Positions 1-64,000 of a stretch of DNA of 64,000 nucleotides are shown here, in pieces (position 1 is the first letter of the stretch; every line of letters starts with the position of its first letter). The position numbers and the translations under genes are program-made. Below the pieces are notes generated by a model. That model did no database searches. It was given only the letters and a program-made list of their open reading frames with translations, and was not told where the DNA came from. The stretch lies in the sequence record MZ475891.1; one strand, written 5' to 3'.

Positions 1-533
1 GCGACCCGGGTAAGGTTAACTTCGCGCTGTCTGTCCAGGAGTTCAAGGACAAACGCATTACTGTTATAGGCACTCGCATGTTCCGCAGTCCTATACAGAA
101 CCTGCATTACGATATGCGTCAGCCCACAAAAGAGTTTCTTGCCGAGCTTGAGCTAATATGGAAACTCTACGGACCGTTCGATGCCATGTGCTTTGAGCGC
201 TTCCAGTCGCGTGGTCTTGGCGGCAACACCATTGAAGCTATCAGCCTCATGCTCGGTGTCATATCGTTCTTTGCGTTGAAGAAGAAATGCCCCCTTGATT
301 TAATCACTGCTAGTCAGTGGAAAAATGCTTTCAACCGCAGCATGGACCTTAAAGGCTATTATGCGGAATACAATTTGACGTCAAAGAAAAGCCAAAAAGC
401 AATTCATGAATTTGATGCGAGTCTCATTGGCGTCTATACCTTCTATCGACATTCAGAAATCAAACCGTTTGCAGGCTTCAATCGTATCATCGATGCGTAT
501 GTTCCACGATTCCTGGAAGCACCTGTTCTTTGA
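1..533 (+). CDS. Holliday junction resolvase, RuvC/poxvirus A22-like (5' truncated by window edge)
   Basis: Frame is open from nt 3: DPGKVNFALSV (RNase H-fold DPG motif), then CFERFQ and IHEFDASLIG; the start lies upstream of the window. Confidence 0.7.
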   Translation, partial: DPGKVNFALSVQEFKDKRITVIGTRMFRSPIQNLHYDMRQPTKEFLAELELIWKLYGPFDAMCFERFQSRGLGGNTIEAISLMLGVISFFALKKKCPLDLITASQWKNAFNRSMDLKGYYAEYNLTSKKSQKAIHEFDASLIGVYTFYRHSEIKPFAGFNRIIDAYVPRFLEAPVL

Positions 534-542
534 GGAAATGAA

Positions 543-878
543 ATGAGCATTGAACTTGAAACCCGTGTAATGAACATGCTGGCCGGCATTAGCCGTCATC
601 TGGTTAAGCTTGGTAAAGGTGATGTGGCTGCCTACCAAGATCGTTTCTTCTTTGAGCATTCATTCAGTACGCTGAACAAAGAAGACGACGAGACCGATGT
701 GGTCGCTGTGTTGCGCGAAAAGATTGTGGCAGAACTTGCCGTGCGTGATATTGCACTGGCCGAAGATTATCAGCCTGTACTTACCTACAGACCGATGATT
801 CTGCATCCGACAAACGAAGGTGAGTTCGTGTCGATCGTGGTTGGTTTCCCACTTGATGCACCAGTGGTCCTGCCATAA
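543..878 (+). CDS. hypothetical protein
   Basis: 111 aa ORF, GAGG RBS upstream. Confidence 0.75.
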   Translation: MSIELETRVMNMLAGISRHLVKLGKGDVAAYQDRFFFEHSFSTLNKEDDETDVVAVLREKIVAELAVRDIALAEDYQPVLTYRPMILHPTNEGEFVSIVVGFPLDAPVVLP

Positions 879-881
879 ATT

Positions 882-889
882 CTGTAAAT
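882..889 (+). promoter_or_regulatory. CTGTAAAT motif, candidate phage-sigma promoter
   Basis: Intergenic, 33 nt before ATG 923. Confidence 0.5.
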
Positions 890-922
890 GATCTTACTTG
901 GTTAACCTGTAGGATATTTGCG

Positions 923-1582
923 ATGGCGAAGTCAGTGAAAGAACGAAAAGCGGTTACGAAGATCGCTAAAACAAAGAAGGGAAAAATTCCTATTCGCATT
1001 ATCGAGGACACGCGCCCAATAGTCATTTGCCCCGAGATGGAAGACAAACCTCGTCCGTTTCGTTTTCGCGGTCAGTGCCCGATAACAACCTGCCAGTATT
1101 GCACACGCGAAACTGCAACTGGATGCATGTCGTTAGACCGCAAAGAGTCTTCCGATCGTTCTATCTCTAACCGCGAGATTGCGTACTATAAGCGTAGCCT
1201 CTTTCCTGAACTTAAAGAGATGGATCAGAAACAGTTGGACACGACTGTTCGACGGGCACAGACTCGTACCCGTACTGCTATCTGTCTCAATATGTTTATT
1301 GCCTCCGTTGATGATTCTGATTCTGATCGTTCATTTCAGTACGTGAAGGGCAGACACCCGTCAGTGGACAATGTGCATAACTACATGGTTCAAACCTTTA
1401 CCGACTACAGACCTTGGATGCTTGCATATCTTGATGATGAGAAGCGCTTCGAAGAACTGGTCGGTAAGATAGCAAATTCTGAATTTAATTTAGGTACAGC
1501 CTTGCGTCTTACGCCTCGTAAGTATCAGGTGTTCTGCAAAGCTCTAAACGACCTTAAACAATCTGGAGAAACCAATGAGTGA
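923..1582 (+). CDS. hypothetical protein with basic N-terminus and Cys cluster (CPITTCQYC...C)
   Basis: 219 aa ORF, AGGA RBS, preceded by CTGTAAAT motif. Confidence 0.75.
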   Translation: MAKSVKERKAVTKIAKTKKGKIPIRIIEDTRPIVICPEMEDKPRPFRFRGQCPITTCQYCTRETATGCMSLDRKESSDRSISNREIAYYKRSLFPELKEMDQKQLDTTVRRAQTRTRTAICLNMFIASVDDSDSDRSFQYVKGRHPSVDNVHNYMVQTFTDYRPWMLAYLDDEKRFEELVGKIANSEFNLGTALRLTPRKYQVFCKALNDLKQSGETNE

Positions 1583-3350
1583 TAACTTCATTACTCTTGA
1601 GCAATATCGCGCGATGATCGAACGCAACATCCTGACCGAACCCGCGATGTTAGTCAAGAACCAGACTCAGCCACTTGGGCGAATCATCTTCCAAGCGCTG
1701 GGCGACAACATGCAGATGAAGGACATCATTGTTCCTGACTCTCGCAATGCGATTGACCTGACTCAGCAAGCGCCGCTGTCTAACCTGCTGGCCAGCTCGC
1801 AACTCAAGTCGCTGATTCAGCTTCGCCGTCTGGTAATCTTGAATCCGGATGATATGCCTGCACCAGAGCAAGGCATTAAGAAGCCTACTCTTTCGCAAGA
1901 GCCTGTTGCTGGCGCTACCTCGATCGATGGTACCACGATTCCAAACGCGACTGTTATTGTTGAGCAAAACGGTAACGTCTGGACTGGTACTTCAAACGGT
2001 AGCGGTGCTTTCACTGTTGACGTGTCTGGTCTTGCAGAAGGTCCATTCAGCGTAACAGTCACTGCCGACAACTATGCGCCTTCGCGCTTCACTTACACTG
2101 CTGGTCCTCAGCCGTTGCAGCCGTACCCTGAACCTACTATTCATGCAGTCTTCAAAGAGACTCAGGTGACAGGTACTACTGTGGCTGACGCGAACATCGT
2201 CGTCGAATTCGGCGGCAAGTCGTTCACAGGTCAGGCTACTAACGCCGGGGACTTTACCGTACCAACTGACGCGCTGCCGTTCGATACCATCGTCGTCAAA
2301 TTTGTCGCTGAAGGTTATCTGGATGCGCAGCGTAGCGTCAACACTTCATCCGTACCAGGCACTGCTACCATCAGCGATCTCAAGTACCTCGTTACTGAAA
2401 TCAATGGTACTGCAAGCCCTAGCGCTCAAGTCGAAGTGCTGGTGGATGGTCAGTCTAATCAGATCGTTAACGCGAACACCGACGGCCTGTGGACTGCAAC
2501 CGTGCAGCCTGTCAAAGGCGATGTGAATATTCGCAGTCTGGAGGTTAGCGGCTACGACGAAGCAACTGCAACTGTTAAGCCGACCACCAACACCATGGGC
2601 GCAATCACTATCGATAACGCAGACCAGTTCGGTGAGAACGAAACTGTCGTTACAGGTACTGTTGCAGGTCTGGATGAGAACGCGACCGACGTTGCTGTGA
2701 CTGTCACTGTTCAGGCTGGCGTGTACGAAGGTACAGTCAATCTGTCTAACGGTACCTTCCGCGTTGAAGGCATCGATGCTAAAGCGGGTGTGGGTTCAAG
2801 TGGTGTCGTTGACATTACTTCGGCCTTCTACGAAGAAGCGTCCGAGTCGTTCACGATTCTGGAAGAGTTCTCTGTGCCGACTGTTACACAAGCACAGGAC
2901 GGTGATACTTCAATCAAGGGTCAGACCTCAGGGTCTACCACTGTGAAGATCACTATGGGAAGTGAAACGAAGCAAACATCTGCAACGCCTCAGGGTGATT
3001 TTGAAGTTACTGGCTTCACCAACGTTGCGCCTGGTGCACTCACTATCGAGCTGTCTAAGTCAGGCTATCTGACCAAAACTTCTCAAGTGACGCTGGTCGT
3101 TCGGGCGTACGGCATTGCTGATGCAGAACCTAAGGTAGATGATACCACAGTGTCTGGTCATGCAACGCAAGGTTCTACCGTTACCATTACTCAGGGTAGC
3201 GTAACTGGTGATGCACAAGCTGATGCGTCTACTGGTGAGTTCTCTGTAACTCTGTCTGGTCCGCTGACGGCAGGTGAGTTGCAATTCAAGGTGAGCCATG
3301 CTAACTACGTGGATTACACCGAAACTCTTACTGTGGCCGCTTCGGCCTAA
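1575..3350 (+). CDS. Ig-like (Big) repeat protein, probable virion decoration protein
   Basis: About six Thr/Val/Gly-rich ~80-90 aa repeats (TSIDGTTIPNATVIV, TQVTGTTVADANIVV, TEINGTASPSAQVEV, TSIKGQTSGSTTVKI, TTVSGHATQGSTVTI). Confidence 0.75.
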   Translation: MSDNFITLEQYRAMIERNILTEPAMLVKNQTQPLGRIIFQALGDNMQMKDIIVPDSRNAIDLTQQAPLSNLLASSQLKSLIQLRRLVILNPDDMPAPEQGIKKPTLSQEPVAGATSIDGTTIPNATVIVEQNGNVWTGTSNGSGAFTVDVSGLAEGPFSVTVTADNYAPSRFTYTAGPQPLQPYPEPTIHAVFKETQVTGTTVADANIVVEFGGKSFTGQATNAGDFTVPTDALPFDTIVVKFVAEGYLDAQRSVNTSSVPGTATISDLKYLVTEINGTASPSAQVEVLVDGQSNQIVNANTDGLWTATVQPVKGDVNIRSLEVSGYDEATATVKPTTNTMGAITIDNADQFGENETVVTGTVAGLDENATDVAVTVTVQAGVYEGTVNLSNGTFRVEGIDAKAGVGSSGVVDITSAFYEEASESFTILEEFSVPTVTQAQDGDTSIKGQTSGSTTVKITMGSETKQTSATPQGDFEVTGFTNVAPGALTIELSKSGYLTKTSQVTLVVRAYGIADAEPKVDDTTVSGHATQGSTVTITQGSVTGDAQADASTGEFSVTLSGPLTAGELQFKVSHANYVDYTETLTVAASA

Positions 3351-3353
3351 TGA

Positions 3354-3371
3354 AAGGGGCTTCGGCCCCTT
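3354..3371 (+). terminator. GC-rich hairpin with UUCG loop (terminator or stabilising hairpin)
   Basis: AAGGGGC-TTCG-GCCCCTT right after the stop codon; weak U-tract. Confidence 0.55.
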
Positions 3372-3397
3372 AATAAAACAATTTCTGGAGAAAGACC

Positions 3398-4072
3398 ATG
3401 ACAACCAAAGCCGCATCTTCAAGCAAAGTAAAGCCGATTACCCTGAACGCATACAACGAACGTTACAAAGACGACTCCGTTGCTTCGCTTTATGTACTGA
3501 ACCGTACTGAGCCGCGCGGTAACGTAGCATTCTCTGCTGTCAACGATCTGGGCCAGCCTATCGCCGTAGTAGTTCCAGCTACTTTCATTCCAATCGACCT
3601 GACCACTCAGGCGACTAAAGAAAGCCTGATGAAATCTACTCACTTCCGTCGTGCATTGAATCAGCGCCAGCTGGTCATTCTTGACAACGAAAGTGCAGAG
3701 AACTTCCTGCGCTCCAACCCTTTGGCTAAAACCGAAATGCGCAACCTGAGCCGCATCGACGGTCTGATTGCCAGCGATCTGAAAGAGATCGAAGGCTCTG
3801 ATGATCTGGAAGAAATCGATCTGGGTGGTGGCGGCGGTCGTAAGAAGATTCGCCACTTCGAAGGCGATAACATCTCGTCTAACCAGTTCGTTAACGCATT
3901 CATCTCTCGCGCCGCAGAAGACAGTCAAGAGTCTGATGAGAACCTTGAGCGTGAATTCCTGAACAAAGGTCTGAGCCTGCCTGTTGAAGAACTAGAGCTG
4001 CTGCGCAAGCACATCACCCGTCCTGCAATCGTTGAGCTGATCGTTCAGGCGCTGGACGAAGCCGAAGCGTAA
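3398..4072 (+). CDS. hypothetical protein sharing its N-terminal domain with the upstream Ig-repeat protein
   Basis: 224 aa ORF, GGAG RBS; NRTEPRGNVAF...IDLTTQA...RQLVILD aligns with NQTQPLGRIIF...IDLTQQA...RRLVILN. Confidence 0.8.
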   Translation: MTTKAASSSKVKPITLNAYNERYKDDSVASLYVLNRTEPRGNVAFSAVNDLGQPIAVVVPATFIPIDLTTQATKESLMKSTHFRRALNQRQLVILDNESAENFLRSNPLAKTEMRNLSRIDGLIASDLKEIEGSDDLEEIDLGGGGGRKKIRHFEGDNISSNQFVNAFISRAAEDSQESDENLEREFLNKGLSLPVEELELLRKHITRPAIVELIVQALDEAEA

Positions 4073-4092
4073 TCGTTCAAAAGCATTTAGAC

Positions 4093-4133
4093 AAAAAAAA
4101 TGGGAGGCCCCGAAAGGAGTCTCCCATTTTTGT
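4093..4133. terminator. bidirectional intrinsic terminator between convergent genes
   Basis: A8-TGGGAGGC..GAAA..GTCTCCCA-T5 between a + gene ending at 4072 and the - strand primase ending at 4236. Confidence 0.8.
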
Positions 4134-4235
4134 TACAGCAACTTATTTTTCTGCTCTGCTCTAATAGCACGTTCTATGCGCGTATTGCCTAGATAACGAA
4201 AGTAACTAAGACGAATAGAAGTCTGGTGCTCACGT

Positions 4236-5342
4236 TCACGTAGATCTGCGAGCGTGTGACTTTTGAACCTTCTTCTTGGCTTTAGCGCCATCTTTCTTTT
4301 CCTCTTTTATCGGACGTGCCCAACCCAACTCTTTAGCAGGAACAAAACAGTTCTTGCCGTGAATCTCTCGGAGAAGTTCTTTGACTTCCTTGATGATCTG
4401 CATACTTGCATTATCAGGGTCGAGCTTAATCAGCTTGCCGTCTTCATCGAACTCACGAGGTAATTTGAAATGCTTAACTTGCAGTGGTGAGTTACGATCA
4501 AACTCTGCTTTTATTTTGTTGCGGAGCATCTTACCTGCTGCATCGTTATCTGTCATCGTGTAGACAACGCTGATGCCTAACATCTCAATCGTTCTGCGTT
4601 TCGTTTCACCGAACTGCTCTGCGCCCAACACAGCGACTGCTGGAATGCCATACGACAATAGCGCAAGCGCATCACGAGGACCTTCAACGATCACAATGTA
4701 CTTGAGCTTGTATTTCTTCAAACACTCTTTCGCTAACTGCAATGGGAACAGGCCTTTATCCTTTGCCCAATCACCTTGCGAGTTTACATAGCTGGTGCCG
4801 TTCATCTGCTTTCTCAGATACGCAGCGATACCACCTATGTACTTTGTACCATGCTTACACGGAAAGAAACAAATGCTTGTGCCTGTGCGCTGTGCATTTA
4901 ACAAACCACCAGCAGCACGAACAAGCGCTCCAGGATATCCGCGCCATTCTTCGTCGAGTGGCCAATCAAGATAGCTGTTACGTCCGAGCGCTTTCATCAA
5001 CAGACCAACTGACGGGTAAGTACCAATCTTCTGACCTATCTGCTCATACGTTCTGAGCAACGCACTTAACGAGTTCGTGCCAGCATCTTTAATCGCCCAG
5101 CCTTTGATCTCTTGGAGCTTCGCGTGCTGTGCTAACTTGTTCCAGCCGCCTTTCTCTCCGCAACCAAAACAGTGGAAGAAACCTAGCGGTATCTCCATAC
5201 CCACAGAAGTGTAAATACCACAACTAGGAGTCTTATCACTGTGGAAGGGACAACACACCATGATAGTGTCGCCGTTATATTTCTTATCGCCGGGTATCTT
5301 GCCTATTTCATCAAGAATTATCTGATGGACATCTTCTGCCAT
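4236..5342 (-). CDS. dnaG: DNA primase (CHC2 zinc finger + TOPRIM)
   Basis: CCPFHSDKTPSC...FHCFGCG zinc-binding domain; IVIVEGPRDAL and MTDNDAAG TOPRIM motifs; start moved to ATG 5342 behind AGAGGA. Confidence 0.9.
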   Translation of the reverse strand: MAEDVHQIILDEIGKIPGDKKYNGDTIMVCCPFHSDKTPSCGIYTSVGMEIPLGFFHCFGCGEKGGWNKLAQHAKLQEIKGWAIKDAGTNSLSALLRTYEQIGQKIGTYPSVGLLMKALGRNSYLDWPLDEEWRGYPGALVRAAGGLLNAQRTGTSICFFPCKHGTKYIGGIAAYLRKQMNGTSYVNSQGDWAKDKGLFPLQLAKECLKKYKLKYIVIVEGPRDALALLSYGIPAVAVLGAEQFGETKRRTIEMLGISVVYTMTDNDAAGKMLRNKIKAEFDRNSPLQVKHFKLPREFDEDGKLIKLDPDNASMQIIKEVKELLREIHGKNCFVPAKELGWARPIKEEKKDGAKAKKKVQKSHARRST

Positions 5343-5382
5343 ACCATCCTCTACTTGCTTCGTAATTTGAGCATATACGCAC

Positions 5383-5390
5383 ATTTACAG
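5383..5390 (-). promoter_or_regulatory. CTGTAAAT motif on the - strand upstream of primase
   Basis: Orientation follows the only - strand gene; 40 nt before ATG 5342. Confidence 0.55.
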
Positions 5391-5404
5391 TTTCTGGAGC
5401 TATC

Positions 5405-5740
5405 ATGAGCAATCAGCATCGCTACGTTGCATCTGCGCAACGCCGCTTCTATTCGAAGAACTGGTTGGAGTTTTGTGATCTTATTCGAGTAGAGCCGCAG
5501 AAGATTGGCGCTTTCAACAAACAGGGTGATTTGATTGGTCTCCAGTTGCCTGTTGATTTTGACTACACGACTGCGACAAAAAGCCTGCGCCTGATGTACG
5601 CTGTCAAGGAGGAAGGTGTCGATATGCGCTGCTACCTGTTTGGTGCTCGCTACTACAAGTTCGTTTTCTTTGAAAAAACAATTGCCGTAAGCGAGGAAGA
5701 ATATGAGATCGTTAGCCAACGTTCCAGCGCGAGTCAATGA
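5405..5740 (+). CDS. hypothetical protein
   Basis: 111 aa ORF with GGAG RBS, divergent from primase. Confidence 0.7.
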   Translation: MSNQHRYVASAQRRFYSKNWLEFCDLIRVEPQKIGAFNKQGDLIGLQLPVDFDYTTATKSLRLMYAVKEEGVDMRCYLFGARYYKFVFFEKTIAVSEEEYEIVSQRSSASQ

Positions 5741-6788
5741 CACACGGAAGCTGTCACGCATCGGTAAGATGATCGACGCTGCACTTGACGTTAAGATTCA
5801 GGAGAAGCGTTGGCCAAAGAAGCGTGTTAGTCCGTCAATGTTCCCTATCTGTCCGATTCAGGAAACTGCCAAGCTCATCTATCAGAAACACAACAACGCA
5901 ATGACGGGTGAGTCTGGTACGCTGCTGAACATCTTTGCGAAAGCAGGTACGGGGATGCACGAAGCGATTCAGAATGCTCTGGGTCATAGTGGTCAGATGG
6001 TAGGCCACTGGAAGTGCACCAACGAAAAGTGTGAGGAGTACCCGAAGACTAAAGGCAAGATGGTCGATGGCAAATACAAGAAGGGCAAGTACACGCGCAC
6101 TAAAAGCACGAACAACCGCTGCCCTTGTTGCGATCAGCCAATGGCTTATGCTGAACTAAAGGTACTGTACAAAACTCTCAAGGGATATGTCGATGGACTT
6201 GTCGATAACCTTGACGGCACGTACAGCCTGATCGATTTGAAGTCAACGATGATCACGAAAGCACAGGACGGCACGTTCTTTGTCAAGTACCATCGCTTCC
6301 AGATTGCAACCTATGCCTATCTGCTCAAGAAGCGCTATGGCTATAACATCGTTGACTACACTCTGGTCTATGTTCCACGCGACAACCCTAAGAAGTTTGT
6401 CGAGAAGACCTTTGTGTTTGACGAAGAAGAAGCAAAACGCGCCAAAGACTTTATGATGGTGCAGATACGCGCTTGGGATGCTGCGGTAAAATCGGCTGCT
6501 ACTGGCGACCTGATGCCTGCTATCAAACGCAAGCCATGCAAGAGCGCCGAGTATTATTGGGATGAGTTTCACGGCTACGACACTTGTCCGTTTGTAGATC
6601 ATTGCTTTATTCAATCACACATGATCGACTTCATGAAGAAGTTAGAACAGCGAATCATGGCTAACCCCGAACTGACGTACACGGAAATCATTACGACAGG
6701 TCGGAAAACTCAACAACAAGGATTGCTCCCGGACAAGAAACCGAAGTCAGGTCGTCCGAAGCATATCGTAAAAACATTTGAGCTATGA
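5703..6788 (+). CDS. PD-(D/E)xK nuclease (Cas4/RecB-like exonuclease) with Cys pairs
   Basis: GTGMHEAIQ, LKGYVDGLVD, LIDLKS, FQIATYAYLL motifs; C-terminal C..CPFVDHC. Confidence 0.8.
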   Translation: MRSLANVPARVNDTRKLSRIGKMIDAALDVKIQEKRWPKKRVSPSMFPICPIQETAKLIYQKHNNAMTGESGTLLNIFAKAGTGMHEAIQNALGHSGQMVGHWKCTNEKCEEYPKTKGKMVDGKYKKGKYTRTKSTNNRCPCCDQPMAYAELKVLYKTLKGYVDGLVDNLDGTYSLIDLKSTMITKAQDGTFFVKYHRFQIATYAYLLKKRYGYNIVDYTLVYVPRDNPKKFVEKTFVFDEEEAKRAKDFMMVQIRAWDAAVKSAATGDLMPAIKRKPCKSAEYYWDEFHGYDTCPFVDHCFIQSHMIDFMKKLEQRIMANPELTYTEIITTGRKTQQQGLLPDKKPKSGRPKHIVKTFEL

Positions 6789-7195
6789 GCATCGAAAGAG
6801 ATTATGAACGTTCTGCGCGAAGACTTAAGGAGTCTGTCCGACGCATGGAACAACTCGGTTACGTTGTTCCTCACTGCGTTGTTTTAGTTCTGGCCAAGCT
6901 GCGGCCACCCAAAGAGGTGGTGTCGAGAAAGTACCTCGTTATTCTGATGTTGTTCAGTCAGACTTGTGAGACGCTGGGTGCTACCTTGACTATGCGTGAG
7001 CAGCTTGTGGTTAAACTGACTATCTTAGGTCGTAAGCATCCAACGCCAGAGATTACGCGCAAACAACAGCGCATTGATCAGCTGGTAATATCGCAAGACA
7101 AGATCATTGAGAGCAACCTCGATCTGCTTGCGTATCGTTCGGAGATACTGCTGGCAATTCTCAGTGGCGAAGATCCAAAATCACGATACATTTGA
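6785..7195 (+). CDS. hypothetical protein
   Basis: 136 aa ORF, ATGA-type overlap with the previous stop. Confidence 0.7.
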   Translation: MSIERDYERSARRLKESVRRMEQLGYVVPHCVVLVLAKLRPPKEVVSRKYLVILMLFSQTCETLGATLTMREQLVVKLTILGRKHPTPEITRKQQRIDQLVISQDKIIESNLDLLAYRSEILLAILSGEDPKSRYI

Positions 7196-7203
7196 GGTAA
7201 TAT

Positions 7204-7668
7204 ATGACCATCGTTTATATCAGCCTGAGTCAAACGTCTTCGGATAAGAACCGAGACCGTGTCTCAAGCCCTGAGTCAAACACTGGACGTGTTGACGTGT
7301 CTGAATATGCTTCTCTTGAGAAGAAATTGCGCCTCACAGAAGAAGCCAAGGACAAAGAGAAACTTGCACAGAAAGCTGGTGGCGGGGATTCTGTAAAGAA
7401 TAAGAAAGCCAAGCCTAAAGCAGATGATGCAGGAGGAGATGATGATGCCAAGGATGATGACGCAAGTTTCGACGACTTCGATACTGGAGATGACGAAGAT
7501 GATGCAGATTCCGACGCTTCGAACGGAAAGAAATCTAACAAAGCCAAGGGCGGCAAAGACAAGTCAGAAGAAACTGACGGCGGAGAACCCTCAAGTGAAG
7601 ATGGGGATGATTCTGCTGAAGGAGATGATGACGGCTCCGACGACGACTTTGAAGACGAAGACGCCTGA
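7204..7668 (+). CDS. low-complexity protein with alternating Lys-rich and Asp/Glu-rich segments
   Basis: 154 aa ORF, GAGGT RBS; composition read directly. Confidence 0.7.
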   Translation: MTIVYISLSQTSSDKNRDRVSSPESNTGRVDVSEYASLEKKLRLTEEAKDKEKLAQKAGGGDSVKNKKAKPKADDAGGDDDAKDDDASFDDFDTGDDEDDADSDASNGKKSNKAKGGKDKSEETDGGEPSSEDGDDSAEGDDDGSDDDFEDEDA

Positions 7669-7684
7669 GGAAGCATACGAAGAA

Positions 7685-8143
7685 ATGCGTGACATACTGA
7701 TCGCTATTCAGTATATGTGTGTCAAGCGCATGGTCTTCCCGATTGTCACTGCCCGCATTGAGCAGAAGAATGGTTTCTTGGTAATGCACGCCATGCGTTT
7801 CAATGTCAGTCCCAAGAAATTCTTCGAAGCTATTAATGAGCGCAACGGTCAGATCAATTGTGTCTGGCTGCTGCGTGCGTTCACTCGTACTGCAATCAGT
7901 TATGGCCTCAAGCCTGTGATCGTCGAGAAGCTGAATGAGTACCAAGCGTTCAGCTCTCGTTTCTTTGATCACTCGGATGTAGACCTGACGTATCGTCGTC
8001 AGTACGATTACCGTGAACTGGCAATTCTGGCAGAGCATCCCAAACCTCGAATTTATACGCTGAATGGAGTTGATTACGATGGCGTACAAATCCCAAGCAA
8101 AGAAACCCAAGAAGTCGAAAGCCGCGAAAGAAGCGGAAGTTAG
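7685..8143 (+). CDS. hypothetical protein
   Basis: Globular-looking 3' part of track ORF 7424..8143; start uncertain. Confidence 0.55.
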   Translation: MRDILIAIQYMCVKRMVFPIVTARIEQKNGFLVMHAMRFNVSPKKFFEAINERNGQINCVWLLRAFTRTAISYGLKPVIVEKLNEYQAFSSRFFDHSDVDLTYRRQYDYRELAILAEHPKPRIYTLNGVDYDGVQIPSKETQEVESRERSGS

Positions 8144-8735
8144 ACAGAAAGCGCACAAGCAAGCGCGTTCGGGTAAGCTCGGTAAAGCAGTAAAAACAAT
8201 GAGTGCGGCGTCCGCAAAAAGTCGTCGTATGACCAAAGGCGAGAAGCGTGCTGTAATGCTTACGCCGTTCAAAGCACAGGTTGTTCCCCAGCCTCCTAAA
8301 ACTCCTCTGATGGATAAAGGTCTGTCGCTGAATGCTCTCATCAAGTCAACCCCACGACTGATGAAAGAGAATGCGATGGAGTGTTATGTGAACTCAGTCA
8401 AGCGTGGCAAGACACCGAAAGGTTTGCCTTTCATTCAAGCCAACGTCAGACACAAAGACCCACTGCGTCCTAACAAGACCGTGCGCATTCACAAGCCGAT
8501 GATTGTTGGCCTTGATGATCCCTACAAGCCGATTTCAAAGCAGAAGCGTGTGCTGGTCAGTTGTCCGTGTGAGAACTTTGTGTTCATGTGGGAATACGCT
8601 GATGCCGAACACGGCGCTGCGCGTATCATCTACGGTAACGGCGAACCGCCTGACTTTACTAACCCCGGTCGTGCTCCAGGTCTGTGCAAACACCTGATGG
8701 CTTTAGCTGATCAAGTAAAACTGCACGGAGACTAA
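8079..8735 (+). CDS. SWIM zinc-finger protein with basic N-terminus
   Basis: VSCPCENF...LCKHLMAL (CxC...CxH); GGAG RBS before ATG 8079. Confidence 0.7.
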   Translation: MAYKSQAKKPKKSKAAKEAEVRQKAHKQARSGKLGKAVKTMSAASAKSRRMTKGEKRAVMLTPFKAQVVPQPPKTPLMDKGLSLNALIKSTPRLMKENAMECYVNSVKRGKTPKGLPFIQANVRHKDPLRPNKTVRIHKPMIVGLDDPYKPISKQKRVLVSCPCENFVFMWEYADAEHGAARIIYGNGEPPDFTNPGRAPGLCKHLMALADQVKLHGD

Positions 8736-8737
8736 GT

Positions 8738-9271
8738 TTGGATATTTTCACCTCTGATACCCACTACGCATCACAGCGAACTCTGGAGTTTAGTCGTCGT
8801 CCATTTGCGAACGTATCTGAAATGGATAGAACAATGCTGGACCGTTGCAATGCTGTAGCAACGCGTGAAGACACGCTATACCATGTTGGCGACTTCGGTG
8901 CTTACGAAATGGTGAAGTACATCAATGCGCCTGTCATTTTGATTTGCGGAAACTACGAAATCAATGACATGCACAAACAGTTCAACTCGGACTTTGATGC
9001 GTTTCGTGATCACCTACGTCGTCTGGGATTCAAAGACGTTATCCGTGATAGTCTGGAGGTTGGGGACATGCACCTCAATCATTATCCTACTAAACGTAGC
9101 CGAACGAAGTTCAGCCTGTTCGGTCACATTCACGGTTTGCAGATGGTCAAACGCGGGGCACTAAATGTCGGCGTTGATTGTCACCACTATGCGCCAGTAG
9201 ATGCTGGTCGCCTTGCGTTCTTCCGTAACGCTATCGAAACGCATTACGACGAAGACGTGTTCGGACCTTAA
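8738..9271 (+). CDS. calcineurin-like metallophosphoesterase
   Basis: TSDTHY, HVGDFG, CGNYE, LNHYP, FGHIH motifs; TTG start behind GGAG. Confidence 0.85.
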   Translation: MDIFTSDTHYASQRTLEFSRRPFANVSEMDRTMLDRCNAVATREDTLYHVGDFGAYEMVKYINAPVILICGNYEINDMHKQFNSDFDAFRDHLRRLGFKDVIRDSLEVGDMHLNHYPTKRSRTKFSLFGHIHGLQMVKRGALNVGVDCHHYAPVDAGRLAFFRNAIETHYDEDVFGP

Positions 9272-9285
9272 CGGAGAGTAATACC

Positions 9286-9555
9286 ATGTTCTTTAAAAAT
9301 CCTGTTGGCGGTATCATCCCCAGCTTTCCTATTCAACATACCATCGTTGATATGGAGCGCAGAGTATCAGAGCTGTACGGCGAGTTACGCGCTGCTGGCT
9401 GCAAAGTCGTTCAGGAGCTCGACTGTTTGTACATCGAAGTTCCGCACGGCGTTAATGTTGACCCGATCATGAAGCGTCATGAGGAGATGTTCACCAGCAT
9501 CACTTCAAAGCCTGGTCGTCTGAGTCTAGGAGATGAAGATGAAGAAGAAATTTAA
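9286..9555 (+). CDS. hypothetical protein
   Basis: 89 aa ORF, GGAG RBS. Confidence 0.7.
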   Translation: MFFKNPVGGIIPSFPIQHTIVDMERRVSELYGELRAAGCKVVQELDCLYIEVPHGVNVDPIMKRHEEMFTSITSKPGRLSLGDEDEEEI

Positions 9556-9961
9556 TCCTGATACTCACAGCGTATCTCTCCACTTCGGTCCGCATATCGT
9601 TCACGGTCATGCGCAGGAGACAGCGTTCGGTGAGGTGATGCAGTCAATGCTGCTACGTGAAATCAGTCGCAGTGCTCATGAATCATTTAGTAGCCTTGCT
9701 GTTGCCGAGCCTGCTCCAACCTTCGAGATTAAGGAGCAAGACGGCAGTTCTATCATTCGTGCTATTGAGCAATGGCGCCAGATGCTCGCTGATGCTCCTC
9801 AGCCCGAAGAGTTTACGCCGTGCAGTATCCCTGATTGGATGCGTCCTAGTTTGCGTGAGAGCGGCATGACTGACGCGCAGATTGATAGCATTCTGATCAC
9901 AGGCGTCGAACCTAATCTAGGCGATGCGCCTGGCGTGACATTCAGGACAGTAACCATCTAA
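9533..9961 (+). CDS. hypothetical protein
   Basis: 142 aa ORF, AGGAG RBS. Confidence 0.7.
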   Translation: MKMKKKFNPDTHSVSLHFGPHIVHGHAQETAFGEVMQSMLLREISRSAHESFSSLAVAEPAPTFEIKEQDGSSIIRAIEQWRQMLADAPQPEEFTPCSIPDWMRPSLRESGMTDAQIDSILITGVEPNLGDAPGVTFRTVTI

Positions 9962-10173
9962 TGGCTTGTGCTGGATGTGGCCGCCGTAGTTCGAAAATAA
10001 GCTACGGCCGTTCTTCTGCTCCTCCGACTGTTGTCGAAGAGGACGATACTCTCAGTGCAGCAAAGTTAACACCTCAAGGTTGGGTAAGCACTTGTGTTGT
10101 GTGCGGCGCTCAATCAACTCCGTCACCATTTGCAGACACGATTCAAAAAACGTGTGACTGCAAACCTCAATGA
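9961..10173 (+). CDS. small Cys-rich protein (CAGC, CVVC, CDC), putative zinc-binding
   Basis: 70 aa, start overlaps the previous stop. Confidence 0.65.
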   Translation: MACAGCGRRSSKISYGRSSAPPTVVEEDDTLSAAKLTPQGWVSTCVVCGAQSTPSPFADTIQKTCDCKPQ

Positions 10174-10181
10174 GATAAGTT

Positions 10182-10883
10182 ATGAACACAGTCTACCTGC
10201 CGTCTTTGATTGATGCGCTCAACAACTGCCGCTTCTATGCAGCGAACATGATCAACATTCAGTTCAACATGCGTCTTGAGGCATGTCCTCCTGAGCATCC
10301 TGAAGTGCCAGAAGAAGATCATCAATTGCTGGTGGCTCGTATCGCTCAGGAGTTTGACAACGCTGTGAGTCGCACTGACCTGCGCTGGGATGCAAAGCCT
10401 CTGATTCATCGCTTCCGCGCACTGCACTCTCAGTATCTTACTGCGGTTGGCGGTGAGTTGCAGTTCGACCGAATCCCGGAACTGTCTTATCCGATTCCGT
10501 TCCCGTTCACTGAGAACACACCGCCTGATCAAGAGATCGCGCGTCGTCATCTGCGTTACACTGGCGAACAGGTTCGCGCATATCAGTACATGGTCTGCTT
10601 GTCGCGCTACACGCACAAGGAGGAGACGTACTATCTGCCTTCTCCTCCTGACCAGTTTGAGATGCCTGATGTTGATGCCTCACTGCCTTTCGATAGCGCA
10701 CAGTCCCAGATCGCTGGTATCTTCCTCGAACACTATCAGCGCGTTGAACCTCCTCGCTATCGTGAGCAGGCGCTCCTCGAAGAAGTGGGTCGTGAGAAAA
10801 TGCTGCCTATGATTTCTCAGTGTCGTTTCTGGATCTACAAGGCATTCCCTACAGCTATCGAAAAGGTTGAAACAAATGACTGA
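10182..10883 (+). CDS. hypothetical protein
   Basis: 233 aa ORF. Confidence 0.75.
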   Translation: MNTVYLPSLIDALNNCRFYAANMINIQFNMRLEACPPEHPEVPEEDHQLLVARIAQEFDNAVSRTDLRWDAKPLIHRFRALHSQYLTAVGGELQFDRIPELSYPIPFPFTENTPPDQEIARRHLRYTGEQVRAYQYMVCLSRYTHKEETYYLPSPPDQFEMPDVDASLPFDSAQSQIAGIFLEHYQRVEPPRYREQALLEEVGREKMLPMISQCRFWIYKAFPTAIEKVETND

Positions 10884-11397
10884 TGTGGTTGTGTTCGACA
10901 AGCAAAGTGAGTGGGAAGACTTTGGTAGTGCAGTCTACGAAGAATTCCGACTAAACGTAATGACGGGCAGTAGCAGCGCATCTCAGATTCCTTCTGTTGT
11001 TGCGTCTGAGGATGTGAAGCACGTTCTCAACTATGCCAATAAAGGTCTGGACCAATCGCCTATCGTTGTGCTGGACGTTCTTATTCGTGAGATTGATCTG
11101 GCGGAAGGTGAATCGCGCAACTACGATGCAGACGGTCTGGACAGCGCTGTGCGTAAGATTGTTGACCTGTACAAAGCGCGTGCTGCTGATCTTGATTGTC
11201 ACCTGACAGGTAACTTCCTGAACACTGGTCATCAGGTTGATGGTGCGTTGCTGCGTATCTATCGCAACAGCGACTGGTCATGCAAAGGTCACCCAGAAGT
11301 TCTCGTCGGCCCTATTGGTATGTATCACTGTGACAAGTGCGGTGAACTGCAAGTGGCCGGAACATTCCACTCAGTACCGGAGCAAGCGAATGTCTGA
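10876..11397 (+). CDS. hypothetical protein with C-terminal zinc-ribbon-like motif (C..H...YHCDKCG)
   Basis: ORF with AAGG RBS; Cys/His motif. Confidence 0.7.
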   Translation: MTDVVVFDKQSEWEDFGSAVYEEFRLNVMTGSSSASQIPSVVASEDVKHVLNYANKGLDQSPIVVLDVLIREIDLAEGESRNYDADGLDSAVRKIVDLYKARAADLDCHLTGNFLNTGHQVDGALLRIYRNSDWSCKGHPEVLVGPIGMYHCDKCGELQVAGTFHSVPEQANV

Positions 11398-11860
11398 TAA
11401 AGGCGGTTTGTGGCGTGTCTTCCCTGACTATGACTCGGAAGAGATGATGATCAAACTCAACATGGCTATCGGCGTTGACCCTGACGATGATGGCGTGCCT
11501 GATGAGTTGCATGTTACTCTGGCTTATGATGAAACTAACCCTGACGTCGAGGCAGAAGTGAATCATCCGGGTGAGTTCTTTGCGACTGTCACAGGTGTTG
11601 AGCTGTTTGGTGAAGGTCAGGATAAGATTCTGGTGCTCGTGCTCGAATCGCCTGACCTGTGTGCAGAGCATGATCGCATTCACGCATGTGGTGCTGCCAA
11701 GTTCTCTCACTCTCCGTATCGTCCACACGTTACGCTGTTGAAGCGTGCGAAAGACAGCCAGGTTGAATATCTGAATCAGATCATTCAGCATCCAGGGCGT
11801 CCACCAATCACCCTGCGCTTCATCGATGAAGATCGCAAGGTGTTGGACAAGCGTAGTTAA
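11390..11860 (+). CDS. acb1: 2H phosphodiesterase, Acb1/T4 gp57B-like anti-CBASS nuclease
   Basis: Two HxT motifs (LHVTLAY, PHVTLL); LVLVLESPDLCAEH...CGA...YRPHVTL resembles T4 Acb1 LVLVLDSEYLRCRH...LGA...YTPHITL as recalled; start at ATG 11390 behind GGAG. Confidence 0.75.
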   Translation: MSDKGGLWRVFPDYDSEEMMIKLNMAIGVDPDDDGVPDELHVTLAYDETNPDVEAEVNHPGEFFATVTGVELFGEGQDKILVLVLESPDLCAEHDRIHACGAAKFSHSPYRPHVTLLKRAKDSQVEYLNQIIQHPGRPPITLRFIDEDRKVLDKRS

Positions 11861-11912
11861 AAACAAGCGGTGGCCAATGTGCTGCCGCTTTTGTCATTCT
11901 GGAGGAATTTCG

Positions 11913-12236
11913 ATGGAAATGCTCGTAAGCCTTAGCCATGAGTTGCGTGTCGATGAGCAAGACGCACGCACGGCAAAAGAAGCACAGCCTCAGCAAAATC
12001 CTGATCAAGCACGCGCCCTTGAGCTGCAAGAAAAGAAACGCATCGAAGACACTTATGGTGTTGAAGCTACTGATGAAGAAATCAAACGTGGCGAAGATGC
12101 AGAGGCCGAAAAGAAACAAGCAGAGGAAGAGTCTGCCAAGCCTGAGAAGGTTGAGAATCTCGGTCAGTTTAAGCCCCGTGAAGATCTGACTGCCTCACAG
12201 ATACAAGATGCGCACGATAAGCCAATCAATCTGTGA
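11913..12236 (+). CDS. hypothetical Glu/Lys/Gln-rich protein
   Basis: GGAGG RBS before ATG 11913. Confidence 0.7.
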   Translation: MEMLVSLSHELRVDEQDARTAKEAQPQQNPDQARALELQEKKRIEDTYGVEATDEEIKRGEDAEAEKKQAEEESAKPEKVENLGQFKPREDLTASQIQDAHDKPINL

Positions 12237-12240
12237 AAAT

Positions 12241-12248
12241 CTGTAAAT
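12241..12248 (+). promoter_or_regulatory. CTGTAAAT motif upstream of the sigma gene
   Basis: Intergenic, 33 nt before ATG 12282. Confidence 0.5.
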
Positions 12249-12281
12249 AAGAGTCAAAGCAACTGACAGGTGTATTTGACC

Positions 12282-13319
12282 ATGAATAACAAGTCTAACC
12301 TGACAGGCGGTCAAATCGAAAGCGTCATGGACACGATGCTTCACGACTGCCTGAGGGAGATTGTTGAGAATACGGATATATTCGATGTGCAGCTAACGTA
12401 CCTGTTGGCTCTCATCACGTCGAACAAAAAGCGTAAGCCCTACAACGCTCAAACCCGTGACCGCGCGATCAGCCTTCTGATTCGTGCGCTTTCAGTTCCT
12501 CGTAATCAGAAAATGATCTACATTCAGGAACTGAAAATGGAACGCAACTTTATCTATGTGTTCCTGGAAAATGTAATTAAGCGGTACTACGTTACTTATG
12601 TTGATCTCTATCGCGCATTCATTTGCACGCAAGATGAGGTCAAGCGTAAAGCGTATGCGAATCGCCTGAACGTGTATGTCAAAATGTTCGGTGCCGATTC
12701 CCGCTCCAAACTGTTTGTTGCGCTGTGCCGCTTAAACGATCTGATGCCGCAGTTCATGGAATACTTCCATAGCGTTGTCGGTGACTTCTATCGTCTGAGC
12801 AGCAAGCAAACGAAATTTTATATTGATACCAATAAAGGCAAGCTATACGACAGCAAGGACGTGCGTCAAAACTTCCTGCGCAATATCATTATTGCTATCA
12901 ATAAGTATGACTCGTCGCGAGGTGCGATAGTCAGCTACGTGAAGTGGTGGATTCTGAACGCTCAAACCTGTAGCAGCTCCGAGCATGAGTACGGTATTGC
13001 TTACACGATACCTCAGACTCAGCGTAAGAAACTCGCAACAGGTGAAGACAACACTTCAATGAATTTCTCGGTTAGTCTCGATGCTCCAACGTCTGAATCT
13101 GATGAAGGGGCGGACGCGTCCTTGCATCAAAAGGTGAGTGACCACCATCACCTTGAAGATCACGTTGATAGCGAAAGACGTACTGAAAAACTGAGGCTGC
13201 TTATTAAGCGCGTTGACCCCTATGGAGTGGCCCGACTGACTATGGACGTCGGAGAGGAGTTCGATAAATTCGAGCTGGAAAAAATGCAGCGACATATGCA
13301 GCTTCAAGGGCTAGCCTAA
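12282..13319 (+). CDS. phage-encoded sigma70-family RNA polymerase sigma factor
   Basis: Region-2-like DVRQNFLRNIIIAINKYDSSRGAIVSYVKWWI; region-3-like VSLDAP. Confidence 0.75.
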   Translation: MNNKSNLTGGQIESVMDTMLHDCLREIVENTDIFDVQLTYLLALITSNKKRKPYNAQTRDRAISLLIRALSVPRNQKMIYIQELKMERNFIYVFLENVIKRYYVTYVDLYRAFICTQDEVKRKAYANRLNVYVKMFGADSRSKLFVALCRLNDLMPQFMEYFHSVVGDFYRLSSKQTKFYIDTNKGKLYDSKDVRQNFLRNIIIAINKYDSSRGAIVSYVKWWILNAQTCSSSEHEYGIAYTIPQTQRKKLATGEDNTSMNFSVSLDAPTSESDEGADASLHQKVSDHHHLEDHVDSERRTEKLRLLIKRVDPYGVARLTMDVGEEFDKFELEKMQRHMQLQGLA

Positions 13320-13321
13320 AA

Positions 13322-13329
13322 CTGTAAAC
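13322..13329 (+). promoter_or_regulatory. CTGTAAAC motif upstream of the SSB gene
   Basis: Intergenic, 37 nt before ATG 13367. Confidence 0.5.
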
Positions 13330-13366
13330 ATTGCGTAACAGCAAAACTCAATATTGAGGATATACA

Positions 13367-14623
13367 ATGGGACGTGGATTTGGTGACATTCAGGACAACA
13401 GCAAACGCGATAGCCTTCGCGAGTCCGAAATTTTTGAAATCTTCCCTTTAGCGAAGAAAGCGAACGGCACGTGGGTATCGATTCGTCTGTTGGACCTTGA
13501 CCTGCTTCCAATCAAGAAGCACTGGATTAAGATCATGGGCGGGAAAGATAAAGATAAGGAAATCAAAATCCCGCGTATGTGCGTCAGCTTCGACCCTGAC
13601 AATCAGAACAAGCCGCTCAAAGGCATGAAGTGTCCGTACTGTGGTATTCAACACGGTAACGATGAGTCGGGTGCACCAGCGCAGTATGACTACAAGTGGT
13701 ACGCGCAAGCAATCATTCGTGATGTGCAGGCCGGTGCTCCTCGTAAAATGCCGAGCATGACTAAGAAAGAACAAAAGTCAGGCAAGAAAGAAATGGGCAG
13801 CGAGTCTTGGACTCCTGTGCAGTGTATCGGTCTGTCGAACTCTCTGGCAAGTAAAATCCAGCAGCTTGGTGAACGTAACATTCACACAGTCAAAGATAAG
13901 AAAACCGGTAAGAAGTCTAAGCAGGCGTTCCAGGTTAACCATCCGAAGTATGGCTGTGATATTGAAATCAAATACAACGCCAAGAAATCTCCGGCTGAAC
14001 GTTACACCCTCGAACGTGGCGATCATACTCCACTGACGAAAGATGAACAGGCGTATCTGACCTGGGACTTCGACAACTGGAACGAAATCTACGACCTGCT
14101 GGGCCGTCTGGACGAAGATGCTGCTATGGCAGACTTCAAAAAGATGGACGTTCTCGGTGGTGAGTCTCAAGTCGATGGAGACGACGATGAAGACGAAGAC
14201 GATGATGACGACATGGCGCTCGGTAAGAAAAAGAAAGGCGCCAAAGGCAAAGCGGACAAGAAAAAGCGCCGCTCAATGGACGATGATGACGAAGACGACG
14301 ACGAAGACGATGAAGATGATCGTCCGTCAAAATCTAAGAAGTCCAAGTCCAAGTCGAAGTCTCGTGCTCTGTTAGACGACGATGAAGACGACGAAGACGA
14401 TGACGATGAGCCTAAGAAGAAAAAGAAATCTTCTAAGGACAAGTCGTCCAAGTCGTCTAAAGTGAAATCCAAAAAGTCTAAGAAGTCAGATGATGACGAC
14501 GAAGACGAAGACGACGAAGATGATAAGCCGAAGAAGAAAAAGAAATCCTCTTCGGTGAAGTCGTCGTCTAAGAAAAAGTCTTCGAAGGACGATGAGCCTA
14601 AGAAGAAAAAGAAAAAGAAGTAA
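13367..14623 (+). CDS. gp32-like single-stranded DNA-binding protein with long acidic/basic block tail
   Basis: VSIRLL, HW...C...CPYC zinc site, GCDIEIK; directly upstream of recA; tail is D/E and K/S blocks. Confidence 0.7.
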   Translation: MGRGFGDIQDNSKRDSLRESEIFEIFPLAKKANGTWVSIRLLDLDLLPIKKHWIKIMGGKDKDKEIKIPRMCVSFDPDNQNKPLKGMKCPYCGIQHGNDESGAPAQYDYKWYAQAIIRDVQAGAPRKMPSMTKKEQKSGKKEMGSESWTPVQCIGLSNSLASKIQQLGERNIHTVKDKKTGKKSKQAFQVNHPKYGCDIEIKYNAKKSPAERYTLERGDHTPLTKDEQAYLTWDFDNWNEIYDLLGRLDEDAAMADFKKMDVLGGESQVDGDDDEDEDDDDDMALGKKKKGAKGKADKKKRRSMDDDDEDDDEDDEDDRPSKSKKSKSKSKSRALLDDDEDDEDDDDEPKKKKKSSKDKSSKSSKVKSKKSKKSDDDDEDEDDEDDKPKKKKKSSSVKSSSKKKSSKDDEPKKKKKKK

Positions 14624-14631
14624 AATGAATC

Positions 14632-14660
14632 GGGGTGGCTAGCGCCGCCCCTTTCTTTTC
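14632..14660 (+). terminator. intrinsic terminator
   Basis: GGGGTGGC-TAGC-GCCGCCCC followed by TTTCTTTTC. Confidence 0.7.
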
Positions 14661-14682
14661 TCCACTCAGGAATTATCTCTCA

Positions 14683-17184
14683 ATGGCAAAAGAGAAGAAG
14701 GCCAAAGCAAGCAAGAAGGCGAAAGCTGTTGCTTCTGATGACATTGGCGGGACCGTAGTAGAACTGTTTAGTCTGGGTAGCTACATGGACGACGTCCTCG
14801 ATGCTATCGAAAAGAAGACGAAAGTTAGTTCCGCTGATGCTGCCCGACATGCTCCTCGTATCTCGACCGGTGTGCTTGCTCTCGACATGTATCTGGATGG
14901 TGGTATCGTGCCTGGCGGCTGGTACACGTTCAGCGGCGGTGAGCAATCATGTAAGTCAACCATGACCATGAGTATCATGGCCTCTCTTATTCGTCTCAAG
15001 TACAGCGGCATTAGCGTTGTGTTTGACTACGAAGGTTCTACCGATGCCGACTACGTTGCTGGTCAGCTCAAAACATTCGGCGTTAAAGTCGATCCGAAAA
15101 CTATCTTCGGTGTGCGTGATGAAGAAGGCGGCTGGATCATCAAGCCTACCATTCGCTACTACGCGCCTGACAACGGTGAGCGCTTCTTCGATTATATGTC
15201 GATGCTGCGTCGTCGCCTGCCTGACAAGATCGTTGAGAAAGACGGTTCAGCTTACTACCTCTTCGAGAACACCAAAGAGAACTCGAAGAAGCTGGCAGGC
15301 AAGTACGATAAGAAGTGGTTCAGTCGTAACAACCAGTTCAAAGTTCCTGCGCCAGATGGCCACATGCAGGCTGCTGTTATCGTTGACTCATATCCGGCAA
15401 TGCTGCCTGATCAGGTCGATGACGACGACGGTTCAAAAGCAATGGCTCTGCAAGCGCGTATGTTCTCCGATGGCATCAAACGTTTCCGTGGCGGTATGCG
15501 CCGTAAGATGATGACTATCGTGGGCGTTAACCAGTTGCGCCAGAAGCCTGCTGTAATGTTCGGTAGCCCTGAATATGAGCCAGGCGGGGACGCTCTCAAG
15601 TTCTATTGCTTCGCTGATGACACGCGCATTCGTACCGACCACGGTGTGTTGACTGCGCCTCAGATTAAAGCGTTGCTGGACGAAGGCAAAGAAGTTTGTG
15701 TTGAATCGTTCGAAGGCTTCCAGAAGATTAACGGCGCGTGGAAAGTTGAAGACGCTCCTTATCCGATCGAAGTCAATGCTGGTGGCCATGTGTACATCGG
15801 CAGTGCTGAGCATCGTCAGTTCACCTTCATGCATGACACAACCGCAGAAGGTATGCGTGTACTTCGCCCTGAGTGGAACACGCTTAGCCAACTGGCTCAG
15901 TACCCTTCTGCGGAAGGTCAGTACGCTGCGATTCGTCTTGCGTCCGTCGAAGAACTCAAGCAGAACACGCCTGATCAATTCGATGCCTCCAGCAAGAACA
16001 TCGAGCTGGTGCTTTCTAACTGCGGTCCTGAGAAGCGTGATATTAATATCCTCTCTCATGACGGCACAACGTACACAATGCCTGCTGTGCTGATCGACGC
16101 CGTTGGTCCTTACGATCACGTTGAAGACTTCGCGCATTACATTCAGGACTTCCTGAACATCGGTATCTATGCGTATGCAGACAACTCCGGTATCTGGATT
16201 CCTGGTCTGGTTGAAGCTGACCTGCACAATGCTGTTGCACGCGATGCAGACTCTGGTTATCAGGGCGTTGACTTCTACGCTACCTCACGTCAGATCAGCT
16301 ATCAGATGATGGCAGTTATCTCTGATGTGTTCCCAGAGCTGACCCGCTTCGTTCTGGACTTCAACGCTAATCACGCGGAAGAACAGGAAGAGCAAGTTTA
16401 TCTGGCGCCTGGCTTTGACATTGCCGAAGCGATGGATGGCATTCTGCACAAAGAGATCAGCGGCTACGACGACCAATACGATCTGCTGATGCAGCAACTG
16501 GCCTACGTTGAAGACTGGTTCAGTGTTGATGATCGTCTGCTGCCTGTACCGTTTACGCTGCGTGCGCTTGACAAGCAAGTTGAGTTCTGGGATGTTAACG
16601 TCGATGAAACTTCCGTCGTTATCACCAACAACTTCGTTAGTCATAACAGTGACGTTCGCGTTCGTCTGGCTTCTCGTGCTGTGCCTGAAGGCTGGCCGAA
16701 ACTTAAAGACGCGCCTGGCGTTGTCGGTGAGAAGTCTGTTTCTGTTGAAGGCGGTACTGACCGCTATCGCTTCATTGCAGCCAAGACCATCAAGAACAAG
16801 ATGGGCGGTATCCCGAACCAGCAGACGTGGTTACGCCTGTGGGAAGCTGACGGTAATGGTGAAGCACGCGGCTTTGACCCAGTGTTCGATACATGGCACT
16901 ACGTCAAAACTCTCGGCCTCGTCAACGGCACGCGCAAGTCGTTCAAACTGAAAGCGCCATGCCCTGTAGCATCCGAAGTTAAGATGGATTGGGATGACTT
17001 CCGTACGCTGATCAACGGTAACAAAGAACAGATTGTTAGCGTGTGCAAAAAGCTGAAAGTCAAACCTGTATCTCTGCGTCTGTGGGCGTTCAAGTTCGTG
17101 CAGTCCCAGAAAGGCAAAGATATGTTGAAAGCGTCGATCAGTAAGTCCGTCAAGAACGTTAACGACGACGAAGACGACGATTAA
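14683..17184 (+). CDS. recA: RecA/UvsX-like recombinase containing an intein
   Basis: RISTGVLALD, Walker A GGEQSCKST, Walker B VIVDS, GVNQLRQK, GGDALKFY; start at ATG 14683 behind AGGA. Confidence 0.92.
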   Translation: MAKEKKAKASKKAKAVASDDIGGTVVELFSLGSYMDDVLDAIEKKTKVSSADAARHAPRISTGVLALDMYLDGGIVPGGWYTFSGGEQSCKSTMTMSIMASLIRLKYSGISVVFDYEGSTDADYVAGQLKTFGVKVDPKTIFGVRDEEGGWIIKPTIRYYAPDNGERFFDYMSMLRRRLPDKIVEKDGSAYYLFENTKENSKKLAGKYDKKWFSRNNQFKVPAPDGHMQAAVIVDSYPAMLPDQVDDDDGSKAMALQARMFSDGIKRFRGGMRRKMMTIVGVNQLRQKPAVMFGSPEYEPGGDALKFYCFADDTRIRTDHGVLTAPQIKALLDEGKEVCVESFEGFQKINGAWKVEDAPYPIEVNAGGHVYIGSAEHRQFTFMHDTTAEGMRVLRPEWNTLSQLAQYPSAEGQYAAIRLASVEELKQNTPDQFDASSKNIELVLSNCGPEKRDINILSHDGTTYTMPAVLIDAVGPYDHVEDFAHYIQDFLNIGIYAYADNSGIWIPGLVEADLHNAVARDADSGYQGVDFYATSRQISYQMMAVISDVFPELTRFVLDFNANHAEEQEEQVYLAPGFDIAEAMDGILHKEISGYDDQYDLLMQQLAYVEDWFSVDDRLLPVPFTLRALDKQVEFWDVNVDETSVVITNNFVSHNSDVRVRLASRAVPEGWPKLKDAPGVVGEKSVSVEGGTDRYRFIAAKTIKNKMGGIPNQQTWLRLWEADGNGEARGFDPVFDTWHYVKTLGLVNGTRKSFKLKAPCPVASEVKMDWDDFRTLINGNKEQIVSVCKKLKVKPVSLRLWAFKFVQSQKGKDMLKASISKSVKNVNDDEDDD
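15607..16647 (+). mobile_element. intein (347 aa) in RecA with a degenerate LAGLIDADG-like remnant
   Basis: Begins C-FADDT, has block B GSAEHR, ends VSHN followed by Ser; removal restores ALKFY|SDVRVRL. Confidence 0.9.
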
Positions 17185-17228
17185 TTAACTCGCGGTCCTT
17201 CGGGGCCGCCCACTATCTGGAGAAAGAG

Positions 17229-17612
17229 ATGCGTACTCTGATTCATACCGCAGACGTAACCAATCTGTCTGTGCTGGAACTGGAAGAAGGCTCGGTAGCA
17301 AAGCCTGTTACTCCAAGCCTGATTTCTGATCTCAAGGAGTTGCTGTCGCGCGAAGACCTGAGTCAGAACATTCGCCACGTTGTGTTCATCTCTGCTGATC
17401 AGGTCGGTGTGTTTACCGAAGCTGAGATGATCAACTACTTCGATCCAATCGAGCAGGTGTCTGAAATCAACGCAGGCAATATCGGTACTGTGCTGGCGAT
17501 GCAGGTTATTCGTGTCGATGACAAGACTAATCTGATCGCAGTGGCTGCTGTCACTGATGTGGAAGAAGGCGTTACTATCAACGAGTTCAACGCATCACCT
17601 GTAAATCTGTAA
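17229..17612 (+). CDS. hypothetical protein, possibly a major-capsid P-domain-like fragment
   Basis: 127 aa, GGAG RBS; YFDPIEQVSEINAGNIGTVLAMQVI. Confidence 0.7.
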   Translation: MRTLIHTADVTNLSVLELEEGSVAKPVTPSLISDLKELLSREDLSQNIRHVVFISADQVGVFTEAEMINYFDPIEQVSEINAGNIGTVLAMQVIRVDDKTNLIAVAAVTDVEEGVTINEFNASPVNL

Positions 17613-17682
17613 ATAAAACAAGTGAGGACACGATTGCCCTCACTTAACTCACTCTGATAGGGCATTGACCCAGGAGATAAAC

Positions 17683-18405
17683 ATGACAATCAAATTTGTC
17701 GAAGTACCGAACGTTAGTATGTTCGAGGGTCTGGTGCATGGCGCCAACCGACACGCACAAAACGCCAACATCGGCGGCAAGGCTCGTTACGCATTCTACG
17801 TGGATGTGACAGAAGCTGCGGCAGAAGCTGCACTGTATTCAATGTTGCGCAAGAAGGCACACGCAGATGTTAGAGCTGTGGGCTACTCTGTTTCTCATAC
17901 TGTGCGCGGTATGACTCAACCCAAAGAGATTCCTGTTTTCTTGTCAGACAACTTGTCGCACATATCATTGGATTCTTTGAAACAAAATTTAGGTGAGTTG
18001 CTTCGTGCGCTATGCCGTTCGGCAGCCAGCTCTGATAGCAACATCATTCTGTATTACCAGAAGGACATGGCTTTCATCAAAAGCAAAATGTTCGATTGGG
18101 TTCTTGAAAGCAAACTGAGCAGACCTTCAAAAGTAGACTGCGAACTGTATGTTCGTTCCTCAAATATCGATCTTAACGTCCTACTTAATATCGTTAGAGA
18201 TCACGATTACATTGGTCACTTTGCATCTAACATACCACAAGAGATTACAATAGGCTCTGATGCGAGTGCCATAGATGCGGTCAAGTTATACGACACGGCC
18301 GACTTACTGGCTGCTCAAGGTCGCAAAGTGCATCTGTGCAATGACATTTACCGCAAAGCGTTGTCTATCTCCTTTGCCGACGGTATTCCGCGTAATCAAC
18401 TGTAA
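17683..18405 (+). CDS. hypothetical protein
   Basis: AGGAG RBS before ATG 17683. Confidence 0.75.
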   Translation: MTIKFVEVPNVSMFEGLVHGANRHAQNANIGGKARYAFYVDVTEAAAEAALYSMLRKKAHADVRAVGYSVSHTVRGMTQPKEIPVFLSDNLSHISLDSLKQNLGELLRALCRSAASSDSNIILYYQKDMAFIKSKMFDWVLESKLSRPSKVDCELYVRSSNIDLNVLLNIVRDHDYIGHFASNIPQEITIGSDASAIDAVKLYDTADLLAAQGRKVHLCNDIYRKALSISFADGIPRNQL

Positions 18406-18449
18406 ACCAAACACATTGCTGTGTGTAGTCTTTGGCCAAACTTAGGCTC

Positions 18450-18480
18450 GGGAGTCCAGGACGGGCTCCCATTTTTATTT
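18450..18480 (+). terminator. intrinsic terminator
   Basis: GGGAGTCC...GGGCTCCC followed by ATTTTTATTT. Confidence 0.7.
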
Positions 18481-18493
18481 CGGAGACAGAACA

Positions 18494-19558
18494 GTGACTG
18501 ACATTAGAAGCAAAACAGCCTACGAATATCTGCACGACACCTATCTTGAAAACAATTTCTTTGTTGGTGTTCCTCGATCTAAACTCACTGCAAAGTTTCA
18601 AGAGTACCTGAAGACAACTAACGGTAGGCTGCATCGTCACGGTCTTCCTCTCGCTGACTTTATGACGTGGGCCAACATGCGTCCTGAGATCAAAAAGGGC
18701 GAACAGCAATTTGATGCCGTCATGAGACTGCACAAACTTTCTTTTGATGCAGCTGCGGTGTACACACAATTTGTATGGTCGTTTACCAAAGGTGTGTTCA
18801 AGATTGATCAAGAGATATGGAAGCATCTTGCAGAAGGTGAGCCACCAAAGATACTGCCCTCAGATACGCTCAAGAGATTGCCTAACTGGTCCCAGTGGTT
18901 AGATACGTCATTGAGAATGGTTCGCCACGATAGCGCCAGTGACACGCTGTTTGCTTTGACCACTGAAGGCTTCTGGTCAACTTACCTGTGCTATGATCAT
19001 CAAAACAGAACGCACATGTTCCTCGTAGCGCCTACCGTTATGCAAATAGGCAAAGAGAGTTTCATCGCAACCACTCTGGTTATGTTTGACATAACAAAAG
19101 ACCATGAGATGGAAGACAACATGGATTGGCAAATCACTGCCACATCAACTGACGGTCAAACTTCCGTACGCTTTACGAAAGAGCATGAAATATACGGCAA
19201 GATACTTGACGGTTTGGTTAGTGCTTGGATTGATTCTGCTGTCAATGCGTTGTTGTTCGTCGCTTCATCCGTTGATAACGTTTATAAAGGAGGTGTAAAG
19301 GGAATCGTCCCACGCAAACAAGGTAAGACGTTCAAAGTCCTACCGATACGTGACGTGCGTGTATGGCATGTAGGTTCAGAGTTGCTTAACGAGATACGCC
19401 AGTATGAATCTGATGTAGCCTCAGAGAGTTCTCAGAATCGCCGTGCTCACATTCGTCGTGGTCATTATCATAACTACTGGTATGGCCCACGTGATGGTGA
19501 ACGTGTACTAAAGGCCAAATGGCTTCCACCGTGTGTCGTTCGAGGCACCGCAGAGTAA
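18494..19558 (+). CDS. conserved phage hypothetical protein with C-terminal AHIRRGHYHxYW motif
   Basis: 354 aa, GTG start behind GGAG. Confidence 0.75.
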   Translation: MTDIRSKTAYEYLHDTYLENNFFVGVPRSKLTAKFQEYLKTTNGRLHRHGLPLADFMTWANMRPEIKKGEQQFDAVMRLHKLSFDAAAVYTQFVWSFTKGVFKIDQEIWKHLAEGEPPKILPSDTLKRLPNWSQWLDTSLRMVRHDSASDTLFALTTEGFWSTYLCYDHQNRTHMFLVAPTVMQIGKESFIATTLVMFDITKDHEMEDNMDWQITATSTDGQTSVRFTKEHEIYGKILDGLVSAWIDSAVNALLFVASSVDNVYKGGVKGIVPRKQGKTFKVLPIRDVRVWHVGSELLNEIRQYESDVASESSQNRRAHIRRGHYHNYWYGPRDGERVLKAKWLPPCVVRGTAE

Positions 19559-19607
19559 TCACAATCAACCGTATCTTCCATAAAGGCGTTTAGCCTAGGA
19601 GAATCTT

Positions 19608-20366
19608 ATGTCAAGAGTACAAACGTTGTTCATCCCTGAAGTTGAACGTTTTGAAGCGTATGTTAAGTCGTTGCTGCACATGGCACGCACGCTAGATAAC
19701 AGCGGTCGTCAATATAACCGCACGAAACATGTAGTCGTCGTCGGCTCAACAACCCGCACAGTCGAAGCCTACGTCAAAACAACAATCGGCTCTAACACAG
19801 TTCCAGATGGCGTTTTCTGCCTCGGACTGAACCAAGCGCCTGACCTTTATAAGAAATATGACTTCGGCTCGGCTCATGTTGTACTGATGTTCGATCTGAT
19901 GTATACGTCGGAGAGTGCAATCCAATCACTCGCCCACAGACTGTTTGATATTATCCTGACACTCAAGCAGCGCCCAGAAGACAGAGAACTGAAAAACCTT
20001 CCGATACATATCGTCGGCCAGAACTGGAAGGTGTGGGACGCTATGATGGAGTCCGGCGCAGGCAACGCAGCAAACTACGAATGCTATTCTAAGGGATTGC
20101 AGTTTGCGCCCAATCAAACTTTCGAAACAGCCTCATGCATCACGTTTGATCAGCTACTCACGCAGGACCCGAACACTTACGCCAAGCACGACATTTCGAT
20201 TGGCCGAGAGTTCACCGTGATTGATCATGCTACGCTGATTCAAAAACTCCATAACATCAAATGGGTGTTGCAGTCAGGCCAGACACAACACAAACTCATC
20301 CTCGACCACGCGTTTCAGCGCATTTTGTTCGAGCAATATCTCTGCTATGAGTTTCAGGGTCTTTAA
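19608..20366 (+). CDS. hypothetical protein
   Basis: 252 aa, AGGAG RBS. Confidence 0.75.
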   Translation: MSRVQTLFIPEVERFEAYVKSLLHMARTLDNSGRQYNRTKHVVVVGSTTRTVEAYVKTTIGSNTVPDGVFCLGLNQAPDLYKKYDFGSAHVVLMFDLMYTSESAIQSLAHRLFDIILTLKQRPEDRELKNLPIHIVGQNWKVWDAMMESGAGNAANYECYSKGLQFAPNQTFETASCITFDQLLTQDPNTYAKHDISIGREFTVIDHATLIQKLHNIKWVLQSGQTQHKLILDHAFQRILFEQYLCYEFQGL

Positions 20367-20440
20367 GAATAATCTTAGTCCGCTAACTAATTTAAAAACG
20401 TTGGCAAGTAGTGCTGACGTCTAGTTATCGGAGACATAAC

Positions 20441-20704
20441 GTGTACGAACGTAGCCTCGTGCGATTGAAGTACCACGCCAGAGCACACCTCTGGTACAAT
20501 AATACAGAACACGCTTGCAGTGAGCGGAAGGCTACTAATGTGCAATGTGAACAATTCTTGGAAGCAACCAAGAACTGTCGCTCTGTGCAGGAGTCGCCTA
20601 GTGTTGTTTCTTTCTACTCAGGAGCCGAGCTTGTTGGTCAAGCAATATGGCAGCATGATGCAGACAGTGACAGCACACTTCAATTCCGGCTTCTACTTGC
20701 GTAA
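20441..20704 (+). CDS. hypothetical protein
   Basis: GTG start behind GGAG; short. Confidence 0.45.
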   Translation: MYERSLVRLKYHARAHLWYNNTEHACSERKATNVQCEQFLEATKNCRSVQESPSVVSFYSGAELVGQAIWQHDADSDSTLQFRLLLA

Positions 20705-20768
20705 CATCCTAAAGGGCTTTCAGATACCTCTGGCGGCCCTTTATCATTTCAATACACGGAGAAAGCCA

Positions 20769-21035
20769 ATGTCTGTTCAGATTCAACTGTCCGAGAAAAA
20801 CCTCGACGATATTATGCAGCACTCCACCAGCCGCATCAGCCTGTCTGAGTTGAATGCGCGTCTGGCGCAAGATGAAATCATCATGCAGAACGTGCTGGTG
20901 GAACGTCCTGTAGGCGCTGGTGTGCCTATCACTGTCGTGCGTGATATTGTTGACCGCTATCTGGAGCTGATTCGCAATCCAGGTCCGATTGACGGTCAAT
21001 GGCAGCCGCAAGAATACGCTATCGTGCAATACTGA
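20769..21035 (+). CDS. hypothetical protein
   Basis: GGAG RBS before ATG 20769; followed by hairpin 21040-21061. Confidence 0.7.
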   Translation: MSVQIQLSEKNLDDIMQHSTSRISLSELNARLAQDEIIMQNVLVERPVGAGVPITVVRDIVDRYLELIRNPGPIDGQWQPQEYAIVQY

Positions 21036-21109
21036 TCTCATGGGTGCCTTAGGGCGCCCATATTCGTTTATATGCTAATTTCTACCTACATTCAACTAGG
21101 AGAGACAGC

Positions 21110-21769
21110 ATGAAAATATTCGTTTCGCTGTCGGCCCCACAAAAACAAAAAGAACCGCCGATTGTAACTGAATCTGATCAAAAGAATCCTCGCGTAAACG
21201 ATAACAGCAAACTCGGTCAAGTGTTTGATGTGTTCGTGCTCCAGCAAATGTCCTATCTCGATATGAAAGAGATTCGTGGCTCTGCTGGTCCAAAGTACGC
21301 GCAGGTTATTGCTGACTGGCTCAACAGCCAACGCAGTATCGACAATAAGTTCCGTGTGTCTAAGCGCAGTAAGATCTCTATTGCTGTCAAGAACACTCAA
21401 CAGCTTGCCGCTCGCTATACGGACATTTACCTGTTGAGTCCTGAGAGCAATAAAGAGCGTTCGTGGTTGCTTAAAGGCGAAGGCCCACAAGGCAACAACA
21501 AGACGATTGAGATTGGTCGTAATCTCTTATTAGACGTCCTATATGCTTCTGCTCTGACGTTGCTTGGTGCACACCTCGTAACAGAAGAATGGCCAGGCAA
21601 CAGCACGTATGATCAAGTGTTGTTTGAAATGGACAAGCGAAGTAAACGTGGTAAAAGGATTGGTAGGCGCTACCCACGCATTGCCAAAGAAAATGAAAAC
21701 ACACTAATCACGATGATGCAGGACGGGTTGTCTATTGCAGAAATCACCGATTGGGTTCTGAAACAGTAA
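21110..21769 (+). CDS. hypothetical protein
   Basis: 219 aa, AGGAG RBS. Confidence 0.75.
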   Translation: MKIFVSLSAPQKQKEPPIVTESDQKNPRVNDNSKLGQVFDVFVLQQMSYLDMKEIRGSAGPKYAQVIADWLNSQRSIDNKFRVSKRSKISIAVKNTQQLAARYTDIYLLSPESNKERSWLLKGEGPQGNNKTIEIGRNLLLDVLYASALTLLGAHLVTEEWPGNSTYDQVLFEMDKRSKRGKRIGRRYPRIAKENENTLITMMQDGLSIAEITDWVLKQ

Positions 21770-21778
21770 GAGGAATCT

Positions 21779-22591
21779 ATGTCACTCGTAAAACTTCAAG
21801 GCGTCCCGTCCTTGTCCGCGCCTACCAAGGCCCAGAAAGATGCAGCTATCTATATGTTTGGTTCTAAAGGCCATTCTATCGTTGCTGTGTTGGATAAATT
21901 CAGTCGTGCCAAAGAAGTGCGTGCACCGCATCTCGATGGTCTGTTGAAGCTGATGAAGGAAGGCGAAGATGATGAGATCATCAAATTCGTTTCATCTGCT
22001 GCTGGTAAGAAAGCTCTGGCTAACGCGAAAGCATTCGCCGTTGCAAAGACACTGACCGCAAGCATTAAAGCGCTTAAACTGATTCGCGTTCCGATGGAGT
22101 GGATCGACGGTCACTCGGATGTTGCTGCTGCACGCAACGAAGAAACCAAAGAGATTCGCGCACGCAAGACGGCAGGCAATCGTCCTGAGAAGCCTATCAA
22201 GCTCGATAACCCGCAAGCGCCTGCGCCTGTTACTCCTAAGGCCAAGCCTGTTCACATCCCTTCTGGTAAGTCTGCTGACACGCTGGTTGATGAGATGGGG
22301 GAAATCGCTGCGCGTAAGATCTCAGGCAAGAGCCTGCAACAGCGTGAAGAGTATATGAATGCTCTCGGCTTTGTTATCCAGCGTAATATCCCGCGTGCAA
22401 AAGTCAACGTCTCGGCTGATAGTGTTATGGTAACTAAAGGCTCCAAGATTTATACCATTGCATTGACCCCACAAGCGTGGACGCTGCAAGAAGGTGTGAC
22501 TAAGAAACCTAAGCGCATCGGCACAACGTTCGACATTGTTGACCTGCTGTCTGCGATTGATTCTTCGTTCGCTCCTGTACTGATGAAGTAA
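21779..22591 (+). CDS. hypothetical basic protein
   Basis: 270 aa, GAGGA RBS. Confidence 0.75.
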   Translation: MSLVKLQGVPSLSAPTKAQKDAAIYMFGSKGHSIVAVLDKFSRAKEVRAPHLDGLLKLMKEGEDDEIIKFVSSAAGKKALANAKAFAVAKTLTASIKALKLIRVPMEWIDGHSDVAAARNEETKEIRARKTAGNRPEKPIKLDNPQAPAPVTPKAKPVHIPSGKSADTLVDEMGEIAARKISGKSLQQREEYMNALGFVIQRNIPRAKVNVSADSVMVTKGSKIYTIALTPQAWTLQEGVTKKPKRIGTTFDIVDLLSAIDSSFAPVLMK

Positions 22592-22596
22592 CAACA

Positions 22597-22624
22597 AAAG
22601 GGTGGCCTAAGGGTCGCCCTTTTT
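22597..22624. terminator. intrinsic terminator (potentially bidirectional)
   Basis: AAAAGGGTGGCC-TAAG-GGTCGCCCTTTT. Confidence 0.8.
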
Positions 22625-22846
22625 CGATCTATTTGCGTGCCAATCGTAAATAACCTTTCCTCTGCGTTGCCTCTCCTACTCCTGCCTCGACGTTCACCAG
22701 CTGCATACTCATTCCATTTGTCTCTACTAACTCTGGCTCTAACTCAAAACCTGCCTCAGTTTCCTGCTCACCTGATCGCTAATTCCTATCTGCAAGCCAA
22801 GTTCTTGCATACGCAAATTTGCTATTAGGTTAAGAGGAATATTCCC

Positions 22847-24685
22847 ATGATTGAAGTAAACTGTTTCGCAGATTTACGCACTACCGCTCCAGCAAAGGCT
22901 GGCGACATGGCGTTACTGAAACGTTACTATGACAAAGACAGTTCGTTTCGTGGGGGCGGCTACTTCATCGGCTTTCCGCAGACAAAAGATCTGCCCGCAG
23001 ATGATGGTGGTATCACGGCAGTAGATGCAAACAAAAGTTTCTTCTGGAAGCGTGTCGTAAATGACCCAGAAGAGATTAATCTGTTCCACTTTGGTGGTCG
23101 CTGCGACGGTAAGACAGATGACAGTGACGCGTTCCTGCGTAACTTCATGTGGACGTGTAAGTCTTCTGATGGCAACGACACTATTGGTGTGCGCTTCCCG
23201 ACAGGCACAACGCTGATCAACCCTATCGATCTTACTCACTTGGGTGAGATACCTGTGTTCGCTATCTATGGTGACACACGTTCTGATAAGGGCTGGCGTC
23301 CTCGTGTCAAGCTGATCAGTAACCAAGGCGAAGCTACTGTATTCAAGTTCAATGCACGCCGCACTATTGTTCGTGGTCTGAACTGGAATGGTCAGTGCTA
23401 TCCTGTGAAGGACGGCAAGAAGGTAGACGTGTCCACGATCGTGGGTGCTGTCATGCCTGAGCAGCGTTCAAACAATCAGATCTTCCTTGAGAACATCTGT
23501 ACGATGGGTCAGTACATTGGCGTACAGTGCTTCCGTGCTGAGAGCAACGGCGGATCTGCATTGAAGTTCCAAGACACCATCGATACTTCTATCACAGAGA
23601 TCTATGGCAGTAAAAGCTACGGTGCTGTGATTGAGGCCAAGTGGTCGAACACAGTGCAGGCAGGTTGGAACCATTCGACTGCTGTGCGCTTAGAGAACGG
23701 TAACTTCCAGTACGGCTACGGCCCCGCTGTGTTAGACATGCCGCGTATGACTCAGGCGTTCATGAAGAACGTCTGGATTGAACACACGCGCTTCCCAGGT
23801 AATATGAACGATGGTCAATGGGTGCTTGAAGGTAACTCGATTGAGAGTTCTGACAACCCACTCAATCTGGCTAACACTCGTTGCGTGATCAACGGCTACT
23901 ACTTCCAAGGCGTTGGTACAATGAACTTGGAACGTGCGTCAAGCCCTGACAACTGGCTGAGTGGCTACGAGCGCGGCAACATTCGTACTGAGACGTACGG
24001 TATCATCATGACCGATTCCTGCTTCCGCGCAGGATATTACACGGGCTATAAGATTACCAACAATACAGATCAGGACAAATGGTTCTATCTGGGTAGCTAT
24101 TCATTCCCGAAAGTGAATCAAGTGTGGCAGATTGAGCTGCTGGGTACTGCACCAAACGTTGTACCGAACACGAAGCTGCAACAGCCTACGCAGATGGACG
24201 GCATGGGTCGTCGTGTTATCACAATGCAACGCTGCATCTCACCGCAGAAGAAAGTGTATGCCGATATGCACATGGAAGGAACGGACGCAATCGCCGATGT
24301 TGTGTACCAGCGCCTGTGGGAAGACTACGGCAAGGTGTGGGTTAAGCTGAGAGCCAACAGTGGCGATACTATCTTCAACCTGACCACCACTGGTCCAACT
24401 CGTTTCGAAGCAGGTGTTTGTACATTGTTCAGCGACGGTCCAATTGAATGCGTGGATCCCGTTCTGACCGAGATGACCACCAGTGTCGAAAAGAATCAGA
24501 AGGACTATGCGCGACCTCAGGCTCGTTTCAGTTTGCACAATGGCCTTGCAGGTGTAGGCGCAAACGAGCAGGGTCTCATCACTATTCAAACCAAAGACGC
24601 TACAGCACCGAAAGATACCACTAAGCCTGCTGGCTATGTGAGTGTCAATATCAACGGTGTTGATCGTCTCTTGCCTTACTACTAA
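22847..24685 (+). CDS. amsF: AmsF/WceF-like tailspike-fold (beta-helix) glycan-modifying protein, putative EPS depolymerase
   Basis: DDGG...FFWKR..DP..IN..HFG..DGKTD; NICT.GQY; WNH.TAV.L; WIE.T.FPG...GQW match recalled Erwinia AmsF; no Tat signal peptide. Confidence 0.75.
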   Translation: MIEVNCFADLRTTAPAKAGDMALLKRYYDKDSSFRGGGYFIGFPQTKDLPADDGGITAVDANKSFFWKRVVNDPEEINLFHFGGRCDGKTDDSDAFLRNFMWTCKSSDGNDTIGVRFPTGTTLINPIDLTHLGEIPVFAIYGDTRSDKGWRPRVKLISNQGEATVFKFNARRTIVRGLNWNGQCYPVKDGKKVDVSTIVGAVMPEQRSNNQIFLENICTMGQYIGVQCFRAESNGGSALKFQDTIDTSITEIYGSKSYGAVIEAKWSNTVQAGWNHSTAVRLENGNFQYGYGPAVLDMPRMTQAFMKNVWIEHTRFPGNMNDGQWVLEGNSIESSDNPLNLANTRCVINGYYFQGVGTMNLERASSPDNWLSGYERGNIRTETYGIIMTDSCFRAGYYTGYKITNNTDQDKWFYLGSYSFPKVNQVWQIELLGTAPNVVPNTKLQQPTQMDGMGRRVITMQRCISPQKKVYADMHMEGTDAIADVVYQRLWEDYGKVWVKLRANSGDTIFNLTTTGPTRFEAGVCTLFSDGPIECVDPVLTEMTTSVEKNQKDYARPQARFSLHNGLAGVGANEQGLITIQTKDATAPKDTTKPAGYVSVNINGVDRLLPYY

Positions 24686-24779
24686 CAGACGAGGGGCGCA
24701 ATGCCCCTCAACTAAGTCAAATCTCTGTACTCTCCCTAACTCAAATAAGATACGCCGCACAGCGTACTATGCACTAATA

Positions 24780-24823
24780 AGGTCAAAATGACCATTCTCT
24801 GTGATATGCGCCTATGCTATAAT
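24780..24823 (+). promoter_or_regulatory. early promoter P1
   Basis: AGGTCAAAAT, 32 nt from hexamer to TG-C-TATAAT. Confidence 0.75.
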
Positions 24824-24869
24824 AGTTGCGAGCGCATTGCTCAATACAATCATGCTGAGGAGCATAACA

Positions 24870-25211
24870 ATGAACGCATCTACTTTCGATTTCTCTATCA
24901 TCTGCACCGAGAGCTTCAACATTAATGAGCTGAACAAAATCGCCGTTGAGCTGAACAAGCTGATCACTAACTCGCAGATCAAAATTGAAGCCGCAGAGAT
25001 TGACGATGAAGGCACCGAGTGTATTCTTCTGGCTGTCGGTCTTGATGAAGACGGCGAAGAGACTGGCGACAACGGCTACTCGCTGCATCTGGACAACGGC
25101 GACTATCAGATCGTATATCTCGGCGTGCCGCATCCTGACTTCGATAAGCACGAACTTGCGACCAGCGACTTTGAGTTGTTCATCAAATCAGTGAACGGCC
25201 TTGAGTTCTAA
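24870..25211 (+). CDS. hypothetical acidic early protein
   Basis: ATG 24870 behind GAGGAG hairpin. Confidence 0.75.
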   Translation: MNASTFDFSIICTESFNINELNKIAVELNKLITNSQIKIEAAEIDDEGTECILLAVGLDEDGEETGDNGYSLHLDNGDYQIVYLGVPHPDFDKHELATSDFELFIKSVNGLEF

Positions 25212-25220
25212 TCACTAATC

Positions 25221-25264
25221 TGGCAGAAATCGCCGTTGTGTTTAGACGCTCAACGGCATACTAT
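25221..25264 (+). promoter_or_regulatory. early promoter P2
   Basis: TGGCAGAAAT N32 TACTAT; internal inverted repeat GCCGTTG/CAACGGC. Confidence 0.6.
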
Positions 25265-25313
25265 TATGTCTCTAGCGCAATGACGCGCTACAACAACGAA
25301 AGAGAGAAACAAC

Positions 25314-25568
25314 ATGAGCGAAGACGTTAAAGTAACAATCGATTTAGTAGCTGACTTTGTATCACGCACCGAAGTTGTGTTTGAAGACGGTCAATCATCT
25401 AATGACTGGCTCGCGCCGTATGATCTGCGCCTGAACGTAACTGAGCCTCAAGGGCCGAACGGCTACCCCGAAGTTGAAATCGTCGGCCAGCGCGATAACG
25501 TCTTGCGCTTCTTTGATGAGCAGATGCCTGACAGCGACATTACAGAAGACTCGCTTGAATCTGCATAA
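25314..25568 (+). CDS. hypothetical acidic protein
   Basis: 84 aa. Confidence 0.7.
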   Translation: MSEDVKVTIDLVADFVSRTEVVFEDGQSSNDWLAPYDLRLNVTEPQGPNGYPEVEIVGQRDNVLRFFDEQMPDSDITEDSLESA

Positions 25569-25583
25569 GCAACAAACAACACT

Positions 25584-25610
25584 GTGGCGTTACGGCGCCA
25601 CTTTTCTATT
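25584..25610 (+). terminator. intrinsic terminator
   Basis: GTGGCGT-TACG-GCGCCAC followed by TTTTCTATT. Confidence 0.7.
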
Positions 25611-25627
25611 TCTGATCTGAGGTCAAT

Positions 25628-26167
25628 ATGAAACAAAAATTCTTATTCTTGCGCATGAGCCGACACGAGCTGAATCAGCATTTGTTTTTACTTCGTGGCA
25701 TGAGCCGTGAGCGTCTTGAATCATTTACTGGCATTATCGCCGTTGTCAAAGACGATACGACGATGGCGAACATCGATGATACTGACCTGTATTATTTCAG
25801 CGAAGTAACAGCCGAAGAGACAACATCAGAGACGCAACAAACCTGGTGGAACCTGATTCATTACTACGACAATCAGATTGCTATCGGCTCACTCCCACGT
25901 ATAGAGCCGCTTCTGCCTGACGATTTAGTTGAGCGCATCAAAACAACTCGCAGCAATCGCTTCTACTACGAGTTCGATACGCAAATGCCAGAAGTGTTGG
26001 CCACTGTTGATCTTGACCTACACTTCTTACCGTCTGCCGCTCAGCCTCGTGTGAAGAAGCCTAAAGAAGAACAGCCAGAAGTTAATCCCCTGGCCGCATA
26101 CACAGTCGAACAACTGTGTGCCGAACTGCGTACTCGCCTGAGTGCAAAAATCACTATCGAATTTTAA
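25628..26167 (+). CDS. hypothetical protein
   Basis: 179 aa, GAGGT RBS. Confidence 0.75.
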   Translation: MKQKFLFLRMSRHELNQHLFLLRGMSRERLESFTGIIAVVKDDTTMANIDDTDLYYFSEVTAEETTSETQQTWWNLIHYYDNQIAIGSLPRIEPLLPDDLVERIKTTRSNRFYYEFDTQMPEVLATVDLDLHFLPSAAQPRVKKPKEEQPEVNPLAAYTVEQLCAELRTRLSAKITIEF

Positions 26168-26184
26168 TCAACTAGCACAGGGAC

Positions 26185-26814
26185 GTGCCTCTAACTGAGA
26201 TCAAAACTATGTTCACCAAAGCATTCTTCTTCAAAACTAACTACTCTGTATTGGCCGAAGGTGAGTTCGCTCTGCCTGTTGACTCACTGACCTCTCTTGT
26301 CAATTCGCGCATTTTTATCTGCATCACAGAAGACAACCTGCGCTTCGCACTGACCAACATCACTGTGCAGCCGATTCGCAATGGCTTCTTGCGCGTCGGC
26401 TTCGAGCCGAAGACTGACGTGAATGCAATCACTACTCCAATCATCACGCCTAAAACTATGTGGAGCGAATATGATTTTGATGCGTGCAGTGTCGAAAACA
26501 TTCCGTCATTCAATATCAGTACGCATGAAGACAAGAACAACGAACAACTGATTGCGCTGTCTTATGACCTGCGTATGGCTCTCATGCATTATCGTGAAGG
26601 CATGTACTGCGTGACCGACATCGTTTTGCGTCTGCATGAACACGGCATTTTCGTTGTAGATATTGATCAGAATCTCAAGGTTGCTCTCTCGCCTATCGCC
26701 GTGCTTAGCGAACGACCTACACATGCGATTAGTCTGAGCAAAGACAACGGTGTGCTGTCTCGCATTGATGACTTCGAACTGCCTGATCTCGCCAAACTGA
26801 TCGTCCTACTGTAA
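26185..26814 (+). CDS. hypothetical protein
   Basis: 209 aa; start uncertain. Confidence 0.7.
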   Translation: MPLTEIKTMFTKAFFFKTNYSVLAEGEFALPVDSLTSLVNSRIFICITEDNLRFALTNITVQPIRNGFLRVGFEPKTDVNAITTPIITPKTMWSEYDFDACSVENIPSFNISTHEDKNNEQLIALSYDLRMALMHYREGMYCVTDIVLRLHEHGIFVVDIDQNLKVALSPIAVLSERPTHAISLSKDNGVLSRIDDFELPDLAKLIVLL

Positions 26815-26826
26815 ACAAACAACTCT

Positions 26827-26856
26827 AGCCTCGCATCGTGCGGGGCTTTCTGCTTT
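26827..26856 (+). terminator. intrinsic terminator
   Basis: AGCCTCGC-ATCGT-GCGGGGCT followed by TTCTGCTTT. Confidence 0.55.
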
Positions 26857-26866
26857 GGAGAACACC

Positions 26867-27127
26867 ATGTATCAATATGACCGCGATGAATTGAATGACC
26901 TGCCGCTTGACGTGCTGCATAGCGAAGCTGAAAAGCGTGGCTTGCTCGCTGACCTGGACGACGATGATGATTGTCCTGACCGTGCAGTGCTGGTGGGCAT
27001 GATTATTGATGACCAGAACGAACGCAACGCCGAAGATGAAGAGGAAGGGCAGCGCCGTCAGATGCAAGACGAAGCTGACGATCATCGTCGCATGTTAGAC
27101 GAACGCGACGGCTCAGACGACTGCTAA
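26867..27127 (+). CDS. small acidic protein with HeH/Rho-N-like module
   Basis: ELNDLPLDVLHSEAEKRGL...DRAVLVGMII; GGAG RBS. Confidence 0.7.
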   Translation: MYQYDRDELNDLPLDVLHSEAEKRGLLADLDDDDDCPDRAVLVGMIIDDQNERNAEDEEEGQRRQMQDEADDHRRMLDERDGSDDC

Positions 27128-27128
27128 C

Positions 27129-27467
27129 ATGCTATACTCTGGGCAGCAATACGATACACTCAGTCCTGACCAGTTGAATGAGTGTTTCAATCTGATTGAA
27201 AGTTGCATGGTGGCCTCTGGCTGTCGTGGCTTTCAAATAGTGTTATCACCATCTGGTCATGGCGATTGTCGTAGCGTCGTCCACATTCAGCACCCACAGT
27301 ATGCAGGTCACATTGAGTTCCCCTCAGTTGACCGTGATACTTTTCGTGTGACTCTCGTCGCAACACGCGGTTGCTATGACAGCCGCACAGTGTTCGTACC
27401 AAATTCAGATACAGCCTATTCAGTGATAGGTCTGTATCTCTCAAACTTTATAGGGGCTACAAAATGA
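27129..27467 (+). CDS. hypothetical protein
   Basis: 112 aa. Confidence 0.65.
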   Translation: MLYSGQQYDTLSPDQLNECFNLIESCMVASGCRGFQIVLSPSGHGDCRSVVHIQHPQYAGHIEFPSVDRDTFRVTLVATRGCYDSRTVFVPNSDTAYSVIGLYLSNFIGATK

Positions 27468-27808
27468 AACGCCGCGTTATTCGTATCGATCAGTCAGAGT
27501 TCAACGGTGAAGCGCTTGTCTTCCCACCATCATTCAACATCACCGGCATTGACGTTGTGGTGCTTGTGACCGTGACGCACGAAGATTTCGGTGGCTTGAA
27601 GTTTCAAGATACCTATCGTGTGAACGAACTACGTGTAAGCGAACATACAAATCCCCTGCGTCAGGAGATTGAGATCGTAGAGTACAGCAAACTGCCGAAC
27701 GATGAAGCAATCTTCACACGACTACTCGACGTTGATTACTTCGACGACGACATTGCAGAGCGTGACCTGCGTCTGTACGATGCACCGACCACAATCGTCA
27801 CTGCGTAA
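27464..27808 (+). CDS. hypothetical protein
   Basis: 114 aa, ATGA-type overlap. Confidence 0.7.
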   Translation: MKRRVIRIDQSEFNGEALVFPPSFNITGIDVVVLVTVTHEDFGGLKFQDTYRVNELRVSEHTNPLRQEIEIVEYSKLPNDEAIFTRLLDVDYFDDDIAERDLRLYDAPTTIVTA

Positions 27809-27816
27809 TAATCTTT

Positions 27817-27849
27817 AGGGCTGCCATCTTGGTGGCCCTTTTTGTTTTC
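27817..27849 (+). terminator. intrinsic terminator
   Basis: AGGGCTGCC-ATCTT-GGTGGCCCT followed by TTTTGTTTT. Confidence 0.75.
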
Positions 27850-27891
27850 TGTAAACTACACGCACAATCCCAACAATGCGAGAACGCACAG

Positions 27892-28266
27892 ATGCCAAAG
27901 CGCCGCTTTTATTTGATGTTCTTTATCAGTCAGGCAGAACTCGACGCCAAGACTTTCTATCAACACAACATGCGCATCCTGACAACGATACGCCGCACAC
28001 GCTGCATCTTTCTTGTGGTGCGAGAGACTGGTGAAGTCTATGTCCCAGGCAGCGCCGTGTATCAGTCTGCAATCGAAGAAGATCTAACGCAGATGGTCTT
28101 TGATGATCTGCACAAGGTCACCGAGTCTGTGAATGCCGTTGAGTCATTCGCTCAGGCTATCGCAGTAAACAAAAACGATAAGACAGTTCGCTACTGTGGT
28201 CGCAATCCAGAAGTGAGTGTCGTCTTCTTTGATCGCATGTTCACGAAAGTGGAGGTTCATCTATGA
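27892..28266 (+). CDS. hypothetical protein
   Basis: Start uncertain (27892 or 27916). Confidence 0.65.
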   Translation: MPKRRFYLMFFISQAELDAKTFYQHNMRILTTIRRTRCIFLVVRETGEVYVPGSAVYQSAIEEDLTQMVFDDLHKVTESVNAVESFAQAIAVNKNDKTVRYCGRNPEVSVVFFDRMFTKVEVHL

Positions 28267-28538
28267 GTTACGATCCACCAAAGCCAACTACGTCTCTTGG
28301 CGCTTCCCTTGCTTCACGTTGTGCGCACTCCACCCGAGAGAAAGCAAACAAGACGCGCAAGAAATACCCCGCGACAAAGACTGTGGTTGCTACACTGACC
28401 GCACCTATGCACGCCGCTGTGCAACGTCTGGCCAACAAACGCAATGTGTCTATTCAGCGTTGCTTAGTCAACATGCTCGAAACTGAGTTGGCGAAAGAGG
28501 GTATCACTTACGCTAAAGAACAGGACGAAGACGAATGA
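28263..28538 (+). CDS. ribbon-helix-helix (CopG/Arc-like) DNA-binding protein
   Basis: TVVATLTAPMHAAVQRLANKRNVSIQRCLVNML: strand-helix-helix pattern. Confidence 0.55.
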   Translation: MSYDPPKPTTSLGASLASRCAHSTREKANKTRKKYPATKTVVATLTAPMHAAVQRLANKRNVSIQRCLVNMLETELAKEGITYAKEQDEDE

Positions 28539-29170
28539 AACGTTTAGGTACAGTCATGGCGTTAGGTCTAAAAGACAAAGCGCCAAAGAATACTGACCTC
28601 GACATTACGCCTGTATCGAAAGATGAAGAATGGGGCTCTTTGAGTCCCTTTCACTTAGGTCCGTGTCGAAGCGCAGATGGTATTATGTTCTACAACTTCG
28701 AAAACCTCTGGCAGTATAGCAAAGTCTACGAAGAACATTTGGAGAACACAAACCTCATCCTCTCAGGCGAGATAAGCGCTGATTGGTATCAGTGGCATCT
28801 TAAAGGTGCAAGATCAAAACAGGCGCATCGCTATCCTATGGGAAAAGGCCAGAAGGCTTTATTCTCCAAATGGGGCGACTTGCGCCTTTCGTACATTCCC
28901 GCACGTAAACAGATTTATGTTCCAGGCTACGCCGAGCTACTTCTGCCTCAAAAGAAATTCAAACAACTCCTCAAGCAATACAAGGCCGGCGCCAACATAA
29001 TCGTCAGGGACTACGACACCTACGATCTGCTGAAAGCCTATCCCAATTCTAATCGCATGTGGCTTGATGCTCTTAACAACCCAAACGCCAAGTTCGGTCA
29101 CAGTTTCGTGATCGCTCTTGCTCTCATACTGCACGACAGGCCTCTATGGTACAATCAATGGGTGATATAA
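28535..29170 (+). CDS. NADAR-like (T4 gp30.3/DUF6939-type) protein, putative ADP-ribosylhydrolase
   Basis: LSPF...DGIMFYNFENLWQYSKV...W.....SY..ARKQIY resembles recalled LSNF...DGIQF..LEGFLQGCKV. Confidence 0.5.
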   Translation: MKRLGTVMALGLKDKAPKNTDLDITPVSKDEEWGSLSPFHLGPCRSADGIMFYNFENLWQYSKVYEEHLENTNLILSGEISADWYQWHLKGARSKQAHRYPMGKGQKALFSKWGDLRLSYIPARKQIYVPGYAELLLPQKKFKQLLKQYKAGANIIVRDYDTYDLLKAYPNSNRMWLDALNNPNAKFGHSFVIALALILHDRPLWYNQWVI

Positions 29171-29469
29171 TCTACGAATGGGTCCACGACCTTGGAGGTA
29201 ACGAAAGTCAGAATCTGCCTATCTTGCCTCCAGACATTTATGCGTATGTGCGTGATTCCGTCACTGGCGCACGTACCCCAATCAACTTTGAAGGCCGCAC
29301 CGAGTTACAGCGTCAAGACAAGAAAGTCATAGGCGTTGTCTACTGGTCTAATCGAGCTAATCTGATTTCATGGACGGGTGTAGAGCGCTTTCGTTTTACG
29401 CTGTATGTATTACGCGCCGCACGTAAGTCAAATGAACAACACGAGGAAGCTCAAGTCTGCACTAATTAG
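29146..29469 (+). CDS. hypothetical protein
   Basis: 107 aa; start uncertain. Confidence 0.6.
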   Translation: MVQSMGDIIYEWVHDLGGNESQNLPILPPDIYAYVRDSVTGARTPINFEGRTELQRQDKKVIGVVYWSNRANLISWTGVERFRFTLYVLRAARKSNEQHEEAQVCTN

Positions 29470-29511
29470 GCTGAAATAGTCATCGCGCATAGTACGCTCC
29501 TGTGCTATACT
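29468..29511 (+). promoter_or_regulatory. early promoter P3
   Basis: AGGCTGAAAT N32 TG-C-TATACT. Confidence 0.65.
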
Positions 29512-29556
29512 TATAGACGAAGCAACACATAATCTATTCACGCTAAGGAGCGTACT

Positions 29557-29988
29557 ATGACTATCAACAAGTTTGACTTTCAAACACTGACTACTCCAGA
29601 ACAATGGTCTTCCGCTGCTTGGGGTTTCTATCGTGACTTCGCAGATCGTTTACGCGATGTTATCGGCCGCGATGATCTTTTCTTCGACATTGAAGTTGAC
29701 GGTGGCAGCGATAGTGACCAAGTTGCCGAAGAGATGGTCGATGATGGTGTGATTCATTTACTCATCTCGTATAAAAACGAAGATGAAGATTTCATTAACG
29801 CCAAAGGCGTCTGGCTGTTCCAAGTCACTTACCCGACAGAAAGTGATATTGACGGTGAGTGGTCTAACCGCTTCGTGGTCGATGTGCAGACCGTTGATAT
29901 GGAAATTTTAGAGCTGGTGGATTTTGATAACGGCCATCCACGTTTGCTTGAAGATATTGCAGCGCGTGTTAATCACTGGTTAGTGTAA
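29557..29988 (+). CDS. hypothetical acidic protein
   Basis: 143 aa, AAGGAG hairpin RBS. Confidence 0.8.
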   Translation: MTINKFDFQTLTTPEQWSSAAWGFYRDFADRLRDVIGRDDLFFDIEVDGGSDSDQVAEEMVDDGVIHLLISYKNEDEDFINAKGVWLFQVTYPTESDIDGEWSNRFVVDVQTVDMEILELVDFDNGHPRLLEDIAARVNHWLV

Positions 29989-30053
29989 TTGCTTGCGGGT
30001 CTTTTACGAAGGGCCCGTCGTCAACAACACAAACCCGTTCTGAGGAGAACAAC

Positions 30054-30323
30054 ATGAGTAAATTTTCAGAAGCATCACCTGAAGTACAGAAAGCACTATT
30101 GGCGACTGCCATTATCTCTGTAATGCCTGATGCATGTAAAGGCATGAGCATGAAAAAGAAGCAGCGCTACGCCGCTTTCGTTTTTGACCAGATTGGGATG
30201 ACTGAAGAAGATCTAGGCAACCTAATCGACCAGAGCCTTAACCCTGCTGCTATTGAGGCTGCGGCTATTGTTGATGCCCAAGAAGCTGCTTTGCATACTT
30301 CTCAAAATAAATTTGACGCATAA
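30054..30323 (+). CDS. hypothetical protein
   Basis: 89 aa, GAGGAG hairpin RBS. Confidence 0.75.
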   Translation: MSKFSEASPEVQKALLATAIISVMPDACKGMSMKKKQRYAAFVFDQIGMTEEDLGNLIDQSLNPAAIEAAAIVDAQEAALHTSQNKFDA

Positions 30324-30333
30324 GGGGCTTAAC

Positions 30334-30651
30334 ATGTCATCATCTACTGAACTGCAATTCATCTTCCCAGAGTCAACCACTCTTATCGTTACTGTGGGCA
30401 ACGGCATCGTCCCAGAGTATATGGGCATCCCTGCTAATCAAGAAACCCAGATGACGGGTGAGACTGCATTCAACTTTATGCAGAACTCTAACATCGTGGG
30501 CGTTATGAATCGTTTTGATCAGTCGCTCCTCAACCTGCTTATTGATCGCCATGAGCAGAACGAAGAAGATGAGAGTGCGCTGCGTCAAGCACACATGCAG
30601 AAACACACAAAGAACTCTGGTGTGTATCTGATCATCAAACATCACCGCTAA
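30334..30651 (+). CDS. hypothetical protein
   Basis: TAAGGGG RBS before ATG 30334. Confidence 0.7.
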   Translation: MSSSTELQFIFPESTTLIVTVGNGIVPEYMGIPANQETQMTGETAFNFMQNSNIVGVMNRFDQSLLNLLIDRHEQNEEDESALRQAHMQKHTKNSGVYLIIKHHR

Positions 30652-30714
30652 GATTTGTGAAGGGCATTCGTATGAGTGCTCTTTGAAAATCAACCCTGTT
30701 CTGAGGAGAACAAT

Positions 30715-31125
30715 ATGAAACATGCACAACCCGGCTCTGTATACACCCTGCGTGAAATGCTGACTGAACTGAGTCTGCGCGACACGCCGAATCTTGGCTT
30801 CACTCCTGTTTCTGTGCGTTATCCAGAAACGAAGGAGATTCGCCAGCAGACGGTTCAGGATTCGCATCTGACCGAAGAAGAAATGCTCGCTCTTCCAGGC
30901 TGGGCAGAAACAAAGTGGCGCTACATTCGTGAAACCCACGAGTGGATCCCTGTGTTCGTCGCTGTTGGCAGTGCAGAGATTGAAGCGCTGTGTGTTATTG
31001 AACCCTACACGGACCGCTACTTCCGTAATGAGGGTATCATGCACGTTTACCCTAAGGGCACTGAGCGCTCGCAGCATAAAGCGTATGACCCAGAAACGCA
31101 CGGCACACTGGTTAAAGTGGCCTAA
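30715..31125 (+). CDS. hypothetical protein
   Basis: GAGGAG hairpin RBS before ATG 30715. Confidence 0.75.
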   Translation: MKHAQPGSVYTLREMLTELSLRDTPNLGFTPVSVRYPETKEIRQQTVQDSHLTEEEMLALPGWAETKWRYIRETHEWIPVFVAVGSAEIEALCVIEPYTDRYFRNEGIMHVYPKGTERSQHKAYDPETHGTLVKVA

Positions 31126-31139
31126 GCACAAACTACCTC

Positions 31140-31164
31140 AAGCGGCTTACGGGCCGCTTTTCTT
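31140..31164 (+). terminator. intrinsic terminator
   Basis: AAGCGGCT-TACG-GGCCGCTT followed by TTCTT. Confidence 0.7.
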
Positions 31165-31182
31165 AAACATCAGGAGTCTATC

Positions 31183-31704
31183 ATGAAAACCACCGACGTA
31201 GTTCATATCGCTCATCACCTCATGACCCATCTCGCATCGGCTCGTCTCATCAGTGCATTGACTTTCATCGGTCAGGACGCTGTGCGTTTCAAAGTTGGTT
31301 CGCAGACGTTTGACGTTCGTGGGCGCCACCCAAGCTTCATCGTCCATCAAGTTGAAGGTGGCTGCTTGTGTGCAGACGCAGACTCTGCGGAAATTGAAGC
31401 GCAGTTGAACGGTGACCCAATATCGAGTATGCGTGATCAACTGCCGCATCCTGAGAACGTGCAATCTGCTATCATCGATCACGTCAACTCCATGCCAGAC
31501 AAAGACGTGCAGAACTTTAGTGAACATCAGGGCGGCCCAGACATGGACACGATGTTTGAGCAGCGTCTGTGGTTGAAGAACTGGTTGATTAGTCGTTCAA
31601 TCGTACTCGCCGACATGCTCGACATTGTTGCGTTTCTTGAAGGCACTGAGCGCCGTAACTCACTGGCTATGGCAATTGAACTCAACAAAGGGAAACGCGC
31701 ATGA
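31183..31704 (+). CDS. hypothetical protein
   Basis: 173 aa, AGGAG RBS. Confidence 0.75.
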   Translation: MKTTDVVHIAHHLMTHLASARLISALTFIGQDAVRFKVGSQTFDVRGRHPSFIVHQVEGGCLCADADSAEIEAQLNGDPISSMRDQLPHPENVQSAIIDHVNSMPDKDVQNFSEHQGGPDMDTMFEQRLWLKNWLISRSIVLADMLDIVAFLEGTERRNSLAMAIELNKGKRA

Positions 31705-32201
31705 ACTTTGTACGCAGACTTAAAGCAATCGACCAGTTGCCGTTAATCACTGGTCAGTATTACAATGCGCAAGCTATGGCAGAACAATCAGCATTTGGTT
31801 CGTGTGCGTTTCACATAACTGATCGTGTGGAGCTTGATGGCATCTCGATGTACATTCGTTTCCGCGCCAATCAGCAACGTCTGTGGATGCATCCTGTTTT
31901 GATACTCGCATCAATCGACATTGAACATCAGGGCTGCGGTATCTTCACTGAGCTTCTCGCAGAAGCCCAACGCGTATGTCGTGAGAACAAGTGGGTGCTG
32001 CAAATTGAGAACGTGCTTGAACAACGCTTCCGCCGTTTCCTGTTTGATCGTTCGTTCGAAACTATCGGCGTCGATAAAGATTGTGCGCACGGTAGCATGT
32101 TCTGGTTCTTTGATGAGAAGATCAAAGAAAACGCAACGCAGTTCCAAGCGATGGAAGAAAACATCCGAGAACGCGCCGCTGCACAGAAGGCAACAACATG
32201 A
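31701..32201 (+). CDS. GNAT-like acetyltransferase
   Basis: LILASIDIEHQGCGIFTELL (motif A-like Q/RxxGxG), LQIENV, FLFDRSF. Confidence 0.5.
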   Translation: MNFVRRLKAIDQLPLITGQYYNAQAMAEQSAFGSCAFHITDRVELDGISMYIRFRANQQRLWMHPVLILASIDIEHQGCGIFTELLAEAQRVCRENKWVLQIENVLEQRFRRFLFDRSFETIGVDKDCAHGSMFWFFDEKIKENATQFQAMEENIRERAAAQKATT

Positions 32202-32665
32202 ACATTCCATGGTACATGATGTTTGCCATTGGCTGTGTGCCTCTTTTCTTCTGCTATGTAACTATGCCGTGGTTTCGCGCTGCTGTCAAAAGACGGTTGC
32301 TGTTTAAACCTCGTGACTACGATTCGGTGCAGGAGATCTTAGACACAGGCATCCCACCTGAGATCTCTATCGAATGCTTGCAGGCTAGCTATCGCAGCAA
32401 CATGCCTGTCAAGTACGCGCAACACATCGACTTCTATCCGCACAAGGAAGGCATCGTGTGTTGTCGCATGAAGTACGACGAGCAATTCCCAATCGCTCGT
32501 ATATTTAATGGTGTACTCGTCGCCAACATCGGACTGCTTGCTCTGCCTAGCAAAAAGATGCCGCGCATCACCATTAACTATTCCACTTATCAAGTCACGG
32601 ACTTTGATAGTGATAATGAGTACCTGCACATTTATCTTCAACATAAGGAAGGCAAGCATGAATAA
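32198..32665 (+). CDS. hypothetical protein with N-terminal membrane anchor
   Basis: Hydrophobic residues 4-24. Confidence 0.7.
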   Translation: MNIPWYMMFAIGCVPLFFCYVTMPWFRAAVKRRLLFKPRDYDSVQEILDTGIPPEISIECLQASYRSNMPVKYAQHIDFYPHKEGIVCCRMKYDEQFPIARIFNGVLVANIGLLALPSKKMPRITINYSTYQVTDFDSDNEYLHIYLQHKEGKHE

Positions 32666-33710
32666 CGAATCTGCAATGATCGACGAAGACGTTCTCGAAT
32701 GGCTCGAAGACCTGACCCGTCATAAGTTGCTGGACGTGATTGGCTTAATCAACAATCTGATTTTCGTCCATCGTCCTGTTCTCGATCTGCCGACACTCGG
32801 TACAGACGAAGATGTAGCAGCACTGTCGCACGCTGACCTGACAACGTTGTTCCGTCTGGTTGCACCAGAATGCTCTGTTGATACGAACACGCTGAGCAAT
32901 CTACAACTGCTTGGGCTTATGCTCAATCAGAAAGGCGTTGTTGTGTTCTCGCTGCCAAACAACAACAGCCCGATTCTAACTGCCCGTACATTCAACGTAC
33001 CTAATAAGCCGCAACGTTTGAGCCCAGCTTCATCTAAGGGTGAGATTGCTACTGCTGTTAGCGCGTGGCTATTCGGTTTGTTCCCGCTTGAATTACGCTC
33101 TGACCAAAACGACATGCCGCGTGAGAACGGCCTGTACCTTGCCAAAGACGAGCACGAACAAATTCGTTTCGGGCGTTTGTTCCGTAACGGCGCAGAAGGT
33201 GATGGCTGGACTTTCTGCGAAAGCTATTCTGATGCTACAGCTACTTACTGGCATCACAGCGATTCTCCTGTGGACGACGAACTGCCTATGAGTTTGCTGC
33301 ATAGCTGGCTGCAAGTCTCTGCAACCACTTCACCAAACGAAGTGCATAACGAAAACGTCAGTGTGCTGGTAACTGACTCGCAGCGCATCTTTGCTTTCCT
33401 GCGCAGCCTGAGCCAACACGTTAAAGCTGAGCTGGTGGCCAACTTTGATGGCGTGCTTAACTCGACACATACCAGTGTTGAATCTATCGGGCGTCTGACG
33501 CGTGCTGACTGGACAGCCGCTGCCGTAGCAGTAGCAGATGATAAAGACATGAAGGACGGACTTGGCTCATGGGAAGAGCACAGCGCGTGGGATTGTTTCG
33601 TGGCTACGCTACAAAGTCTACGCTTCAATTTTGATACACGGGAATTCGACCCGATGTATGACTATGGGAAACACGACAATGAGACCGATATTGATCGAGG
33701 AGACGAATAA
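32658..33710 (+). CDS. multi-domain hypothetical protein (HeH-like module; DUF551-like MP.E.GLYL...W segment)
   Basis: AAGGA RBS before ATG 32658. Confidence 0.75.
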   Translation: MNNESAMIDEDVLEWLEDLTRHKLLDVIGLINNLIFVHRPVLDLPTLGTDEDVAALSHADLTTLFRLVAPECSVDTNTLSNLQLLGLMLNQKGVVVFSLPNNNSPILTARTFNVPNKPQRLSPASSKGEIATAVSAWLFGLFPLELRSDQNDMPRENGLYLAKDEHEQIRFGRLFRNGAEGDGWTFCESYSDATATYWHHSDSPVDDELPMSLLHSWLQVSATTSPNEVHNENVSVLVTDSQRIFAFLRSLSQHVKAELVANFDGVLNSTHTSVESIGRLTRADWTAAAVAVADDKDMKDGLGSWEEHSAWDCFVATLQSLRFNFDTREFDPMYDYGKHDNETDIDRGDE

Positions 33711-33717
33711 ACTAAGG

Positions 33718-33897
33718 ATGGCCTACGCACTGACTGCAATATTTCTATCTTGGCTTGAGCTGAGCATTGCAGTTCGGTATCTCGACTATACACAGATTTT
33801 TGATGCGCTGATCATTCTGGTTAGCGGTGTGAATCTGGTGATTGCTTTTATCTCGTCACTTGATGAGGTAGACCATATCTTTTCGTGGGAAGATTAA
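33718..33897 (+). CDS. small membrane protein (2 TM)
   Basis: AAGG RBS; hydrophobic. Confidence 0.6.
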   Translation: MAYALTAIFLSWLELSIAVRYLDYTQIFDALIILVSGVNLVIAFISSLDEVDHIFSWED

Positions 33898-33898
33898 A

Positions 33899-34105
33899 AT
33901 GAAAGACATTGTGCTACACACAGCCCTTTTATTGCCCATGATCGTTGTTAGCTTTTTGACTCTCCATTACATTCGCTTCCTGAGTCTGGGCTACTATATG
34001 CTGATCACTATGACAGCATTCGTACTGGCCGTGTATGCGTGCAAGCGTCTCGCATCTGCTGTCACTAAAAATCGTTTTAACAAAGTGAGAATCAATCGTG
34101 GCTAA
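33899..34105 (+). CDS. small membrane protein (2 TM)
   Basis: 68 aa hydrophobic. Confidence 0.65.
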   Translation: MKDIVLHTALLLPMIVVSFLTLHYIRFLSLGYYMLITMTAFVLAVYACKRLASAVTKNRFNKVRINRG

Positions 34106-34643
34106 ATCTTTCGGTGTGTATCTGACGTTCATTCTGCGCCATCGACCGCAAGACATTGGCATTGCAATGGACACCCAAGGCTGGGTATCAGTTCCTGACT
34201 TGCTCGAACGTGCTCAATACAAGAAGCAGCCAATCACGTTAGAGATGTTGCGTGAAGAAGTTGCTACTGACGGTAAAGGCCGCTTCCAGTTTAACGCTGC
34301 CCACTCGCGCATTCGTTGTGTGCAGGGACATTCAGTTGAGCATGTGATTCTTAACCTCAAGCCGTACACGAATCACAATGACCCGCTGTATCACGGAACA
34401 GCCAGCAAGAACGTTGCGTCTATTCTTGCGCAGGGAATTCTTCGCGGTAAGCGTAAACATGTCCACATCGCGACCAACACCGCTACTGCTAAGCAAGTTG
34501 GTCAGCGTCACGGTGAACCTGTTGTGTTTGAGATCGACACGTATGCCATGATTACTCACGGCTATAAGTTCGAACGAGCCGAGAACGGTGTAATTCTTAT
34601 CGAGCACGTCCCATCCCGATATCTAAGGTTGGTAGAGTTATGA
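34098..34643 (+). CDS. kptA: RNA 2'-phosphotransferase Tpt1/KptA
   Basis: LRHRP, GWV, KGRF, IRCVQGHS, LYHGT, RKHVH, GQRHG, ENGV motifs. Confidence 0.92.
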   Translation: MAKSFGVYLTFILRHRPQDIGIAMDTQGWVSVPDLLERAQYKKQPITLEMLREEVATDGKGRFQFNAAHSRIRCVQGHSVEHVILNLKPYTNHNDPLYHGTASKNVASILAQGILRGKRKHVHIATNTATAKQVGQRHGEPVVFEIDTYAMITHGYKFERAENGVILIEHVPSRYLRLVEL

Positions 34644-35047
34644 CTGAACAACGAATGAGTTATTGCGGTTCACGTTACATCCGTACATCCTCCGGCAGGT
34701 GGTATTTGCTTTTCGAACGAGCCGCCTGCTTGTGCATCAATCGTCATGGTACCCAGTACTGGCGAGCAGGTACGCAAGTGTGGAAGGATGTGTCTCTCTC
34801 AACTCGCGCCACTTTGGAGAACGAGTTTATCAGTCGTACCCGCAAAGATTTCAGGGAGTCGAAGTCTGCGTACAACAGATGGGGCAAGGTGATTCGTACA
34901 CTCATTCTAGGTGCAGGCACTAACGAGCATCTCCACGATTTAGCGTCGATTCTTGAGTCGCTGAGACAGACGCATATAGGACGCAAGCAACAGCAACTGC
35001 GCACTACATTGGATGAAATAGCTATTCAGTCGAGAACTACCCTGTGA
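34640..35047 (+). CDS. hypothetical protein
   Basis: 135 aa, ATGA-type overlap. Confidence 0.65.
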   Translation: MTEQRMSYCGSRYIRTSSGRWYLLFERAACLCINRHGTQYWRAGTQVWKDVSLSTRATLENEFISRTRKDFRESKSAYNRWGKVIRTLILGAGTNEHLHDLASILESLRQTHIGRKQQQLRTTLDEIAIQSRTTL

Positions 35048-35053
35048 TATAAT
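35010..35053 (+). promoter_or_regulatory. early promoter P4 (overlaps the 3' end of the upstream CDS)
   Basis: TGGATGAAAT N32 TG-A-TATAAT. Confidence 0.7.
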
Positions 35054-35104
35054 AGCAGCGAACGCTAAACAGTCTCGTTTAGCTACTTACATGAGGATAT
35101 GTAT

Positions 35105-35206
35105 ATGATTAACAACTACTGCCCGTTTCGCGCTGTGATGTACCACGCTTCAATCATCCTTCTCGCCATTTGCTCTGGCGTTGTTTTAGCCCACGCACAT
35201 TTCTGA
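35105..35206 (+). CDS. 33-aa hydrophobic peptide (below ORF-track cutoff)
   Basis: MINNYCPFRAVMYHASIILLAICSGVVLAHAHF; GAGGA RBS; first ORF after promoter P4. Confidence 0.6.
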   Translation: MINNYCPFRAVMYHASIILLAICSGVVLAHAHF

Positions 35207-35219
35207 GGAGAATATTAAT

Positions 35220-36359
35220 ATGATGCGTAACTTCACGGCAATCCTGCCAGTAACCTGTAATGCCGATTGTTCATTCTGCCCTGAGAAAGAAATGGAGCAG
35301 AAAGCTACGAACCGCCAGTGGCTGACTAACCTCATCTCGCAGATTAATGATCATGCTGGTGAGTTCGACCACGTTTCAATCTCTGGCGGTGAGCCTACGC
35401 TCAAGCCAAAGTTCCTGTTTGAAGTGATCGATGCGATTCGCAATCAAACGGATATCGATAAAGTTGGACTCACGTCTAACGGTCGCTTCCTGAATAAGCA
35501 AGACAGCATTTTTCAGTTTCTTGATCTGAACACAGACGACATGCTGGAAAGCAAGCTGTCCCATCTGAATATCAGCCGTCATTCATTCGATGATGCCAAG
35601 AACAACGAGATCATGAAAGTGCGTTACACGTACACGCTCGATGATCTTGTGAAGTTTAGACGTCAACTCGGCACGAAGCTGAGCTTCCACATTAACTTCG
35701 TTATCAACGAGCACAACATCGATAACATTGAGTGGGAGTTTGCACAGGCTAATCGATTCATGATGGAGAATCCGTGGATCGATGTAGTGTTCCGCGTTGA
35801 CTATGCAAACGAAAAGCTGAATCGTCGTCTGCGTCGTTACGGCCTGTCTGTGCAAGCGTGGCGTGATGCAACTCGCGGCTCTATTCGTGATGAACGCATA
35901 GCGCGTGAGAAGCTGAAAAAGAAACCCAAACTCGTTCAGTTGTTTGATGGAGTGTTTAGCGGTACAACACAGGACAATGACGGTACATTTACCGATGCGT
36001 GTCCAAGCTGTTTCGTACATCGCAGCCAGAAGATTCATAACAACCACGCGTGGCTAAAAGCGTCCTCGTACGAACCGAACGTAGACGAAGAGGAATACAC
36101 TGAGTATGTGTTCCACATGGACGGCGAACTTTACTACGACTGGTCGCGTGCTGAGCCTGTGCCTGCCGTAGAGAAGAAGCCGCGCAAACACAAAGCCATT
36201 CGCATTATCCAGAGAGAAGTGGAAGAAGATGATATGGATGAAGACATGCCTGCATCTTCTCGTATGGGTTGTCAGTATAGAACTGTCGGATGTTCTTACG
36301 GTGAATCAGAATCTGCTGGTGGCTGTTCATTTAGATCTCCTGGCAGCTGTAGCTTTTAA
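35220..36359 (+). CDS. radical SAM protein with Cys-rich C-terminal tail
   Basis: CNADCSFC (CxxxCxxC), ISGGEPT, LTSNG, LNISRH; tail GCQY..GCSY..GCSF..SCSF. Confidence 0.88.
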   Translation: MMRNFTAILPVTCNADCSFCPEKEMEQKATNRQWLTNLISQINDHAGEFDHVSISGGEPTLKPKFLFEVIDAIRNQTDIDKVGLTSNGRFLNKQDSIFQFLDLNTDDMLESKLSHLNISRHSFDDAKNNEIMKVRYTYTLDDLVKFRRQLGTKLSFHINFVINEHNIDNIEWEFAQANRFMMENPWIDVVFRVDYANEKLNRRLRRYGLSVQAWRDATRGSIRDERIAREKLKKKPKLVQLFDGVFSGTTQDNDGTFTDACPSCFVHRSQKIHNNHAWLKASSYEPNVDEEEYTEYVFHMDGELYYDWSRAEPVPAVEKKPRKHKAIRIIQREVEEDDMDEDMPASSRMGCQYRTVGCSYGESESAGGCSFRSPGSCSF

Positions 36360-36372
36360 TTAAGGAAAGATT

Positions 36373-36609
36373 ATGTCAGACCCAAAACCAAAACCAGAAG
36401 TAACAAAAGCTGATCTCCAACATCTGCTGCACGTAGCAGGTGCGTATGAAGGCAACGACCGCCATCGCTGGTACGCAATGTTCGTCGTGCTCAAACTGAA
36501 ACGTCAGATGGACGGTCAGAACCTGCCGCGCTCTTGTGCCAACATTACGCATGAGAGCCAAGACTACGAGATCGAAGAGGCTTGCTACAAGCTGGGGTAT
36601 TTATCATGA
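36373..36609 (+). CDS. hypothetical protein
   Basis: 78 aa, TAAGGA RBS. Confidence 0.7.
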   Translation: MSDPKPKPEVTKADLQHLLHVAGAYEGNDRHRWYAMFVVLKLKRQMDGQNLPRSCANITHESQDYEIEEACYKLGYLS

Positions 36610-36971
36610 AAGAGCGCCGTAACTATTACTGGGATAGCCCGTTCTATTACGGGCTGATACTCTGGCGTAAGCGTATGCGCAATGTCGTGCTGTTTCTGAT
36701 TGCTATCTTAATCTATCATGGCACGCACGCACCCGTAGTTGAGAACATGTGGATGTGGACAGGCACTATCTTCGGCATTCTCTTTCTCGTCTGCTATATC
36801 AAGATGTGGGAATACGAGCGCATGATTCTCGAAGCTATGGGGCCGCTGAATAATAACTGCGTTATCGGTGCTCTTAACTTTGAGAGTCTTGAGCGCCGCC
36901 ATGCTGTTTGGTATCGGAAGAAATTTAAATCCGAACCACCTAAGACTAACACGTATTCGAGGGAAAACTAA
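36606..36971 (+). CDS. membrane protein (2 TM)
   Basis: ATGA-type overlap; two hydrophobic segments. Confidence 0.65.
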   Translation: MKERRNYYWDSPFYYGLILWRKRMRNVVLFLIAILIYHGTHAPVVENMWMWTGTIFGILFLVCYIKMWEYERMILEAMGPLNNNCVIGALNFESLERRHAVWYRKKFKSEPPKTNTYSREN

Positions 36972-37333
36972 TGCCACGTATGTTCACACAGACTCATCGC
37001 AACAAATATAAACTGACCGAAGCTGATGCAGACTATCACGGTGATGCCTGCGAAGCTGTCTATCTTGAAGGTATGGAGTTGCTCAAAGAGCTTCACTATC
37101 TGAAAGGGCTTCTGCATGATCGTCACATTGCAGAAAAGCCGATGCCCATTCCTCCTGAGTCTAAGCGTTGGTCAAAGTGGATGGCTTGCACGAAAATGTC
37201 CCAGCTTGATGTGCGATCCACTGACCGTCTGCGCAAGCGCTATCGTCGTGTCATGGAAGAACTCAAGATTGCCCGCGTGTCTTATACGTTGCTTCACACA
37301 GCGCGACATGCACCGGCGGTTGAGGCTAAGTAA
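36971..37333 (+). CDS. hypothetical protein
   Basis: 120 aa. Confidence 0.7.
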   Translation: MPRMFTQTHRNKYKLTEADADYHGDACEAVYLEGMELLKELHYLKGLLHDRHIAEKPMPIPPESKRWSKWMACTKMSQLDVRSTDRLRKRYRRVMEELKIARVSYTLLHTARHAPAVEAK

Positions 37334-37614
37334 TGCAGTTTACTTCAAAAGAAGAAATAGACGAAACGTATGCAATGGTTGTTCATGCCATGCTGGCCGC
37401 CCTTGTGCCTGACGATACTCGCACAAAAGACCAACGCGTTCTCGACTACGTGGCGAAGCACTTAGCGCCCAATAACATTTTTGACAGGGATCTGTTTAGC
37501 ATTACATTTGAACATCGGTTCAAGTTTCAAACAACACACAGGATGATGCGCAATGCTAAAGTAAGCGGCGCACCTTTTCTATATCTAAAGCAGGCTCATA
37601 GCCTAAAGAATTGA
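37333..37614 (+). CDS. hypothetical protein
   Basis: 93 aa. Confidence 0.65.
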   Translation: MQFTSKEEIDETYAMVVHAMLAALVPDDTRTKDQRVLDYVAKHLAPNNIFDRDLFSITFEHRFKFQTTHRMMRNAKVSGAPFLYLKQAHSLKN

Positions 37615-37624
37615 GGTTAGTATC

Positions 37625-37888
37625 ATGGCAGTAGGTTTCGCCAAAGATGATGACGTGTCCAACACCGTCGAAACAAACGTGCTGAATGAAATCGACCGCG
37701 CTCGTTCTGAGTTGCGTGGCGCTGGTAGTTCGCACTGTATCAACCCTGACTGTGGTGCAGAGATTCCACTCATGCGCCGCGTAGCAATGCCGAACGCTCG
37801 CTACTGCGTTAGCTGTCAAGCACACCATGACGGTACGCCTGCTGTTGGCTACAATCGTCGTGGCTCTAAAGATTCTCAACTGAGGTAG
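37625..37888 (+). CDS. TraR/DksA C4-type zinc-finger protein
   Basis: CINPDCGAEIPLMRRVAMPNARYCVSCQ; N-terminal acidic D..D. Confidence 0.88.
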   Translation: MAVGFAKDDDVSNTVETNVLNEIDRARSELRGAGSSHCINPDCGAEIPLMRRVAMPNARYCVSCQAHHDGTPAVGYNRRGSKDSQLR

Positions 37889-37890
37889 TT

Positions 37891-38022
37891 ATGTGCAACG
37901 ATACCGAAGTACCTTGTGTGCGATGCACCAAGCCCGCACCTGTTGTTGACTTGGGTGGGCCTTACGGTGATCTGTGTGATGACTGCGTAACGCTGATGCG
38001 CGAAGAACAGGAGGAAGAATGA
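37891..38022 (+). CDS. 43-aa zinc-finger-like peptide (below ORF-track cutoff)
   Basis: MCNDTEVPCVRCTKP...LCDDCVTLMREEQEEE; GAGGT RBS; ATGA overlap with next gene. Confidence 0.6.
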   Translation: MCNDTEVPCVRCTKPAPVVDLGGPYGDLCDDCVTLMREEQEEE

Positions 38023-38201
38023 AACTGTCCGAATCTGAATTAGAGTCTTTGCGTTTTCGTATGCGTCTGCGTGAGCAACCCAAGCCGATGCCTGACACGC
38101 ACAAAATGCCAGACAAAAAGTTTGACAGTCATAAGCTGGACAAGTCCACTGATATGACGCTCGGCGATGTTCGCCACCACTTCCCTCCAAAAGGAAATTG
38201 A
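38019..38201 (+). CDS. hypothetical protein
   Basis: 60 aa, GGAGG RBS. Confidence 0.6.
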   Translation: MKLSESELESLRFRMRLREQPKPMPDTHKMPDKKFDSHKLDKSTDMTLGDVRHHFPPKGN

Positions 38202-38202
38202 A

Positions 38203-38535
38203 ATGGAAGAGATTCTTGATGTTGACAGCAAGATGTATGCTGTCTATGACGGTCACGTTGTTACCAACTATCATCATGAAGGTAGCGGCGTGATGTACAT
38301 CGAAGACAGCTTCTGGTTGAGTTTGAATCTGCGCGACGATCTTTTCCCTGCGCCGCCAACTCGTTTGGCGCATTACAAAAATGTACACACGCGTTCTATT
38401 GATCGCGTTCGTGTTAGCACCATTCAAGATATACGCGAATCTTTGTATAAGGTTCGTCACTATATTCGTTGGTTCGAGTATATCTCCGAAGATAAGCTGC
38501 AAGGTTTGCAGCACCTGTTACGCGAACCTGATTAA
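38203..38535 (+). CDS. hypothetical protein
   Basis: AAGGA RBS before ATG 38203. Confidence 0.7.
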   Translation: MEEILDVDSKMYAVYDGHVVTNYHHEGSGVMYIEDSFWLSLNLRDDLFPAPPTRLAHYKNVHTRSIDRVRVSTIQDIRESLYKVRHYIRWFEYISEDKLQGLQHLLREPD

Positions 38536-38632
38536 AGGTAACGCTCATGTGTCTGCTAGTCAATTTCCTCAAGGACGAGGGTACGATGCGTATCTGTAAA
38601 CGTTTACAACAACCCAACTAAAGGTAGCGATC

Positions 38633-38998
38633 ATGATTTCTCGAATCAGTAATCTCCTCTTTGCCGAATCAATGTCCGTTGAGCAGTTAGCGCAGGCATT
38701 GCGTATTCAAAACTTCAACGCGACTGTTCGTGGTGAGTTCAAGTTGGTTGCTGGCACTAACTCCAGTGGCTATATCACTTCTGCACTGTCAAGTCCTGTC
38801 GAAGTGCTGCGCGACCTGAAAGGCGTTCAGACTTTGAAAGATGCAGGCTTCTCTGACCCTGACATTGCACTCGCTCTCGGCATCGACCGTTTGCGTCTCA
38901 AGAAAGTTTATAACGAGGCACGCAAGAGCAAAAAGAAGCCTGTTGAGCCGGCTCCAGTGCAGCGTACCTCTAAAGCAATTTCACTCGACGATCTGTAA
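38633..38998 (+). CDS. hypothetical protein, possible HTH (FSDPDIALALGIDRLRL)
   Basis: 121 aa, AAGGT RBS. Confidence 0.7.
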   Translation: MISRISNLLFAESMSVEQLAQALRIQNFNATVRGEFKLVAGTNSSGYITSALSSPVEVLRDLKGVQTLKDAGFSDPDIALALGIDRLRLKKVYNEARKSKKKPVEPAPVQRTSKAISLDDL

Positions 38999-39008
38999 GG
39001 AAACAATC

Positions 39009-39713
39009 ATGACAAGTAAATTTGAAAAGTCAGATGCATCTACTCGCCGCGCCGAACTGCTGGTGCTGATGTGTGAGATCTACACTTCGCTGCGTGACCA
39101 GTCGTTGTCTGAGTCAGAGACAAAAGCCTTTGCGTTGTTCAAAGACATTATGGATTTGGCTGACGTGCGTACCGTCGATGCCGTGTTCTCTGAAATCGAG
39201 CACGAACTGGACCCTAAAGTTGAAGGTCTGCTGAATTATGTCCACAGAACGTTTATGATGCATGACACTTTGTGCAAAACTGAGGCAGAAGCCGCAGCAA
39301 AGCTCAAAGCCGAGGAAGCGCGTGAGCATGTACGCAAACACACGTACAAACCGCCTGTGGAAAAGCTCATTAGTAAAGAGCAGATTACCGAACTGTGTGC
39401 AGGCTTGACTTCATACGTTGAGCGCGAAGACGTTCGACCCAAAGTCAACGTCGATCTTATCGATGATATCCTCGAATCATTGGATAAGAACTACACGTTC
39501 ATCGACACGCTCGATCTGTCCAATCATCTTGAAGGTGAAGATCTGAAAACTGCCGTCAAGCTGATTGAAGACGCAGTGACTGAAAGCCATCAACCACTGA
39601 AAGAAGTCATGGACACTATCTGGTGCCACATGGCTAAACGCGATTTGCCTGCCGTTGACTTCTTTGACCAATACGGCAATGCCGAAGATGAGAACTATGC
39701 ACTTGCACCTTAA
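39009..39713 (+). CDS. hypothetical helical protein
   Basis: TAAGGA RBS before ATG 39009. Confidence 0.75.
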   Translation: MTSKFEKSDASTRRAELLVLMCEIYTSLRDQSLSESETKAFALFKDIMDLADVRTVDAVFSEIEHELDPKVEGLLNYVHRTFMMHDTLCKTEAEAAAKLKAEEAREHVRKHTYKPPVEKLISKEQITELCAGLTSYVEREDVRPKVNVDLIDDILESLDKNYTFIDTLDLSNHLEGEDLKTAVKLIEDAVTESHQPLKEVMDTIWCHMAKRDLPAVDFFDQYGNAEDENYALAP

Positions 39714-39894
39714 ACGTTATTGGCGGGCACTCATTGTGTTGCTCGTCGTTTTCATCATTAGTTGTTTGCTGCCCATTCTTGAAGTGCGCAACCCAACACT
39801 GACTCTTATCGTGGTCGTGATTGTTGCCTGCTACTTCATTGCAGTCTGGGCATACAAACCTGTTAAAGCAATTAAGGAAGAGTTGGATGACTAG
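39697..39894 (+). CDS. small membrane protein (2 TM)
   Basis: Hydrophobic 65 aa. Confidence 0.6.
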   Translation: MHLHLKRYWRALIVLLVVFIISCLLPILEVRNPTLTLIVVVIVACYFIAVWAYKPVKAIKEELDD

Positions 39895-40444
39895 TCGTAA
39901 GAACGAAGTCAAGTTGACTGACGCTGAGGTAGCAGCAGGCGCACGGCAGATACTTGAGATGCTGGTGAGTATGCGTCTTAGTGCTCATCACCAAGATGTC
40001 GGATATGAAACGCTGTATACCGATTCTCTTGGTGAGACGCAAGGCGGTTGGTACGTTGCATTCGACAGCTTGAGCCGTACTCGACTCAAAGAATCCAAAG
40101 CTGTGTCGTGGCGCAACGTCGGCATGGTCTCGGGTGATTCGCTCGAAGATGTTCTCACAACGCTGCGAACGCTCCGCCGCGATATGTCCAATCGCGTACA
40201 TGCGCCCACACCAGAAGAGCGTGAGCGTGTACTCAACTTGCGTGATAGCAACATACGCAACGCACTGACTAAGTTCCACAAGGGTGAGTCGCTGTCTGAT
40301 GGTGAACTCAACCTGAGCATTAAGCATTTTCAGTCGTTAGAGAATGCGCTTCGCGTAGATGAGTTGTTGCAACTTGCAGCACCCTACATTACTCAGAATC
40401 TCAACGTGCTCTTAGGATATAAAGAAGCACGCCGTCGCAAATAA
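39887..40444 (+). CDS. hypothetical protein
   Basis: Start at ATG 39887. Confidence 0.7.
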   Translation: MTSRKNEVKLTDAEVAAGARQILEMLVSMRLSAHHQDVGYETLYTDSLGETQGGWYVAFDSLSRTRLKESKAVSWRNVGMVSGDSLEDVLTTLRTLRRDMSNRVHAPTPEERERVLNLRDSNIRNALTKFHKGESLSDGELNLSIKHFQSLENALRVDELLQLAAPYITQNLNVLLGYKEARRRK

Positions 40445-40449
40445 CAATC

Positions 40450-40480
40450 GGGAGATCCCTAACAAGGGGTTTCCCTTTTT
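40450..40480 (+). terminator. intrinsic terminator
   Basis: GGGAGATCCCT-AACA-AGGGGTTTCCC followed by TTTTT. Confidence 0.75.
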
Positions 40481-40500
40481 GCATTTCTGGAGCAAATTTT

Positions 40501-41481
40501 ATGCGTTTTGGTTTCGCCTGTAAACTGCTGGATGACAACGGTAAGCAACCGTACACGAACAAGAGCCTGAGCTATGCTCACTTCTCCAAGCTGTCTCAGA
40601 CAGAGCAGCAAGAAAAGCTGGTGCTCGTCGTCACACACAATCTGACCTCGTTGCTTGAGATGATCAGACACGTTGGTCGTCTGCGTACCGACTTGCGTAT
40701 GTTTCGAATCACAAGCGAACTACTTCCGCTGTTCACGCACCCGATGGTCACACGCATGTATCTCCAAACACACATGACCAAACTGACAGACACGATGTTG
40801 GCAACGTGTGGTGCAGCGGCTAGACGTCTCGGTGTGCGACTGTCATTCCACCCAGGTCAGTTTACCGTGCTTGCGTCTGACCGACCCGACGTTATGCTCA
40901 ACTCGATTAACGAAATGGAGTATCACGCCTACTGTGCGCAGGCTATGGGCTACGGTCGTAAGTTCCAAGATTTCAAAATCAACATTCACCTGAGCGGTCG
41001 TCGTGGTGCCGCAGGTTTCAGAGACGCCTACTCTCGTCTAAGCGATCATTGCCGCAAGATGATCACGGTAGAGAATGACGAGTACACTTCCTCGATCGAG
41101 GATTGTCTTGAGCTTGCCGACATTTGTCCTGTTGTTCTCGACATTCACCATCACTGGGTAATGACTAACGAATACATTCAGCCGACAGATGATCGTGTTC
41201 AACGTGTCATTGACTCGTGGCGAGGCGTTCGTCCTGTTGCGCATTACTCTGTGTCACGCCCAGAGTTCATACCGTCTACGGGTCTGCCTGATCAGAACAA
41301 GCTAGAAGCAAAGTCTGCCTCGCTGCGTGCTCATTCCGACTACTACCACAACGACAGCGTAAACGAGTGGGCCCTCAGCTTCGAGCAATTCGACCTGATG
41401 TGCGAGTCTAAAGCGAAGAATCTAGCACGCACGAAACTAGCCCTTTTTAAGGGCAACTCTGCACAAATATGGTCAAAATAA
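40501..41481 (+). CDS. uvsE: UV damage endonuclease UvsE/UVDE
   Basis: RFGFACK, MFRITSELLP, RLSFHPGQFTVLAS, KINIHLSG, VENDE, LDIHHHW, HYS, AHSDY, MCESKAKN. Confidence 0.93.
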   Translation: MRFGFACKLLDDNGKQPYTNKSLSYAHFSKLSQTEQQEKLVLVVTHNLTSLLEMIRHVGRLRTDLRMFRITSELLPLFTHPMVTRMYLQTHMTKLTDTMLATCGAAARRLGVRLSFHPGQFTVLASDRPDVMLNSINEMEYHAYCAQAMGYGRKFQDFKINIHLSGRRGAAGFRDAYSRLSDHCRKMITVENDEYTSSIEDCLELADICPVVLDIHHHWVMTNEYIQPTDDRVQRVIDSWRGVRPVAHYSVSRPEFIPSTGLPDQNKLEAKSASLRAHSDYYHNDSVNEWALSFEQFDLMCESKAKNLARTKLALFKGNSAQIWSK

Positions 41482-41514
41482 GGCTTGTTTTAGAAGGTGC
41501 CCCTATGATACACT
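41470..41514 (+). promoter_or_regulatory. early promoter P5
   Basis: GCACAAATA-TGGTCAAAAT N33 TG-A-TACACT. Confidence 0.75.
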
Positions 41515-41565
41515 GATTACGAGCACTGTATGCTCGTTTCTACTGATTCAAGAGGATAAGACAAT

Positions 41566-41862
41566 ATGTTCATTACAACTCTAAACGCAAACACTGCGAA
41601 ACCTGCACCGAAAGCAATCAACCACATGAACCTCGACCTTGCACCTTCTGGTCGCATTTCTTGTGTCTGGCCGGGCGCACTCGATGTTCCTGCGAACATT
41701 AAACGTTTCTGCCGTGCTTGTGAAATCATTACCGACCTCGATCCATGTATGCGTCTTCGTTTCAAAGGTCGTCGCTCTGACGTTCTGGCGCTCATCACCA
41801 AGATCGCTCCTGACAACCCTGACCTCGCAGCGCGAATTGCGGGCACTATCACTGAGGCTTAA
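41566..41862 (+). CDS. hypothetical protein
   Basis: 98 aa, GAGGA RBS. Confidence 0.75.
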   Translation: MFITTLNANTAKPAPKAINHMNLDLAPSGRISCVWPGALDVPANIKRFCRACEIITDLDPCMRLRFKGRRSDVLALITKIAPDNPDLAARIAGTITEA

Positions 41863-41863
41863 A

Positions 41864-42127
41864 ATGAAAATCCCCTGTCTGAATGCTGTGTATGGTATTA
41901 CGAACACCAATACTCCACTCGTGGATAAACGCGGCTTTCGTTGTGTTGAATCGAAATACGTTGACGGAACGGAGGTTAGATTACAACGACAAGCCCATGA
42001 CATTCATGAACGTGTGGTAGTGGCCTATGACCAGTATGGTCGTGCAGTGTATGGAACACTGACTCCGCCCACATCGTTCGAAGTGCGTGACAGCAAGGAA
42101 AGCGACCAATATAACAAGGCGCCCTAG
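41864..42127 (+). CDS. hypothetical protein
   Basis: GAGG RBS before ATG 41864. Confidence 0.6.
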   Translation: MKIPCLNAVYGITNTNTPLVDKRGFRCVESKYVDGTEVRLQRQAHDIHERVVVAYDQYGRAVYGTLTPPTSFEVRDSKESDQYNKAP

Positions 42128-42205
42128 CAAGCTCACAACGAAGCCATAGAATGAATACTAAGAAGTCTAACAATTCATGCGCTGACCTAATCGTGGGGTG
42201 TCAAA

Positions 42206-42583
42206 ATGATCGTAGTATGTAACTCTTCAAAGGAATTTTCTGTTGAACGTTTGAAACACGGGGACGCATTTGTATTCGGCAAGACGCGAATGCTTCTGCG
42301 AGCGGACTATCTGATACTAACAGATAAGCACAATGCTTTTTACGTGGTTCGCAAATCTGATGTTGTTTGGGCTCCCGAATTAACTGGCGCTACGCACATG
42401 ATTAAGATCAGGGCGTATGCCCAGATTAAGCCGTTCGAACTCCATGCAGCATGTCCACAGTTCAATGGTCGTGTTTACGGAACAATCGCTTTCCGTAACC
42501 CACACTTTGAACATAGAATGAATATACTTCGTTATAGTGAGACAATCTTTGGAGGTCAACATGGCACGGTATCATGTGTTTAG
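42206..42583 (+). CDS. hypothetical protein
   Basis: 125 aa. Confidence 0.6.
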   Translation: MIVVCNSSKEFSVERLKHGDAFVFGKTRMLLRADYLILTDKHNAFYVVRKSDVVWAPELTGATHMIKIRAYAQIKPFELHAACPQFNGRVYGTIAFRNPHFEHRMNILRYSETIFGGQHGTVSCV

Positions 42584-42809
42584 TGCAGAAAGCAAATACT
42601 ACGGCGAAGCATACGAGGGGACGCACTTAAAAGCGATTGACCTCGGGTACCCAGTTACCCACGCCGAGTTTAAAAATTTCGAGAGTGCTAAGGAATGCGC
42701 AGATAAGTTACATGAGGTTTGCGATATGGGCTGGATTGTATACAACGCTTTTTCAGAAGTATCTGTATACGACAGCCGCACTATTGAAGGTGAGTCTGTA
42801 AATAACTAA
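42561..42809 (+). CDS. hypothetical protein
   Basis: GGAGGT RBS before ATG 42561. Confidence 0.7.
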   Translation: MARYHVFSAESKYYGEAYEGTHLKAIDLGYPVTHAEFKNFESAKECADKLHEVCDMGWIVYNAFSEVSVYDSRTIEGESVNN

Positions 42810-42880
42810 CAGACGACCTTGCATCTTCCGTGTGATGCTTACGGGCGTCACGCACATTCACTGTGATAATGAGGTTCAAA

Positions 42881-43396
42881 ATGAAATACGCTTCAATCGT
42901 TCTTGCTACTCTGCTTGCCACTTCTTTCGCTGCGTCTGCCGCTAACTACAAAGCACCAGCGCCTGTTAAGGGTATGCAGTCTAGCGGTATGCACATCGAT
43001 GATCAACTGGACGATAGCTGCCAGACCAAACTGTCTCAAGCCATCGACTTGCGCGACTCTGTTGTTGACTTCACTGTTAGTCGCAATCAGATTGATACTG
43101 TGGCCGCTTGGCCGCTTGTGTGTTCCCCAACAGTCGAAGCAAAGACTGTTAGTGTTGAGCGTATGGGTTCTGACCTGACGATCACTTACGTTAACAACGA
43201 CGACACCCTGCACCCGCTGACTCTGACCTTGCAGCGTGTTGAATCTGAATCCGAAGATGACGCACCTGCGTATCAGATCGTCCAAGTAGGCGACATGAGC
43301 GCAATGGGTTATCAGGAGCAGGCTGACGTTAAAGACTGGCTGCTGGACTGTTACGCTGCTACGTTGCAGACTGGCATTCCACTGAGCATGAACTAA
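42881..43396 (+). CDS. exported (Sec signal peptide) acidic protein
   Basis: MKYASIVLATLLATSFAASA-A; GAGGT RBS. Confidence 0.75.
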   Translation: MKYASIVLATLLATSFAASAANYKAPAPVKGMQSSGMHIDDQLDDSCQTKLSQAIDLRDSVVDFTVSRNQIDTVAAWPLVCSPTVEAKTVSVERMGSDLTITYVNNDDTLHPLTLTLQRVESESEDDAPAYQIVQVGDMSAMGYQEQADVKDWLLDCYAATLQTGIPLSMN

Positions 43397-43674
43397 TGCA
43401 GCACCGTCGTAAAGTAAAGGCCGAGTCAAAGCAACGTTCAATACCCGAAGACTGGCCTGTATTCAAAGACATGTTGCTGACGTTGCGCATCGCTGTACTC
43501 ACGGACGAGAAGCCTCACGCTAAACTGCGTGCGCTTGCTCTCCAATGGTATACAGATGGGAAGTATCGTAACCCTGTCTGTGATTCTGTTCTGCTTAGGT
43601 TGACCGCTGAGAAACGACCTAAGCAAACTCTTGATCAATTGATCACTCTCTATAACTTTCTTGAGGAAGAATAA
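43396..43674 (+). CDS. hypothetical protein
   Basis: 92 aa. Confidence 0.65.
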   Translation: MQHRRKVKAESKQRSIPEDWPVFKDMLLTLRIAVLTDEKPHAKLRALALQWYTDGKYRNPVCDSVLLRLTAEKRPKQTLDQLITLYNFLEEE

Positions 43675-43676
43675 AA

Positions 43677-44897
43677 ATGGCTATCATTTCCGCAGAAGAA
43701 CAAGCGCGTCTGGATTCACTTGCTGCTATCGTAGCTAAGATGTGGGATCAAGGCGGCCCTGCTGTGCGTGATGCTCTGCGCTACGTTGCTAACCAAATGC
43801 TGAGCGACGAGCATTCATTCCTGTACGAAGAAGTGCCTGGTGTAACGCCTGACATTGAATCAGTCTACCACCACCTGAGCGATCTTCCACTGACGGGTAT
43901 GACCCGCATCGTGCGCAATCCTGACTTGATCAGCTCGCTTGAAGATCTGATGAACAAAAATGAGCGTGAGATCTTCGGCTCTGCCGTGCGTAACAGCGCA
44001 TACACTATGTTCAAACTTTTACCGCAGAATGAAACCTCGGTGTTCTGCCATCCAGGTAAAGGTGCTACCTCTCGCACCCAGCCTCGTCAAGTCGCTGAAA
44101 GACTGCATCGTGGTTTAAGCTACATGTTGTCCGTGCACGGTCTGGACGCGTATATCAAAAAGGCTGACAATCAAATTCGCTCTTACGGGCATACTCGCCT
44201 AGCCTCTCTGGTAATCGCAGTCGCAGTCAAAGGCGAACGCAGTGTTGCTACTCGCATCGTACCTCTGTGGTGTATGGACAATCACACCACAGAGGTGGGC
44301 ACGATTGAACTTGATCAGGATATCCCGAACGATAAGCCTTCAACCTCAGTTGAGGTAGAAACTGATATCCAAGTTTGGCCGAAGTTTGAAGCAAAACAAC
44401 TTAGAGATATCCTGCTCAAGCATGGGAATTATATCGAGTCTAAGCTGCGCGGCATGGACCGCGAAGAATTAGATGATACCTATGAAGCCTTCGTTGATGC
44501 ATACCTTAACAATACTCACGACGAGGGTGATGAAGACGAAGATGATGAGTGGGACGAAGAAGAGGATGAAGACGAAGAAGATGCCTTCTGTCCTGAAATC
44601 CCTTCGCGCCTAGCTCTACCTGTCGAACTGCCTATTGTTAATCTCGAACGTCCGAAGTTAGACATTCGCCCAGGCATGCGTTTGAAGACCAAAAAGCCTA
44701 GACAGTCTCATATTCAGAATATTCTGATTGATCCAGTTTGGCACGCAGTTGACCCACAAGACGAGAACAATATTCATTATTTCAGTGTGTCTATTGTTGC
44801 CCGTGATACTGTCGGTCATAAGGCTATTTCAGCTTCGCCGCTTGAAGCACTGACTATCTCCAACGTGCTGATGCAGATCGCTGAAACTAACACTTAA
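43677..44897 (+). CDS. hypothetical protein with acidic tract
   Basis: 406 aa, GAGG hairpin RBS. Confidence 0.8.
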   Translation: MAIISAEEQARLDSLAAIVAKMWDQGGPAVRDALRYVANQMLSDEHSFLYEEVPGVTPDIESVYHHLSDLPLTGMTRIVRNPDLISSLEDLMNKNEREIFGSAVRNSAYTMFKLLPQNETSVFCHPGKGATSRTQPRQVAERLHRGLSYMLSVHGLDAYIKKADNQIRSYGHTRLASLVIAVAVKGERSVATRIVPLWCMDNHTTEVGTIELDQDIPNDKPSTSVEVETDIQVWPKFEAKQLRDILLKHGNYIESKLRGMDREELDDTYEAFVDAYLNNTHDEGDEDEDDEWDEEEDEDEEDAFCPEIPSRLALPVELPIVNLERPKLDIRPGMRLKTKKPRQSHIQNILIDPVWHAVDPQDENNIHYFSVSIVARDTVGHKAISASPLEALTISNVLMQIAETNT

Positions 44898-44898
44898 C

Positions 44899-44942
44899 TG
44901 GACAAAACAGCGCTTCTTAACGAGGCGCTTTTCTGCTATAAT
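44899..44942 (+). promoter_or_regulatory. early promoter P6 overlapping a terminator-like hairpin
   Basis: TGGACAAAAC N32 TG-C-TATAAT; AGCGCTTC/GAGGCGCT + TTTCT lies inside. Confidence 0.75.
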
Positions 44943-45008
44943 AGCAGCTAGAGCACAAGCTCTCACGTTTGCATTTACTATACGTTAAATACGGGAACCT
45001 CACATATT

Positions 45009-45311
45009 ATGGCACGTAACATTTCACGCAAGAAAGCGCTCGACCTGATGGCAAAAACTTACAACGAAAAACATCCAGAGTATTTGCCGCGCCTCATGAA
45101 AGAGGACATGAATGCGAAAGACCTGTTCGAATTCCGTGAAGATGTTGTAGCTCAAATTCAGGCAGGTTTGAATCCTGCGAAAGTTGTTGATGATATGATC
45201 GACAACGCAATACGCGTCACCACGATGCGCCGCCGTATGAGCAATGATTATAATCCGAAAATCTCCGACGTTCTTACCGATGAACTGCGTGAGGAACTTC
45301 GTAAACTCTAA
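45009..45311 (+). CDS. hypothetical protein
   Basis: 100 aa. Confidence 0.75.
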   Translation: MARNISRKKALDLMAKTYNEKHPEYLPRLMKEDMNAKDLFEFREDVVAQIQAGLNPAKVVDDMIDNAIRVTTMRRRMSNDYNPKISDVLTDELREELRKL

Positions 45312-45320
45312 GGAATAAAA

Positions 45321-45881
45321 ATGAAAAACTACGGTTACTTCTTTATCCTGAATCACATCGCACTCGCCGTAGATAGCGCCAGCAAGGAAGCTGGCTTTAA
45401 AGATTTGGTTGAGCTGGACATGTTCAACCGCGCTTCTGTTTTAGTTGTAGCTGACGCCGAGCCAAGGGGACGTCAGATTGCAAACGATTTGACCGCTGCA
45501 CTTTATCCACGAGCGGCTGATTGTGTGCCAACAGTTGAGCAACGCATGATGTTAGTGCAAGCTCTGCATGATGCCGAAATCGAAAAGATTCTTGGCAACA
45601 TCCGCTTCTTCGTACCGCACGCTCACACGCGAGAAAATTTGATTTCGCGTTTCGGCTTTTACGTGGAGAACGATCAGCCTGCGCTGTTTATGCCGTACTA
45701 CATGCGAAAGCATATTCTTAGTGACACCGCTGTGTTCTGCGAGGGGCGTCTGACTTCATTCAGAGACGCTTGCTCTAACGGAACTGTCACTGAGAACATC
45801 CGCGACTACGGCCTATTGACTGCGCAAGCGTACGGAAAAGACAACGTGCCTGAAATGTATCAGGACCTGCCTTTGTTTTAA
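45321..45881 (+). CDS. hypothetical protein
   Basis: 186 aa, TAAGGA RBS. Confidence 0.75.
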   Translation: MKNYGYFFILNHIALAVDSASKEAGFKDLVELDMFNRASVLVVADAEPRGRQIANDLTAALYPRAADCVPTVEQRMMLVQALHDAEIEKILGNIRFFVPHAHTRENLISRFGFYVENDQPALFMPYYMRKHILSDTAVFCEGRLTSFRDACSNGTVTENIRDYGLLTAQAYGKDNVPEMYQDLPLF

Positions 45882-45892
45882 GGAGACACCTA

Positions 45893-46360
45893 ATGGGTGT
45901 AGTTAACGGTATCAGTTCAACTAAGTTCCCGCGTCGAGGGCGGGACGAAGGTCTGACAGTCATTCTTCGTCGTCGCTGGGGATTGTTCCCAGCTGTTATC
46001 GTTCGTCAAGATCACGGCGAACCCAATAACACGATCTACCGCATTGAAGCTAAGGCCTTGCCTAAACGTTTCTTCGACGGTAGTCATGAACTCTATGTTG
46101 CTGAGTATTATCAAACGAACTTTCCTAAAGACACTCCTATGTGTGCTGCCGGTGCAGTTGAAGGTCTGTTCGTTGAGATTGTATTCGACCATGACGTTCA
46201 CAACAAATGCGAAGGCATCTGTGTGACCGATCGCGGTATGCAGAAAATCTTTTTGATCACGACAGGTCAACACGAAGGTCGTTACGTCACTGAGGCCGAG
46301 TGTGATTACAAAGTCAAACCTAAACTTGTAAAGGATAATAGAGATGACAGTAACATCTGA
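45893..46360 (+). CDS. hypothetical protein
   Basis: 155 aa, AAGGAG RBS. Confidence 0.75.
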   Translation: MGVVNGISSTKFPRRGRDEGLTVILRRRWGLFPAVIVRQDHGEPNNTIYRIEAKALPKRFFDGSHELYVAEYYQTNFPKDTPMCAAGAVEGLFVEIVFDHDVHNKCEGICVTDRGMQKIFLITTGQHEGRYVTEAECDYKVKPKLVKDNRDDSNI

Positions 46361-46649
46361 ACACTCAACAACATCTAGCTGCAAGCGTGCGACTACAGGT
46401 CTGGGTCGTTTGACTAGCGGTGATCAGTTCTTCCTGTCGCTGGCAATCACTGGCTCTAAGACAGGCGAAGATGCGGGCTTCATTGATTCCGTTCGTGATC
46501 TGCACAAGCACATCGCTGCGTTTGCAGCAAAGCATGAGGTTACGCAAGTGACCGCGTTTCTTGGACATAACGTTATGTCCGACGCCGAGTACACGTTAGA
46601 GTTCAACGTGTCTCAAGTATTCACACTCAAAAAAGAAAGGACGTATTAA
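46344..46649 (+). CDS. hypothetical protein
   Basis: 101 aa. Confidence 0.65.
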   Translation: MTVTSEHSTTSSCKRATTGLGRLTSGDQFFLSLAITGSKTGEDAGFIDSVRDLHKHIAAFAAKHEVTQVTAFLGHNVMSDAEYTLEFNVSQVFTLKKERTY

Positions 46650-47194
46650 TGGAATTTCAAATTAAGCCAGACTTGCAGACCTACCCAAATTTCATTCTGC
46701 CTAAGCGTGGCTCTGCTCAGGCGGCGGGCCTCGATCTGTTCGCGCAGGAAGATATGATCTTCACTGAAACTACTGAGCTGTTTAATCTTGGCTTCCGCGC
46801 TGCTGTACCTGAAGGCTACGTTGCCTTAATCGTACCGCGCTCTGGCTTGGGTGCTAAGTTCAACATGCAACTGTCAAACACGATGGGCGTTATTGATAGT
46901 GACTATCGTGGTGATTGGATGGCAGCGTTCCATCTGGGCGGTAAAGGCACGCAAGCTGATACACTGCCGCCATACGGTCAGTATCAGAAAGAGTTCTATC
47001 ATCACGGCAGTGAGCTGTGGGAAAAAGCGAATCAAAACGAAGCGCCTATGCTCCTAGTTCCTAAAGGTGATGCGTTTGCACAGGTGCTGTTCTTTGAAGT
47101 ACCGTTGATGCAAGTGACTCTGGTCGACGAGCTGCCTGAAACAGAGCGTGGTGAAGGTGGCTTCGGTTCTACCACGAAGTCGCAAAGTGCCTGA
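46649..47194 (+). CDS. dut: trimeric dUTPase with an insertion
   Basis: AAGLDL, PRSGLG, GVIDSDYRG, FAQVLF, RGEGGFGST. Confidence 0.93.
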   Translation: MEFQIKPDLQTYPNFILPKRGSAQAAGLDLFAQEDMIFTETTELFNLGFRAAVPEGYVALIVPRSGLGAKFNMQLSNTMGVIDSDYRGDWMAAFHLGGKGTQADTLPPYGQYQKEFYHHGSELWEKANQNEAPMLLVPKGDAFAQVLFFEVPLMQVTLVDELPETERGEGGFGSTTKSQSA

Positions 47195-47402
47195 TTACCT
47201 TATCTTCATCTTGATCGCCTACTACATTGTAGGCTTCATGCAGTTTATGCGTGAAGTGTTCAGTTCTAAACTGAGTGAGAGCGAACGCTTGGCTGTCATT
47301 AAAGAAGATGAGGACACTCCAACGTCCGTAGTTTGGGCGCAGGCATTTAAGCTGATGTTATACGTTCTGTTCATTCACATACCGATGTGGATATTCAGAT
47401 AA
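47187..47402 (+). CDS. small membrane protein (2 TM)
   Basis: GTG start overlapping the dut stop; hydrophobic ends. Confidence 0.55.
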   Translation: MPDYLIFILIAYYIVGFMQFMREVFSSKLSESERLAVIKEDEDTPTSVVWAQAFKLMLYVLFIHIPMWIFR

Positions 47403-47412
47403 CGTCAATCGT

Positions 47413-47436
47413 TAGGTCCTTGCGGGGACCTATTTT
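47413..47436 (+). terminator. intrinsic terminator
   Basis: TAGGTCCT-TGCG-GGGACCTA followed by TTTT. Confidence 0.7.
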
Positions 47437-47453
47437 ATCGTAATATAAACACT

Positions 47454-47774
47454 ATGAGCAAAAAGAAACCGCAGTACATTCTGCCTCGTGAGCGTCCTAC
47501 GCGCTTGCCAAATCTGCGTGCTTATCTGATGCATCTGGCACGCAACCCAAACAAACATCGTGCCGTCCTTGAGATGCATTGCAATGCAGCGCTGGCCCAG
47601 CTGCGTAAAGATCGTTTATTTCTTGGCAGACTGTTTGCTCATAAGGTGTATACGAAGTCGAGCAAGGTCGCATACACAATAGTATGGATTGACCCGTACA
47701 ACTACGATTGCCTTGTTCTAAATCATATAAAAAGGAGAGTAGAGTTTAAAAACCTTTACGGCCTGATTCTTTGA
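47454..47774 (+). CDS. hypothetical basic protein
   Basis: 106 aa. Confidence 0.65.
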   Translation: MSKKKPQYILPRERPTRLPNLRAYLMHLARNPNKHRAVLEMHCNAALAQLRKDRLFLGRLFAHKVYTKSSKVAYTIVWIDPYNYDCLVLNHIKRRVEFKNLYGLIL

Positions 47775-47807
47775 TTAGGTCCTAGCGCCTTCACACTAGG
47801 AGACACA

Positions 47808-48488
47808 ATGACTATTCTTATTTCTAACCGCACCGACGAGGTGATTCGCCAACTCAACGTAGCTATCTGGTCAAGCGTTTTATTCGGACTCATTGTACTT
47901 GCATCAATTCTGGTGCAGCCGAATGCAACAGCCAGCGTCTCTACGGGCCCTGATAACGTTATCGATATGTCTTCAACAACTTCACTCGATCCCTCCAATC
48001 GTGTGGCAAGAGAATACAAGGAGATTGCAAAGACGCTAGTTGTGCAAGACGAGCGAAGGCCCTCGCGTTCTGTTACGAGAGAGCGCCTCCGACAATTGTA
48101 CTCGCATCTACCGCACCCCAATGATTTAGGCAGGCAGATTGATTTGGCCGCTGCAAAGTATGCAGTGGACGCAAAGCTGATTCTTTCCATTTGCGTTTCC
48201 GAGTCGCATCTTCGTGCTAAAGTCAGAAACAAGTCTGGTGCAACAGGCATCTGCCAAGTAATGGCTAAGATGCATGGGCATTCAGCAAAAGACCTCCTCG
48301 ATTATCGTATCAATATTGATGCGGCAACGAAGATAATTGCAGATCTTAATAAACAGTGTCGTGGTCGTACTGCTTGTGTTATTCAAGCGTACAACACAGG
48401 CTGGGGAGCATATTCGAAGGGTGCCCGTGCACCGCAATACTTGGCTAAAGTTAGATCAGAGATGCGCAAGCACCCATCATCATCCTAA
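47808..48488 (+). CDS. lytic transglycosylase (SLT domain) with N-terminal membrane anchor
   Basis: ICVSES (catalytic Glu), SGATGICQV, INIDAATK, IQAYNTG. Confidence 0.85.
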   Translation: MTILISNRTDEVIRQLNVAIWSSVLFGLIVLASILVQPNATASVSTGPDNVIDMSSTTSLDPSNRVAREYKEIAKTLVVQDERRPSRSVTRERLRQLYSHLPHPNDLGRQIDLAAAKYAVDAKLILSICVSESHLRAKVRNKSGATGICQVMAKMHGHSAKDLLDYRINIDAATKIIADLNKQCRGRTACVIQAYNTGWGAYSKGARAPQYLAKVRSEMRKHPSSS

Positions 48489-48501
48489 AGAGGACATAAT
48501 A

Positions 48502-49155
48502 ATGAGCACCGCCAACATCGCAGACTTGTACAAAATGCAGTTCCAGATTCTCAAACCACTTTCGCCACGCCAAGAGTACGCACTGATTGTGCTACATGCT
48601 TCCGCGACCGAAGATGACGTTCGTGGTCTGGCCGAAGTTGTTGTTCGTGATTACCCGCACGTTGCGCGTCTGTATGATGCGTTTGCTGCTGCGACTGAGT
48701 ACGGTGATAACTCTGTACCGTTCATCATTCCAGTATCAAATAGTGAGCACGTCACCGAAGAGATTTACGCTATCGTTGATCACTCACTCGTCGTTGCGCC
48801 AAGTCTGCGCCAACTTTTGGAGCAAGCCCTTGAGCGTGTTCAATACATGCCAGAGACTGCTGACGAAAGACGTTTCGTAATTGAACGCGAACCCCTGACT
48901 ATGGGCTGGTTCATTGATTGTGTCCTTGACGCGTACAACTGTGGTCAACTGCCTATGGCTGTTCGTCCATCGAAAGCGCAACAACAAATGCGTAACGAAA
49001 ACCTGCTGTCGTTCAATCAGCTCCGTGATGCTGATATGTTCAGCGGCGAGATCGACTACACGCAAGCCTTACAGCCAAGTATGCAAGCGCGTCACATTGC
49101 AGCTAAGCTGATCGCACGTCTGCAAAACAGCAAGCGTGCCGTAACTGTTAACTAA
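48502..49155 (+). CDS. hypothetical protein
   Basis: GAGGA RBS before ATG 48502. Confidence 0.75.
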   Translation: MSTANIADLYKMQFQILKPLSPRQEYALIVLHASATEDDVRGLAEVVVRDYPHVARLYDAFAAATEYGDNSVPFIIPVSNSEHVTEEIYAIVDHSLVVAPSLRQLLEQALERVQYMPETADERRFVIEREPLTMGWFIDCVLDAYNCGQLPMAVRPSKAQQQMRNENLLSFNQLRDADMFSGEIDYTQALQPSMQARHIAAKLIARLQNSKRAVTVN

Positions 49156-49160
49156 CAACT

Positions 49161-49194
49161 CGGGAGACCTTAACTGGTTTCCCGTTTTACTTTC
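49161..49194 (+). terminator. intrinsic terminator
   Basis: CGGGAGACC-TTAACT-GGTTTCCCG followed by TTTTACTTT. Confidence 0.7.
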
Positions 49195-49219
49195 TCGCTG
49201 AATTTTTAAGGAAATTCCA

Positions 49220-50365
49220 ATGACTAATTCATCTCTGCCTTTCGTTTCTTGGTTCGAACGTGACAACTACTTTGATGACATGCTTGAGCGCCTCGATCTC
49301 AAACGTCTCTGGGGCTATGTTGAAAAGAACAACGTGGTCAACAAGACTAAATACAATCTGCCTAACCTCACTGCTTACCACACTACCGAGCACATGAAAG
49401 AAGTTGCGTGCATCGCGTCCTCTCTACTGCACCGCGAGTCGAACCACGACTGGCAGATTCGTCTGATGGAATATCCGTTAGTCGTCGCGTGCCTTTTCCA
49501 CGATATGAATCACAGTCTGGGTAAATATACTGATGACGTGAACATCAACCATGCGCTCGTTGCGTTTAATGACTATCTTAATAGCAAAGATGAGAATCAG
49601 GGCAACGACAAGCTGCTGTTTGAATATCGCGATCAGATCTGTGCGCTGATTCGTTGCACCCAATTCCCGTTCCATGACTCACGCAAGCCAACTAACCTGA
49701 TGGAGCGCTGCATTCGTGATGCGGATATTCTATACGGCCTGCAGGATGACGCAATGCCTGCTGTTGTGATTGGTCTACTGGATGAAGTGAACGTTCGTTT
49801 GGCCCCAGAAAGCAAATACTCCACCGCACAGTGGGTGGCAGGTCGCATTGAGTTCCTGTTGTCCTGTGAGATGTTCACCGAAACTGCTAACAAAATCTTC
49901 TGTGATGCTCTCAGCACCAACAGTCCAAACTATCACGGAAATGTGCTGCAATCTTTCCTTGAGATGAAAGTGCGGCTGATCGATGTTCGTGCAGGTAAGT
50001 TACGTGGTGGCGATGTTATCTGGACAGACACAGAGAACGACTCAACCTATCGTCCACGCCAGATCAGAAACATCGGCAATGAAGCGCTGCCAGACGTTAA
50101 CGTGTATTTCACTGACGGTCAGGCTTGTGGTTATCGTAGCGGTGAGACCGTTCAGTTGCTGCCTAATACAGAGATGGTAAAGCTCGAAGACATTGTAGTT
50201 GGCGACATTATTCTTGAGCCTGCACAGGGTGAAGTGAAGCGCGATCTACATCGCATCGTAAACATCGCTAACGCCGGCCTGCACGAGAGCGTGCTTTATC
50301 TCGAAAATGGCGGTGTGTTTACGTCAGCGCCCAAAGGCCGCGTCTGTCGTGTAGTCAGCAAATAA
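49220..50365 (+). CDS. HD-domain metal-dependent phosphohydrolase with two C-terminal beta-barrel-like repeats
   Basis: AYHTTEH, CLFHDMNH, IRCT, IRDADI. Confidence 0.8.
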   Translation: MTNSSLPFVSWFERDNYFDDMLERLDLKRLWGYVEKNNVVNKTKYNLPNLTAYHTTEHMKEVACIASSLLHRESNHDWQIRLMEYPLVVACLFHDMNHSLGKYTDDVNINHALVAFNDYLNSKDENQGNDKLLFEYRDQICALIRCTQFPFHDSRKPTNLMERCIRDADILYGLQDDAMPAVVIGLLDEVNVRLAPESKYSTAQWVAGRIEFLLSCEMFTETANKIFCDALSTNSPNYHGNVLQSFLEMKVRLIDVRAGKLRGGDVIWTDTENDSTYRPRQIRNIGNEALPDVNVYFTDGQACGYRSGETVQLLPNTEMVKLEDIVVGDIILEPAQGEVKRDLHRIVNIANAGLHESVLYLENGGVFTSAPKGRVCRVVSK

Positions 50366-50366
50366 C

Positions 50367-50410
50367 TGGACGAAATAAGGCTACTCTGCTTAGGCTGCTT
50401 ATGCTATAAT
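50367..50410 (+). promoter_or_regulatory. early promoter P7
   Basis: TGGACGAAAT N32 TG-C-TATAAT. Confidence 0.75.
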
Positions 50411-50452
50411 ATGCGTGAGCAGTCTTTTAACTTATTCTCAAGGGAGAAACGT

Positions 50453-51127
50453 ATGTTTAGAACATTCAATCCAGATATGACAGGCAAGTTTTTCGTAATC
50501 GAACACAGCTTTAAAATTCAAAACATCTTTTGGATGGGCTTCAAAACGATTGATGGCAGAGAAATCATTTTGCCTATTCCTGCACGTGACGCACAGAGTG
50601 GTTATCGTGTTGGCCGAGAAGCGGCCTTCCCTGTAATTCGCTCCAACATTAATACGAACGCTGACCCAGATTCAGACGTCTTGTTCGAACATACGGTAGG
50701 CATCTTGCATATGCGAGCACGCCGTTTCGAAACTCAGATCATGACGCGCACTGCCGTCTCTTATACTGGCTTGCTGCCTGACGTCCGTATGGCAAAAGAG
50801 GGCGAGCGCTATGTTACGCCTCTTAATTCGTTTGAAGGTCCTCTTATTCCTGCACTGAGTCGTCGTCTTACTCATTTCTGCGAAGAAACGCCGATGCTGC
50901 ACAGTTCTTTCCTTGAGACGTTCTCTGACGAAGAGTGGTCGAAACTGAAAGCCGCACCTGTATCAATCAATGATTGGCATAGTGTTTCTAACTCTATTCG
51001 TGAGGGTAAGCTAAAGCCTACAGTTAATATCCCAGACTTCTATCTGTCTACCCGTAAAGAAGATACGACAATACCGTCAGACGTTATCGAATATTACGCC
51101 GAAGCTAACGCACGAGGTGATAGTTAA
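50453..51127 (+). CDS. hypothetical protein
   Basis: ATG 50453 behind AAGGGAG hairpin. Confidence 0.75.
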   Translation: MFRTFNPDMTGKFFVIEHSFKIQNIFWMGFKTIDGREIILPIPARDAQSGYRVGREAAFPVIRSNINTNADPDSDVLFEHTVGILHMRARRFETQIMTRTAVSYTGLLPDVRMAKEGERYVTPLNSFEGPLIPALSRRLTHFCEETPMLHSSFLETFSDEEWSKLKAAPVSINDWHSVSNSIREGKLKPTVNIPDFYLSTRKEDTTIPSDVIEYYAEANARGDS

Positions 51128-51360
51128 TGAGCAACGTCATTCATCAAACGTCCGAGACTGTCTTCTACGTTCTCGGTGCTGTAACCCTTTTAGCTCACCT
51201 TGTGGGCTTCGTTAAGAACTGGCTCAAGATTCATGAGATGCGCCAGAAGCGCCGCGATAAACTCGCAAAAGCTAAAACTCCGCACGAAAAGATGCAACGC
51301 CGTCTGGGCAAAGCTCGGCGCGATGCTCTGCTTTATAAACCCCGCAAAGTAAGGAATTGA
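51127..51360 (+). CDS. small protein with one TM segment and basic tail
   Basis: 77 aa. Confidence 0.65.
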   Translation: MSNVIHQTSETVFYVLGAVTLLAHLVGFVKNWLKIHEMRQKRRDKLAKAKTPHEKMQRRLGKARRDALLYKPRKVRN

Positions 51361-51665
51361 TTATGTCTTCTGATTTACGCCGCAAGCTCATGGCTGTGCT
51401 TGACAAGATGTTTGAGCACAAGTCTGAAAACAATCTCGCAGACGACACGGCCTACTCCGTACCTCGTTCTGAGTTCTCTATGATTGCACCTGAGAGTGCT
51501 GCTGAGAAATGCGCGGTCATTACAGAGATTCTGCGTGATGGCCACATCATCAATCTGTACGGTCCGTATGCGGTTACTGTTAGTCGTGACAGTGAAGGCC
51601 AACAGGTGTTTGTGTTCGTCCGCGTCCCAGACTATCAAGACATTGTTGCTGTGGAGAAACTGTGA
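51357..51665 (+). CDS. hypothetical protein
   Basis: 102 aa. Confidence 0.7.
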   Translation: MIMSSDLRRKLMAVLDKMFEHKSENNLADDTAYSVPRSEFSMIAPESAAEKCAVITEILRDGHIINLYGPYAVTVSRDSEGQQVFVFVRVPDYQDIVAVEKL

Positions 51666-52213
51666 TGGAACAGATCGACATGTTCTACCAAGATCAGCCT
51701 CAGCAAACAACAACGCGTGCTGAATACTATAACCCGCACATCTCAGAAGAAGATCGTCTTCGCCAGTGGCGCTATGTGCAAGCTGCATTCGGCGGCGGGC
51801 CTGCAGGTAGTCCTATTCGTGTTGAGAAGATGCCGAAAGACATTACCAACATTCATGAGTTCATCATTGTGCCTAACGAGAAACAGCGTAAGGAAATGAA
51901 TGAACTCATGGGTGATCCCGAAGACCCGTCCGACCAGAAGTATCTGACGATGCTGTACACATACACGACAAAAGTCGGTATGATGGTACGCTCGTTCCAA
52001 GAGCTGGCTGAACGTGGTGGCCCTATGGGTTGTCTCAACGTGTTCACTACAACGAACATCTATGAGTCTCGCCTGCTTGTGTTCTGGAATAAGAACCCTC
52101 TCGAAGATCAAGAGGAGTACACACAGTGGCTTGACCACATTCGCGGTAACTTCAACAAGAAGTCCCGACGCTTCTATGAGATTTCCTCAGAGCGTGAACT
52201 TTACTCAGCATAA
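51662..52213 (+). CDS. hypothetical protein
   Basis: 183 aa. Confidence 0.75.
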   Translation: MMEQIDMFYQDQPQQTTTRAEYYNPHISEEDRLRQWRYVQAAFGGGPAGSPIRVEKMPKDITNIHEFIIVPNEKQRKEMNELMGDPEDPSDQKYLTMLYTYTTKVGMMVRSFQELAERGGPMGCLNVFTTTNIYESRLLVFWNKNPLEDQEEYTQWLDHIRGNFNKKSRRFYEISSERELYSA

Positions 52214-52250
52214 TTCATTTTGGCCTTGCGGGGCCAATTAGGAGAACATC

Positions 52251-53642
52251 ATGATTTTCGATCTGCGCAAAAGTTTGGCCATGGTTCGTACCGTAATCGA
52301 TGACCAAGTAATCTATAACTTCTACAACATGATTGGCCGCGAGATGCAACTGTCTGGTACTACTCTCAAAGAGATTATCGACGTGCAGCGTAAGGGCGAA
52401 CTGTGCACCAACATCATGTGGGGTACTCAGAAGATGGAGTATCGCACACTCAGATTCGATGAGCGTGGTGATCTTCTCTTAGACGTGACCGTTGGTCCGC
52501 ATTGCTACGCACGGCTCTCTTACGATCAGATTGAACATTACGGGCGCAAAGAGTTTAAGATTATTAACTGCATTGAGATTGATGGCTACCTAGCCCGTGA
52601 TATTAAAGCGCATCTTCGCGCAGTGGGTCAGACTGAGCCTAAGCTCGAATGGTACGACAACGTGTCGGATGATGAACTGAAGGACGCTCTACTTTCAGTT
52701 GGCCACATGGGACCTCTGGCTTATGAAGGTAAATCTCGTAACCAGTTAGAGGACATGTTTGAGAAATTCCAGCGCAAGCACGATGGTGAATACAAATATA
52801 CGCACTCGGCTATTGGCTTAGACCCAAATGAAAAGCTGCCTGCTGATTTGTATGAAGATGAGGCATGCTCAATCACTCGTCGTTCGTTTGCTCCTCAGAA
52901 GACTGTCGATATGATGATCACTGAGATCTCAAACGTGATGCGCATGTTCGATATCTGGGACTCAGCGCCAACCTCTGAGACGCATGAGTGGTCAATGCAG
53001 GAAGCATACATGGCCTTCTATAATAGCTTAGTGATTGATAGCGATGGCAGCCGTCTGCGTGAACTGAAAGATAACCCACAGTTCGCTATCAACTTCATCT
53101 ACGGTATGGCGGCTGACCTGAACTGGATTCACATCAACGAGATGACCGAAGACTATCGTGGCTCGGTTGTGAATCGCATCCTTCAGGAGATTGCTGTTGA
53201 GATCAGCACCTCTGATGATTACTGCACGACGGAGCACGGCATTGCTCTTATTCAGAAAGAAACAGAAGAAACAGAAGAAGAGGAGGATGCTTCTGAGCCA
53301 GTCTCCATCGAAAAGAAAAAGAAGAAAGGCTTCCCGGATATTCGTTCAGTAGAAGAGGTGAACTATGACGCACTGCATATCATCGAGATTACATACAAAC
53401 TGCCTAAGCAGCCTAAGCTGCGCACTAAGCTAGACGTACTGCAATCTCGTGAGTGCTATCTTGAGCACTTCTTCGGTTGTTTGAAAGAAAATGATTGGCA
53501 TAGATTAGACAATATCACTAATCTTGATCTGCGCCGTATTGTTGGTGCTATTACTAAATCTAATGGTGGTAGATTCAGCCACAACGCCCTGTTAAACATA
53601 ATTAAACGTGCAGCTAAGAAACTGGCTGCCACTGAGTTCTAA
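52251..53642 (+). CDS. multi-domain hypothetical protein with HeH-like module
   Basis: 463 aa, AGGAG RBS; NVSDDELKDALLSVGH...SRNQLEDMF. Confidence 0.8.
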   Translation: MIFDLRKSLAMVRTVIDDQVIYNFYNMIGREMQLSGTTLKEIIDVQRKGELCTNIMWGTQKMEYRTLRFDERGDLLLDVTVGPHCYARLSYDQIEHYGRKEFKIINCIEIDGYLARDIKAHLRAVGQTEPKLEWYDNVSDDELKDALLSVGHMGPLAYEGKSRNQLEDMFEKFQRKHDGEYKYTHSAIGLDPNEKLPADLYEDEACSITRRSFAPQKTVDMMITEISNVMRMFDIWDSAPTSETHEWSMQEAYMAFYNSLVIDSDGSRLRELKDNPQFAINFIYGMAADLNWIHINEMTEDYRGSVVNRILQEIAVEISTSDDYCTTEHGIALIQKETEETEEEEDASEPVSIEKKKKKGFPDIRSVEEVNYDALHIIEITYKLPKQPKLRTKLDVLQSRECYLEHFFGCLKENDWHRLDNITNLDLRRIVGAITKSNGGRFSHNALLNIIKRAAKKLAATEF

Positions 53643-53676
53643 TCCACTATTATACCTAACATTGTAGGGAACCAAA

Positions 53677-54099
53677 ATGAATTTCAATCCAAACATCATT
53701 GTTGTTGATCGTGTTGTCGTCATGGCCACCAAAGAGACCACAGACAAGTGGGCTGTTGCTGCAAAGCAAGATCGTGACAACGCACAGTTCGGTATGGCTT
53801 TATTGCACGCGGAGCTTCAACGTAAAATCAGTAGCACGCTGCGCAACGCCAACCCTGAATCGATGTTCCGTCCAGAGATATTCTGGGCAGACTACGGCCC
53901 GCTCACCGTTAGCGGCTTCATGTATATTGAGAGCAGTGCGGACGAAGAAGTGTTGAATCAGGCAGATGACCGTGATTACCTGTGTCATCTCGAAGCGATC
54001 AAAAACATCGCCGCATCTATGGGACACACCGTTGTTATTCAGCGTGTGAAAGCCCAGTTCCCTATTGTCGATACTCGCATACCTGTTGCTTATGCCTGA
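53677..54099 (+). CDS. hypothetical protein
   Basis: 140 aa. Confidence 0.7.
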   Translation: MNFNPNIIVVDRVVVMATKETTDKWAVAAKQDRDNAQFGMALLHAELQRKISSTLRNANPESMFRPEIFWADYGPLTVSGFMYIESSADEEVLNQADDRDYLCHLEAIKNIAASMGHTVVIQRVKAQFPIVDTRIPVAYA

Positions 54100-54109
54100 G
54101 AGGTGACCT

Positions 54110-54406
54110 ATGTCTGAACAAACTCAATTGCCTGGCCAAGTCGTTATCGTTTGTGTTATGCAGGAATCTGATTCTTTCATGGGTCAGAAGTTTGATGGCT
54201 ATGTGTACTTGCTCAATCCAGAACACAAAGAGATGTTTGAACGTCACCTGCAGGCGCACAAAAGCCGTGAGAACTATTCACACATTATCAGCCACGCTAA
54301 TCACTATATAACTAGCACGGGCTTCGATGCGCTTCATGCTGCTATACGCAAAGACGCAAACAGACCCTGGCTGTGGTCAGATACTGATTACACGATAACT
54401 GCATAA
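54110..54406 (+). CDS. hypothetical protein
   Basis: 98 aa, GAGGT RBS. Confidence 0.7.
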   Translation: MSEQTQLPGQVVIVCVMQESDSFMGQKFDGYVYLLNPEHKEMFERHLQAHKSRENYSHIISHANHYITSTGFDALHAAIRKDANRPWLWSDTDYTITA

Positions 54407-54409
54407 ATC

Positions 54410-54453
54410 TGGACAAAATAGAGGTAGCTAGAAAAAGCTGCCCCTGATATACT
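54410..54453 (+). promoter_or_regulatory. early promoter P8
   Basis: GCATAAATC-TGGACAAAAT N32 TG-A-TATACT. Confidence 0.8.
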
Positions 54454-54506
54454 AAAAGCGTAGCTTGTGCTGCGCTTTTTTACTTTCTGTCTGAGGAGAC
54501 AACTAA

Positions 54507-54971
54507 ATGAAACCAATCAAAGCAACTGAGGCTGACAAAGCGCTTCAAAACGAATGTATGGATGCTGTTGCTCAGTGCATTATCCTGAACACACCCGACT
54601 GGCGCGATGTGGCGATTGCAGGTTTGCGCCTGTATCTGGTTGCATCGAGTATGAGCGGCGCGGAACTTCCGTGTATGCAATTCGAGCACAACGGCAAGCC
54701 TTGTCGTTTGTCGTTTAAGATGAACGTTGTCGATGAAGGCGAAGACTTCACTCCAAACGAAGTCAACCAAGCGCACCAACAAGAAATGGTCGAATGCATC
54801 CTCGCTAAGACCGAAGCTCTTGGCGGTTACAGTTACTTTGATTTGTTCATTTGTGCAGGACGCCTGTTTATGATTGGCTTCGACGGTATGGCCGACACCG
54901 TTCCTGCTCTGATGTTCCGCTCGGACAAAAAGAACTACCGTGTTAACTTGATTACAACGGATAATTCGTGA
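54507..54971 (+). CDS. hypothetical protein
   Basis: 154 aa, GAGGAG hairpin RBS. Confidence 0.8.
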   Translation: MKPIKATEADKALQNECMDAVAQCIILNTPDWRDVAIAGLRLYLVASSMSGAELPCMQFEHNGKPCRLSFKMNVVDEGEDFTPNEVNQAHQQEMVECILAKTEALGGYSYFDLFICAGRLFMIGFDGMADTVPALMFRSDKKNYRVNLITTDNS

Positions 54972-55150
54972 AGACCACCAACGACCTGATTAAAGAATTA
55001 AAGCAACATCGTGTTATCATCATTGAAGAACACGACAAGCACATTCTGCCTGACCTGACATTCGCCCTGAGTTGCTTATGCATCGATCATACGAAACGTG
55101 TGGTCGAAACAAAGCGTAGTGCTCAGGCAACCAAAATCAAACTCGCATGA
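54968..55150 (+). CDS. hypothetical protein
   Basis: 60 aa, GTG start. Confidence 0.55.
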   Translation: MKTTNDLIKELKQHRVIIIEEHDKHILPDLTFALSCLCIDHTKRVVETKRSAQATKIKLA

Positions 55151-55157
55151 GGTTACT

Positions 55158-55595
55158 ATGAAATTTGATCAAGCCCCAACGAAAGCACAGCTCGTACTGC
55201 TGGCACTCGCTCTCGAATCCGTTCTCCTCTCTATGGAGAAAACGTTTATCAACCGTAACCTGCTGGAGCAGTTACTTGCGAAGTACGGCATCTCGTTTAA
55301 CGACCTGAAAGAGTTGCGCGAGTACGGTGAAAAGCATTCCGCCATCGGCACCAGCGTTGCTCAAGTTATGGAGATAGCTGCATTGAATGTGGCTCATCTG
55401 AAAACAGAGCCGAAGCCTGAATACAGTCAAGACGACCTTGATCTAATTCGCGTAGAATACGAGCCAATCGATACGTCTGTCCTGCGTCAGGGCGCTGTGA
55501 ATGATGGTGTTATCACAGTGCAGCAAGCAGCCACTTTTGAGCGTGATCAGATACTGACTGCTATTCTTGAGTACCGACTGCGCTCAGAAGCATAA
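55158..55595 (+). CDS. hypothetical protein
   Basis: GAGGT RBS before ATG 55158. Confidence 0.75.
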   Translation: MKFDQAPTKAQLVLLALALESVLLSMEKTFINRNLLEQLLAKYGISFNDLKELREYGEKHSAIGTSVAQVMEIAALNVAHLKTEPKPEYSQDDLDLIRVEYEPIDTSVLRQGAVNDGVITVQQAATFERDQILTAILEYRLRSEA

Positions 55596-55598
55596 ATC

Positions 55599-55642
55599 TG
55601 GACAAAATCGTGGTTGTAGCAAAAACCGTCCTATGTTATAAT
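55599..55642 (+). promoter_or_regulatory. early promoter P9
   Basis: GCATAAATC-TGGACAAAAT, -35 TTGTAG N17 TG-T-TATAAT. Confidence 0.85.
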
Positions 55643-55690
55643 AGAGATGTAGCGTAGACGTGAGGTATGCGCTATAAATTGAATGACGCG

Positions 55691-55790
55691 TTTTTGCTTG
55701 ACTGTAAGGTAGCGGTATCTTACAGTCCTTTTTCAAGTGGCTTCGAAGTTTGAGGCTTCTTGCGAAAGGGTTCGATACCCTTTAAGCGCT
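55691..55790 (+). ncRNA. candidate structured RNA element, copy 1
   Basis: GACTGTAAGGTA-GCGG-TATCTTACAGTC hairpin, then CTTTTT and a second long hairpin, then a T-loop-like GGG-TTCGATA-CCC. Confidence 0.5.
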
Positions 55791-55850
55791 TTCGGATTTA
55801 CGCGGTTTTCACCGACTGTGCTTTCATATTAAATCGCAAAGGAAATTGTT

Positions 55851-56672
55851 ATGCCAGAAGCACGCAAACCTCGCCCAGCTGATCGTTTCGCTAAAGCCCG
55901 TGCAGAGAAAAACTCACCGGAGCGTCAAGATGCGGCAGCCCAGCGCACGTATAAAGACACTCCGCCTAAATCTGTTCAGGTGAAACTTGATGCTGTGGCA
56001 GCTTCTAAGAAGAAAGTTTCACGCGGCCCCAAGGCATCTCGTCCGCGTCAGTCGCCTGTTGTTGACGCAGCACCAAAGCCTCGCATTCGTGATGAGGAAC
56101 GTGTGTACAATCTCGTACACATGATTCTCTCTGCGTGGAAAGCCGATGCAGAAAACGCGGCGGTAAGTGTGGGAATCATTAAAGTGTCTCGCCGTAAGAT
56201 CGAGGGTGCGTTACGCGATCTCAAGAATACGCGCTTCACTAAAATCCCAGGCTTAATCAATGACGTGCTTGTCTACAATGAACTGGTAGCTGAGTTCGGA
56301 CAGTGGGTGTACGTCGAGCACGACAGTCCTGATTGGATTTTTGTGCGCCTGCCTGAAAACAGCACGCCTGTGATTCGCGCTGACATTAGTTACGCCAAGA
56401 CGGGTGAAACTTCCACGTCTGTTTCGACTTCTAGTGAAGTTCTGCTGAAAGATCTTAGCGAAGACGAAGAAGATGAGATCCCCGATAATGTCGAGTACGA
56501 CGATGCGGACGAGACTGACGAAGACGAAGCTGAGCCGTATGACTACAGCGCTTGGTCGCTGAGTGACCTGCAGGCTTATGCAAAGCGTTATGACTTCCTG
56601 CAGCCCGACACTGAGGGGTTCGATGATCGCGAGAAGTTGATAGCAGCCATCGAGCTGGGGGAACAGCACTAA
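55851..56672 (+). CDS. protein with basic N-terminus, acidic tract and C-terminal HeH/Rho-N-like module
   Basis: 273 aa, AAGGA RBS. Confidence 0.8.
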   Translation: MPEARKPRPADRFAKARAEKNSPERQDAAAQRTYKDTPPKSVQVKLDAVAASKKKVSRGPKASRPRQSPVVDAAPKPRIRDEERVYNLVHMILSAWKADAENAAVSVGIIKVSRRKIEGALRDLKNTRFTKIPGLINDVLVYNELVAEFGQWVYVEHDSPDWIFVRLPENSTPVIRADISYAKTGETSTSVSTSSEVLLKDLSEDEEDEIPDNVEYDDADETDEDEAEPYDYSAWSLSDLQAYAKRYDFLQPDTEGFDDREKLIAAIELGEQH

Positions 56673-56681
56673 GCACAAATA

Positions 56682-56726
56682 TGGACAAAATAGTGGTAGT
56701 ATCTAAAGCATGACCTGTGCTACACT
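56682..56726 (+). promoter_or_regulatory. early promoter P10
   Basis: GCACAAATA-TGGACAAAAT N33 TG-C-TACACT. Confidence 0.75.
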
Positions 56727-56745
56727 ATAGATCGAATGCCTTGTA

Positions 56746-56820
56746 GTTTTTTGACTGTGAGTTACTTTCCGGCTCACAGTCCTTTTTAAAGTGCTCTCAC
56801 AAGAACGCTTTAAAAAGCAC
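56746..56820 (+). ncRNA. candidate structured RNA element, copy 2 (ORF-less unit between P10 and P11)
   Basis: GACTGTGAGTT-ACTTTCC-GGCTCACAGTC, then CTTTTTAAAGTG...CGCTTTAAAAAG. Confidence 0.55.
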
Positions 56821-56854
56821 AGACTGCCTGCGCTTTTGATAGACAGCATAAATC

Positions 56855-56898
56855 TGGACAAAATCATGGTTGTATCAGAATGCTGCCTGTCATACACT
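56855..56898 (+). promoter_or_regulatory. early promoter P11
   Basis: GCATAAATC-TGGACAAAAT, -35 TTGTAT N17 TACACT. Confidence 0.8.
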
Positions 56899-56959
56899 TT
56901 AATGAGTCGAGCAATAGTGCTCGCAACAAACTAAATCCCAATACTGAGGAGTATTACAC

Positions 56960-58552
<1,593 letters not shown>

Positions 58553-58627
58553 GTAACCTGTAGTTCTGAATACATGCGGCTCGAAAGGGCCGCACACTGA
58601 CAACAAAGTTGATTGAGGAATCACATT

Positions 58628-59890
58628 ATGTCAAACGCAAATAAAACTCTGCTTAACGCTCGTGTACGTCTGTCCACTGGCACAACTACTTTCATCAACA
58701 AGATTAACGCGAACGGCTACGGCATCGATGCTAAGGGCCCACAGATTTCTGTGAAGCGTCTTGTTATTGCAGGCAAAATGCTCAAAGAGCTGGCTGAGCC
58801 GCTGCCGCAAGGTGAATACGTTGTGCTGAACGGCGTCACTGTGAAACTGAACAAGCGCCAGCAACGTGAGCTTGCAGAGAAAACGCTCGACACTAAAGCG
58901 CTGCTGCCTGATTTAAGCAAGCTGACCTACGTTGACCCGCAGACAGGCAAAGTCACTGATTCAAAAGTGAAGGCGCCTAAAGCTGGCGCGAAAGCAAGTC
59001 TGAAAGCAACGCGTGAGCACAACAAAGAGCCGAAGCGTAGTCGCAAACAGCACAAAGCTGAAACGAACGATCTCAAAGACAGTCTGGACATTATCGACGA
59101 ACGCAAATCACCGAAAGCGTCTCTGATTGAACGTCTGGATGCAGCAATCGCCGAAGCGAAAACGAAAGCACGCCGTAAGCTGTTAGCCGAAACGTTCGAC
59201 ATGGACTGGGCTGATATTAAAAAGCATGGCGGTGCAGGTATCGTTAAGCAGCATGGCCGCAAGAACGCCCAGAAGTTTATTGATCGTCAGACAGTGCAGG
59301 TCGATAGCACAACGTTCATCAAACAAATGCCAGCGCCGCTCAAGCGTCTTATTCAGGACACTGAGTTGCGTCTCAATCAAAAGCAGATTGAGCAAGTGCT
59401 TGGTGCGCTGGGGCTTGATACGCAATTCTACGCAGTCGCCGTGCAAGAGCTGCTGGGCAAACTCAAACTGTCCATAGGCGGCCGCGTGATCGAAGGCGAA
59501 GTTGTTCGAAAGGAGAACACGCCGAAGCCAAAAAGGTTCGTACACGCTGAGGCGCAATACGCAGATAAGAAAGAAGCGAAACGCCGCGTAAGCAAAATGA
59601 AATACGCGCTGCTGATTCCGCCTACGAAAGGTCTGCCTGCGTTACGCATTCATCAGGCAGAGGCAAAGCAGTCACTCGCCGTTATGCTGCACCTGAAGCC
59701 TGGGAACATCAAGCGTGGTCTGCTTGCGTATGACAACAAAGGCCGTGAGTATATGTATGTCGCTTGCGATATGACGGGCCCTGTGTTCATCGATAAAGAT
59801 AGCAACGAGCTGGCGTTCACGTATGCCAATCTGATCGATAACTTCAAACTCAAAGCGCAGCCTGTGTCTGAACTGGACGTGGCCGTATGA
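58628..59890 (+). CDS. basic paralogue of the upstream acidic protein
   Basis: ATG 58628 behind GAGG hairpin; shares N- and C-terminal domain patterns with 56960..58552. Confidence 0.8.
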   Translation: MSNANKTLLNARVRLSTGTTTFINKINANGYGIDAKGPQISVKRLVIAGKMLKELAEPLPQGEYVVLNGVTVKLNKRQQRELAEKTLDTKALLPDLSKLTYVDPQTGKVTDSKVKAPKAGAKASLKATREHNKEPKRSRKQHKAETNDLKDSLDIIDERKSPKASLIERLDAAIAEAKTKARRKLLAETFDMDWADIKKHGGAGIVKQHGRKNAQKFIDRQTVQVDSTTFIKQMPAPLKRLIQDTELRLNQKQIEQVLGALGLDTQFYAVAVQELLGKLKLSIGGRVIEGEVVRKENTPKPKRFVHAEAQYADKKEAKRRVSKMKYALLIPPTKGLPALRIHQAEAKQSLAVMLHLKPGNIKRGLLAYDNKGREYMYVACDMTGPVFIDKDSNELAFTYANLIDNFKLKAQPVSELDVAV

Positions 59891-60273
59891 GAACTGAAAT
59901 CATCGTAGCGGGAGTTCTCTCTCAACTTTACACGCGGCTGATTACGGCCGCTATAATGAAAGCGCATGTGTATTACTCAGACCTTGCGCCGGTGGTGTTC
60001 GGTGTGCAGCTTACCAAAGTCGGTAAGTCGCAGTATCAAGCGCTGTGGGATTTAGTAGCGCTGACGATGCAGATGGACCACGCACACGGCCGACCGCCTG
60101 TTGCTGCTCTGTATGTGTCTCGCGCTAATGCATCAAAACGACCGCCGCAAGCATTCTTCGCTGAATACGAGCGGCTAACTGGTAAGCGACTCAATGACGA
60201 CGACTGGGAAGAGTTAGTCGATGAAGTATGGGCAGCTTACTCTCCACCAGAAATCTGTCAGGAGCCGACATGA
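59887..60273 (+). CDS. winged-helix-like protein (YY.DLA...GRPP..AL.V...P..FF family)
   Basis: 128 aa; motif pattern. Confidence 0.6.
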   Translation: MRTEIIVAGVLSQLYTRLITAAIMKAHVYYSDLAPVVFGVQLTKVGKSQYQALWDLVALTMQMDHAHGRPPVAALYVSRANASKRPPQAFFAEYERLTGKRLNDDDWEELVDEVWAAYSPPEICQEPT

Positions 60274-60728
60274 AGAAGTTGAAAGCCGTAAAGGTTAAAA
60301 TTAGCCGCGGTGGTTATAAGCCTTCTTCTAAGGAAGAGGCAAAGAAGCTGGTGGCAGAGTTTCTGCTCGGTACCATCGGCATTAGCCCAACGCAAGTCAG
60401 TCAACAACTGCTGTTGAATATCACGAACTACAACTATCTGACCTCTGTTGCGTATTCTGGACGTTCTACAGATTACAGCCAAGCGGCAGCGCACAAAACT
60501 GTAAAAGAACTAAATGAATTTTGTCGAAAGCATAAAATTCAACTGGGCTTGCTAATTATGCCCCACACGTCGGCGTCTGAATATGATGGTGACGTAATTG
60601 TTGCAATCCCGTGGGAGCATGTTAAGAACAATCCGCAAATCCAGTCTGCCGTTAATTCTCTGTTTGAATCGGTTGAAGCAGACGGCTACCCACAGTATGT
60701 GACTGATGCTAAAACAGTAGAGGGATAA
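60270..60728 (+). CDS. hypothetical protein
   Basis: AGGAG RBS before ATG 60270. Confidence 0.75.
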   Translation: MKKLKAVKVKISRGGYKPSSKEEAKKLVAEFLLGTIGISPTQVSQQLLLNITNYNYLTSVAYSGRSTDYSQAAAHKTVKELNEFCRKHKIQLGLLIMPHTSASEYDGDVIVAIPWEHVKNNPQIQSAVNSLFESVEADGYPQYVTDAKTVEG

Positions 60729-60729
60729 G

Positions 60730-62010
60730 ATGTTCTACGACTATGTATTCAACTTCGACGAGCGCCAGACGCTACTGTCGTTAGCGGAATCCAAGTATCT
60801 TCTTAAACGGGACATTCCCGAGTATCTTAAAAAGTCCAAACACGCAATTGAGATTCGTCACACTGTGACCAATCGTGGACGCGAGCGCCGCTCAGGAACA
60901 ATAACAACTCCTATCGTGCCGCGTATTCACACCCGTGATGTTATGCGCTTGCTTGATGATATTCGTGACAACGCGACTTACAGCTCCTGCCAAAGTCTCG
61001 CTGAACTGTTTGAATTGGGCTTGGGCGTTCCGCGCCAGAAAGATATTGCTACTTACCTTCATGCTTATTCGCGTGAGCACGACAAGAAAGGTATCGGTAT
61101 CAAGTATATCCGCAAGCTGGTGGTTGATTATCATCGTAAGCACCGTCGTAGTATGGCGGGCAGTCGCTGGTTAATGCCTGCTGCTTACACGGCCAATCTG
61201 CTGAACATGCAGAACTTCATTCATCTGAAAGAAGACGGCTACAAGGGTAAAGTCAAAACGCCAGACGGCATCCCTGTAGTCTTGATTTACCAGAGCACTG
61301 AATACGCGACTGGCGAGTTTACTCTGTGTGACGCATTCATGATTAGTCCGATGGGATATCCAATGCCGTTCGCTCAGATTGCGCTGCGTCCCGAGTTCAA
61401 GGCTGTGCCTAAAACGTTTTGCTCCCAAGCTCTGCGTGGCAAAGGCATGTACTCAATGGTTCTCGGTATGATTTACTGGGAGAAAGGTGATTCAGTCGAA
61501 TTGACACGCGAAGTCATGGAGATTGATGACAACCAGTATCTCACGTTGCTCGATGATGAACGTTATGCTGACCGCCGCTCTGATGAATATTCAGCGATGC
61601 TGGTCAAGCGTGAAGAGTTCCGTCGCAATCGTGACAAGTGGCAGTCAGTGATTGATAAGTACGGCCAGACAGTTCGAACCCTCAAGCCTGAGATTAGCGC
61701 TCGTCTTGATCGTGCTCGTCAGTTCTTCTACGACCGCTCCGAGTTCCTGAAAGAGTTCGAGTCTCAGGAGAAGCGTGAGAACACCCGCGCATCAAAACGT
61801 TTTGCTGTAGCGTCTGCGATGTTTGCTGCGATTGACTGTGGGACAATTGCTGATCGTCAGACCTACCTTGCAGTGAGCACAAAGATTGATAAAGTGCATG
61901 ACATTCTCGGTAAGTGGGGATTCAACACTGTAAAATCTGTTAATGCTAGTTTGAAGAAGTCTCTTTTAACCTATGACGAATCAGGCGTATCTCGCGTCTG
62001 GTCACTATAA
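60730..62010 (+). CDS. hypothetical protein with one Sel1-like motif (SLAELFELGLGVPRQKDIA)
   Basis: 426 aa, GAGGG RBS. Confidence 0.8.
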   Translation: MFYDYVFNFDERQTLLSLAESKYLLKRDIPEYLKKSKHAIEIRHTVTNRGRERRSGTITTPIVPRIHTRDVMRLLDDIRDNATYSSCQSLAELFELGLGVPRQKDIATYLHAYSREHDKKGIGIKYIRKLVVDYHRKHRRSMAGSRWLMPAAYTANLLNMQNFIHLKEDGYKGKVKTPDGIPVVLIYQSTEYATGEFTLCDAFMISPMGYPMPFAQIALRPEFKAVPKTFCSQALRGKGMYSMVLGMIYWEKGDSVELTREVMEIDDNQYLTLLDDERYADRRSDEYSAMLVKREEFRRNRDKWQSVIDKYGQTVRTLKPEISARLDRARQFFYDRSEFLKEFESQEKRENTRASKRFAVASAMFAAIDCGTIADRQTYLAVSTKIDKVHDILGKWGFNTVKSVNASLKKSLLTYDESGVSRVWSL

Positions 62011-62031
62011 CCCTTATCTGAGGAGATAAAC

Positions 62032-64000
62032 ATGTCCGAGAACAATCAAAGCGGAGCTACTCGCTTCGGCACAGAAGTGCAGGCCGGCATCGCAGAAGCG
62101 CAACGCCGTGCTAACTCTGCTGAGAGTGGCAGGCTGAACAAATGCACGATCATCGTGCTGACTTCGATTGACGCCAACCAGCGTTACTCTTATCTGTCCG
62201 CAGACGAACAACTGCGCGAAGAACTGGTGCGCGGTAAAGTAATCAACCGTCTGCCTGACCTGTTAGAGCGTGCTGGTGGTAATACCGCTGCTGACAATAA
62301 CAGCGCGTTCCACGTCCTGCACCCAAACAACGGCGTGCCTACCTCGATCGATGCTCGCATCAAAGTGGGCGAAGGTAATGCGGTCATTCTGTCATATACT
62401 GTAAACAAAGCAGTGACAGAGATGCACGGTAGCTTATCGCTTGCTCTGTTTGCATCTGGCGCCGAAGACTTAAATGATCTGGCCGCTGATTTCGGTATTC
62501 ACGCAATTGCGATTGTTGAAGAATCGAAAGCCGCTGAGTTCATCAAAGGACTTGAAGCTCAGGTGGAAGCGTTGAATATTGTAAATCTCACTAGCATTGA
62601 TGATTCTAACGATTCGTTAGACCTGCCAGTGATTGACTTCGCTGCATTAGCGGGCAATCCTACAACAGTGCTTACGGGCGCTGTGCGTACCTTCATCATG
62701 CAATCAATCAGCGGCGAAGTCTTCGCTGCAATCCCTAATAACGGAGAACTGAACGTGAAAAACGATAACGTGGCTCAGCCTGCTGACCTGGAAGAAGACT
62801 TCGACAACAATGATGAGATTGTTGATCAGAACGGCGGTGAAGGCGAAGTTACTGGCGAAGAGCTGCTGGGCTACAAAGCAGAAAATCTTTCGCTCGACCA
62901 AATGCGTAGTGCGCTTGAAGCGATCAACTACGACCTGTCTGAAATGACGGAAGAAGCAATCCGTGAAGCGTTCGAAACTGAACAGAACCTTTACCTGGGT
63001 GGCGGCGATGACGAATCTTCCGAAGAAGAGGAAGATGAAGACGCCGCTGATGTTGACAGCGACGAAGAAGAAGAGGAAGAAGACGAGGAGTTCGATGCTC
63101 CTGCGTATCTGGCTCAAGCGCTCGCTGCTGAAAACTTTAGCCGTAGCGATCTGAAACTGCTGGTCAAGTCTCAAGACCTGAAAGTGATGAAGAACGACAC
63201 TCCTGAAACTCTGGTGCAGAAGCTGCTGGACCTGGTGCAGGACGCATCGTCCGATGAAGTGTTCGAACTGATCACTGTGTTCGTTGAACTGCTGGACGAG
63301 CACGGCGTTGAATGTGACGCGCTGCGTGCTACCATCGCTGAGGACGAAAGCGATGAAGACGAAGAAGAGGACGGCGAAGACGAAGACGCCGATGAAGATG
63401 GCGACGACGAAGAAGAGGAAGATGAAGAGGAGTCTGATGAAGACGAATCTGAAACCGAATCTGATGACGAAACCGAAACGCTGTCTGTGGCTGACGTTAC
63501 CGATCCTCTCGATTACTTCCGCTTCAACGGTGGTGACCTGACTGCCGAGCAGCGTATTGCTGCTGTCGAATCGATGGGTACAAGCACTGTTGGTCTGAAC
63601 ATTGTTCAGGTCATGAAAGCGTTCAACGAAATCCGCTCACAGTCTAACCTGATCGATATTGCCGCTGATGAAGCCGACTCTGCGCTGTACGATATGCTGA
63701 CTGCTCTGCCGTACGCAACGCTGCTGAGCTTCGCTCAAGAGATTGAGCTGGAAGTTGATGGCGAAGAGTCTGCCGAAGATCTCGTCACTCTGCTGATGGA
63801 CGAATCTACTGCCGACAGCGATACGCTGAAAGCGCTGGCGTATGTGTTCGAAACCTACGGTGGCCTGGGTGTTGAAGCAGATGATATCCTGCTGATGGAC
63901 TGGCATGAAGCGCTGGCGCTGGTTATTCCTGTGTATGCATCGTCAGACGAAGTTGAGTCCGATGCAGAAGACGAAGACGAAGACGTTATCGCCGATGAAG
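62032..64000 (+). CDS. very acidic large protein with repeated HeH-like modules (runs off the window; absent from ORF track)
   Basis: ATG 62032 behind TTATCT-GAGG-AGATAA; read without a stop for over 650 codons: MSENNQSGATRF...EEEEEEDEE...EDEDEDVIADE. Confidence 0.85.
   Translation, partial: MSENNQSGATRFGTEVQAGIAEAQRRANSAESGRLNKCTIIVLTSIDANQRYSYLSADEQLREELVRGKVINRLPDLLERAGGNTAADNNSAFHVLHPNNGVPTSIDARIKVGEGNAVILSYTVNKAVTEMHGSLSLALFASGAEDLNDLAADFGIHAIAIVEESKAAEFIKGLEAQVEALNIVNLTSIDDSNDSLDLPVIDFAALAGNPTTVLTGAVRTFIMQSISGEVFAAIPNNGELNVKNDNVAQPADLEEDFDNNDEIVDQNGGEGEVTGEELLGYKAENLSLDQMRSALEAINYDLSEMTEEAIREAFETEQNLYLGGGDDESSEEEEDEDAADVDSDEEEEEEDEEFDAPAYLAQALAAENFSRSDLKLLVKSQDLKVMKNDTPETLVQKLLDLVQDASSDEVFELITVFVELLDEHGVECDALRATIAEDESDEDEEEDGEDEDADEDGDDEEEEDEEESDEDESETESDDETETLSVADVTDPLDYFRFNGGDLTAEQRIAAVESMGTSTVGLNIVQVMKAFNEIRSQSNLIDIAADEADSALYDMLTALPYATLLSFAQEIELEVDGEESAEDLVTLLMDESTADSDTLKALAYVFETYGGLGVEADDILLMDWHEALALVIPVYASSDEVESDAEDEDEDVIADE

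Follow-up and report, generated by a model that had tools for sequence, protein, structure and literature searches.

The structured element that begins at position 55700 of the window (the whole stretch of 64,000 nucleotides analysed here; its position 1 corresponds, at 100% identity, to position 186,001 of the Erwinia jumbo phage pEa_SNUABM_13, MZ475891.1, 264,714 bp) is, as judged from comparison with its relatives, the 5′ half of a folded leader RNA of ∼190 nt, which reaches from its first hairpin (P1) to the start codon of gene 55851. An earlier note on this DNA had described the element as the first of two copies sharing P1, the sequence CUUUUU, and a second hairpin (P2); both copies have the sequence described, and a model made from the orthologues of copy 1 finds copy 2. 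The coordinates of copy 1 were right, but the extent of the element was not, as a further hairpin (P4), a pseudoknot near the ribosome site, and a tRNA annotated at the same place had been missed. That the whole constitutes a conserved, cis-acting 5′ leader, in which P1 and the adjoining U-tract attenuate transcription while ribosome access is controlled by the pseudoknot together with alternative pairings, is the reading we regard as probable, though with considerable room for doubt.

Promoters and parts of the leader

Upstream of each copy lies a promoter-like block consisting of CTGGACAAAAT, a TTGTNT-like hexamer, a 17-nt spacer, and a TATAAT-like −10 element. Predicted early promoter 1 (55593–55642, plus strand) combines ..CTGGACAAAAT.., in which the stop codon of the preceding gene is contained, with the −35 hexamer TTGTAG (55614–55619) and, after 17 nt, the −10 hexamer TATAAT (55637–55642); predicted early-type promoter 2 (56676–56726, plus strand) has the same motif and the −10 hexamer TACACT (56721–56726). 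The motif occurs eight times in the window (2.7 expected), and one sigma-70-like promoter family is present at seven window sites, each of them followed by a 5′ hairpin. The family to which promoter 1 belongs is also conserved 5′ of the leader in relatives. As the earlier note had it, a strong −10 lies within ∼60 nt of the element: the hexamer ends 58 nt before P1 in copy 1 and 27 nt before P1 in copy 2. From their sequence, we infer that both blocks would be active as sigma-70-like early promoters. The 5′-proximal hairpin of the transcript predicted for promoter 1 (P0; 55650–55674, plus strand) is part of the minimum-energy fold, and relatives have a hairpin of different sequence at its position.

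On the plus strand, the order of the leader is P1, C+U5, P2, P3, P4, the 3′ strand of the pseudoknot, the Shine–Dalgarno (SD) sequence, and gene 55851. In copy 1, P1 (55700–55727) is a stem of 12 bp with the loop GCGG and a hairpin energy of −15.0 kcal/mol. It is followed by the terminator-like U-tract C+U5 (55728–55733), here called segment “a,” which is near-invariant in 27 leaders and in the paralogous modules described below. P2 (55734–55762) has, in the minimum-energy fold, a lower stem CAAG/CUUG, a 1 × 1 mismatch, and an 8-bp upper stem. P3 (55765–55783), a look-alike of a tRNA T-arm, pairs AAAGGG with CCCUUU around the loop UUCGAUA; the 5′ strand resembles an SD sequence, and the 3′ strand, extended by the next base, an anti-SD. 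P4 (55784–55823) is a long hairpin with an internal loop and an apical loop of 16 nt. The region containing the SD sequence AAAGGA, the spacer, and the start codon of gene 55851 (55838–55853) is invariant in relatives. Segment “a” can pair with AAAGG of P3 or, in most relatives, with A5, and such a pairing is present in 27 of 27 leaders.

The regions of copy 1 and copy 2 both fold better than shuffled sequences (z about −3 each), and RNAalifold recovered P1, P3, and P4 unprompted. A long-range helix closing the leader, by pairing of the U-rich sequence leading into P1 with the SD region, was attractive in single folds; it was dropped because it was no better than in shuffles and was absent in several lineages.

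Conservation, covariation, and the pseudoknot

A covariance model was built on 15 leaders orthologous to copy 1 and searched against 27 genomes and contigs, ten of which (all contigs) had been reached via diverged protein homologues. Relatives with the leader, among them all the related Erwinia/Dickeya jumbo phages that were analysed, belong to Alexandravirus, Yoloswagvirus, and Rivsvirus, or are metagenomic contigs. Each has one orthologous element, situated in the 5′ untranslated region of its gene 55851 homologue; full-length matches were obtained in 27 of 27 (140–203 bits), ending 9 nt inside the homologous gene, so that the proposed location in the leader of gene 55851 and the expectation of covarying homologues in related genomes were both borne out. 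In the complete 264.7-kb genome of pEa_SNUABM_13, the model finds copy 1 (170.8 bits), copy 2 (35.7 bits, E ∼1e-8), and nothing else comparable, that is, exactly one full and one partial copy of the leader. Two candidates were discarded: a metagenome match (L033), which was a chance match within coding sequence, and a CCTTTTTAAG site at window position 41442, which is coding and without a hairpin.

Covariation was counted over 26 distinct leader sequences and 49 pairs, with 500 column shuffles as the reference. Standard pairs occupied 93.5% of cells, compared with 84.2% in the column shuffles and 34–52% when the partners were slid by one to three columns. Changes on both sides of a pair were seen at 23 of the 49 pairs and in 109 cells (13.4 and 25.8, respectively, in the shuffles), values that none of the 500 shuffles reached. 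In P1, all 12 pairs change on both sides while 96% of cells are paired; for P2, the corresponding figures are 4 of 11 pairs and 92%. Two of the six pairs of P3 covary, with 99% of its cells paired, and five of the 13 pairs of P4 change on both sides, including an A-U pair at its base specific to the window. Structure-preserving changes are thus not confined to the two copies, and the compensatory swap originally noticed in P1 (seventh pair: A-T in copy 1, G-C in copy 2) has many counterparts among relatives. Because G·U pairs are frequent on the plus strand only, the structured molecule is the plus-strand RNA.

This strand asymmetry bears on the notion that the inverted repeats (CCTTTTTAAAG..CTTTAAAAAGG, or GCGGTTT..AAACCGC) are signals at the DNA level, such as operators for the product of the downstream gene. 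The arms are indeed conserved in sequence, and the downstream protein ends with a weak HeH-type motif resembling DNA-binding ones. DNA operators would, however, hardly account for G·U pairs tolerated or conserved on one strand alone or for covarying helix interiors; moreover, the rest of the genome contains the motifs no more often than chance predicts, and the sites are situated 90–190 nt 3′ of the promoter. Operators of this kind are therefore considered highly improbable.

Conservation is not evenly distributed along the leader. Its last 95 nt, the 3′ half, are 76–97% identical between genera, compared with 55–79% for the coding sequence and 49–82% for the 5′ half; by this measure, the 3′ half is conserved more strongly than gene 55851 itself. 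A search with Rfam 15 returned no relevant family match in the window or in four relatives. The leader is best read as a structured cis-regulatory RNA of a known general kind, yet as a putative new family outside Rfam.

Within the 3′ half, the sequence GCGGUUU in the loop of P4 (55802–55808) is complementary to AAAUCGC (55831–55837), which ends directly 5′ of the SD sequence; both strands lie on the plus strand, and this predicted pseudoknot is paired in 100% of the 26 leaders. In the main family, the strands are GCGGUUU/AAACCGC, and the 7-bp pairing is found in 26 of 26; because both strands are invariant there, they do not covary within that family. The C-to-U change that distinguishes the 3′ strand in the window leaves a G·U pair.

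Independent information came from two contigs, L043 and L051, each of which has a second, diverged leader before a paralogue of gene 55851. The L043 paralogue is 31% identical to the core of the window protein (E 2e-18), the L051 paralogue is 57% identical to that of L043, and the paralogous gene has no relative in the viral contig collection. P3 is absent from both paralogous leaders, whereas P1, the U5 joint, P4, and a long P2 are present, as is the complementarity between loop and downstream sequence. Their pseudoknot strands are GCGGCCU/AAGCCGC and GUGGCUU/AAGCCAC, which amounts to compensatory changes at two positions, and in all variants the duplex ends 10–13 nt before the AUG. For the predicted pseudoknot adjoining the ribosome site, the paralogous leaders provide the decisive support. 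They also demonstrate that the linkage between leader and gene persists through gene duplication.

The annotated tRNA-Glu and the second copy

In the GenBank record, positions 55695–55789 (plus strand, 95 nt) are annotated as tRNA-Glu(ttc). ARAGORN reproduces this call at copy 1, as a 95-nt cloverleaf in which the acceptor stem has 7 bp and the T-arm is perfect, and the pairing of the acceptor-like helix is possible in 89% of cells. A real but unusual tRNA or tRNA-like molecule, excised by RNase P and serving translation or as a decoy, would account for these features. Several observations contradict it. The Rfam tRNA model (RF00005) gave no match at its gathering score in the whole window, nor at E ≤ 10 in the region 55560–56960. 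With its length of 95 nt, a long extra arm, and an anticodon stem containing one mismatch and two wobbles, the molecule is unlike a tRNA for Glu, and its “anticodon” falls within the conserved U5 joint. The acceptor-like helix has not acquired a single compensatory change, its top two pairs are broken in five to seven of 17 leaders, and it conflicts with covarying pairs of P1, P3, and P4, including the basal A-U pair of P4 that is specific to the window. When run on six orthologous leaders and on the rest of the pEa_SNUABM_13 genome, ARAGORN returned no tRNA at all.

The misannotation can be traced to P3, because this hairpin looks like a T-arm: a UUCRANN loop on a G-C closing pair is found as GGGUUCGAUACCC in the window and in most leaders, in the form of a UUCRAUA loop. 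In most leaders this loop is kept, and R57 is kept in one. However, the remainder of a tRNA is absent at P3, and the closest relatives (SNUABM_25, 34, 45, and 21) keep the hairpin but swap the loop for CAAAUGU or CAAACGU, which is not a T-loop and comes with an altered closing pair; their records annotate no tRNA here, and ARAGORN calls none in SNUABM_25. The call at 55695–55789 was rejected as a false positive on the grounds of the silent Rfam model, the uncompensated and broken acceptor helix, and the lack of calls in orthologues; a genuine tRNA at this site has, in our estimation, next to no chance of being correct. The sole annotated “tRNA” of pEa_SNUABM_13 is consequently no tRNA, which corrects a database error of a kind that inflates the tRNA counts of phages.

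Copy 2 is located 3′ of gene 55851, before the promoter of gene 56960, and its match to the covariance model spans 56736–56874. It comprises P1 (56753–56781, plus strand; 11 bp, 7-nt loop) and, at 56782–56817, C+U5 (56782–56787) with a long P2, in which the U-tract is the 5′ strand and pairs with a downstream A-tract. Neither P3, nor a pseudoknot, nor a gene follows, and the next promoter is at 56854. The small hairpin after it (56813–56837) is bordered by runs of A and T and resembles a terminator on either strand, with a weak match on the minus strand; as L043 has a counterpart hairpin, it may represent a reduced P4. In its lead-in and its P2, copy 2 resembles leaders of the Alexandra type, whereas copy 1 is of the SNUABM_5/SNUABM_30 type. 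In addition, an orthologue of copy 2 is found at the same place in Yoloswag (L017 2783–2869, P1 GACUGUGUGGC..) and another in L043. For these reasons, copy 2 is an old truncated paralogue of the leader, and a plain recent duplication of copy 1 is refuted. Most likely, it serves only as a terminator or insulator.

Related modules are found in other contexts, too. Alexandra-type phages have similar P1–U5–P2 modules after stop codons, without a nearby promoter, and in Yoloswag such modules occur in tandem. In SNUABM_30 and phB78, the gene has been lost, and P1, P2, and a decayed P3 are retained, fused to the next promoter.

The arrangement of copy 2, with a promoter, a terminator-like hairpin, and no gene before the next promoter, is what one would expect of a gene for a small RNA, and Hfq-type small RNAs usually end in a hairpin with a U-tail, as a transcript stopped at U5 would. 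Short RNAs of ∼85 nt (copy 1) and ∼55 nt (copy 2) might thus act in trans, which would make the leader a dual-function RNA. Yet the leader is least conserved 5′ of P1 (49–82% identity), where the two copies also differ, the conservation peak is 3′ of U5 and would be absent from any terminated RNA, and the element is always fused to one gene (27 of 27). We consider such trans-acting RNAs improbable, and the earlier suggestion of a two-copy small-RNA family does not hold, as copy 1 is part of a longer leader attached to that one gene and copy 2 is its truncated relative.

The same two copies invite comparison with polymerase-modifying antiterminator RNAs, whose adjacent stem-loops bind RNA polymerase so that it ignores later terminators. 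The put RNAs of phage HK022, which bind the β′ zinc domain of the polymerase, are not known to have a U-run between their stems and form a V shape, with a triplex that docks on the enzyme. Two related copies, putL and putR, of ∼70 nt with two stem-loops each, are situated just 3′ of the early promoters (PMC9378689). The element analysed here is similar in copy number, size, number of stems, compensatory differences, and early-promoter setting; the likeness concerns the layout only, and the put sites are not annotated in NC_002166. On the other hand, a hairpin with U5 inside the element would in its own right cause the polymerase to stop or pause; P1 ranges from a 28-nt hairpin to branched structures exceeding 60 nt, a variation difficult to square with a fixed docking shape; some modules are placed after genes without a nearby promoter or, in Yoloswag, in tandem; and the RNA continues into a putative translational leader. 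A put-like function is hence very unlikely.

Candidate mechanism and relation to known systems

For the cis-acting leader, the following course of events is plausible. Transcription would be started by host RNA polymerase at the sigma-70-like promoter ∼50 nt upstream. P1 and C+U5 would form a weak intrinsic terminator or pause site, attenuating transcripts from the leader's own and from upstream promoters and leaving short P0–P1 RNAs; in transcripts that read through, the U-tract would be captured as the base of P2. The pseudoknot would then determine whether ribosomes gain access; in most leaders, so would a competition among four short segments, CCUUUUU, AAAGGG, CCCUUUG, and CAAAGGA, the last of which is the SD segment. 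Formation of P3 would leave the SD sequence unoccupied by the anti-SD, whereas formation of extended P2 would allow CCCUUUG to cover it. As the trigger, we would most readily suspect the gene product itself, bound to its own leader, because gene and leader are inherited together, even through duplication. Concerning the roles of the parts, we commit to the pseudoknot with P4 as the putative core translational operator, to P1–U5 as the likely attenuator or insulator, and to P3 as a presumed accessory switch arm.

The attenuator had been proposed in the earlier note, and P1 with U5 does look like an intrinsic terminator. P1 energies range from −13.6 to −21.3 kcal/mol, followed by C+U5 (U4 in AD1; a 3-nt spacer in one contig), and copies 1 and 2 are among the best terminator-like sites of the region. 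The spacing between stem and U-run is essentially fixed although the stem sequences are unrelated, as would be expected under selection for termination or pausing. Against this, the U-tract consists of only five U after the C and is followed by A-rich sequence; a score of the d'Aubenton-Carafa type, which serves as a rough guide only, is below or near the threshold for terminators; and some modules have P1 loops of 10–30 nt or a branched P1, both unusual for terminators. In all cases, a purine run farther 3′ (A5 or AAAGG of P3) matches the U-tract, so that U5 may owe its conservation to a role as a helix strand instead. No competing upstream antiterminator was seen in the predicted folds. The further proposal that alternative folds control read-through was not upheld, because the alternative pairings found are downstream of the U-run and so cannot decide termination at P1. 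Since they involve SD-like and anti-SD-like segments, they would act on translation.

A different role for P1–U5–P2 is conceivable, in processing or stability of the transcript. The stack of P1 and P2 could be a substrate of RNase III, or the U-rich joint a site for RNase E, and cleavage would yield an upstream fragment with P1 at its 3′ end and, separately, an mRNA whose 5′ end is protected by a hairpin, as is the case for T7 early RNA and the lambda N leader. P2 directly adjoins P1 as a helix of 16–20 bp in copy 2 and in most leaders, the sequence of its AU-rich base is kept across otherwise diverged paralogous modules, and the hairpin that follows each promoter of the family suggests selection for RNA stability. 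Copy 1 itself does not conform, as its U-tract is unpaired in the minimum-energy fold and P2 has only 12 bp with a mismatch. We deem such processing unlikely. It would be compatible with the leader as such, from which it differs only in the function of P1–U5–P2.

The competition between P2 and P3 needs to be qualified as well. The T-arm-like hairpin had been taken to exclude the 3′ strand of P2; this is so for extended P2 (CCUUU:AAAGG), but the short P2 closed by CAAG/CUUG does not overlap P3. Both alternative pairings are possible in 27 of 27 leaders, and extended P2 and P3 are within 0–2 kcal/mol of each other in 14 of 17. The SNUABM_25 clade, with its replaced P3 loop, has also replaced the spacer between SD and AUG, and the two new sequences are complementary; their pairing extends the anti-SD helix and makes it the predicted ground state. 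Covariation in support of the four-segment switch is thin: there is one supporting double change, in SNUABM_35, and two other leaders have the same change in P3 without the matching change in the sequence leading into the U-tract. That the paralogous leaders lack P3 altogether also speaks against such a switch. As the anti-SD helix and the pseudoknot share one base, they are mutually exclusive.

Among phage leader attenuators, lambda pR′–tR′, which yields the short 6S transcript, employs an intrinsic terminator. The leader of gene 55851 resembles it in having a promoter, a hairpin with a U-run within 30–60 nt, and a controlled gene whose expression would require read-through; in contrast, its U-run is U5 only and always matched by a purine run, its most conserved structure is 3′ of the terminator-like site, and neither an antiterminator factor nor an alternative upstream hairpin was found here. 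With the leaders of Escherichia coli rpsO and T4 gene 32, which contain pseudoknots acting as autoregulatory translational operators, it has in common the pseudoknot near the ribosome binding site, a product that is a candidate autoregulator, and joint inheritance; here, though, the pseudoknot strand stops before the SD sequence instead of containing it, and P1–P3 have no counterpart.

At the level of gene organization, the closest likeness is to the PeSL cassettes of T4-like phages, in which a sigma-70-like early promoter, an AT-rich upstream block, and a stem-loop able to terminate transcription are repeated in intergenic regions, the stem-loop usually lying between −35 and −10 or over −10; PeSLs flank variable genes and are linked to gene loss and gain between close relatives (PMC2839356, PMC4122927). 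Similarly, the window has seven predicted promoters of one family, each with a nearby hairpin, and the gene was lost in SNUABM_30 and phB78. By contrast, P1 is 27–58 nt 3′ of the −10, and of the hairpins in the window only that at 54454 abuts a −10; moreover, P2–P4 and the pseudoknot have no equivalent in PeSLs, and the phage groups differ. The window would thus extend PeSL-like cassettes of promoter and hairpin, including traces of gene loss, to a phage group unrelated to the T4 type.

Gene 55851 (55851–56672, plus strand) encodes a protein of 273 aa with a basic N-terminal tail, a conserved core (approximately residues 80–180), an acidic tail, and a weak HeH/Ish1-like end. It has 56 clusters of homologues, all unnamed and almost all encoded on contigs of jumbo-phage size; one homologue is located in a Salmonella assembly. 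Searches of a PDB profile, ESM Atlas, Pfam, PHROGs, and NCBIfam returned nothing useful. The basic, disordered N-terminal tail loosely recalls arginine-rich RNA-binding tails. The best reading is that gene 55851 belongs to a family of early genes in jumbo phages like Alexandra, Yoloswag, and Rivs.

One may go further and imagine that leader and gene form a new type of regulatory pair, the protein binding nascent P2–P4 and the truncated modules and reprogramming either the polymerase, in the manner of N/nut or put, or the ribosome, and thereby timing the switch from early to middle expression, with the T-arm mimic recruiting a host co-factor that binds tRNA. This idea is speculative, and we lend it little credence.

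To our knowledge, the regulation of early genes in jumbo phages is almost unstudied. The leader of gene 55851 adds to it a new structured RNA motif absent from Rfam, with four covarying helices and a pseudoknot. As this motif is better conserved than the protein encoded downstream and stays attached to its gene through duplication, gene 55851 would be expected to provide a tightly controlled early function worth testing.

A promoter family with hairpins at the predicted transcript start

Seven early-type promoters in the window (at 41469, 44898, 50366, 54409, 55598, 56681 and 56854) belong to one family with the common upstream block CTGGACAAAAT, and downstream of each, within ∼5–30 nt, lies a small hairpin that the predicted transcript would carry at its 5′ end. 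In the member at 54409–54479, an 11-bp hairpin (54454–54479) flanked by A- and T-runs begins 1 nt past the −10 (TATACT). As the start site of this promoter likely lies within the 5′ arm, the hairpin could stop transcripts arriving from upstream while sparing those of its own promoter, in the manner of PeSL cassettes. The arms of this hairpin (AAGCG..CGCTT) resemble the base of P4, the leader hairpin whose loop forms the pseudoknot.

The leader in annotations and databases

Nearly all of the 344 features of the 264.7-kb pEa_SNUABM_13 genome are 'hypothetical protein', and ARAGORN found no tRNA gene in the whole genome besides the false tRNA-Glu on the leader of gene 55851. In Yoloswag, the 65-aa ORF annotated as gp311 (L017, 1428–1625) falls wholly within the conserved leader RNA, runs into the beginning of the real gene and probably does not represent a gene of its own. 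A Salmonella enterica Infantis assembly includes a contig of jumbo-phage size (266 kb; L041, GCA_007314735.1) that carries the same gene with its leader.

Divergence of the leader, absence of the gene and tandem modules

Across 1.8 kb, pEa_SNUABM_13 shares 96–98.5% identity with its closest relatives (L002–L005); within the leader the value drops to 91.8%. In window 55765–55850 the differences are concentrated in the loop of P3 (the hairpin resembling a T-arm), the base of P4 and the SD–AUG spacer, and pairing is kept despite them. Because a 265-kb ENA contig (L047) carries the same version of this stretch as the window, the sequence comparison suggests recombination inside the leader.

SNUABM_30 and phB78 are devoid of a gene 55851 homologue. 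They retain P1, P2 and a decayed P3, fused to the next promoter (L018, 1455–1654, and L019, 1455–1653, respectively), an arrangement which suggests deletion between cassettes. The intergenic region of Yoloswag (L017, 1053–1590; 540 nt) holds three tandem P1-U5-P2 modules, two of which sit between promoter and gene.

Joint duplication of leader and gene

In two metagenomic contigs, a second, diverged leader (L043, 608–779; L051, 1341–1509) precedes a short paralogue (154–160 aa) of the gene 55851 core (771–1235 and 1501–1983, respectively). These second leaders possess P1, U5, a long P2, P4 and the pseudoknot; P3 is absent. Elsewhere on L051, a P1-U5-P2 module (2077–2207) leads directly into an SD sequence and ATGCCAGCA, a site at which no gene is called. 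Since in both contigs the diverged leader stands ahead of the core paralogue, leader and gene were duplicated together.
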